Source of the DNA: a virus
Taxonomy: Duplodnaviria > Heunggongvirae > Uroviricota > Caudoviricetes
Reading direction: 5' to 3' (one strand)
Virus record (IMG/VR): IMGVR_UViG_3300046477_000062
Span: 1 to 54,547 of that record
Length of the DNA stretch: 54,547 nt
Made by a program: the position numbers and the translations under genes. Under the pieces are notes generated by a model, which did no database searches, was not told where the DNA came from, and saw only the letters and a program-made list of their open reading frames with translations. Below are positions 1-54,547 of the stretch, in pieces; the first letter of the stretch is position 1; each line of letters opens with the position of its first letter.

Positions 1-1284
1 CACGGTGTACATGAGTGGAACAAGGGTAGTATCCACATTGCCAACGGTTCGAAGGTGACGGCTGCTGCTACCTCTGCGTCTGCTGCGCGGGGTGGTTCTA
101 TTTCGTTCGTCTACCTTGACGAGTACGCCTTCGTTGCGCCGAATATCGCTGAAGAATTCTTCGCCTCTGTGTTCCCTACGCTGTCATCGGGTAAGTCAAC
201 AAAGATTTGTATCACGTCTACGCCGATTGGTTACAACGCGTACTGGAAGATTTGGGACGAAGCCGAGAAAGGTGTCAACGGTTTCAAGACCTTCACAGCG
301 AACTATTGGGACCGCACTGGTTACGATGATGAATGGGCTGCTGAACAGAAGCGTGTTCTGGGTCCGCTGAAGTTCCGTCAGGAAGTTCTCTGTGCGTTCC
401 TTGGATCGAGCAATACGCTGATCGCGGGCGAAGTGATTGCCAAGATGACCCCGATTGATCCTGAGTACACCAAGGACGGTCTGGATGTCTTCGAGAAGCC
501 TCAGAAGGGTCATACCTATGTGGCTATCGTGGATACGTCACGCGGCGTTGAGGGTGACAGTTCGGTCATCTCCATGATCGACATCACGGCGACACCGTAC
601 CGACTGGTTGCCAAGTATCGTTCCAATACGATTCACCCGATGTTGCTCCCATCTGTGGTCCACAAGATTGCTACGGACTACAACGAAGCTTTCGTGCTGA
701 ACGAAATCAATGACAACGGTCAGTCTGTCTCTGACACGCTGCAACATGAAATCGAGTACGAGAACTTGCTGTGGATCAGTAAGGCCAAGGGTGGACAGAC
801 TGTTTCCTCTGGGTTCGGTGGTGGTGCGTCACAGTCGGGCGTGCGGACGGACAAGCTGGTCAAACGTGTGGGTTGTTCTACCCTGAAGACATTGGTCGAA
901 GAAAACCAACTGATTGTTTACGACCGCCAATACATTCAGGAGTTCTCAACGTTTACGGAAATCAAGGGAAGCTTCAAGGCGGATGCTGGTTATCACGATG
1001 ACTGTGTGATGACGCTGGTCCTCTTTGCATGGCTGACCAAACAACCGTACTTCAAGGAACTCACGAACGTCAACCTGCGAACCACGATCTATCAGGAACG
1101 CATTGAAGCCATCCAGAATCAGCTGACACCGTTCGGCTACACCAACGGCATTGACGAGAACAAACCTCAGTACGTGGTGGAAGATCGCGATGCTTGGATG
1201 GTTGAGGAAATCGACCGCGAGAAGAACTGGTTGGCAACAAACATCCTTGGTCTTCCCGAATGGGGCGCGTTCCACGGTCGGTAA
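1..1284 (+). CDS. gp17: Terminase large subunit, C-terminal part (ORF open at window start)
   Basis: Frame 1 is open from base 1 (HGVHEWNKGSIHIANGSKV). Walker B YLDEYAF, KFRQE and RNase H-like nuclease motifs VDTSRG / GYHDDCVMTL; lies upstream of the tail sheath gene as in T4. Confidence 0.96.
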   Translation, partial: HGVHEWNKGSIHIANGSKVTAAATSASAARGGSISFVYLDEYAFVAPNIAEEFFASVFPTLSSGKSTKICITSTPIGYNAYWKIWDEAEKGVNGFKTFTANYWDRTGYDDEWAAEQKRVLGPLKFRQEVLCAFLGSSNTLIAGEVIAKMTPIDPEYTKDGLDVFEKPQKGHTYVAIVDTSRGVEGDSSVISMIDITATPYRLVAKYRSNTIHPMLLPSVVHKIATDYNEAFVLNEINDNGQSVSDTLQHEIEYENLLWISKAKGGQTVSSGFGGGASQSGVRTDKLVKRVGCSTLKTLVEENQLIVYDRQYIQEFSTFTEIKGSFKADAGYHDDCVMTLVLFAWLTKQPYFKELTNVNLRTTIYQERIEAIQNQLTPFGYTNGIDENKPQYVVEDRDAWMVEEIDREKNWLATNILGLPEWGAFHGR

Positions 1285-1315
1285 ATATAGGCCGTTTCTG
1301 AAGAACCCGTTTTAG

Positions 1316-1322
1316 CTAAATA
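1316..1322 (+). promoter_or_regulatory. T4-type late promoter (CTAAATA)
   Basis: TATAAATA-like box upstream of gp18; the same (C/A)TAAATA box precedes gp19, gp22, gp23, gp3 and the ART operon. Confidence 0.7.
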
Positions 1323-1398
1323 GTACTGTCAAACAAAAGCTACAGACCGATGTGCCTGAGTTTGGCACATCCAACAAATTCTTTAGGAGTAACAACTA

Positions 1399-3279
1399 AT
1401 GTTTATGCTCTCACCCGGCGTGAATGTACAAGAGTACGACGCCACTGCCTCAGTCCCGTCCGTCGCGACGACTACGGGCGGTTTTGCGGGAACCTTCCAA
1501 TGGGGTCCGGTGGAACATATCTACACGACCGACAGCGAAGCCACACTGGTTTCTGTCTTCGGTAAGCCGAACAACGACACGGCTACATCGTTTTTCACGG
1601 CTGCAAACTTCCTCGCCTATGCGAATAACCTGCAAGTTGTGCGTGTGGTTGGACAAGCGGCCAAGAACGCTGTTGCTTCTGGCACTGCCCTTCTGATCAA
1701 GAACGAAGACGAATACAACGCTGAACGCCTGAGCGGTTCGAATGGTGTTGGTATCGTGGCTGCGAAATATCCGGGCGTTCTGGGTAACTCGATCAAGGTT
1801 TCTATCGCTGACAGTCGCACCTACTCACAAAACCTGTCGGGTTCCGTGACTTCGGATACTTCGGCTACGGTGACGGGTACGGGTACGAACTTTCTGACTA
1901 GCGTGGTGGCCGGTTCGCGTCTCTATACGTCTGCTGGCAAGCTGATTGGTCAAGTCGCACAGATCACATCCGACACGTCGCTGAACCTGACGGCTGCGGC
2001 TGCACAAGTCGTGACGGCTGCTACGGTGCGTGCTGATTGGGAATTCAAGTCGCAGTTCTCGGGCGCTCCGAATACTTCGGACTTCGTATCGAATGTGTCG
2101 GGTCAAAACGATGAAGTGCATGTCGTGGTCATCGACGCAACGGGTGTCTTCTCTGGCACGCCGAACACGGTTCTCGAAACGTATGCCTTCGTGTCAGTCG
2201 CTTCGGATGCAAAGAAGGACGATGGTTCGACCAACTATTACAAGACGCTTCTGAATACGGCATCGGCCTACGTGTGGTGGATGGATCACCCGACTGATGG
2301 TACGAATTGGGGTTCGACGGCTGCGGCCACGAACTTTGCCCGTCTCCTGAAGCCGCAAACCGTGACGCTGATTGGTGGTGTCTCGGATGATGTGCTGACC
2401 GACCAAAGCGCGACCACTGGCTTCGCGATGTTCGAAAACGCGGAACTGGTTGATGTCTCGCTGATCCCGACTGGTGCAGCTTCGCAAACCGTGGCTGACT
2501 ATGTGATCGACAACATCGCGAATACCCGTCTGGACTGTGTGGCCTTCGTCTCGCCTACGCTTGATGCAGTGCTGAACAACAAGGGTAGCGAAGCGGATGA
2601 CATCATCTCGCAACGCGGTGCGCTTCCTTCGACATCCTACGCAGTGATGGATTCGGGCTGGAAATACCAGTACGACCGTTACAACGATGTGTACCGTTGG
2701 ATTCCGCTGAATGGTGACATCGCTGGCCTGTGCGCACGTACTGACCAGACGAACGATCCGTGGTGGTCCCCGGCTGGTTTCAACCGTGGTCAGATCAAGA
2801 ACGTGATCAAGCTGGCGTACTCGCCGGGTCAAACTGATCGCGACCGTCTGTATCCGCAAGGTATCAACCCGGTTGTGACGTTCAAGGGCCAAGGCACGGT
2901 GCTGTATGGCGACAAGACGATGTTGGCAAAGCCGTCTTCGTTCGACCGCATCAATGTGCGCCGCCTGTTCATCACGTTGGAAAAAGCGATTGCTACGGCA
3001 TCGAAGTACCAACTGTTTGAATTCAACGATCCGTTCACGCGTGCTCAGTTCAAGTCGTTCGTTGAACCGTACCTGCGCGATGTGCAAGGTCGTCGTGGTA
3101 TCAGCGACTTCTTGGTTGTTTGTGACGACACGAACAACACGGCAGAAGTGATCGATGGCAACCGCTTCAAGGCCGCGATCTACATCAAGCCCGCACGCAG
3201 CATCAACTTTATCGAACTGCAATTCATTAGCACTCCTACTGGTGCGCAGTTCTCCGAAGTGGTCGGTATCGCTGGCTAA
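1399..3279 (+). CDS. gp18: Contractile tail sheath protein
   Basis: LSPGVNVQEYD N-terminus, FQWGP, WWSPAGFNRG, RINVRRLF, FEFNDPFTR, IKPARSINFI; RBS TAGGAG. Confidence 0.97.
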   Translation: MFMLSPGVNVQEYDATASVPSVATTTGGFAGTFQWGPVEHIYTTDSEATLVSVFGKPNNDTATSFFTAANFLAYANNLQVVRVVGQAAKNAVASGTALLIKNEDEYNAERLSGSNGVGIVAAKYPGVLGNSIKVSIADSRTYSQNLSGSVTSDTSATVTGTGTNFLTSVVAGSRLYTSAGKLIGQVAQITSDTSLNLTAAAAQVVTAATVRADWEFKSQFSGAPNTSDFVSNVSGQNDEVHVVVIDATGVFSGTPNTVLETYAFVSVASDAKKDDGSTNYYKTLLNTASAYVWWMDHPTDGTNWGSTAAATNFARLLKPQTVTLIGGVSDDVLTDQSATTGFAMFENAELVDVSLIPTGAASQTVADYVIDNIANTRLDCVAFVSPTLDAVLNNKGSEADDIISQRGALPSTSYAVMDSGWKYQYDRYNDVYRWIPLNGDIAGLCARTDQTNDPWWSPAGFNRGQIKNVIKLAYSPGQTDRDRLYPQGINPVVTFKGQGTVLYGDKTMLAKPSSFDRINVRRLFITLEKAIATASKYQLFEFNDPFTRAQFKSFVEPYLRDVQGRRGISDFLVVCDDTNNTAEVIDGNRFKAAIYIKPARSINFIELQFISTPTGAQFSEVVGIAG

Positions 3280-3288
3280 TGTGTAAAC

Positions 3289-3314
3289 AAGGGGAGACAC
3301 GTTCTCCCCTTTTG
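3289..3314 (+). terminator. Intrinsic terminator after gp18
   Basis: AAGGGGAGA/TCTCCCCTT stem followed by a T-run. Confidence 0.7.
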
Positions 3315-3323
3315 CTTGACATC

Positions 3324-3330
3324 CTAAATA
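3324..3330 (+). promoter_or_regulatory. Late promoter for gp19
   Basis: CTAAATA about 30 nt upstream of the gp19 start. Confidence 0.7.
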
Positions 3331-3361
3331 TTACCAAATACCCAATTCGGAGTCTAAAACA

Positions 3362-3931
3362 ATGGCTGATACAGTCTACTTCAATGTCGATCAGTTCAAG
3401 TCGCAACTGGCTGGTGGTGGTGCTCGCCCGAACCAGTTCTTCGTGCAACTGACGTTCCCTACTTCAGTGACGCTCGCGCCGCTGGCTATTCAGTCGTCAC
3501 CGTTCCTTGTGACGGCGGCTTCGATGCCGGGTTCTATCGTCAATGAAACCCAAGTCTATTACCGTGGCCGTGCAGTGAAGCTGGCCGGTGAACGCACGTT
3601 CCAAGATTGGTCCGTGGTAGTTCTCAATGACAACAACTTCACGATCCGCAACGCGCTGGAAGATTGGTCGAACAAGATGAACGACCTTCAGAACAACAGC
3701 GGCGAACTTAGCCCGTCGAAGTACACGGCTGACATGCTGGTCACGCAGTTGAACCGTAACAACCAACCCCTGAAGACGTACCAGATTCGCAGTGCATGGC
3801 CGACCAATGTGTCGGAAGTGAACCTCGACTTCGGTGCAAACGACCAGATTTCGACGTTCAACGTGACGTTCGCATATCAGGACTTCAAGACCACGATGAC
3901 ACCGCTGGCAGGTATCGTTTCGGGCGGCTAA
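3362..3931 (+). CDS. gp19: Tail tube protein
   Basis: GGGARPNQF, YRGRAVKLAGERTFQDW, AWPTNVSEVNLD, FNVTFAY motifs. Confidence 0.96.
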   Translation: MADTVYFNVDQFKSQLAGGGARPNQFFVQLTFPTSVTLAPLAIQSSPFLVTAASMPGSIVNETQVYYRGRAVKLAGERTFQDWSVVVLNDNNFTIRNALEDWSNKMNDLQNNSGELSPSKYTADMLVTQLNRNNQPLKTYQIRSAWPTNVSEVNLDFGANDQISTFNVTFAYQDFKTTMTPLAGIVSGG

Positions 3932-3936
3932 TAATT

Positions 3937-5598
3937 ATGGAAATCTTCGGCTTCCAATTTGGGGGCAGGAAGGGTAAAGGACTTCAGCAACAAGCTGAAC
4001 AAAAGCTGCCGTCCTTTGCTGCGCCTGTTGACGACGATGGTGCTGCGACCGTATCCAATACGGTCGGGCACTATGGCACATTCATTGATCTGGATGGCGC
4101 TGCTAAGACTGAATCAGAACTGATTTCACGTTATCGCGAGACGGCGAAGTACCCTGACTGCGACACAGCAATTGAGGAAATCTGCTCAGAGGCAATCGCT
4201 ACAGAGGATGACGAAGAAGTCGTCAAGCTGAATCTGGAAGACGTGCCGTTGTCCAAGAACGTGAAGAACATTATCGAAGAAGAATTCGATGAACTTCTGA
4301 ACCTCTTGGACTTCGACAGCCGTGCTCATGACATCTTCCGTCGATACTATGTCGATGGTCGCATGTACTATCACAAGCTGTTCGATCAGAAGAATCCGGG
4401 TGCAGGTATCCAAGAACTGCGCTACATCGACCCCCGCAAGATCAAAAAGGTTCGTGAAGTAGAGAAGAAGAAAGACGAAGTGACCGGTGTGGAAATCTAC
4501 ACCAAGGTTCTTGAATACTTCGTGTTCTCTGATTCTGGCTTTGCGAAAACACAGGGCTATACGGCCCCGAACAATACAGCAATCGGCGTGAAGATTGCGC
4601 CTGAAGCTATCTCATATGTTACGTCTGGTCTGATTGACTTGGATCGTAACTTGGTCGTTGGACACTTGGACAAGGCCATCAAGCCGACGAACATGCTTCG
4701 TATGGCTGAAGACTCGATGCTGATTTACCGTATGGCACGCGCGCCGGAACGCCGTGTGTTCTACGTTGATACCGGCAACCTTCCCACTGCGAAGGCTGAA
4801 CAGTATCTTAAATCGGTCATGGACAAGTTCAAGACCAAGATCGTCTATGACGCTTCGACGGGTGAAATGCGGGATGACCGCAAGCACATGTCGATGATGG
4901 AAGACTTCTGGCTTCCGCGTCGTGAAGGCGGTAATGGTACTCAGGTTGATACGCTGGAAGGCGCACAGAACCTTGGCGTGACGCAGGACGTGGAGTATTA
5001 CCAGTCCAAGCTGTACAACGCTCTGAACGTGCCTACTTCGCGTCTGAAGGGTGATAACCCGATGAACTTCGGTCGTCAGATGGAAGTGACGCGGGACGAA
5101 CTGAAGTTCGCTAAGTTCATCTCTCGTATCCGTCGCAAGTTTACCGAACTGTTTGATGATCTTCTGAAGACGCAGCTTGTCTTGAAAGGCGTGATCACCC
5201 CGGATGATTGGGAATCGATCCTCAAGCCCAAGATCAAGTACGTCTTTGCTTCGGACATCTATTGGGCTGAAGCAAAAGAGATCGAGAACCTTCGCAATCG
5301 CGTCGAAATCCTGACTGAGCTTGATCCGTACATCGGCGTCTACTACAGCAAGAATTGGGTTCGTAAGAACGTGCTGAAGATGACGGATGACGACATCGAT
5401 CAGAATCAGAAGGAAATCGAATCGGAACGTGACGAGATGGCGGCTGACGCTGAATTCAAGGGTCAACTGGCTGCTGCACAAGAGATGCCACTGGTACAAG
5501 GCCAAGCCGAAGTCCAGATGGATAGCGAGATGCAGATGATGAAGGCACAGACGGCACTCATGCCGCCTCAACCGGCTGCTAACTCCAAGAAAAAGTAA
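3937..5598 (+). CDS. gp20: Portal vertex protein
   Basis: Start at ATG 3937 (MEIFGFQF); ELRYIDPRKI, IYRMARAPERRVFYVDTGNLP, EDFWLPRREGG, RDELKFAKF. Confidence 0.97.
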   Translation: MEIFGFQFGGRKGKGLQQQAEQKLPSFAAPVDDDGAATVSNTVGHYGTFIDLDGAAKTESELISRYRETAKYPDCDTAIEEICSEAIATEDDEEVVKLNLEDVPLSKNVKNIIEEEFDELLNLLDFDSRAHDIFRRYYVDGRMYYHKLFDQKNPGAGIQELRYIDPRKIKKVREVEKKKDEVTGVEIYTKVLEYFVFSDSGFAKTQGYTAPNNTAIGVKIAPEAISYVTSGLIDLDRNLVVGHLDKAIKPTNMLRMAEDSMLIYRMARAPERRVFYVDTGNLPTAKAEQYLKSVMDKFKTKIVYDASTGEMRDDRKHMSMMEDFWLPRREGGNGTQVDTLEGAQNLGVTQDVEYYQSKLYNALNVPTSRLKGDNPMNFGRQMEVTRDELKFAKFISRIRRKFTELFDDLLKTQLVLKGVITPDDWESILKPKIKYVFASDIYWAEAKEIENLRNRVEILTELDPYIGVYYSKNWVRKNVLKMTDDDIDQNQKEIESERDEMAADAEFKGQLAAAQEMPLVQGQAEVQMDSEMQMMKAQTALMPPQPAANSKKK

Positions 5599-5648
5599 CC
5601 ACATCCCGATCAGGGTAAATATCTGATCGGGAATACCAAGGACTACAT

Positions 5649-6071
5649 ATGGAACTCATTCAACTCACTGAAGCGGAACTTGCTCAATTCGATGAAGCAT
5701 TTCTGACTGAAATTCAAGGCTACATCAAGCACGGCGAAGATGTCATTGCAACCAATGGTTCGTACTTCAAGGTTGGTACGAAGAAGAACGATCAGGGTAA
5801 ATATGACGAAAAATCGGCTGCGGTGTTCGACAATCTTGACCATGCTAAGGCATTCATTGATGGCGGCAAGAAAGGCCCACACAAGACCGTGGCTGGCTAT
5901 ACCTGTCATCCGGGCAAGGTTCAGGAATCATTCATTGACCTGATCCGTTCGGACAAGGCCGCTGCTGGCGAAATGTTCAAGCAGATGATGGCAGAGAAGG
6001 TTCAAGCTGCACTCGGCGCACGTCGCATCGAACTTGCACAAACGCTCTACTCTCGCGTGAAGGGTGAGTAA
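5649..6071 (+). CDS. Prohead core protein, gp67-like C-terminus with N-terminal extension
   Basis: Position between gp20 and gp21; C-terminal FKQMMAEKVQAALGARRIELAQTLY resembles gp67; LTE-type cleavage motifs. Confidence 0.6.
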   Translation: MELIQLTEAELAQFDEAFLTEIQGYIKHGEDVIATNGSYFKVGTKKNDQGKYDEKSAAVFDNLDHAKAFIDGGKKGPHKTVAGYTCHPGKVQESFIDLIRSDKAAAGEMFKQMMAEKVQAALGARRIELAQTLYSRVKGE

Positions 6072-6667
6072 TGGACTTCGCTCAATTCCGCGCACAAAAT
6101 GCGGCGCAAGCGCCCAAACAGCCGGATGAACCGAAGAAGTTCGATGGACTTACTGGTGAAGTCAACAGTAATCCAGAAGCAGAAAAGGAACACCAGAACA
6201 AAGACCTTCTGAAAATGAAGGGTGATTCTGTCTGGGTTCCGAAGCTTCCCAAGGTTCCCGGTCTGAGTGAAGGTCGCAAGACCCATCACAAGGTGAAGAT
6301 TCACTTCGGTAACGGCAAGTCGGAAATCCGTATGGTTGATGATGACGAACTTGGCGCTCTGCGTCGTTCGAACCATATCACCAAGGTCTTCAATATCGCA
6401 GAGATGAAAGACGGTGTTGAGTTCCCGTATGAAGTCCCTGAACTGTTCGAAGACGCTTGTGCCGCACAAGATAAGCACACGACGCACTTCAAGCATAAAG
6501 ACGGTAGCACGGCATACATGATGACCCACAAGTATCGCGATCCGTCGCTTGGCGAAGATCACTACGTCCACTTTTCGAAGGGTCGTGGTGCGGTCTACTC
6601 CAACGACGAAGGCAAGGCCAAGGGTCTGAAGCTTCTGAAGCGTCTCGGCTACAAATCAAAGGAATAA
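6071..6667 (+). CDS. Hypothetical head-associated protein (gp68 position)
   Basis: Coupled to neighbouring genes; contains LSE/LFE gp21-type cleavage motifs; no recognisable domain. Confidence 0.55.
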   Translation: MDFAQFRAQNAAQAPKQPDEPKKFDGLTGEVNSNPEAEKEHQNKDLLKMKGDSVWVPKLPKVPGLSEGRKTHHKVKIHFGNGKSEIRMVDDDELGALRRSNHITKVFNIAEMKDGVEFPYEVPELFEDACAAQDKHTTHFKHKDGSTAYMMTHKYRDPSLGEDHYVHFSKGRGAVYSNDEGKAKGLKLLKRLGYKSKE

Positions 6668-6670
6668 TCC

Positions 6671-7057
6671 ATGACTGCTCTCGTTCAAACAGTACTCAAA
6701 AATACCCGCACCGAGACGGTCGTGAAGATCACCGGTACGGGTACGGCGAGCATTACCCTCGCCTCTCTCGCATTGCCGGATGATGTGTACACAGCTTCGA
6801 AGGCATCGGTCGAAATCCGCAAGGTCTGGATTTCTGCACCGCCGACACAGTTGACTACGGTCACTCGCAATTCAGTAGCAGTCCTTCAGGCATATGGTCA
6901 AGCCGACACGAACTTCGAAGACGTGAAGCTGAATGACCAAGCATCTAAAGACTTGTCGGTCGTGACGGCTGGTGACGGCACTGTGATCCTCTGGCTGCGT
7001 AAGTCGGGTGGATATGACTGGCCGTATCGTTCAACCGCTCTCACGGTAGGTGCATAA
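6671..7057 (+). CDS. Hypothetical structural protein upstream of the prohead protease
   Basis: Beta-rich 128 aa ORF (TETVVKITG) in the head operon. Confidence 0.65.
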   Translation: MTALVQTVLKNTRTETVVKITGTGTASITLASLALPDDVYTASKASVEIRKVWISAPPTQLTTVTRNSVAVLQAYGQADTNFEDVKLNDQASKDLSVVTAGDGTVILWLRKSGGYDWPYRSTALTVGA

Positions 7058-7059
7058 AT

Positions 7060-7713
7060 ATGAAACTGATTACGGAACTCTACGATGAAGTCGAAATGCT
7101 GACGGAAGGTACTGGCGCTGATAAGCAACTGTACATCCAAGGCATCTTCGCACAATCGAACATCGTGAACCGCAATAAGCGGAACTATCCGAAAGCACAT
7201 ATGGAATCGGCGGTTGATAAGTACGTCGAAAACTATGTGTCAAAGAATCGTGCCCTTGGTGAACTGAATCACCCGCAACGCATGACGGTTGACCCGGAAC
7301 GTGCGTGCATGTTGATCACAGAACTCAAGTGGGACAAGAACAACGTCATGGGTAAGGCAAAAATCCTGTCCGAAGGCGTTGGTAAGGTGGTACGTGGCCT
7401 GATTCTCGATGGGGTAAATATTGGTGTGTCAACACGCGGCGGCGCTTCTGTGTCCTTGCGTGAAGGCGTTACTTATGTTGGACCTGATCTGACTTTCTCG
7501 GCCATTGATGTCGTTACCGATCCAAGCGGTCCTGACTGCTTCGTGAACGGCATCATGGAAGGCGTTGAGTGGATTTGTGAGTCTGGTGTTTGGAAGATGG
7601 AAAAGATCGAACAAGCACGCGAGACGATCATCGAAACTCCCGCTGCGAAGCTGCCACAGATGTCAATTGAACTGTGGGAAAGCTTCCTCGGAAAGCTTCA
7701 ACACATCAAGTAA
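7060..7713 (+). CDS. gp21: Prohead protease
   Basis: MKLITE, LYIQGIFAQ, NRNKRNYP, ALGELNHP, GVSTRG, DVVTDPS. Confidence 0.96.
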   Translation: MKLITELYDEVEMLTEGTGADKQLYIQGIFAQSNIVNRNKRNYPKAHMESAVDKYVENYVSKNRALGELNHPQRMTVDPERACMLITELKWDKNNVMGKAKILSEGVGKVVRGLILDGVNIGVSTRGGASVSLREGVTYVGPDLTFSAIDVVTDPSGPDCFVNGIMEGVEWICESGVWKMEKIEQARETIIETPAAKLPQMSIELWESFLGKLQHIK

Positions 7714-7779
7714 TCTCAAAATTTTGCTTTTACTAAATATATCTTGTAATCGGTAAAAGCCATACCCAAAGGATACAGA

Positions 7780-8748
7780 ATGTCACTGGAAAAGAAGATT
7801 CAGTCGTTGCTCGAACGTGCAACGCTGCCGATCAGCAACATGGATAACGGCGACAAAGCGCCGATCCCCGCTGGTTCGTCACAAACCGCTGAGTATAGCG
7901 AACTGTCGAAAGACATCAAGGGCGATGAAGCGGCTGCACCGGTTGCTCCCGCTGAAGCACAAGCTAACCTCGGTCTGAAGGGCGACCCCACGAAGGTCCA
8001 GACGCAAGCCCAAAAGGACGCAAACGAATCGGTCGATCTGTCGGCCCTGTTTGCTGGCGTTGAAGGTCTGGAAGAAGGCTTCGTTGAAAAGGCTACTGGC
8101 CTGTTTGAAGCTGTCGTCGTTGCTCGCGTCAATGGCGAAGTCGAGAAGGCAGTTGCGGCACTGGCTGAACAAGCTGAAGCTGAACTGAAGGTCACGAAGT
8201 CGAAGCTTGAAGAAGATGTCAATGCTTACCTGTCGTATGTCGTTGAATCGTGGATGAAGGATAACCAACTGTCAGTTGACGCTGGCCTTCGTACCGAAAT
8301 CGCTGAATCGTTCATGGTCGGCCTCAAAGACCTGTTCGTTGAAAATTTCATCGAAGTCCCGGAAGACAAGGTTCAAGTCGTTGAATCGCTGTCACAGGAA
8401 GTCGAATCAACCAAATCGCGTCTGAATGAAGAAATCGAGAAGTCGATTGCTCTGTCGGACAAGATCGTCAAGCTTGAAAAAGCGGCTGTTCTGGAACAAG
8501 CGGCTAAGGGTCTGGCAGTAACGGACGCTGAACGCCTTTCCCGTCTGGTCGAAGGTGTTGAGTTTGACAACCAAGAAGCCTTTGCAGAGAAGGTTGCAGT
8601 CATCAAGGAAGCACACTTCAAGGCACAACCTAAGAAGTCTGCTGAGACGCTTCTGGCAGAGCAAGCCGGTCAAGGCAACGAAACGAAGGAAGTATCAGCC
8701 CAAGTTTCGCGCTATGTGTCCGCTCTCAATCGTAATTCCAAGTTCTAA
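7780..8748 (+). CDS. gp22: Prohead core scaffold protein
   Basis: Acidic coiled coil; YLSYVVESW, GLRTEIAESFMVGLKDLFVENFIEVPEDK; sits between gp21 and gp23. Confidence 0.93.
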   Translation: MSLEKKIQSLLERATLPISNMDNGDKAPIPAGSSQTAEYSELSKDIKGDEAAAPVAPAEAQANLGLKGDPTKVQTQAQKDANESVDLSALFAGVEGLEEGFVEKATGLFEAVVVARVNGEVEKAVAALAEQAEAELKVTKSKLEEDVNAYLSYVVESWMKDNQLSVDAGLRTEIAESFMVGLKDLFVENFIEVPEDKVQVVESLSQEVESTKSRLNEEIEKSIALSDKIVKLEKAAVLEQAAKGLAVTDAERLSRLVEGVEFDNQEAFAEKVAVIKEAHFKAQPKKSAETLLAEQAGQGNETKEVSAQVSRYVSALNRNSKF

Positions 8749-8770
8749 GTATCTCTGAAGAAATCAGAAA

Positions 8771-8779
8771 TACTAAATA
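8771..8779 (+). promoter_or_regulatory. Late promoter for the major capsid gene
   Basis: TACTAAATA, also seen upstream of gp22; followed by RBS TAGGAG. Confidence 0.75.
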
Positions 8780-8814
8780 ACTAGGTAAAGCACAAATCCA
8801 TCTTAGGAGTACTA

Positions 8815-10143
8815 ATGTTTAATCTCTCTGAATCAGTCAGCGCGAAGTGGAACCCGGTTCTGGACGCTGAAGGCGTCGCACCGATCCGTGATGCACACAA
8901 GCGTGCTGTGGTCACGAAGCTTCTGGAAAACCAAGAACAGGACATGCTCAAAGAGCGCCAAGCCCTGTTCGAAGATGCACCTACGAACAACATCGGCGCT
9001 GGTTCCGATTCGAACGGTATTGCTAAGTTCGACCCGATCCTGATCAGCTTGGTTCGCCGCGCGATGCCGCAACTGATGGCTTATGACCTCTGTGGCGTGC
9101 AACCGATGTCGGGTCCGACTGGCCTGATCTTCGCGATGCGTTCGAACTACGGCACAGACCGTAACATGGCGACCCGCACGGAAGCGTTCGTCAACGAAGC
9201 AAACAGCGCATTCTCGGGCGGCGGTACGCAAGCTGGTACTAACCCGGCTGTTCTGAATGACGGCACTCCGGGCACGTACACACGCGGTACGGGTATCACG
9301 ACTGCGGCTGCTGAAGCACTCGGTACGTCTGGCGGCGGTACGTTCGGTGAAATGAACTTCACGATCGAAAAGACCACGGTGACTGCAAAGTCGCGTGCTC
9401 TGAAGGCTGAGTACACCATCGAACTCGCGCAAGACTTGAAGGCTGTCCACGGTCTTGACGCTGAAGGCGAACTGTCGAACATCCTTTCGCAAGAAATCAT
9501 GTTCGAACTGAATCGTGAAGTTATCCGCACGATTTACCAAGTGGCGAAGAAGGGTTCGCTGACGACCACGACTCCGGGCGTGTTCGACCTTGACGTTGAC
9601 GCGAATGGCCGCTGGTCGGTCGAACGCTTCAAGGGTCTTCTGTTCCAAATGGAACGTGACGCAAACGTCATTGCACAAGACACCCGTCGCGGCAAGGGCA
9701 ACTTCATCGTGTGTTCGGCTGACGTGGCTTCCGCTCTGGCGATGGCTGGCGTTCTCGACACCGGTCGTGCTCTGCAAGGCCAAGACGCTCTGCAAGTTGA
9801 CGACACTGGCAACACGTTTGCTGGCGTGCTCAACGGCAAGCTGAAGGTTTACATCGACCCGTATTCGGCAAACCTCGGTGCGTCGGAACAGTTCTACGTG
9901 GTTGGTTACAAGGGCGCGAATGCCTACGATGCTGGTCTGTTCTACGCACCGTACATCCCGCTGCAAATGATGCGTGCTGTTGATCCGCAAAGCTTCCAGC
10001 CGAAGATCGCGTTCAAGACGCGCTACGGCATGATCGCTAACCCGTTCGTGACCGGTTCTGACGGTCGTACCCCGGACGCGGACAACTTCACGGCTGGCCG
10101 TAACCAGTACTTCCGCCGTTCGCAAGTTCTGAACCTTATGTAA
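8815..10143 (+). CDS. gp23: Major capsid protein
   Basis: LISLVRRAMP, GVQPMSGPTGLIFAMR, SRALKAEYTIELAQDLKAVHGLDAE, FQPKIAFKTRYG. Confidence 0.98.
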   Translation: MFNLSESVSAKWNPVLDAEGVAPIRDAHKRAVVTKLLENQEQDMLKERQALFEDAPTNNIGAGSDSNGIAKFDPILISLVRRAMPQLMAYDLCGVQPMSGPTGLIFAMRSNYGTDRNMATRTEAFVNEANSAFSGGGTQAGTNPAVLNDGTPGTYTRGTGITTAAAEALGTSGGGTFGEMNFTIEKTTVTAKSRALKAEYTIELAQDLKAVHGLDAEGELSNILSQEIMFELNREVIRTIYQVAKKGSLTTTTPGVFDLDVDANGRWSVERFKGLLFQMERDANVIAQDTRRGKGNFIVCSADVASALAMAGVLDTGRALQGQDALQVDDTGNTFAGVLNGKLKVYIDPYSANLGASEQFYVVGYKGANAYDAGLFYAPYIPLQMMRAVDPQSFQPKIAFKTRYGMIANPFVTGSDGRTPDADNFTAGRNQYFRRSQVLNLM

Positions 10144-10148
10144 TCCTA

Positions 10149-10168
10149 AGAAGTCCTTCGGGACTTCT
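10149..10168 (+). terminator. UUCG hairpin after gp23
   Basis: AGAAGTCC-TTCG-GGACTTCT. Confidence 0.6.
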
Positions 10169-10221
10169 AAAGATTCACTGGTTTGAAAAGAATCAAAATA
10201 AGAAACACCTGTTGTGCTTTG

Positions 10222-10249
10222 GACCTCGCTTCGGCGGGGTCTTTTTATT
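10222..10249 (+). terminator. Intrinsic terminator of the head operon
   Basis: GACCTCGC-TTCG-GCGGGGTC followed by TTTTTATTT. Confidence 0.85.
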
Positions 10250-10254
10250 TGTGC

Positions 10255-10283
10255 TTGACAAACGTGATCGAGTGAGCTAATAT
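10255..10283 (+). promoter_or_regulatory. Sigma70-type early promoter
   Basis: TTGACA-17 bp-TAATAT upstream of ORF 10312. Confidence 0.65.
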
Positions 10284-10311
10284 TCCCACACTTGTTCAAC
10301 AGGAGAAGCAT

Positions 10312-18743: not shown

Positions 18744-19247
18744 ATGAGTAATCCCGAAGATTTGGTTGTCGAACACATCGAAATCGATGTAGAGGAAGTA
18801 AAGGAACAAGAATACAACCGTGGCATCTTCTGTCGCGCCATCCGCTTCAAGGGTGGCGAAGAAATCGTTACGGGTGTTCACGTTGACGACATGGACTGGA
18901 CGGTGAAGAAGTTCGTCACCATCCATCAACCGATGGTCATCGACGCATCTTCTGGAAAGATGGTTCCTTGGTCGAGCGTCGGTAATCAATACGCGTATGA
19001 GATTTCGACGGACATGATCCGCTCGATGTACGAAGTGCGCGTGAGGACTATCGATCAGTGGTCCGATGCATCGGCAGAACAGCACTATGCCTTCTTGCGT
19101 GAAGACTTGCTCGATCCTACCCTGCCCGATGAAGAACGTGAAGCCATCGAACAAGAACTGGCCGACGCTGAAGATGGTTCACAAGAACCGGACTTCGAAG
19201 TGCCTGAGATGTTTGGCTATCTGGCAGTCACAAAAACCCTGCAATAA
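18744..19247 (+). CDS. Hypothetical protein (Sm-like GGEEIV motif, acidic)
   Basis: Located between uvsW and gp55; similar GEE motif in ORF 31370. Confidence 0.7.
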   Translation: MSNPEDLVVEHIEIDVEEVKEQEYNRGIFCRAIRFKGGEEIVTGVHVDDMDWTVKKFVTIHQPMVIDASSGKMVPWSSVGNQYAYEISTDMIRSMYEVRVRTIDQWSDASAEQHYAFLREDLLDPTLPDEEREAIEQELADAEDGSQEPDFEVPEMFGYLAVTKTLQ

Positions 19248-19289
19248 ATAGAAGGTTAACCCTTCAGTTCTCGCGAAGCGCGCCCGGAC

Positions 19290-19314
19290 TTGTTCCGGGC
19301 TTTTCCCTGTTTAC
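19290..19314 (+). terminator. Intrinsic terminator of the uvsW unit
   Basis: GCCCGGA-CTTGT-TCCGGGC followed by TTTT. Confidence 0.7.
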
Positions 19315-19431
19315 AACAGTTAACAACTAGTTAAACATCATTTAACGCCTTCGGCGTCTTCGCTTCGCTCAGAAGAACTTCTTGTCTTCGACTAATCAGT
19401 CACTAGTTCAAACACAGAAACCCGAAACAGC

Positions 19432-19460
19432 ATTATATCCATACTTGGGAATTCTGTCAA
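19432..19460 (-). promoter_or_regulatory. Minus-strand consensus sigma70 promoter with no downstream ORF
   Basis: Reverse complement reads TTGACA gaattCCCAAgtatgga TATAAT (17-bp spacer). Confidence 0.75.
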
Positions 19461-19519
19461 GAACTATTCACAACGCCAGTCCCCACTTCGTAGCCCAAAC
19501 GCGACAGTCCTCGCACGGA

Positions 19520-19548
19520 TTGACATGTTTGGGCTTTTGCTTTATAAT
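19520..19548 (+). promoter_or_regulatory. Sigma70 promoter for gp55
   Basis: TTGACA tgtTTGGGcttttgctt TATAAT. Confidence 0.8.
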
Positions 19549-19602
19549 GTCGTCTGACAATGTGAGAAGTAGCCTACATCATGAGGAACCCGGCACTATG
19601 AA

Positions 19603-20241
19603 ATGACCCTCAATTACACCATTTACGACGCTGACGCCTCTAGCAAGGAAGGTCAGTTTGATGACATCGAACTCCCGGAAGCTTTCGATGAACCTACAGA
19701 AAAGGTCCACTACGTTGACAACGATGTGATGTTGGCTGCGTGGCTTGCCTATCAGAAAGACCGAAAGGCGGCTGCTGATGCTGGCAAGGAAGACCCTGTG
19801 GTTCCGCGATACCTTGCCGACTGCATCCTGAAGATTTGCTATCGCCTCTCGTACAAGTACAACTTCATCAACTACTCGTTCCGCGACGAGATGATCAGTG
19901 ATGCGATTGAAAACTGTCTGCGCGGTATCAACACCTTCGATCCCGAGAAGTCCAAGTACATCTTCAGCTACTACACGACAGCCGCGTTCAACGCCTTCAT
20001 CCGGCGCATCCAACGTGAAGAAATTCAGGCCGCTGTGAAGGGCAAGATCATCAGCGAGATGGACATCGACAGCATCGTGCGTCAAGAACACGATAACGGC
20101 GAGTTCCAGACGGACTTGATCGAGTACATGAAGACGGCGCAGGACTATCGAGAAGCGCACGAAGAACGCAAGAAAAAAGAAAAGAAAGAAAAGACGGCGA
20201 AGGTCCATGACAACGCCATCACTTTTGACGAAGAAGAATGA
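19603..20241 (+). CDS. gp55: Late-transcription sigma factor
   Basis: HYVDN, FINYSFRDEMISDAIENCL, FDPEKS, FSYYT..AFNAFIRRIQRE. Confidence 0.94.
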   Translation: MTLNYTIYDADASSKEGQFDDIELPEAFDEPTEKVHYVDNDVMLAAWLAYQKDRKAAADAGKEDPVVPRYLADCILKICYRLSYKYNFINYSFRDEMISDAIENCLRGINTFDPEKSKYIFSYYTTAAFNAFIRRIQREEIQAAVKGKIISEMDIDSIVRQEHDNGEFQTDLIEYMKTAQDYREAHEERKKKEKKEKTAKVHDNAITFDEEE

Positions 20242-20762
20242 ACGACATCAACAGCCAAGACCAGTTGCAAGTCATGTTGGACTTGGAAACCCTTAGTCTT
20301 GCACCGCACGCCGTGATCGTCTCGATTGGGGCCACGAAGTTTACACTGAAAGACGGCATCATCGATACCTTCAGTGTGAACGTTGATCCCATTGATGGCC
20401 GCGATCTGGGTCTGGACATCGACCCGGAAACCATCGAGTGGTGGAAGAAGCAACCGAAGGAAATCTCCGACCTCTGGAAAGTCGATCCGAAGCCCGTAAA
20501 AGACGCGCTGACGGCCTTCTGTCTTTGGTATGGGGGAAAGTCTCTCCCTGTCTGGGCGAACAGCCCTACAGCCGATTGTGTGTGGATCAAGGAATCCATG
20601 AAGGTGACGAATGTCCCCTGTCCGTGGAACTTCCGAGACGAGTGCGACTATCGAACGCTGTGTAAGCTGTTGCCGACTGAGTACACCAAGGGCGACAAGG
20701 CGCATAGTTCACTGGACGACGCGATCTACCAAACCGAACACCTTTTGAAGATGTTTTCATGA
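20238..20762 (+). CDS. DEDDh 3'-5' exonuclease (Rv2179c / exonuclease VIII-like)
   Basis: MLDLETL, SIGA, W.FR...D.RT, HSSLDDAIYQ. Confidence 0.88.
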   Translation: MNDINSQDQLQVMLDLETLSLAPHAVIVSIGATKFTLKDGIIDTFSVNVDPIDGRDLGLDIDPETIEWWKKQPKEISDLWKVDPKPVKDALTAFCLWYGGKSLPVWANSPTADCVWIKESMKVTNVPCPWNFRDECDYRTLCKLLPTEYTKGDKAHSSLDDAIYQTEHLLKMFS

Positions 20763-21112
20763 GCATATATTCACAGCCCATTACCGGTCTGGACGCTTCG
20801 TTCATTCCGAGCATCCAATTACGAGCATCAAATGTCGATCCCATCGTCACCATTCCGAATCCGGAACACAACGACGACTACGCAGTCCTGAAGTTCTCCA
20901 ACGCCATGCGCGAGAAGCTTGCTAAGGCACGCGAAGCCGGTCGTGGTGGTTGGGAAGACCCACAGCAATGCGGCACGATGTATCTGCGTTACCTTCTCGA
21001 ATCTGAAATGGAAAAGCCGATCATCGATCTGGTTGATGTTGCCAACTACTGCATGATGCTGCATCAACGTGGCGTGCAGTTCCTTGACAATACCTACATC
21101 GATCAAGAATGA
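20759..21112 (+). CDS. Hypothetical protein with MazG-like all-alpha domain
   Basis: AMREKLAKAREAGRGGW...DLVDVANYCMMLHQR motif common in phages. Confidence 0.55.
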   Translation: MSIYSQPITGLDASFIPSIQLRASNVDPIVTIPNPEHNDDYAVLKFSNAMREKLAKAREAGRGGWEDPQQCGTMYLRYLLESEMEKPIIDLVDVANYCMMLHQRGVQFLDNTYIDQE

Positions 21113-21330
21113 CCAAGACGCTTCCTCATGATGCAGCAAGACGCCTAGAGACGCTTCATTTAGAGGAAGCAGCGATCATGGCGGCAAAGATGTTTGGATT
21201 CCGCACCGATGCGGACCTCTATAAACTGAAGCTGGTTGTCGATCAGTTTTACCATCAACAACTAGCCATAGAAGAAGCACAACGAGAACTAGAACGTGAA
21301 AACAATGGCTATTACGATCAAGCACGCTGA
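21109..21330 (+). CDS. Hypothetical protein
   Basis: Coupled 73 aa ORF. Confidence 0.55.
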   Translation: MTKTLPHDAARRLETLHLEEAAIMAAKMFGFRTDADLYKLKLVVDQFYHQQLAIEEAQRELERENNGYYDQAR

Positions 21331-21790
21331 TGAACTCCATCTGTCGGTCTTGAAGCAGATCGATGACATCTGGAAGATGACCCGTGACCAAGTATCAGCA
21401 CTGATTGATGAACTATATCAGTACGTCCCCGAAGAAGGCCCGGACGATTCGATCCGTGCATACTTTGGTGAAGAACTCGATCAGGCTTTACTTGACCGAT
21501 ACGACGAGATTTATGCCGAAATCGAACGAAAGCGGAACGAAGAAGTTACGGTCGATGGCGTGACGTACAAGGTTATTCAGTTCTTCGATGTATATCACCT
21601 TGGTTGGGAATTGGATACCAAGGCGTGGGTTGTTGAGAAAGACGGCGGTGTTGCGCTTGTCCATTCTAACCACGGCACAAACTACTTCGTGGAAGATGGC
21701 ATCACCTTCCTGAAGTCCAAGGTCAAGGAACTGAATGGCAACGTGAAGACCATGAAGACATCAATCTCTATTCTGGAACTTAATGACTAA
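21296..21790 (+). CDS. Hypothetical protein
   Basis: Coupled ORF directly upstream of gp47. Confidence 0.65.
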   Translation: MKTMAITIKHADELHLSVLKQIDDIWKMTRDQVSALIDELYQYVPEEGPDDSIRAYFGEELDQALLDRYDEIYAEIERKRNEEVTVDGVTYKVIQFFDVYHLGWELDTKAWVVEKDGGVALVHSNHGTNYFVEDGITFLKSKVKELNGNVKTMKTSISILELND

Positions 21791-22832
21791 AGCTGCATAC
21801 CTTGGCGATACGCACTTCGGCTACTCGGACGGCAAGCTGGCGACCCACAAGTACTTTGAACGTGTGTATGGCGAATGGATGATCCCTCTGCTGATCGAAC
21901 GTGGCATCCGCACCGTGTTCCAATTTGGTGACATGTTCGACAAGCGCAAGGGCGTTGATTCGTTCAGTGCTTCCGAAGCCAAACGATACTTCTTCGATCC
22001 GCTTCAGGAAGCCGGTATCCAGATCATCGCGCTGATCGGCAACCATGATGCGTTCTTCACGAACAGTATCGATGTGAATAGCCCTGACCTTCTGTTGAAG
22101 GACTATTCGAACGTCAAGCTGATTCAGGAACCGCGCGTGATCAACCTCGGCACGGCATCCATCGACATCGTTCCGTGGATTTGTCGAGACAACGCCGATG
22201 AAATCACGGCATACATCAACAAGTCGAATTCTGACTACCTGCTGGGTCACTTCGAAATCGAAGGGTTCGCGATGTACAAGGGCGTCGAAGCACAACATGG
22301 TCTGTCGCGCGATCTGTTCAAGAAGTATAAGAAGGTCTATTCGGGCCACTATCACACGCGTAGTGACGATGGGAACATCATGTACGTGGGTACGCCATGT
22401 GAGATGAACTGGAACGACTACGACGATCCTCGCGGCATCCATATCTTTGATAGCGAGACGGGTGAGACTGAGTTCATTCCATGTCCCTTCACGTTGCACA
22501 CGAAGCTGATCTACAACGAAGATGTCGTCAGCATCAAGAAGCTTCCTGACATCAAAGACAAGTACGTCAAGCTGATTGTCGAGAAGCGCACGGACTTCAA
22601 GAAGTATGACAAGTACGTCGAAGCACTGAACGAACTTGGTGCGCATGATCTGAAGATCATCGAAGACTTCTCGCAGTTCGATGACGTTGAAGTATCGGTT
22701 GATTCGGTCAAGGCCAATGATACGCCTACCCTGCTTCAGAACTATGTGGACGAGACGGAAACCGATCTGGACAAAGACCGCCTGAAGCGCGAACTTCTGC
22801 AACTGTACGTCGAAGCACAGGAAGTCGAATGA
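21783..22832 (+). CDS. gp47: Recombination endonuclease subunit (Mre11/SbcD-like)
   Basis: GDTHFG, GDMFD, GNHD, GHFE, SGHYH, YVGTP. Confidence 0.95.
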   Translation: MTKAAYLGDTHFGYSDGKLATHKYFERVYGEWMIPLLIERGIRTVFQFGDMFDKRKGVDSFSASEAKRYFFDPLQEAGIQIIALIGNHDAFFTNSIDVNSPDLLLKDYSNVKLIQEPRVINLGTASIDIVPWICRDNADEITAYINKSNSDYLLGHFEIEGFAMYKGVEAQHGLSRDLFKKYKKVYSGHYHTRSDDGNIMYVGTPCEMNWNDYDDPRGIHIFDSETGETEFIPCPFTLHTKLIYNEDVVSIKKLPDIKDKYVKLIVEKRTDFKKYDKYVEALNELGAHDLKIIEDFSQFDDVEVSVDSVKANDTPTLLQNYVDETETDLDKDRLKRELLQLYVEAQEVE

Positions 22833-23230
22833 AGCTGATCGTCGCTGGTTCCCGCAAGCTGCGCAACCGTGACGCCGTGTATCGAGAACTGGATCAGCGT
22901 CGCCAAGGCATCAGCGAAATCGTCTGTGGCATGGCGCTGGTCTGGAAGTGGAAGGATGACCCTGAGATTGGTGGTCCAGACCGATACGGGCACGATTGGG
23001 CCTGTTTAAACGGCATCGACGTTAAGCCCTTCCCGGCAGTCTGGGACTACGGTTCGCGCGCTGGCTTCATGCGCAACGAAGACATGGCCGGGTATGCGGA
23101 TGCATTGTTGGCCTTCCTCCCAAACGAACCGACATCAGGTACACAAGACATGATCGACCGCATGAAGAAGCGAAAGAAGCCGTTCATCATCGTGTATGAA
23201 ACTTCATCATTGGATTCACTCTTTATATGA
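22829..23230 (+). CDS. SLOG-family (YspA/DUF2493-like) protein
   Basis: LIVAGSR, IVCGMA, AGFMRNEDM, SGTQDMI. Confidence 0.82.
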   Translation: MKLIVAGSRKLRNRDAVYRELDQRRQGISEIVCGMALVWKWKDDPEIGGPDRYGHDWACLNGIDVKPFPAVWDYGSRAGFMRNEDMAGYADALLAFLPNEPTSGTQDMIDRMKKRKKPFIIVYETSSLDSLFI

Positions 23231-23445
23231 CAATTCATCCGTGGGGCTACAAAGAATACGTTGATCCTCAGTTGACCGTTCGCCACGATCACGAAGCCTA
23301 TATCAAGGGTTGGGTTCAATTACTTGATGGTGTAGATCGTGGCTACTACATCAACAGCAATCCTTATTCGAAGCACTACAACTATTCGCGTCACAAGTCA
23401 TGGGAAGCTGGTCGTGACGACGCATGGGAATATCTGAACACATGA
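23227..23445 (+). CDS. Hypothetical protein
   Basis: Coupled 72 aa ORF (NPY...SWEAG). Confidence 0.6.
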   Translation: MTIHPWGYKEYVDPQLTVRHDHEAYIKGWVQLLDGVDRGYYINSNPYSKHYNYSRHKSWEAGRDDAWEYLNT

Positions 23446-25151
23446 TACTTTTCGAAGAAGTAAGGTACGCTAACATCCTCGCAACAGGTAGCCCCTTCAC
23501 GGTTATCCGGCTCGATGCTGCACCAACTACCCTGTTCACTGGCAAGAATGGTTCAGGTAAGTCCACGTTCATCGAAGCGATCACGTTTGCGCTGTACAAC
23601 AAGGCGTACCGCAAGATCGTCAAGCCTGACCTTCTGAACACGATCAACAATAAGGCATTGCTTGTCGAACTGGACTTCAGACTCAATGGTAAGAAGTACA
23701 CCGTGCGTCGTGGCATTAAGCCATCGGTGTTCGAAATCCTGATTGATGGTGAGGCATACAAGACCAAGCCGGGACTAGACGATCAGACCTATCTTGAAGA
23801 TGTTGTGCTTGGTATGAACTACAAAACGTTCGTCCAGACAGTCATCATTGGCAAGGCGACATACACCCCTTTCATGCAGTTGACTGGTCCGCAGAGACGC
23901 GACATCGTTGAGGAACTTCTTGACATCCGCGTGTACGGCACGATGGTCGATCTGCTGAAAAAGAAAGTAAGTGAATCAAAACTCAGACTTAAAGACATCG
24001 AAGACGAAATCCGCATCGCCACGAATAAGGTCGATGTTCAGAAGGCTTACGTCAAGACTCTACATGATGACCGTTCGAAGAAGGTTGATGAAGCACGGTC
24101 CCAGATCGCAGATGCACAAGCCATCATCGATAAGGCCGTTCAGGACATCAACAGCCTGATAGAACAACGTGAAGCACTGGAAGCCAAGGCTGACGATAGC
24201 GGCGCTGCTGACCGTATGGCGAAGCTGAAGCCGCTGGCCTCGAAGCTGGTTGAGAACGTTCAGAAGTTGCGCGAAGAAATCGAGTTCTTCGAGAACCATG
24301 ACGACTGCCCTGTCTGTCAGCAAGCGATCAACGACGAGTTCAAGACATCGGCCATCGAAGAACGCAACACGAAGGTCTTCCATATGAAGGACGGAAGCCT
24401 GAAGCTGCGCGAACAGATCGAAGCTACACAAGCCCGTCTCGATGAAATTACGGCACTGAATGGCGAGATTCGTAAGCTGGACAAAGAGATTGGCAACCTT
24501 CAACAGACCATCTCGCTTGAACAGCGCACTATCGCGCGTCTCGATGCAAGCCTTCGCGAAGAACAAGGCGCAACGGGCAACATCGAAGAAGAACAGGCGA
24601 AGCTTGCTGAGTATGCGCAAGCCGTGATGGAACTCAACGACAAGAAGACCGTCGAGACAGAGACGAAGCATTATCTTGACGCACAGGCCATCATGCTGAA
24701 GGATACCGGCATCAAGGCCAACGTGATCAAGCAGTACATCCCGGTGATGAACAAGCTGATCAACGAATACCTGCTGGAACTGGACTTCTTTGCGTCGTTC
24801 AACATCGATGAAAACTTCGAAGAAGTGATCCGGTCGCGCAACCGGGACGAACTGAAGTATGAGTCCTACAGCGAAGGCGAAAAGCTGAAGATCGATATGT
24901 CCCTGCTGTTCACATGGGTCCGTATCGCTCGGATGAAGAACACGGTCGCAACCAACCTACTGATCTTCGATGAAGTGACGGACGCTGGACTGGACACGGA
25001 TTCTTCCGGTCACATTGTAGGCATCTTGAAAGAACTGGCAAAAACTGCAAACGTGTTCGTCATTTCACATCACCCTGACCTGTATATCGACAAGTTCGAC
25101 CGGCATCTGAAGTTCGCTAAGGTAAACAACTACTCGATTCTGCTGGACTAA
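23442..25151 (+). CDS. gp46: Recombination ATPase subunit (Rad50/SbcC-like)
   Basis: GKNGSGKST, CPVC zinc hook, YSEGEK signature, LIFDE Walker B; start at ATG 23442. Confidence 0.96.
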   Translation: MILFEEVRYANILATGSPFTVIRLDAAPTTLFTGKNGSGKSTFIEAITFALYNKAYRKIVKPDLLNTINNKALLVELDFRLNGKKYTVRRGIKPSVFEILIDGEAYKTKPGLDDQTYLEDVVLGMNYKTFVQTVIIGKATYTPFMQLTGPQRRDIVEELLDIRVYGTMVDLLKKKVSESKLRLKDIEDEIRIATNKVDVQKAYVKTLHDDRSKKVDEARSQIADAQAIIDKAVQDINSLIEQREALEAKADDSGAADRMAKLKPLASKLVENVQKLREEIEFFENHDDCPVCQQAINDEFKTSAIEERNTKVFHMKDGSLKLREQIEATQARLDEITALNGEIRKLDKEIGNLQQTISLEQRTIARLDASLREEQGATGNIEEEQAKLAEYAQAVMELNDKKTVETETKHYLDAQAIMLKDTGIKANVIKQYIPVMNKLINEYLLELDFFASFNIDENFEEVIRSRNRDELKYESYSEGEKLKIDMSLLFTWVRIARMKNTVATNLLIFDEVTDAGLDTDSSGHIVGILKELAKTANVFVISHHPDLYIDKFDRHLKFAKVNNYSILLD

Positions 25152-25314
25152 GTGCGAAACCGCACATAGAATGCTACGGAAACCCCAACCGTGTTGAAAA
25201 TTGTTGTTGACAACACATTTGGGGTTCGGTTATAGTTCATCCCATCGACGGCGCACTAACAAAACGACGCCGGAAAGCGAGGATCATCAAAAAAATTATA
25301 GGAAGGGAAGAATT

Positions 25315-26247
25315 ATGCCGAAGGGAGTTGCTAAATCTGGTTTGCGCATGACCAAACAACGTCTTGCAGCGTTCGAAATGACGAACCCGGAAGCTGCACA
25401 GGCTTATCGCGAACAACAAGCCAAGAAGAACCCGTTGCATCTGGTCCAACTTCATGCCGACACGCTGGCGGAACAATTGATTCCAGTCGAGCGCACGGAT
25501 GGAGAAATCGAAGAACGGTTGAATGACCTGTTCGAAGCGATGGACATCATGACGGAAGCAACGGCCCACGGTATGAATCGTTCCCTGATCATCAGCGGTC
25601 CAGCAGGTATCGGCAAGACGTTCGGTGTCGAGAAGGTTCTGGGAAACCTCGGTGCGAACTATCATGTGAAGCAAGTGTCTGGCTTCATGCGTTTGACCGG
25701 TCTGTACCGTCTGTTCTACGAGAACCGCCACAAGAACTGCACCATCGTCTTCGATGATTCTGACTCGATCTTCGCTGATGAAGACAAGCTGAACCTACTG
25801 AAGAACGCGACGGACACCAAGGACGTTCGCAAGCTGTCATGGGGTGCAGAGACGATGATGGAGACGGAGAATGGCCAAGCGATTCCACGCGAGTTCGTCT
25901 TCGAAGGCAACGTGATCTTCATCACCAACACGGACATGCAATCGATGGTGGATCGTGGTGGACGCCTGTCGGAACACTTCGAAGCCCTGATCAGCCGGTC
26001 GCATTATCTGGCCGTGTCGATGCCCGAGAAGCAGGACTACATCGTGCGCATCAAGCAAGTGCTTCGTGGTGGAATGCTGCGCAATCTGGGCTTCTCTGTG
26101 TCGGATGAACAGATCATCGTCGGCTTCATGGAAGACAACGCAGAACGCCTTCGTGAACTGTCACTTCGGATGGTCCTGAAGTTGGCGCAACTGGCGAAGA
26201 TGTCCCCGAAGTGGGAACGACTCGCCGCTGCAACCTGCATGAAGTAA
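25315..26247 (+). CDS. AAA+/P-loop ATPase
   Basis: SGPAGIGKT, VFDDSD, VIFITN, ALISRS; promoter TTGACA-18-TATAGT at 25207-25236. Confidence 0.85.
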   Translation: MPKGVAKSGLRMTKQRLAAFEMTNPEAAQAYREQQAKKNPLHLVQLHADTLAEQLIPVERTDGEIEERLNDLFEAMDIMTEATAHGMNRSLIISGPAGIGKTFGVEKVLGNLGANYHVKQVSGFMRLTGLYRLFYENRHKNCTIVFDDSDSIFADEDKLNLLKNATDTKDVRKLSWGAETMMETENGQAIPREFVFEGNVIFITNTDMQSMVDRGGRLSEHFEALISRSHYLAVSMPEKQDYIVRIKQVLRGGMLRNLGFSVSDEQIIVGFMEDNAERLRELSLRMVLKLAQLAKMSPKWERLAAATCMK

Positions 26248-26348
26248 TAGGTTGCATACAGCAAAACAAAGAATCCCCAAGTTTGTTATTGACAGACTTG
26301 GGGATTTTGCTTTATAATGACGGTTATGTTGATTTAGGAGATTCGCAC

Positions 26349-26579
26349 ATGTATGATATTCTGGTGTTCCACGGCGAAAAGTTGTATCAAGTGACGTTCA
26401 ATGGCAAAACTGCCATCAGCGTGTACGTCCGTATCGACGGGCGCTGGAAGTCCTGTGAACATTGGCGTCGTGTGTGGGACTTTTGTCAGGACACCACATC
26501 GAAGAAGGTCACGGCCATCATCGAACAAGCTGTTGCGAATCGGGAAGCCGGAAAGAAGGCTGCACAGAAGAAAGAGTAG
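26349..26579 (+). CDS. Hypothetical protein
   Basis: RBS TAGGAG; promoter TTGACA-18-TATAAT at 26289-26318. Confidence 0.7.
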   Translation: MYDILVFHGEKLYQVTFNGKTAISVYVRIDGRWKSCEHWRRVWDFCQDTTSKKVTAIIEQAVANREAGKKAAQKKE

Positions 26580-26590
26580 AGAACTAGAGA

Positions 26591-27688
26591 ATGTTTACAT
26601 CGCAAGAACTGCAACAACTGAAATCCCTGCTGTCCGAGAAGATTGACGACATGGAAGTGGTGCGTCGAGAACTGAAGCACGCCATCTCGTATGCAGTGAA
26701 GTATAAGAAGCCGTTTGTGGCAACGGGTCAGAAAGAAGTGGTCGATGTCGTCAACGGCCACATCACGGAAGACTACAAAGAAATCGACAAGCTGGACAAG
26801 AAGCTGAAGAAGCTTCGTGAATTGCAGAAGTCGGTGAAGAACGCGATGGTTGAGAACACAGCGGCTGGTCGCTTCAACCGCGAGTATGGCGAAGAAGGTT
26901 GGGAAGCATCGTCGTCGTGGGAAGACTACGTTGGTGACTATGAAGCGCCGCCACCAAATCAAGCACTGACCGAAGCGATGGACCGTTTCAAGGCCGTCCC
27001 GACAAGCCACGCCGGATACGTCAAGATGGTCCCGAATGAACCCGTTGAATGTTTGCTGATGTCGAGCAACGAAGGCTGGAAAGACAACAAGATGGAAGAA
27101 TTCATCCAGTGGCACAATCCCAACAAGTTGGAAACGAAGGACTTCTGGCCGACTCCCGGCGCAAGCGCAACCATCATCACAAACACGTCGAATCCGGTCA
27201 AGGTCGTCACCCTTCCGTATATCGAACAACCTGCTGTAGAAGCTTCTGATGTGTCATCAAAGCCGTCGAATCCGAAGGACGCGATTGGGTCGGGTAAGTT
27301 GCCGATTCACCTGTGGCCGAATACGGCAACCGCAATGGGTTGCATCGGGTTCCTGAACGGCATGTTGAAGTATGGTCGATCCAACTTCCGCGCTATCGGT
27401 ATCCGTGCCTCGATCTACTACGATGCCGCCAAGCGCCATCTGGATGCATGGTTCGAAGGTGAAGAATGTGATCCCGATGATGATGTCCCTCACCTTGCCG
27501 CTGCATTGGCCTGTATCGCTATCATCGTGGACGCTGAAGCCGCTGGCAAGCTGAATGATGACCGTGCCTATCCGGGTGGCTATCGTGCCCTTGTAGAGCG
27601 TCTTACGCCGCTTGTCGGGCAACTGAAGAAGCATCACGAAAGCAAGAATCCGCATCATTTCACTATTGCAGACGTGAAGGCTGTCTGA
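26591..27688 (+). CDS. N-terminal coiled-coil region fused to a DUF5664-like dATP/dGTP diphosphohydrolase domain
   Basis: C-terminal NPKDAIGSGKLP...G..KYGRSN...YYDAAKRHL.AWFEGE..DPD..VPHLAAA.ACIAI. Confidence 0.75.
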   Translation: MFTSQELQQLKSLLSEKIDDMEVVRRELKHAISYAVKYKKPFVATGQKEVVDVVNGHITEDYKEIDKLDKKLKKLRELQKSVKNAMVENTAAGRFNREYGEEGWEASSSWEDYVGDYEAPPPNQALTEAMDRFKAVPTSHAGYVKMVPNEPVECLLMSSNEGWKDNKMEEFIQWHNPNKLETKDFWPTPGASATIITNTSNPVKVVTLPYIEQPAVEASDVSSKPSNPKDAIGSGKLPIHLWPNTATAMGCIGFLNGMLKYGRSNFRAIGIRASIYYDAAKRHLDAWFEGEECDPDDDVPHLAAALACIAIIVDAEAAGKLNDDRAYPGGYRALVERLTPLVGQLKKHHESKNPHHFTIADVKAV

Positions 27689-27750
27689 TAGAATTCCCAA
27701 GGTTGGTCATCCGATCAACCTTACTTTGAGAAACATACGAAATACCAAAC

Positions 27751-28407
27751 ATGCAAATTTCCGCCGCAACCCTCGCCGTACTCAAAAACTTCGCACAGAT
27801 CAACACGAACATTCTCGTTCGTGAAGGTAACGAACTGCGCACGATCAGCACCATGAAAGACATCTTCGCGGTCGCGAAGGTCGAAGAAACGTTCGAGAAG
27901 GAATTCGCGATCTACGATCTGACTTCCCTTCTCGCGCTGCTGACCCTGAACGAAAACCAAGAAGTCGAGTTCGGTGAATTGTCGCTGAAGATTTCGAAGG
28001 ACAACGGTGAGTTCGAGTACTACTATGCCGACCCGTCGATCATCGTGGCCCCGCCGAACAAGAACGTCACGGTGGACGAACACTTCGTCTTCAGTCTCAC
28101 CAAGGAAGAACTGACGACCATCATCAAGGCGGCTGCGATCATCTCGGCCCCGACGATCAGTTTCACGGCCAAGAACGGCACGGTGACGCTTTCCGTGGGC
28201 GATCCGAAGACGGCAGCATCGAATAGCTTCAAGAAGGCCGTAGGCGAATCGGAACACGACTTCAACGTCCAGTTGGCAGTCGGCAACCTGAAGGTCATCC
28301 CGGACAACTACGAAGTCGTACTGTCGAAGAAGAAGTTTGTCCACTTCCGCAACGAAGAACGCGGTCTGAAGTACTGGCTTGCCGCTGAACCGGTGTCGGT
28401 CATCTAA
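27751..28407 (+). CDS. gp45: Sliding clamp
   Basis: LKNFAQINTNI, EFAIYDL..LL, NLKVIPDNYEV, YWLAAE. Confidence 0.95.
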   Translation: MQISAATLAVLKNFAQINTNILVREGNELRTISTMKDIFAVAKVEETFEKEFAIYDLTSLLALLTLNENQEVEFGELSLKISKDNGEFEYYYADPSIIVAPPNKNVTVDEHFVFSLTKEELTTIIKAAAIISAPTISFTAKNGTVTLSVGDPKTAASNSFKKAVGESEHDFNVQLAVGNLKVIPDNYEVVLSKKKFVHFRNEERGLKYWLAAEPVSVI

Positions 28408-28586
28408 TGAGCGAACAGTTCATCGACGGTGCAGCTTGCCGTCTGTTTGAGGGGACCATGAAGTGGTGGCATGGCGACAAGGCCGACCGCCCTACATGGG
28501 ATTCCATCACAGAAGAAATGCGTGACGTATATCGCCAATCGGCACGCGACCGTGAATTCTACGCGAGACAAAATGAGCAACACTGA
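28407..28586 (+). CDS. Small hypothetical protein (59 aa, below the ORF-track cutoff)
   Basis: ATG overlaps the gp45 stop (TAATG): MSEQFIDGAACRLFEG... Confidence 0.55.
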   Translation: MSEQFIDGAACRLFEGTMKWWHGDKADRPTWDSITEEMRDVYRQSARDREFYARQNEQH

Positions 28587-37101: not shown

Positions 37102-37212
37102 TAAGTAGCACATACGTTTGACGGTATCGGGAAAACCGTCAAGATTTGTGGATCAGTGGCCTTCCCCGAGCAAGCTGTCATGCCCTCGGTCATTGCGGCC
37201 ACTACCCACTAT

Positions 37213-37287
37213 GCATCTGTAGCTGAGACGGATTAGCGCGCGCCTGAAAAGCCCGAGAGGATGGATCGTTACCATCTGGATGCACCA
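37213..37287 (+). tRNA. tRNA-Phe(GAA) with non-canonical T-loop
   Basis: Acceptor GCATCTG/TGGATGC, loop CTGAAAA, T-arm GATGG-ATCGTTA-CCATC, CCA. Confidence 0.8.
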
Positions 37288-37352
37288 AGAACAAAAACAC
37301 AAGGCCAAACGGGGATTCACAATCCAACCATAAACTAGGTCTTTAGTAGAAA

Positions 37353-38294
37353 ATGCAGAATAGTAAGTTGTACGTAATTGCGGTAGTCTCGAACCCGGTT
37401 AGATACGAAAGTCGAATCCGCTTGTTTCATGAGTTCGCGGCGCGCATGGAGAATACTCCGAACGTACAGTTGATTCGTGTTGAACATGCTTTGGGTCGTC
37501 GGCCCCATGAAGTAACCGATGCAAAGTGCCCTTGGCATGTTCAGTTGCGTGGCGGTTCAGAATATGAACTGTGGATCAAAGAAGGTTTGATCAACGCTGG
37601 CTTGAAGCACCTGTACAAGATGGACCCCAATTGGGAATACGTGGCATGGATTGATGCCGACATCGCTTTCGATGATCCTGATTGGGCGCTGGAAACGATG
37701 CACGCCCTTCAGCATTACAGTGTCGTGCAACCGTGGTCGATGTCGTATGACCTTGGTCCCGATGGTAAGACTGTGATTCATGCAGCTTCATCGTTTGGTC
37801 ATGATTACGCGACCGGTACGAAGCGTCGTCCGTGGGCGATCTATGAGGAATCGTATCATCCGGGCTACGCATGGGCTGCAACCCGAGAAACGATTGACGG
37901 ATTGGGCGGCAAGGTCATTGACTGGTGTCCCCTTGGTGCGGCTGATCATCACATGGCGCACGCCTTCATTGGCAATATATGGGCGGCTGTACCGGAAAAG
38001 TTGGGCGCATCCTATCGTCGCCGTGCAGCACAGTTTCAGATGCTTTGTGATCGGTACGTGAAGCACAATCTAGGGTATGTCGAAGGCGGTATCCGACATA
38101 GCTGGCATGGTCCGAAGCGTAAGCGGTACTACATCGAGCGTAACGACATCCTGCTGCGCAATCGATACGATCCCGATTGGGACATTGCAGTTGATAATAA
38201 TGGCGTACCGTTCTTGACCGATGGTAAGCCGCAGTTCCGAGATGAAATCCGCCTGTATTTCCGGGCGCGAGATGAAGATTCAACGGAACTCTGA
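37353..38294 (+). CDS. GT-A fold glycosyltransferase-like protein
   Basis: WIKEGLIN, AWIDADI (DxD), HPGYAWAA, HSWHG. Confidence 0.78.
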   Translation: MQNSKLYVIAVVSNPVRYESRIRLFHEFAARMENTPNVQLIRVEHALGRRPHEVTDAKCPWHVQLRGGSEYELWIKEGLINAGLKHLYKMDPNWEYVAWIDADIAFDDPDWALETMHALQHYSVVQPWSMSYDLGPDGKTVIHAASSFGHDYATGTKRRPWAIYEESYHPGYAWAATRETIDGLGGKVIDWCPLGAADHHMAHAFIGNIWAAVPEKLGASYRRRAAQFQMLCDRYVKHNLGYVEGGIRHSWHGPKRKRYYIERNDILLRNRYDPDWDIAVDNNGVPFLTDGKPQFRDEIRLYFRARDEDSTEL

Positions 38295-38890
38295 TGTACA
38301 GAGTAGTGACAGGGCGAGACTGACCTTCTAAAACACCAGTCTGTTGTCAGTCGTGGTTTGAACCGAACGTGGACTGCCTCTATACAGATAGGTTCATGTG
38401 TTCAGCATTGAAGTACTAAGATACGTGCGCGTGCAACTTCCCTTCGTCAATGCAGCGTAGTGGAACACATTCTGAAGAATAGGTGTTTAGACGTTCATCT
38501 TGATAAAACGTCCAATCAGGTGTGATGCCTGTTCAGTTTATCGGGGAATCTATCCGTGTGGGAACGGATACCCGCGTGGAGCGGGAGAAGGTAATAAGTA
38601 GTTCTGAGTAGATTGTGGATAGTTACCGCGCGACGAAATGGAACTGAATAACTTCAAGTTGGGTTCGATTCCGCTGTCCCCGACCAAGGTTAGCCCTTTG
38701 AGGCACACAGAGAGAAGTGGGAGGACGCTCCCTGAAGTCGTCGGACGTGCATACTCGCGGTTACGTCCATCCCTAACGGGACAGAGTATGTGGACGGCGC
38801 ACCAACACATACAGTATGCAGCACGCGGGAAACATGTCGATGCGTGTCTGTGGATCGTAGTACATGGTCATCACATAACGAATACATTAC
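38295..38890 (+). ncRNA. Candidate ~600-nt ornate structured RNA region
   Basis: No credible ORF; dense stems and apparent pseudoknots; two CCA-terminated segments. Confidence 0.45.
38542..38686 (+). ncRNA. ~145-nt tRNA-like RNA (acceptor stem, T-loop, CCA)
   Basis: CGGGGA/TCCCCG + A + CCA; GGTTCGATTCC T-loop; internal hairpins TATCCGT/ACGGATA and CCCGC/GCGGG. Confidence 0.6.
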
Positions 38891-38892
38891 GA

Positions 38893-39195
38893 ATGGAAAA
38901 TCAGCACAGAAAAATCGTTGGCTATCGCGAACTGTCGGCGGAAGAAATTGCGCTAATGAACGAAGTCAAAGAAGAAGGTCAACGTATCGCCGCGCTGATC
39001 GAGAAGGTTCAAGTACATTTCAATAAGCAAGTCGAAGACGCTTATGGTGATGACTTCGATGAAGTTGCAAATCAACATGAACTTGATCGGCTTATTGCTG
39101 CGAATCCGCAACTCTGGATCGACCGTGCTACAGAAGATGCACAGATCGCAATCATGGCACTGGTCCGTGCAGTTGCACAACCGACGACATTCTGA
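38893..39195 (+). CDS. acb2: Anti-CBASS cyclic-nucleotide sponge (Acb2/Vs.4 family)
   Basis: MENQHRKIVGYRELSAEEIALMNEVKE and C-terminal MALVRAVAQPTTF match the Acb2 signature. Confidence 0.9.
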   Translation: MENQHRKIVGYRELSAEEIALMNEVKEEGQRIAALIEKVQVHFNKQVEDAYGDDFDEVANQHELDRLIAANPQLWIDRATEDAQIAIMALVRAVAQPTTF

Positions 39196-39308
39196 TGAAG
39201 ACTCTCGAAGAACTCTGTCAATACGCCGCTGTCTCGAAACGATACTGGCCGTTCCTTGATGCGCATGTGAAGCTGTGGTTCATCATAGACAAGCTGGGTA
39301 AGGTCTGA
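39195..39308 (+). CDS. Small hypothetical protein (37 aa)
   Basis: TGATG coupling on both sides. Confidence 0.5.
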   Translation: MKTLEELCQYAAVSKRYWPFLDAHVKLWFIIDKLGKV

Positions 39309-39430
39309 TGCTGACGAAGATCAAGCTGGACAAAGACAACCGGATGCTGCGTATCGGCTTCGGTAAGAACGAAGGAAGATGGTTCTTCCGTGTTGACCTG
39401 TGGTTCGCTGGATTCAGGTTGACTAAATAA
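39308..39430 (+). CDS. Small hypothetical protein (40 aa)
   Basis: MLTKIKLDKDNRMLRIGFGK...; coupled. Confidence 0.55.
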   Translation: MLTKIKLDKDNRMLRIGFGKNEGRWFFRVDLWFAGFRLTK

Positions 39431-39431
39431 C

Positions 39432-39894
39432 ATGCAGTTGACAGAATCAGACATCAAACGATTCTGGCGGCAAGTTGATATTCGAAGTGAAGATGAATGT
39501 TGGCCGTGGATTGGTTATGTCCATACGAACGGCTATGGAAGGTTCTCGATTGGTACTCGCGAAACGCAAACGCAGAACGTTGCATCGCGAGTATCACATA
39601 CGATAGCGAATGGTCAGATTCCACACGGACTCTGTGTTTGTCATCGATGTGACAACCCGATATGCGTAAAATCCGAAGCATCTGTTCCTTGGGACCAATG
39701 CAGATAACATGGCGGACAAGAAAGCCAAGGGTCGCGCACCAAGCGTAATCGGAAACGCCAAGATCAACTTCGAAATTGCAGAACAGATTCGTGCGGATAA
39801 GCGTCCGTACAAAGTCTTGATCGATGCTTATGGATTGAGTAAATCGACCATATCCTATATCAAGAATAACAAAATTTGGGCGTGTAGACCGTAA
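39432..39894 (+). pseudogene. HNH homing endonuclease split by a 1-nt frameshift
   Basis: RFW..V...ECWPW, GYGRF, VCHRCDNPICV; removing one A at 39668-39671 gives NPKHLFLGTNADNMADK plus a C-terminal HTH. Confidence 0.85.
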
Positions 39895-39963
39895 GTGGAA
39901 GCGGGCCAGTCTGTAAAACTGGTGTCTCTGACCTTGAATGTTCGATCCATTCCGCGCCCACCA
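39878..39963 (+). tRNA. tRNA-Tyr(GUA)
   Basis: Acceptor GGGCGTG/CGCGCCC, CCAGT-CTGTAAA-ACTGG, long V-arm, A73, CCA. Confidence 0.9.
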
Positions 39964-39975
39964 CTTAAATCAATC

Positions 39976-40146
39976 ATGCTGAAATCATTCGCAGAACTTA
40001 CATTTGAGCAACAAGAACAGTTGCGTGCCCGTCTGAACGAATATCACGTTCAGACCGATCCAGTCACGCTTCGTCCGTATGTGCGCTTTATGGGCGAATC
40101 GGTTGACTTCCGTTCGATCACGGCCACAAACATCCTTCTGGGTTGA
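39976..40146 (+). CDS. Small hypothetical protein
   Basis: ATG 39976; the ORF-track extension overlaps tRNA-Tyr. Confidence 0.5.
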   Translation: MLKSFAELTFEQQEQLRARLNEYHVQTDPVTLRPYVRFMGESVDFRSITATNILLG

Positions 40147-40349
40147 TGATGGCATACACAGCAGACCAACAAAGCGTCGTCAACGAGCGCGACGAACTTT
40201 CCCCGAAGCTGCAACGCCTTCGCATCCTCGTCCAGTCGCCTGCCTTCGCGACCATCGATAAGAACGAGAAGGAACGTCTGACCCGTCAAGTCTGGGTCAT
40301 GGGCCTGTACCTGAATGTGCTGAACGAGCGCATCGCGGCCTTCTCGTAA
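40146..40349 (+). CDS. Small helical-hairpin protein (crAss001_48-like)
   Basis: QQSVVNERDEL..KL..L....F......E..RL..Q...M..Y..VL.ERIAAF pattern. Confidence 0.7.
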   Translation: MMAYTADQQSVVNERDELSPKLQRLRILVQSPAFATIDKNEKERLTRQVWVMGLYLNVLNERIAAFS

Positions 40350-40356
40350 GAACAGA

Positions 40357-40388
40357 ACCCCAAACATGGAAACGTGTTTGGGGTTTTT
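40357..40388 (+). terminator. Intrinsic terminator
   Basis: ACCCCAAACA/TGTTTGGGGT followed by TTTT. Confidence 0.8.
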
Positions 40389-40400
40389 CGTTTTTGGGTG

Positions 40401-40428
40401 TTGACATTCATTCCCAGACCTGTATAAT
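40401..40428 (+). promoter_or_regulatory. Early promoter cassette
   Basis: TTGACA ttcattCCCAGacctg TATAAT. Confidence 0.8.
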
Positions 40429-40460
40429 TCTTTTCATCGAGAACAAAGGGGGAGCAAGAC

Positions 40461-40733
40461 ATGACCGATGCACAGAAGCTGATCAGCGACATCAAGGAAG
40501 CACGCGGCAAGCTGCGTATCTCGAACTTCCGTGGTTCGAAGGACTTCACGCTGGATCGGTTGCATAAGGACGGCTACTGGATCAACGGTGCGCCAGTCAA
40601 CAAGAACACGGTCAAGGCGATTCTGCGTGCCGACAACCTGCACAAGTGGACCGGCGACCAGATCGACTTCTGGGCCTTCGCTTTCGAAGACGCCGCCGCA
40701 CAGTACAACATCACTTGCTTCAAGAGGGTTTGA
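40461..40733 (+). CDS. Hypothetical early protein
   Basis: RBS GGGAG. Confidence 0.7.
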   Translation: MTDAQKLISDIKEARGKLRISNFRGSKDFTLDRLHKDGYWINGAPVNKNTVKAILRADNLHKWTGDQIDFWAFAFEDAAAQYNITCFKRV

Positions 40734-40735
40734 CT

Positions 40736-40912
40736 ATGCCAATTAGCAAAGAAGCCGCCGCAAACGTCGCGATGATGGTCGGAACGATGCGATCACAGGT
40801 ACATGGGCTGTTGTCGGCCTGTGACGATACCGTCGAGCGTACCCGGCTGGAAAACGCTTTTTCCGCGTTGTCCTCTCTGCTGAACTTCTACATCAAACAA
40901 GCGGGAGAGTAA
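40736..40912 (+). CDS. Hypothetical early protein
   Basis: ATG 40736; RBS GAGGG. Confidence 0.6.
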   Translation: MPISKEAAANVAMMVGTMRSQVHGLLSACDDTVERTRLENAFSALSSLLNFYIKQAGE

Positions 40913-40914
40913 AC

Positions 40915-41142
40915 ATGACATACCGAGTGAAAGTCACCATCGAAGTCGTCAACGAAGATGACGAAGTTGTCGATCACCGTGGATGGGCCGACATCAGAAA
41001 GACGGCCAATTTCTCGCCGCTGCGCACCACTCAGTATTGGGATGGGTACGACTACGGTATCCAACAGGCAACCAAGCACTTGAATTCGCTGTTCAAGACC
41101 GTTCAAGCCATTGGAGGAATTCATGTCCGTGAAGACGATTGA
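40915..41142 (+). CDS. Hypothetical early protein
   Basis: RBS GGGAG. Confidence 0.6.
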   Translation: MTYRVKVTIEVVNEDDEVVDHRGWADIRKTANFSPLRTTQYWDGYDYGIQQATKHLNSLFKTVQAIGGIHVREDD

Positions 41143-41347
41143 TGACTACGTGAAGAAGTATGGCTTCTGCAACTGGCAAGCGCAGGATGTTATCAATCAG
41201 CTTGAAGTGGCGCACAAGGCGCTGGTCGAGACTGCGAAGTTCTTCGATATGCGTCAGCGTGAATTGGGTTGTCTGTCTGACGAAGCCCAAGCCGTCAACG
41301 ACAAGGTTTGTGCAGCAATCGCCGTCTGTGAGGCATGGGGAATATGA
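41123..41347 (+). CDS. Hypothetical early protein
   Basis: RBS GGAGG. Confidence 0.6.
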   Translation: MSVKTIDDYVKKYGFCNWQAQDVINQLEVAHKALVETAKFFDMRQRELGCLSDEAQAVNDKVCAAIAVCEAWGI

Positions 41348-41502
41348 AACTACTGTATCGTCTGAACGTGTTTGTGGCCGGGATGTTGGACTTTCGCAAC
41401 CCGGTTGACCCCTACTACGCCGACAAGCGCGACTACCGCGTCTACAACGGCGGTCGCAACCTGTCGAACCGTCTGACGTTTCACTTCTTCGAATGGAGAT
41501 GA
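41344..41502 (+). CDS. Small hypothetical protein (52 aa)
   Basis: Coupled: MKLLYRLNVFVAGMLDFR... Confidence 0.55.
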   Translation: MKLLYRLNVFVAGMLDFRNPVDPYYADKRDYRVYNGGRNLSNRLTFHFFEWR

Positions 41503-41504
41503 CC

Positions 41505-41690
41505 ATGCCCGAACTTACCGATACCCAAAGACTGGACTTCATCTTCGACCATCGACCCATGTTCGATGAAGATAATCGCGGCCCATTCATGGTGTTCCGG
41601 TTCGAAGGCCATCACTGCGTCTCGCGCGGCAAGACCTACCGCCAGTGCATCGACAATGTGACGACCGGGGACTACAAGTACGCGGACTAG
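41505..41690 (+). CDS. Hypothetical protein (TDTQRLDF motif)
   Basis: RBS GGAG. Confidence 0.6.
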   Translation: MPELTDTQRLDFIFDHRPMFDEDNRGPFMVFRFEGHHCVSRGKTYRQCIDNVTTGDYKYAD

Positions 41691-41995
41691 ACGATCCCGT
41701 ACCGCTTCTTCATCGCGACTAGTTCCTTTCTGGCCCCCTCTACCATGACGACCGACATATCGATGTCGGTTTTCTTTTTGAAGGCACGAAGGTCTTCATA
41801 CAAATCCTTCGGCACCTTGAAACTCATGGTCTGGGTCGCGGCTTTCTCTGGAAACTTGAACGTCTCTACGGCCTCTACAACAGGCTGATCGTCCTTCGCC
41901 GCTACTTCGGTACTCGTCGGTACGTTCGAGCGCCGTGCGGCCTCGTCTGCCAACTGCTGGACCACATCTGGTATCGGTGCGAATCCCTTACCCAT
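41687..41995 (-). CDS. Putative centromere-binding adaptor (ParG-like ribbon-helix-helix)
   Basis: Coupled downstream of parA; flexible N-terminus; C-terminal QTMSFKVPKDLYEDLRAFKKKTDIDMSVVMVEGARKEL fits an RHH pattern. Confidence 0.65.
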   Translation of the reverse strand: MGKGFAPIPDVVQQLADEAARRSNVPTSTEVAAKDDQPVVEAVETFKFPEKAATQTMSFKVPKDLYEDLRAFKKKTDIDMSVVMVEGARKELVAMKKRYGIV

Positions 41996-42638
41996 TGAAC
42001 ACCCCCTTGTAGATCATATCGATTTCGTCTTGTGCCTGTTCCGAATCGCGGTTTCGGCGCAATTCCGCGACACCCTTCCCCTCTGATGCTGCAACCCCGA
42101 AAGCATTGCGCTTCACGACCTTGATCGGTTCACAGCCGAACGTGTCTTTCATCTTGTCAAACTCTGCCTTCAAGTCAACTGTCAGAGCATTCCTATCGTC
42201 TGCTGAAAGCTTGTTCATCACCGTGACGATACGGAAGGTCCGACCGCTGGCCCGCATGGTGTTGATCATCTGGGCCATCGCGGTCAATGACCAGACATCG
42301 TACTGACCGGCCTCTGCTGGCAATACAAGCACATCACACGCACCAACCGCATAGATCAGTTCAGGTGCGTTCTTCCCGCCGACATCCACGATCACCGTAT
42401 CAACGGCTTCACGTTCGGCCATCAAGTCGGAATAGATGTTGCCCGTCATCTTCGACAGGAGGATATTGGGTTCCACGTTCTTCTGACGACGCAGCATTCC
42501 CCACATGTACGCGTACTCGTCCGTATCCGCATCGATTAGCTTCACGGTATGTCCACGTATTGTCCGCGAGACGGCGAGATTCGTGGCTATCGTGGTTTTC
42601 CCCACTCCACCTTTCCTTGTTGCGACAGCTATCAGCAT
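41988..42638 (-). CDS. parA: Type Ib partition ATPase (ParA/ParF-like)
   Basis: Deviant Walker A KGGVGKTT, IDAD, VIVDVGG, VLVLP, VMNK; no N-terminal HTH; RBS GGAG before ATG 42638. Confidence 0.92.
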   Translation of the reverse strand: MLIAVATRKGGVGKTTIATNLAVSRTIRGHTVKLIDADTDEYAYMWGMLRRQKNVEPNILLSKMTGNIYSDLMAEREAVDTVIVDVGGKNAPELIYAVGACDVLVLPAEAGQYDVWSLTAMAQMINTMRASGRTFRIVTVMNKLSADDRNALTVDLKAEFDKMKDTFGCEPIKVVKRNAFGVAASEGKGVAELRRNRDSEQAQDEIDMIYKGVFNG

Positions 42639-42650
42639 GGGTATCTCCAT

Positions 42651-42679
42651 CTGTATAGGCGCATATACAGCCGTATATG
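42651..42679. repeat. Overlapping inverted repeats upstream of parA (candidate operator/centromere)
   Basis: CTGTATA-N6-TATACAG and CATATAC-N4-GTATATG. Confidence 0.55.
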
Positions 42680-42743
42680 TGGCCCCGTTTAAGACTACTG
42701 GTGCAGGGTAGCAACAAAATTACCGGATGGCAAGAGAAAGTAC

Positions 42744-42771
42744 TTGACGTGTATTCCCAAGTCTGTATAAT
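42744..42771 (+). promoter_or_regulatory. Early promoter cassette
   Basis: TTGACG tgtattCCCAAgtctg TATAAT. Confidence 0.8.
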
Positions 42772-42805
42772 CCTTCATATCGAAACATATCTGGGAGCGA
42801 AACAA

Positions 42806-43042
42806 ATGATTGCACTCTGGACGGTAGTGGATGAAGGTAGCGATGTCGAAGTCTACGCAACGGCGTATTCGGTTGCGAAGGTCATCGAAAGTCGTGGATT
42901 GGCGCTGGAACCGGAAGCCGATGGACCGGCTGATCTGGGTATGATCCTGTTTGTATTGAACAAGTGTGATCGCGGTCGTTTCTATGAACCGGGTTCCAAG
43001 ACGTGGAAGTACAAGGCGCAAGCACAGTACAACATCAAGTGA
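42806..43042 (+). CDS. Hypothetical early protein
   Basis: RBS GGGAG. Confidence 0.65.
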   Translation: MIALWTVVDEGSDVEVYATAYSVAKVIESRGLALEPEADGPADLGMILFVLNKCDRGRFYEPGSKTWKYKAQAQYNIK

Positions 43043-43049
43043 GGAAGAC

Positions 43050-43220
43050 ATGAAGAACTATCCCGTCATCTTCGAGAAGGACCACTGGATTTACCGGGAG
43101 TACGGCATCTGGCCGCAAGGCTTCGAGTTCGTCGTGTTCTCCCCTGACGGTAAGGTGATCAAGAAGTATCCGACGATGCACCAAGCCAAGGAAGCCATCG
43201 ACAAACTTGTTGACAAGTAA
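43050..43220 (+). CDS. Small hypothetical early protein
   Basis: RBS GAGGA. Confidence 0.6.
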   Translation: MKNYPVIFEKDHWIYREYGIWPQGFEFVVFSPDGKVIKKYPTMHQAKEAIDKLVDK

Positions 43221-43237
43221 TCCCAAACCTGTATAAT
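43210..43237 (+). promoter_or_regulatory. Early promoter cassette
   Basis: TTGACA agtaatCCCAAacctg TATAAT. Confidence 0.8.
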
Positions 43238-43269
43238 CCTTTTCATCGACAACGCACTTGGGAGCAAAC

Positions 43270-43506
43270 ATGAACCTGACCAAACAGATGCAACAACTGG
43301 TTCTGGATGCTCAAGCCGCTGGCTACACGGTGCGTCACGGCGAACACAATGTAGACATCGTGAAGCTGTCGAAGCACGCAAAGCCCCGCGTCATCAAGGG
43401 TCTGCGCATCTGGGCTGACGGTAACGCTATCGACGCCACGATGGACCTCGCCGCTGCGAAGGCGATCAAGACGCAGAAGGAATGGCGCAAGTTTCTTGGC
43501 ATCTAA
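43270..43506 (+). CDS. Hypothetical early protein
   Basis: RBS GGGAG. Confidence 0.65.
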   Translation: MNLTKQMQQLVLDAQAAGYTVRHGEHNVDIVKLSKHAKPRVIKGLRIWADGNAIDATMDLAAAKAIKTQKEWRKFLGI

Positions 43507-43517
43507 GGGAGAAAGAC

Positions 43518-43736
43518 ATGAACGATGTTGTCCTCATACCGGAAGGTACTGATCGATTCCCGCTTGGTGTGTCCGTCGAGATTCGGACGGAAGGCGACAC
43601 GAAGTACGTGACGATCCTCGCACGGCTTCATGTGAACAAGCGGTTCGAACTGCCGCACTGCTATTCCGCCAAGTTCACGACCGCAGAAATTCTGCGTGAC
43701 CACTCGTTTTACAAGTATCTCAGTCGCTTCAACTGA
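43518..43736 (+). CDS. Hypothetical early protein
   Basis: RBS GGGAG. Confidence 0.6.
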   Translation: MNDVVLIPEGTDRFPLGVSVEIRTEGDTKYVTILARLHVNKRFELPHCYSAKFTTAEILRDHSFYKYLSRFN

Positions 43737-43740
43737 TTCC

Positions 43741-43780
43741 CACGTTTGGGTATTGACAAACAATCCCAAACGTGTATAAT
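43741..43780 (+). promoter_or_regulatory. Early promoter with the -35 box inside a 10-bp inverted repeat
   Basis: CACGTTTGGG ta TTGACA aacaat CCCAAACGTG TATAAT. Confidence 0.85.
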
Positions 43781-43813
43781 CCTTCTCATACCAACTTCAT
43801 CAGGAGATTCAAT

Positions 43814-44023
43814 ATGAACGCATCCCAACGTCGCATCGCAATCCGCGCACTCCCGAAGCAAGGTTCGAAGGTCGGCTACCACTCCACCAAGGGGCTGATC
43901 GATGTCCGTGTGGGCGGTTTCATCATCAAGGACAACGGTCGCCCGTCCCTGACCCGCATCAAGGTCACGAACCCCGCCACGCGTGGCCGTGCGACCCCGA
44001 AGCTGTCGCAACTGGTGTACTGA
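43814..44023 (+). CDS. Small basic early protein
   Basis: RBS AGGAG. Confidence 0.65.
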   Translation: MNASQRRIAIRALPKQGSKVGYHSTKGLIDVRVGGFIIKDNGRPSLTRIKVTNPATRGRATPKLSQLVY

Positions 44024-44024
44024 C

Positions 44025-44213
44025 GTGCCACGGTGCGGCGACTGCAAATATAGCAGTGAGTTTTACCCGGCTGAAGATGATTGGCCGGGAAAGAACGACT
44101 GCGCGTATCCGATCCCGTTGTTGCCTCTATCGATGCAAGGTGTTGCTAATCGCGAGCGCGAGACGGTGGACCCAGAACGAACCGACTGTCCGTGTTGGAC
44201 GGCAAATGAATAG
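44025..44213 (+). CDS. Small Cys-rich protein
   Basis: CGDCKY...C...CPCW. Confidence 0.5.
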   Translation: MPRCGDCKYSSEFYPAEDDWPGKNDCAYPIPLLPLSMQGVANRERETVDPERTDCPCWTANE

Positions 44214-44385
44214 CGATGTACAAGACCGAACAGAAGCCGCGCGTCAAGAAAATCTCAGATGTGTTGGTTCCGGCCAAGTTCTCCCAGATGCGTACAACCC
44301 ACACAAACAACGCGACAAAAACAGTTGACATGTTCGCCCAAGTCTGGGATAATTCTTTCATCGCAACGAACACGGAGTTTCAGAC

Positions 44386-44739
44386 ATGAGTGCAATCGTC
44401 AAGACCGGTCCCGAAGTCATCGTCCGCATCGGTCAGTTCGTCACTGCGCTGGAAGCGTACTGCAACGAAGTCAGCACGGTGAAGCACATCTACTCGCATG
44501 TCATCGAAGCGCAAATCGGCAAGAAGTACGCCCGCATCGTGCGTCGTGACAAGTGGCCGGATCAGGAGCCGACTGGCGGTTCGGCGCACTGCTTCATCGA
44601 TCTGTCGAACGGCAACATCCTGAAGGCCGATGGTTGGAAGAAGCCCGCGCCGCAAGTTCGCGGCAACATCTTCAAGGAAGACTTCGACATCGGCCAAGGT
44701 AAGGCGGTTGGTGAGTTCGGCGCAGCGTACCTTCGATAA
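44386..44739 (+). CDS. Conserved-type phage hypothetical protein
   Basis: KKYARIV, SAHCFID..NG.ILKADGWKKPA...RGNIF; own promoter 44325-44353. Confidence 0.75.
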   Translation: MSAIVKTGPEVIVRIGQFVTALEAYCNEVSTVKHIYSHVIEAQIGKKYARIVRRDKWPDQEPTGGSAHCFIDLSNGNILKADGWKKPAPQVRGNIFKEDFDIGQGKAVGEFGAAYLR

Positions 44740-44748
44740 GGGGACTTT

Positions 44749-45045
44749 ATGGCAAAGAAATTCACGGAAGAACAGATTGCCGATGCGCGCAAGAGGCTTC
44801 AAGAGCGTGTCGGTGAAATGCTGAAGGATGTCGAGTTCGATGCGCTGGAACGCTTGAACAAGCTGCTTGACGATGAATCGTCGGGTCTGCTGGACACCGA
44901 ACTGAACAGCGAAGGGCAGTACGAAGCGCCGAAGAACTTCTTGGTTGCTCTGGGGCATCACCTGATCTGGGCCTACGGGAAGCCCTACGCGAAGAACGAC
45001 CGCAAGTGGTTGAACGCGATCAAGAAGCTGAAAGTCCGAATCTAA
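44749..45045 (+). CDS. Hypothetical protein
   Basis: RBS AAGGGG. Confidence 0.65.
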   Translation: MAKKFTEEQIADARKRLQERVGEMLKDVEFDALERLNKLLDDESSGLLDTELNSEGQYEAPKNFLVALGHHLIWAYGKPYAKNDRKWLNAIKKLKVRI

Positions 45046-45056
45046 AGGAAGAAGAA

Positions 45057-45302
45057 GTGAAGAACTGGTTTATCAATCGTTGGACATCCCTCAAAAACGC
45101 CGCGTTGTATGTGCGTGGCGTTTTCTCCCTGAAGTTGACGATCCTCTATGCCGCGATGACTGGCCTGTGCTGGTATGCGGACATCGGACCCATACACTTC
45201 ATCGGTCTGGTCGGTGTCGTTCTGCTGATCGACTGCATCTCCTATGCGCAAGGCGTCCGTGTCGAGCGCGACATCCAAAATCGAGTCCGCATCAAACAAT
45301 GA
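45057..45302 (+). CDS. Small membrane protein
   Basis: GTG start; two hydrophobic segments. Confidence 0.55.
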   Translation: MKNWFINRWTSLKNAALYVRGVFSLKLTILYAAMTGLCWYADIGPIHFIGLVGVVLLIDCISYAQGVRVERDIQNRVRIKQ

Positions 45303-45547
45303 CTGTCGAAGAAAACAAAGAAGACCTGTATCGAGTCCGCATTTATCTGAAGTCGGGGAATGTAATCGATCTGTTCAACCTGACATCGTTTAAGTACGAA
45401 CAGAACGCGTTTGGGAAAAGTCTGAACTGGAAACATCACCCGGACGATGACACGTTCAACCTGCTTGGCGGCGGCACGCTTAACCTCGATCAGATCGAAG
45501 CCGTCACGTCACGGAAGCAACAGGGGTTCGTAGGTTCGAAGGACTAA
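45299..45547 (+). CDS. Hypothetical protein
   Basis: ATGA coupling; IYLKSGNVI. Confidence 0.6.
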   Translation: MTVEENKEDLYRVRIYLKSGNVIDLFNLTSFKYEQNAFGKSLNWKHHPDDDTFNLLGGGTLNLDQIEAVTSRKQQGFVGSKD

Positions 45548-45715
45548 GACGGAAATAGCAGAGAAGTTTAAGGAATATCTGGAAACCGTTCAGGACTCCT
45601 ACCCGGAAGAATACTACTCAACTGACCGGGCGTTGGCTGCAAGCTTCATTGGTGATTTCCTCACGTTCATCAATGTGAAGTACAACTAAAGAAACTAGAG
45701 AAAGAAGAAAACAAC

Positions 45716-46783
45716 ATGAGCAACAATCTTCGCAAATTTCCCTCGATTGACCAGTACAAGAACGTGATCACGAACATCCGTCAGTACTGCAAAAAGCATG
45801 AACAGCCACTTCCGACCCTGACGTTCGAAGGCACGATCAAGCTGCATGGCACGAACGGCGGAATCGGTCTGAACCTCGCAACGGGTGAACTGTGGGCGCA
45901 ATCGCGCGAACGCATCATCACGCCGTATGACGACAATGCAGCGTTCGCCAAGTTCGTTGAAGCGAACAAGGAAGCATGGCGCGTTTTCCTCGCATCGGTA
46001 ATCGAATCGGATGCAACGAAGCTGGATGGTGCAACGTTCGCTGTAGAACGTCTTCAGACGGCCCGCGTAGTCATCTTTGGGGAATGGGCTGGTCCGAGCA
46101 TCCAGAAGGGCGTGGCGATCAGTCAAATCGCGTCCAAATCGTTCTTCCCGTTCGACATCAAGGTCTACATTCCGGGCGACGATGGCGAAGACGTTCTGGT
46201 CCTGTCGTATGACCCGATGGACTTCCCGATGCTGACGCTGATCCCGGATACGTACCGCATCGGTTCGTTCCAGAAACACACGCTGGACATCGACTTCAGC
46301 CGTCCGCAAGACTTCCAGAACGAACTGGTCGATCTGACGCTGAAGGTCGAAGAAAACTGCCCTGTGGCCGCTGAGTTTGGTCAATCGGGTGTAGGCGAAG
46401 GCATCGTTTGGTACAACCGCGAAACCGGTCTGCGCTTCAAGGTGAAGGGCGAGAAGCACTCGATGTCGAAGGTATCGACGGTCAAGCCGATCAGTGAAGA
46501 AGACCTCGCGCGTATCAGCACGATCAAGAACTTCGTGGACACGGTTGTCACGGAGAACCGTCTGAACCAAGGTCTGGACAAGCTGCGCGAGATGGGTAAG
46601 CCCCTCACGGTACAATCGACCGGCGACTTCATCAAGTGGGTTGTCGGTGACGTGCTGAAAGAAGAAATGGACCTGATCGTCGCGTCCATGCTGGACAAGA
46701 AAGAACTGAATCCGGCGATGTCGAACAAGGCGAAAGATTTCTACTTCGCATTCCTCAATTCGCAAGATTCGCTGGCTGCTTAA
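45716..46783 (+). CDS. RNA ligase, Rnl2-like family
   Basis: Motif I KLHGTN, QSR, FGEW, GEGIVW, FKVKGEKH. Confidence 0.87.
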   Translation: MSNNLRKFPSIDQYKNVITNIRQYCKKHEQPLPTLTFEGTIKLHGTNGGIGLNLATGELWAQSRERIITPYDDNAAFAKFVEANKEAWRVFLASVIESDATKLDGATFAVERLQTARVVIFGEWAGPSIQKGVAISQIASKSFFPFDIKVYIPGDDGEDVLVLSYDPMDFPMLTLIPDTYRIGSFQKHTLDIDFSRPQDFQNELVDLTLKVEENCPVAAEFGQSGVGEGIVWYNRETGLRFKVKGEKHSMSKVSTVKPISEEDLARISTIKNFVDTVVTENRLNQGLDKLREMGKPLTVQSTGDFIKWVVGDVLKEEMDLIVASMLDKKELNPAMSNKAKDFYFAFLNSQDSLAA

Positions 46784-46794
46784 CAAAGTTGGAA

Positions 46795-48069
46795 ATGATG
46801 GCAACAAAACCCAAATTCAAATTCACTGAAGAACAGAACACGGCTATTGCGGCCATCAAGGAATATGCGACGGAGATGTTTTCGCCGTCATGGTATTTCG
46901 CCTTCACCGGCCCCGCTGGTTCGGGCAAGACGGCGTGCATGATGGAAGTCCAGAAGGTCATGCAAGACCTCAACCTTCGGATCATCTTCACAGCACCGAC
47001 CAACAAGGCAGCAAAGGTTCTGCGCAACATCGTCGGCAAGGCACAGACCACGTATTCATTCCTGAATCTGCGCGTGTCGGCGGATGGTGAAATCAAACGT
47101 GTCGCACGCGGCAAAGACCCGGACCTGTCGCATCTCGATGTGCTGGTGGTTGATGAAGGTTCGATGGTCAACAAGGAATTGTTCGGGTATCTGAACGAAG
47201 CTGCGCAACGTTGGGGATTCAAGGTCATCTTCATGGGCGATTCGTACCAGTTGCCGCCCGTCAATGAGAAGGAATCCAAAGCACTGAAGGGTAAGTCGGC
47301 GGCAGCACTGACGACTGTGATGCGCCATGACAACCAAATCCTGACGTTCGCAACCAAGGTGCGCGAACAGATCGGTAAGGAACGTCCGCGTATCGAACTG
47401 GTTGATGACAACGACGACGAAGAAGGCGTCTGGGTTCTCGATCATGACGACTTCCAACACCTGATCTATGCCGCTGCACAAGAAGGTCACTTCAGCGATG
47501 GCGATACGGCAAAGGTTGTGGCATGGCGCAACGTCACGGTCGCTCGATATAACGACATCATCCGTCACGGCATCTTTGGTGATAAGGCACAACCCGGTTA
47601 CTTCCTGCTGAACGAACGTATCTCGGTTGGTTCGCCGTGTATGTGGGGTGATGTTCCCCTGATGCATACGGACGAAGGCGGTCTGATCACGGACATCAAC
47701 GTGCGCCGCCATCCGTTCTATGACGACTTCAAGGTCTTCGAACTGACGATCAAGCAGGACGAGACGGACAAGTTGGTAAAGCTGACTGCGGTTCACCCGG
47801 ACAGCAAAGATGACCTCGAAGACTACTTCTATGAACTGTCGAAGAAGGCGAAGCTGACGAAGAACTGGCGTGAGTTCTGGGAAGCGAAAGAGTATTTCCA
47901 TGACGTGCGCTATGGCTATGCAGAGACGGCCCACAAGTCGCAAGGTTCGACGTATCGAGATGTCTACGTGGACTCAGGCGACATCCTGCTGAACAAGAAC
48001 AAAGAAGAAGCGTACCGCTGCTTCTACGTTGGCTGCACGCGACCGACGACCCGACTGATTTTGGTTTAA
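46795..48069 (+). CDS. dda: SF1B helicase (Dda/RecD-like)
   Basis: GPAGSGKT, APTNKAA, VDEGSM, GDSYQLPPV, YAETAHKSQGSTY, YVGCTR. Confidence 0.88.
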   Translation: MMATKPKFKFTEEQNTAIAAIKEYATEMFSPSWYFAFTGPAGSGKTACMMEVQKVMQDLNLRIIFTAPTNKAAKVLRNIVGKAQTTYSFLNLRVSADGEIKRVARGKDPDLSHLDVLVVDEGSMVNKELFGYLNEAAQRWGFKVIFMGDSYQLPPVNEKESKALKGKSAAALTTVMRHDNQILTFATKVREQIGKERPRIELVDDNDDEEGVWVLDHDDFQHLIYAAAQEGHFSDGDTAKVVAWRNVTVARYNDIIRHGIFGDKAQPGYFLLNERISVGSPCMWGDVPLMHTDEGGLITDINVRRHPFYDDFKVFELTIKQDETDKLVKLTAVHPDSKDDLEDYFYELSKKAKLTKNWREFWEAKEYFHDVRYGYAETAHKSQGSTYRDVYVDSGDILLNKNKEEAYRCFYVGCTRPTTRLILV

Positions 48070-48082
48070 CAAGGAATCCTAG

Positions 48083-49273
48083 ATGAAGTTCCCCATCATT
48101 AACACGATTGAAGACGTTCTCCCGCACATCGAAGGAAAGACTGAGTTCGTCGTTGCAGAACGTGAAGGCTTCACCGTGATCAACTACATGGTTGCGTTTG
48201 ATACCACGTTCCCGGAATTGTATGGCCCGGACGATCAAGCAAACCTGATGTTGCGTGAATGCCGTGGCCTCATGTTTGATCGTGAAGGAAAGTTGATCAG
48301 CCGTCCGCTGCACAAGTTCTTCAACGTGAATGAACGTCCGTCCACGCAAGCCAAGGACATCGATCTGAGCAACGGCGACTTCGTTCTGCTGGAAAAGCTG
48401 GACGGTTCGTTCATCCGCCCGGTGCGCATCGACGGCATCATCCGTCTTTGTACGAAGATGGGGATTACTGAGCAATCGCATCAGGCCGAAGAATTCCTCG
48501 AAGGTCTGGAAGATGAAGAACTGCACAACGACTACTTCCGCTTCTTCGAAGACTACGTGGACGACTTCACGCCGATCTTCGAGTTCTGTTCGCGCAAGAA
48601 CCAAATCGTCATCGACTACCCGGAAGACAAGCTGGTCCTTCTGGCGATGCGCCACAACAAGACCGGTACGTACATTCGCTATAGCTCCCTGAAGAAGATT
48701 GCGAAGGTCTACAACGTCCCGGTGGTTCAGCCGTTGTTTGAAGCCGACGACTGCAACCAAGATTTCCCGGTTCGAATGGAAGACATCGTGGACCGCATCC
48801 GTCATCTGATCGGTGTTGAAGGTGGTGTGCTTCGCTTCAATGATGGTCGCATGTACAAGATCAAGGCCGAAGACTACTGCGTGAAGCATGGCGCGAAAGA
48901 CGGTCTGCTGCTTGAAAAGAACGTGCTGGCGACGTTCCTGAACGAGAAGCTTGACGATGTGTTGCCGCTGTTGGACGAAGCCTTCAGGAACCGCGTGGAC
49001 GAATATACGGAGATTGTCTCGCAAGGCATCTACCTGACCGTTCTGGATACCGAAATGGTTCTGCACTACATCAAGAAGAACTACGACACGCGCAAGGAAC
49101 AGGCGTTGTTCATCAAGGACAACATCCGTCCGTTCTCACAATCGTTGATGTTCGCTGGCCTCGATGGTAAGGACATTCGCCAGACGGTGATCCAGAAGCT
49201 TCTCTCGCATACCGACACGCAGACGCGCGTCGATTCGATCCGCGAATACATCGGGAATCCATCATGGGCCTGA
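48083..49273 (+). CDS. rnlA: RNA ligase 1 (T4 RnlA family)
   Basis: RECRGLMF, PLHKFFNVNE, EKLDGS, TPIFEF, EGGV, KIK. Confidence 0.92.
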   Translation: MKFPIINTIEDVLPHIEGKTEFVVAEREGFTVINYMVAFDTTFPELYGPDDQANLMLRECRGLMFDREGKLISRPLHKFFNVNERPSTQAKDIDLSNGDFVLLEKLDGSFIRPVRIDGIIRLCTKMGITEQSHQAEEFLEGLEDEELHNDYFRFFEDYVDDFTPIFEFCSRKNQIVIDYPEDKLVLLAMRHNKTGTYIRYSSLKKIAKVYNVPVVQPLFEADDCNQDFPVRMEDIVDRIRHLIGVEGGVLRFNDGRMYKIKAEDYCVKHGAKDGLLLEKNVLATFLNEKLDDVLPLLDEAFRNRVDEYTEIVSQGIYLTVLDTEMVLHYIKKNYDTRKEQALFIKDNIRPFSQSLMFAGLDGKDIRQTVIQKLLSHTDTQTRVDSIREYIGNPSWA

Positions 49274-49701
49274 TCTACCGCATCGAGAACGCAGAAGGAA
49301 AAGGCCCGTACCAAGGCATTACTGGTATGCGCGAACCGTTGCTTCCAATGCATTACAGCGACGAACATCCGTCCCCGGAAGACGATTCGAAGCTAGTCGG
49401 CAACGTTCGGAATTACATGCGCCGTCAGGATGATGAACGACTTCCAGAAGAACGGTCGGTGTGGACGTTCATCTACGGTGATTTCTTGTTTGGGTTTGAT
49501 TCGCAAGACCAACTTCGTCGTTGGGTCTACAACGATCAATGGATGAAAGACCTCGATGAAGCGGGGTTTCACCTGACCGTGTTGGACGTTCCAGACGACG
49601 AAATCATTGCTGGCTACACACAAGCAATCTTCAAACGTGATTCTGGTCGGCAGAAGTACCGATGCAAACTGTGCGATTTCTTCGCAATCCCAACTGAGTG
49701 A
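49264..49701 (+). CDS. Hypothetical protein
   Basis: IYRIE....GPY, HPSP, FGFDS..QL.RW. Confidence 0.7.
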   Translation: MGLIYRIENAEGKGPYQGITGMREPLLPMHYSDEHPSPEDDSKLVGNVRNYMRRQDDERLPEERSVWTFIYGDFLFGFDSQDQLRRWVYNDQWMKDLDEAGFHLTVLDVPDDEIIAGYTQAIFKRDSGRQKYRCKLCDFFAIPTE

Positions 49702-49705
49702 AAAC

Positions 49706-49981
49706 ATGGCAAAAGCAGAACTGAAAGTAGAACAAAAACAAATCGTCACCTACGAATATGTCGATTCGGTCACGCTGAAGCTGACGGTCGAAGAAGCGAA
49801 CCTCGTTCATGACATGTTGCATATGGCTGGTGGTTCGCCTACGAATTCTCGCCGTGAGATTGCCGATTCGGTGAAAGACGCCCTTCGCCAAGCTGGTGTC
49901 ACCGGTGGTCCATCCGATCAATACACCTACCCGCTGGACATCGAATCCGGTAGCGCCATCTACTTCAAGGAACAAGAATGA
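49706..49981 (+). CDS. Hypothetical protein
   Basis: ATG 49706. Confidence 0.65.
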   Translation: MAKAELKVEQKQIVTYEYVDSVTLKLTVEEANLVHDMLHMAGGSPTNSRREIADSVKDALRQAGVTGGPSDQYTYPLDIESGSAIYFKEQE

Positions 49982-50466
49982 AAGAACTGATTATGCTGGC
50001 CGGGATGCCGGGTTGTGGAAAGTCCACATATCGTGCGCCGTATGGGTTTGATGTCATCTCGTCAGACATTTACATCGAAGCCGCTGCTGAAGCGTGCCAG
50101 ACCACGTATAACGACATCTTCCCGATGATGGTGAAGCAAGCCCAAGAGAACGCAAACGCACATATGAAGTCGATGGTGGAATCTGGCGTCAAGACGATCA
50201 TCTGGGACCAAACCAATCTGACATCGAAGTCGCGCAAGTCCAAGCTGCAACAGTTCAACGAAGCCGGTGGTAAGGACTACCGCAAGATTTGCCTGTTCTT
50301 CGAACCGGACTGGCAACTGACGATGGAACGCAACGAAGCACGCAAGGCGTTCGGTCGCTCGATCCCGATGCACGTTCTGGAAAACATGTTCAACACGCAC
50401 CAGACTCCGAAGAAGGCCGATGGATTTGACTACGTGTTCCACGTTCCTGTGGATTCGCAGGTGTAG
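49978..50466 (+). CDS. P-loop polynucleotide kinase domain (AAA_33-like; no phosphatase domain)
   Basis: GMPGCGKST, SSD, WDQTNL..KSR, RN.AR....RSIP..VL. Confidence 0.85.
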   Translation: MKELIMLAGMPGCGKSTYRAPYGFDVISSDIYIEAAAEACQTTYNDIFPMMVKQAQENANAHMKSMVESGVKTIIWDQTNLTSKSRKSKLQQFNEAGGKDYRKICLFFEPDWQLTMERNEARKAFGRSIPMHVLENMFNTHQTPKKADGFDYVFHVPVDSQV

Positions 50467-50518
50467 CAACAAAGTTGGGACTGTGCTATAATGGCATCTC
50501 AACAAACATGGGAGTACC

Positions 50519-53017
50519 GTGAAGTTTTACCTCAACAGTAAGCAGTACGGCAACAACGTACTGGTGAGGGGTATCGAAAATGGGGAACGCTTCATTGAGA
50601 AGTTCCCCTTCCAACCGACCCTTTATTCGCGCGTCAACCGGGAAACCGGCTTCAAGTCCCTCGAAGGCGAACATCTTCTTCCGAAGGTCTTTGATGACAT
50701 CAACGGTGCGCGAGACTTTGTAAAGAAGTACCGGGACGTAGACAACTTCCCGATTTTCGGCAATACCGCCTATCAGTTCCAGTGGATCGCTGACAACTAC
50801 AAGGGCGAAATCGAGTACGATCTGGACCAGATCAAGGTCATGTCGATAGACATCGAAACGACCGTGAATTATGGCTTCCCAGACTACTTCGATCCCAAAG
50901 AAGAAATCACCCTGATCACCTGTCGCGATAAGGTCACGAAGGCCATCACTACCTTTGGATGTTGGGAATACATCCCCAAGAAGAAGGGCGTCACCTACGT
51001 TTACTGTCGAGACGAAATCGATCTGCTGTGCAAGTTCATCAACTTCTTCGCCAAGGACCATCCCGACATCATCACCGGATGGAACACGGACGGCTTCGAT
51101 ATTCCGTATCTCATTTGTCGATGCCGTAAGATCGTCGGTGAGGAAATCACGAAGAAACTTTCCCCGTTCGGCATCATCAAGCATCGAGATGTCGAAGTGA
51201 TGGGGAAGATGATTCAGGAATACGACATATATGGCATCGCGTCACTGGACTATCTGGCGCTGTTCCGTAAGTTCGCCTTCCTGAAGTTCGAGAACGAAAA
51301 GCTGGACACCGTGGCCTATGAAGTTCTGGGACGCAACAAGGTCGAAAACCCCTACAGTTCGTTCAAAGAGTTTTATCAGAAAGACCCAGAACTATTCACT
51401 GACTACAACATCGTTGACGTTGAACTTGTAGACGAACTAGAAGGTGAACTGAAGTTGATTGAGCTTGCGATTTCCATCGCGTACATGGCAAAGATCAATT
51501 TCGATGATGTGTATAGTCCAGTGAAGATGTGGGACACCATCATCTACAATCACTTGCTCGATCAAGGCATTGTCGTTCCGTTCAAGAAAGACACGTTCGA
51601 GAAGTCGATTGAAGGCGCATTCGTGAAGGATGTGCAGGTTGGTAAGCATGGTTGGTTGGCATCGTTCGACTTGGCAAGCTTGTATCCACACATCATCATG
51701 GCGCTAAACATGTCGCCCGAGACGATTGTTAATCGGATGATTGATGTCAGTGTCGAAGAACTGCTTGGTGGGGACCGCAGTAAAGTTCTACCGGGCCATT
51801 CACTGGCCCCGAACGGTTCGATGTACGACATGTCGAAGACGGGCTTCCTTCCGGTCCTGATGTCGAAGTACTACAACGGCAGAAAGGAAGTGAAGAACGA
51901 GATGTTGGATTTGAAGAAGCAGCTTGAAGCCAACCGACACGGTATGACGGCAGAAGAAATTCGCAAGATGGAAGCGAAGATCACGGCCAAGAAGAACATG
52001 CAGCAAGCCCTGAAGATCGCGATCAACTCGGCCTATGGCGCACTTGCACAGAAGTCCTTCCGATTCTTTGACACGCGCATCGCTGAAGGTATCACGATGT
52101 CCGGACAGTTGATCATCCGCACGGCAGAGAAGACGATCAACAGCTTCATGAACAACATGCTGAAGCCCGAGAAGCCGGTTGACTATGTGATTGCATCGGA
52201 TACGGATTCATTGTATGTGGCGCTGTCGCAGTTCGTGAACGCAGTCGCACCCGGCAAGACACAGGACGAGACGGTTGAGTTCTTGTGTAAGGTCTGTGAT
52301 GGCAAGCTGTCGAAGATTCTGAACGATGGCTGTGACGATCTGGCAACGACGATGAACTGGAACCTTGGCAAGATCGTCTTCAAGCGTGAAGCCATCGCAT
52401 CAACGGGTATCTGGGTCGGTAAGAAGATGTATGCGCTGATCGTGCATGATAATGAAGGCGTCCGTTACGAGAAGCCTGACCTGAAGGTGATGGGTCTGGC
52501 GCTGGTCCGGTCATCAACACCGAACATCGTGAAGGAACCGCTTCGTAAGTGCATCGAAGTGATTCTGACTGGTGACGAAGCCACGCTTCATAGTTACGTC
52601 CAAGAAGTCGAAACGATGTACATGAAACAGCCACATGAAGTGATCGCGTTCCCGCGTGGCGTCAACAACTTGGCTAAGTATCGTTCCAACAGCACGATCT
52701 ACGTCAAGGCACACTGCCCGATTCAAGTCCGTGCATCGCTGCTGTACAACCATCTTCTGAATGAACATGGCATGTCGGATCGTGAACCGATCCAAGAAGG
52801 CGGCAAGATGAAGTTCGTGTATCTGAAGGAACCGAACACCCTACATGAGAACGTCATTGGCTTTACTGACAAAATCCCGACAGAGTTCAACCTGATCCGA
52901 TACGTGGACTACAACACGATGTTCGATAAGTCGTTCATCGAACCGCTGAAGAAGCTGACGCAACCTATCGGCTGGTCCCACAAAGAAGTAGCAACCCTCG
53001 AAGGTCTGTTCGAATGA
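50519..53017 (+). CDS. gp43: Family B DNA polymerase
   Basis: DIET, GWNTDGFDIPY, FDLASLYP, KIAINSAYG, SDTDS; uninterrupted 832 aa. Confidence 0.98.
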   Translation: MKFYLNSKQYGNNVLVRGIENGERFIEKFPFQPTLYSRVNRETGFKSLEGEHLLPKVFDDINGARDFVKKYRDVDNFPIFGNTAYQFQWIADNYKGEIEYDLDQIKVMSIDIETTVNYGFPDYFDPKEEITLITCRDKVTKAITTFGCWEYIPKKKGVTYVYCRDEIDLLCKFINFFAKDHPDIITGWNTDGFDIPYLICRCRKIVGEEITKKLSPFGIIKHRDVEVMGKMIQEYDIYGIASLDYLALFRKFAFLKFENEKLDTVAYEVLGRNKVENPYSSFKEFYQKDPELFTDYNIVDVELVDELEGELKLIELAISIAYMAKINFDDVYSPVKMWDTIIYNHLLDQGIVVPFKKDTFEKSIEGAFVKDVQVGKHGWLASFDLASLYPHIIMALNMSPETIVNRMIDVSVEELLGGDRSKVLPGHSLAPNGSMYDMSKTGFLPVLMSKYYNGRKEVKNEMLDLKKQLEANRHGMTAEEIRKMEAKITAKKNMQQALKIAINSAYGALAQKSFRFFDTRIAEGITMSGQLIIRTAEKTINSFMNNMLKPEKPVDYVIASDTDSLYVALSQFVNAVAPGKTQDETVEFLCKVCDGKLSKILNDGCDDLATTMNWNLGKIVFKREAIASTGIWVGKKMYALIVHDNEGVRYEKPDLKVMGLALVRSSTPNIVKEPLRKCIEVILTGDEATLHSYVQEVETMYMKQPHEVIAFPRGVNNLAKYRSNSTIYVKAHCPIQVRASLLYNHLLNEHGMSDREPIQEGGKMKFVYLKEPNTLHENVIGFTDKIPTEFNLIRYVDYNTMFDKSFIEPLKKLTQPIGWSHKEVATLEGLFE

Positions 53018-53448
53018 GTGAAGGAACCCCAATCGAAGAAGTTTTGGAAGGGGTTTCTGACCTTCCAAACGCGAAGTTCAAGTTCCCGAACTACGCCCGG
53101 TTGGACGTGAAGAAGGTCGTGGTCTACGGTACGCGAATCATCGACACCGTAGACACGAAGTTTCACTATCGCCCAACCCTGTGTTTGTTCATGAACGATG
53201 TAGGCGATCCGCCGCAGACGCTTTGCCTTCACTGCAACGAGACGTTTAACGATGCAGAGACGATGGCACAGATGACTGTGGCATGGGCCTCGATGATGTT
53301 CAGTGATGTTTCCGTGAAGGTCGGCATCTTCGACTACGAGACGGACGAACGCATCGCCCACTTGGATGTTCGAGAGATGCAGCGCATGGAAACTGCAATC
53401 AACGAACTGAAAGAAATCCACCGCACCAACACAATGAGAATACATTGA
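53014..53448 (+). CDS. Hypothetical protein
   Basis: ATGA coupling to gp43. Confidence 0.65.
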   Translation: MSEGTPIEEVLEGVSDLPNAKFKFPNYARLDVKKVVVYGTRIIDTVDTKFHYRPTLCLFMNDVGDPPQTLCLHCNETFNDAETMAQMTVAWASMMFSDVSVKVGIFDYETDERIAHLDVREMQRMETAINELKEIHRTNTMRIH

Positions 53449-53690
53449 TCTTCTTTCAAATCTATCTGCTGTCCGTGGTCATCTGTCTTTCCCTGATGAT
53501 CCTTCTTAACAAGCTGCATGACGGAACGGTGACGGTGCATGACATGGCACTCAATCTGATCTTCAGCGTCATTCCATTCAGCAACATCGGTGCAGTGGTC
53601 CTCATGTCCTACATGACTTCAAAGAAGTTCGGCGTCACGTCCAGACTGTCTGACTGGTGGGATGAAGTCGGCCAAAAGAAGGTGTTCTGA
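53445..53690 (+). CDS. Small membrane protein
   Basis: TTG start; two hydrophobic segments. Confidence 0.55.
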   Translation: MIFFQIYLLSVVICLSLMILLNKLHDGTVTVHDMALNLIFSVIPFSNIGAVVLMSYMTSKKFGVTSRLSDWWDEVGQKKVF

Positions 53691-53902
53691 TGGAACTGTA
53701 CTTTCTCTGTTGCATTCCGATCTGGATTTGGCTATTGATTGGCACGGCTATCGCAGACAAGTCACTGACCGTTGGTGATGTGTTCCTGTTTGGTATCGCG
53801 GCAGTCATCCCGATCTTGAATGTCGTCGCGTCTGTCGCTGTACTTGTACATGTCCTGTTGTCGGCTCCGCTGAAACGGTTCTTCTCTTTTCGGATTATCT
53901 GA
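53690..53902 (+). CDS. Small membrane protein
   Basis: Hydrophobic; similar layout (LTVGDV ... IP.LN) to the upstream ORF. Confidence 0.6.
   Translation: MELYFLCCIPIWIWLLIGTAIADKSLTVGDVFLFGIAAVIPILNVVASVAVLVHVLLSAPLKRFFSFRII

Positions 53903-54547: not shown

What the first reader, a model, noticed from the sequence alone, without database searches (positions are those of the whole stretch)
41687..42679. Plasmid-type Ib partition cassette (ParA plus RHH adaptor) inside a T4-like lytic genome
Seen in sequence: a short Walker-A ParA lacking an HTH, coupled to a 102-aa RHH-like gene, on the minus strand within an otherwise plus-strand early region. Established: this is the ParF/ParG architecture of low-copy plasmids and phage-plasmids; T4-like myoviruses are regarded as strictly lytic. 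Inference: the phage may persist episomally (carrier state or pseudolysogeny), position its DNA in the cell, or interfere with host or plasmid segregation. It could also be a recent passenger.
Basis: partly seen in the sequence, partly recalled or inferred. Interest (0 to 1): 0.75.

Follow-up and report, generated by a model that had tools for sequence, protein, structure and literature searches.

The report
Plasmid partition cassette in T4-like phage
A small lineage of uncultured 168-kb T4-like phages carries a complete plasmid-type DNA-segregation kit (motor ATPase, small DNA-binding adaptor, binding site) taken from phage-plasmids and kept under strong selection, which suggests these "strictly lytic" phages sometimes need their DNA inherited by dividing host cells.

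Summary
On the minus strand, 41988-42638 encodes a 216-aa ParA that starts at its deviant Walker A box and has no HTH. Its profile matches TP228 ParF best among solved structures (E 3e-32). The 102-aa gene at 41687-41995 overlaps it by 8 nt. That protein has a conserved N-terminal helix, a variable linker and a C-terminal ribbon-helix-helix domain, as in ParG. Just upstream of parA lies a conserved site of three ATATAC-type units.

The genome is an uncultured 168-kb T4-like phage. The cassette is neither a chimera nor a recent passenger:
- It sits at the same junctions in four independently assembled relatives.
- Its GC3 matches the phage's core genes.
- Its dS tracks that of core genes.
- Its dN/dS (parA 0.06-0.10) is at or below that of the DNA polymerase.

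The genes and the DNA site came together, once, from a pool of 60%-GC phage and phage-plasmid elements; one is from Burkholderia vietnamiensis. One relative (L303) lacks the cassette, so it is accessory. I found no integrase, CI-type repressor, TrfA or Rep_3 replicon.

Most likely it is a working type Ib partition module that positions or segregates phage DNA in host cells that still divide. This is untested. The scan has noted par cassettes in other lytic-looking phages before.

The parts
41988..42638 (-). parA: 216-aa type Ib (ParF-like) deviant Walker-A ATPase. An in-frame upstream ATG at 42650 would give 220 aa.
   Evidence: K9 and K14 (KGGVGKT), D36/D38, D85 and the R177 'RN' motif are invariant across 30 homologues.
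41687..41995 (-). ParG-like partner, 102 aa. It has an N-terminal K-x-F-A-P-[IV]-P-D motif with helix 10-21, a variable Pro/Ala linker at about 30-50, and a C-terminal RHH domain at about 52-102.
   Evidence: It overlaps parA by 8 nt.
42653..42679 (.). Operator or centromere-like site. Read on the minus strand it is CATATAC (42679-42673), GTATATG (42668-42662) and CTATAC (42658-42653), with centres 11 and 9 bp apart, directly upstream of the ribosome-binding site.
   Evidence: The block is nearly invariant in three phages while the surrounding spacer varies. The same ATATAC unit is repeated upstream of parA in L004, L009 and L093. It is the only such palindrome in the 168-kb genome, apart from one 1-mismatch site at 153217.
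42644..42648 (-). Shine-Dalgarno GGAGA for the ATG at 42638.
   Evidence: invariant in three phages.
42705..42733 (-). Candidate host-type promoter of the cassette: TTGCCA, 17 nt, TACCCT. This is an inference only and falls below the scan tool's threshold.
   Evidence: TTGCC(A/G)-N17-TAnnCT is kept in all four phages. It was not reported.
42744..42771 (+). Plus-strand early promoter cassette (TTGACG-16-TATAAT) that bounds the insertion. It is context, not part of the module.
   Evidence: (repeat D2). In L303, which lacks the cassette, the same promoter unit follows the orf41493 homologue directly.

Best explanation
This is a functional type Ib (ParF/ParG-like) DNA partition module living in a T4-like phage genome.

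Shown here:
- An intact ParA ATPase, a partner protein (an N-terminal tail plus an RHH DNA-binding domain), and a conserved three-unit ATATAC site in front of parA.
- All three parts are homologous to those of a pool of phage and phage-plasmid elements of about 60% GC.
- They were acquired once by the ancestor of this phage lineage.
- They have been inherited vertically under strong purifying selection.

Inferred mechanism:
- RHH dimers bind the ATATAC units. This forms a small partition complex and also represses the cassette's weak host-type promoter.
- ParA-ATP dimers coat bulk DNA.
- The partner's N-terminal tail stimulates ParA's ATPase, so phage DNA carrying the site is moved and spaced along the nucleoid.

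The likely benefit is that, in slow or stalled infections (a carrier state or pseudolysogeny in starved soil hosts that still divide), phage genomes reach both daughter cells instead of being diluted out.
For: Identity:
- ParA matches Pfam and PHROG ParA families. The family profile hits TP228 ParF over its full length (E 2.8e-32), ahead of Soj at 4e-23.
- The catalytic residues and the Soj-R189-like Arg are invariant.
- The partner's top structural matches are RHH proteins, including the partition proteins omega and pCXC100 ParB (Z 4.6-5.8 over 44-50 residues).

Selection:
- parA has dN/dS 0.06-0.10 and the partner 0.16-0.22, at dS 0.2-1.3.
- ParA is more conserved than the DNA polymerase: 93% against 81-86%, and 84% against 76%.

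Age of the insertion:
- The junctions are the same in four assemblies.
- GC3 is 0.65-0.67, like core genes, against 0.70-0.89 in the donor-type elements.
- parA dS is 1.26 between the window and L004, against 0.74-1.8 for core genes.

Origin:
- The four T4-like ParAs form one clade (100/99) nested among ParAs from phage or phage-plasmid contigs.
- The partners are 41-50% identical to those of the donor-type elements.
- The same ATATAC repeats lie upstream of parA in L009 and L093.

Background: pseudolysogeny has been reported for a T4-superfamily soil phage (DLP6, PMC5349666).
Against: - No plasmid replicon (TrfA, Rep_3), integrase, ParB_N, S24 repressor or HTH_3 regulator was found in the 168-kb genome. 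Nothing else points to a maintained episome.
- The cis site has only three units, and no larger array exists elsewhere.
- A close relative (L303) lacks the cassette, so it is dispensable.
- No expression, binding, ATPase or stabilisation data exist.
- The promoter assignment is weak.
Confidence: 0.5

Rival explanations
1. Interference weapon. The phage expresses a copy of the partition and operator-binding proteins of the phage-plasmids living in its host. These would bind the residents' ATATAC sites or titrate their ParA, causing par-mediated incompatibility or repression. That would destabilise or silence competing elements, or the defences they carry, during infection.
For: The cassette derives from phage or phage-plasmid elements, and the DNA unit recognised appears unchanged (ATATAC in the window, L004, L009 and L093). 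The phage has no replicon or lysogeny genes of its own.
Against: The phage keeps its own cis site next to parA, strictly conserved, which is not needed for interference in trans. ParA is conserved as strongly as the DNA-binding partner. Partition incompatibility acts over generations, not within one lytic cycle. There is no PADLOC or other defence-related hit.
Confidence: 0.15
2. Repurposed positioning or host-takeover device within a purely lytic cycle. ParA and its adaptor would organise replicating or packaging phage DNA in the cell. Alternatively they would disturb host nucleoid segregation or division (Soj/MinD-like), with no episomal persistence.
For: ParA-family ATPases position many kinds of cargo. 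Among the PDB matches are MipZ, McdA, MinD and FleN. The cassette sits in the early region next to host-type promoters. There are no maintenance genes.
Against: The architecture, the partner family and the cis site are those of DNA partition systems, and they are shared with the phage-plasmid contigs, where partition is the expected role. Loss in L303 shows it is not needed for the lytic cycle.
Confidence: 0.2
3. Neutral or selfish passenger with no benefit to the phage: a recent horizontal insertion, or a mis-assembly.
For: It is the only minus-strand unit in a plus-strand block and lies at a boundary of repeated promoter cassettes known as recombination hot spots. It is absent from L303.
Against: It has the same junctions in four independent assemblies from different samples. 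Its GC3 matches the phage's core genes. Its dS equals that of core genes and its dN/dS is 0.06-0.2. Its stop codon overlaps that of the convergent neighbour.
Confidence: 0.05

Closest known systems
TP228 ParF-ParG-parH/OF (type Ib plasmid partition; PDB 4dzz, 5u1g, 1p94)
   Same: A small ParA of about 206-216 aa with no HTH, and the best PDB match of the family profile (E 2.8e-32, full length). The partner is a small protein with a flexible N-terminal tail and a C-terminal RHH. The gene order is parA then partner, with overlapping genes. Short repeats lie upstream of parA and probably also act as the operator.
   Different: ParA scores below the NCBIfam ParA_partition cut-off (111 against 180 bits). 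The partner shares no detectable sequence with ParG; ParG itself ranks only 48th by structure, Z 3.7. The site has three 6-7-bp ATATAC units rather than arrays of ACTC tetramer boxes. The Arg finger of ParG (from memory, R19) has no clear counterpart conserved across this family; the conserved basic residue lies at position 3-4. The host replicon is a T4-like phage, not a plasmid.
Par modules of phage-plasmids (metagenomic contigs L006/L007 with TrfA; B. vietnamiensis contig L009/L010; cultured examples KS14, phiSG1, SSU5, D6, VP882)
   Same: ParA is 65-71% identical to L006, L009 and L093, and 25-32% identical to the cultured phage-plasmids. The partner family is the same, at 41-50% identity. 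The upstream ATATAC repeats are the same.
   Different: Those elements are 30-105 kb. They carry plasmid-type replication genes (TrfA, VapE or DUF927 primases) and lambda-like packaging genes next to par. Here there is no such replicon and no lysogeny gene, and the backbone is T4-like.
Pseudolysogeny and carrier state of T4-superfamily phages (Stenotrophomonas phage DLP6, PMC5349666; Campylobacter carrier-state phages, PMC3971406)
   Same: A T4-type phage genome persisting unintegrated through a few host generations. This is the lifestyle in which a partition module would pay.
   Different: The passages I read by term search in those papers describe no partition genes. Persistence there is unstable and its mechanism is unknown. 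The present phage is uncultured, so no phenotype is known.

Membership tests
Type Ib (ParF-like) partition ATPase | Small ParA (about 200-230 aa) starting at the deviant Walker A box KGGxxGK[ST], with no N-terminal HTH domain | tested here: met
   216 aa with KGGVGKT at residues 9-15. Walker A', Walker B and the RN motif are invariant.
Type Ib (ParF-like) partition ATPase | Sequence membership of the ParF / ParA_partition family | tested here: inconclusive
   The profile hits ParF 4dzz first (E 2.8e-32, full length). NCBIfam NF041546 scores 111 bits, below its 180-bit equivalog cut-off, so this is a related but separate subfamily.
Type Ib partition system | Adjacent small centromere-binding protein with an RHH fold and a flexible N-terminal tail | tested here: met
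   In the AF2 model, residues 52-102 form an extended segment plus two helices at pLDDT 86-97, and residues 26-35 are disordered. The top roughly 29 VIA rows are RHH proteins, Z up to 5.8. Foldseek's top hits are also RHH, though with weak E-values.
Type Ib partition system | Cis-acting repeats (centromere/operator) next to the operon | tested here: met
   Three ATATAC-type units at 42653-42679, conserved in relatives and shared with the donor-type elements. Binding was not tested.
Type Ib partition system | Partner binds ParA and stimulates its ATPase; the module stabilises a replicon | not testable with these tools
Phage-plasmid | Plasmid-type replication initiator or origin in addition to phage genes | tested here: not met
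   No TrfA or Rep_3 match in the 168-kb genome. The TrfA search had no positive control ring, and other replicon types were not searched.
Phage-plasmid | Lysogeny control (repressor) or other temperate markers | tested here: not met
   No integrase, S24 peptidase or HTH_3 match.
T4-like phage (T4 superfamily) | T4 core structural and replication genes | tested here: met
   gp18, gp20, gp23, gp43, gp46, UvsW, Dda and RnlA. Pfam Gp23, T4_CASP, Peptidase_S77 and Portal_T4 in relatives.

The most novel reading that the evidence does not exclude
A lineage of T4-like phages, with no repressor, integrase or plasmid replicon, uses a captured plasmid partition module so that its genome is actively inherited by both daughters of infected but still dividing cells. 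This would be a genetically encoded carrier or pseudolysogenic state in a 'strictly virulent' phage family. The natural variant lacking the module (L303) would serve as a built-in control.
Probability: 0.4. Interest if true: 0.8.

Novelty: new member of a known kind. Interest (0 to 1): 0.6.

Why it matters
T4-type phages are the textbook case of obligately lytic viruses. Even so, unstable persistence (pseudolysogeny, carrier state) has been reported repeatedly without a known genetic basis. Here a T4-like lineage has kept a plasmid segregation module through deep divergence, under selection at least as strong as on its DNA polymerase. That implies a recurrent stage in which phage DNA must be placed or inherited inside living, dividing cells.

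The cassette gives a concrete genetic handle: two genes and a 27-bp site. There is also a natural variant lacking the cassette, so the idea can be tested. The case also shows gene flow from phage-plasmids into a virulent-type backbone, at the repeated early-promoter cassettes.

Tried and rejected
- Complex prediction (ParA dimer with ATP plus the partner's residues 1-45) was not available, so the ParA-partner contact is untested.
- Sequence searches gave nothing for the partner: Pfam, PHROGs and NCBIfam, and PDB sequences. Only the fold comparison was informative.
- PADLOC gave no match for the two genes or their neighbours.
- A plus-strand terminator-like hairpin inside the partner gene (41750-41771) is kept only in the window and L003, not in L002 or L004. 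I do not count it as a feature.
- A T4-type late promoter was considered for the cassette. TATAAATA occurs only at 15758, 33763 and 35323, and gp23 is preceded by CTAAATA. Neither motif lies upstream of parA.
- The genome contigs and metagenome-contig scans used patterns that were too generic. They say nothing about host or distribution.
- Asking whether the 170,778-bp relative (L220) holds the cassette failed, because the record is not held.
- A larger centromere array elsewhere in the genome was sought and not found.
- Literature searches found no report of a ParA/ParG cassette in a T4-like phage. This is absence within the library searched only.
- An HNH-like motif at 39432-39894 gave no Pfam hit.

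Full report
**What is there**

The minus strand carries two overlapping ORFs: 41988-42650 (220 aa) and 41687-41995 (102 aa).
- The first is a ParA-family ATPase. It matches Pfam CbiA, AAA_31, ParA and MipZ, and PHROG 164 'ParA-like partition protein' at E 8e-28.
- Its real start is probably the second ATG, at 42638, giving 216 aa. That ATG follows GGAGA, and relative L002 lacks the upstream ATG.
- The protein begins at its deviant Walker A box (KGGVGKT, residues 9-15), so it has no N-terminal HTH.
- Across 30 homologues K9, K14, D36, D38, D85 and R177 are invariant. R177 lies in an 'RN' motif that resembles the non-specific DNA-binding arginine of Soj; that comparison is from my own knowledge.
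- A profile of the family hits TP228 ParF first among all PDB sequences (4dzz, E 2.8e-32, full length). Soj follows at 4e-23.
- NCBIfam ParA_partition aligns end to end but scores 111 bits, below its 180-bit cut-off. I read this as a separate subfamily of ParF-like ATPases.

**The partner**

The 102-aa protein matches no Pfam, PHROG or NCBIfam family and no PDB sequence. An exhaustive profile search of 1.84 billion representatives found only 31 related clusters, so the family is rare and unnamed.

Its alignment shows three parts:
- a conserved N-terminal K-x-F-A-P-[IV]-P-D motif;
- a variable Pro/Ala-rich linker;
- a conserved C-terminal segment of about 50 residues.

The AlphaFold model (34-sequence alignment) gives a helix at 10-21, a disordered stretch at 26-35, an extended segment at about 55-62, and helices at 63-76 and 80-99. 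The C-terminal half has pLDDT 86-97.

In a search of 48,161 chains that does not depend on Foldseek, the top roughly 29 rows are almost all ribbon-helix-helix proteins. They include ParD2, CopA, omega of pSM19035, PutA, NikR, TraM and pCXC100 ParB, at Z 4.6-5.8 over 44-50 residues and rmsd 1.4-2.4. Foldseek agrees, though with weak E-values. These Z values are modest in absolute terms but cover the whole small domain. A flexible tail plus an RHH domain is the ParG/omega design.

**The DNA site**

Directly upstream of the ribosome-binding site lies a 27-bp block, 42653-42679. Read on the minus strand it is CATATAC, 4 nt, GTATATG, 3 nt, CTATAC.
- The block is nearly invariant in three phages, while the spacer around it varies.
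- L004 has GTATATAC twice plus ATATAC at the same place.
- The same unit is repeated upstream of parA in the nearest non-T4 relatives: three copies in L009 and four in L093. L006 and L094 carry variant units.

So the genes and their cis site travelled together. No larger array exists elsewhere in the 168-kb genome.

A conserved TTGCC(A/G)-N17-TAnnCT lies upstream, at 42705-42733 on the minus strand. It is a possible weak host-type promoter but falls below the scan tool's threshold. No T4-type late motif is present there.

**The genome**

The window is the first 54.5 kb of a 168,385-bp IMG/VR record rated 94% complete. It encodes T4 core proteins. Its major capsid protein is at most 63% identical to that of any cultured phage; the closest are Methylophilales phage Melnitz, pelagimyophages and cyanomyophages. 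The DNA polymerase falls from at least 81% identity among a few relatives straight to 45% or less, so the lineage is isolated.

No match was found in the genome for integrase, ParB_N, TrfA, Rep_3, S24 peptidase or HTH_3. The TrfA search had no positive control.

**Not an artefact and not recent**

- The cassette lies at identical junctions in three IMG/VR genomes from different samples and in Logan assemblies of two runs from another source.
- parA has dN/dS 0.06-0.10, and the partner 0.16-0.22.
- ParA is more conserved than the DNA polymerase, Dda or RnlA. Against the L002 contig the identities are 93% for ParA, 81-86% for the polymerase, 73% for Dda and 72% for RnlA. Against L004 they are 84%, 76%, 59% and 59%.
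- parA GC3 (0.65-0.67) equals that of phage core genes (0.59-0.68). Three of the four donor-type elements checked have 0.70-0.89; L094 is lower, at 0.52.
- parA dS between the window and L004 (1.26) matches that of core genes (0.74-1.8).
- The partner's stop codon overlaps the stop of the convergent neighbour in a CTAG.

**Origin**

ParA homologues at 60-71% identity occur in several contigs:
- 80-86-kb contigs that carry TrfA next to par, plus a lambda-type terminase and an S49 protease;
- a 42-kb Burkholderia vietnamiensis contig with a VapE primase, Nu1/GpA terminase and a portal gene;
- a phage contig with a DUF927 primase;
- a 77-kb contig with a phage-type RNA polymerase.

Each has a small homologous partner gene. 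In a maximum-likelihood tree the four T4-like ParAs form one clade (100/99) nested inside this pool. Cultured plasmids reach only 36% identity and cultured phages 32%. The cultured-phage hits listed are not T4-like, and the closest of them are phage-plasmids such as KS14, phiSG1, SSU5, D6 and VP882. A Burkholderiales host is therefore a reasonable guess, not a result.

**An informative exception**

L303 is a 176,940-bp ENA contig and a close relative. Over five concatenated proteins it is 75.5% identical to the window and 80.1% identical to L004. It lacks the cassette: the orf41493 homologue is followed directly by an early promoter cassette and then the orf43772 homologue.

The cassette occurs in both sub-clades, {window, L002, L003} and {L004, L303}. 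Loss in L303 is therefore the simplest reading. The break lies at one of the repeated early-promoter units, which earlier notes of this scan compared with the PeSL recombination modules of T4-type phages. So the module is accessory: it is not needed for lytic growth, yet it is strongly conserved wherever it is kept.

**Interpretation**

The parts list, their conservation and their ancestry argue for a working type Ib partition module. The likely mechanism follows ParF/ParG and omega/delta and is inferred, not shown:
- RHH dimers on the ATATAC units form the partition complex and repress the operon.
- ParA-ATP binds bulk DNA.
- The partner's tail triggers ATP hydrolysis, which moves and spaces the phage DNA.

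Why a T4-like phage needs this is open. I favour inheritance of phage DNA in infected cells that still divide. Pseudolysogeny is documented for the T4-superfamily soil phage DLP6 (PMC5349666), and carrier states are documented for Campylobacter phages (PMC3971406). The rivals are interference with resident phage-plasmids that share the same site, and a purely lytic positioning or host-takeover role. The lack of any replicon or repressor, and the small size of the site, keep my confidence near one half.

**Novelty**

As a molecular system this is a new member of a known kind. The unusual part is the setting. I found no published report of such a cassette in a T4-like phage. Earlier notes of this scan describe par cassettes in other lytic-looking phages, so the theme is not unique to this genome.

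Noticed in passing
window 38638-39195 (+): The 185-aa protein has an Acb2/Tad1 hairpin domain (Pfam PF24729, E 1e-9, above the cut-off). It may be a sponge for the cyclic-nucleotide signals of CBASS or Thoeris defence. Homologues are present in L004 and L303.
   Followed up: partly
window 42734-42783 and 43200-43249 (+); also L303 14985-15015: Near-identical early promoter cassettes (TTGAC(G/A)-16-TATAAT plus leader) are repeated in front of small ORFs. The presence/absence boundary of the par cassette coincides with one of them, which fits gain and loss of gene blocks by recombination between these units.
   Followed up: partly
window 41687-41690: The partner gene and the convergent 65-aa gene (41493-41690) share a palindromic CTAG, so their stop codons overlap. 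No terminator separates them, so early plus-strand transcription may run antisense into the cassette.
   Followed up: no
L094 1838-4737 (Logan SRR27107310, 77-kb contig): The same parA-partner cassette lies beside an HTH_36 protein and a phage-type single-subunit RNA polymerase. The cassette family is therefore spread over several unrelated phage backbones, some of which may also be virulent types.
   Followed up: no
L303 (ENA ERZ25039557 contig_47744, 176,940 bp): This is a natural relative lacking the par cassette and several neighbouring small early genes. It would make a useful comparison genome.
   Followed up: partly
window 39432-39894 (+): Two adjacent small ORFs (91 and 61 aa) carry an HNH-like C-H-R-C-D-N-P-x-C motif and a basic tail. 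They look like a split homing-endonuclease remnant, but Pfam gave no hit.
   Followed up: partly
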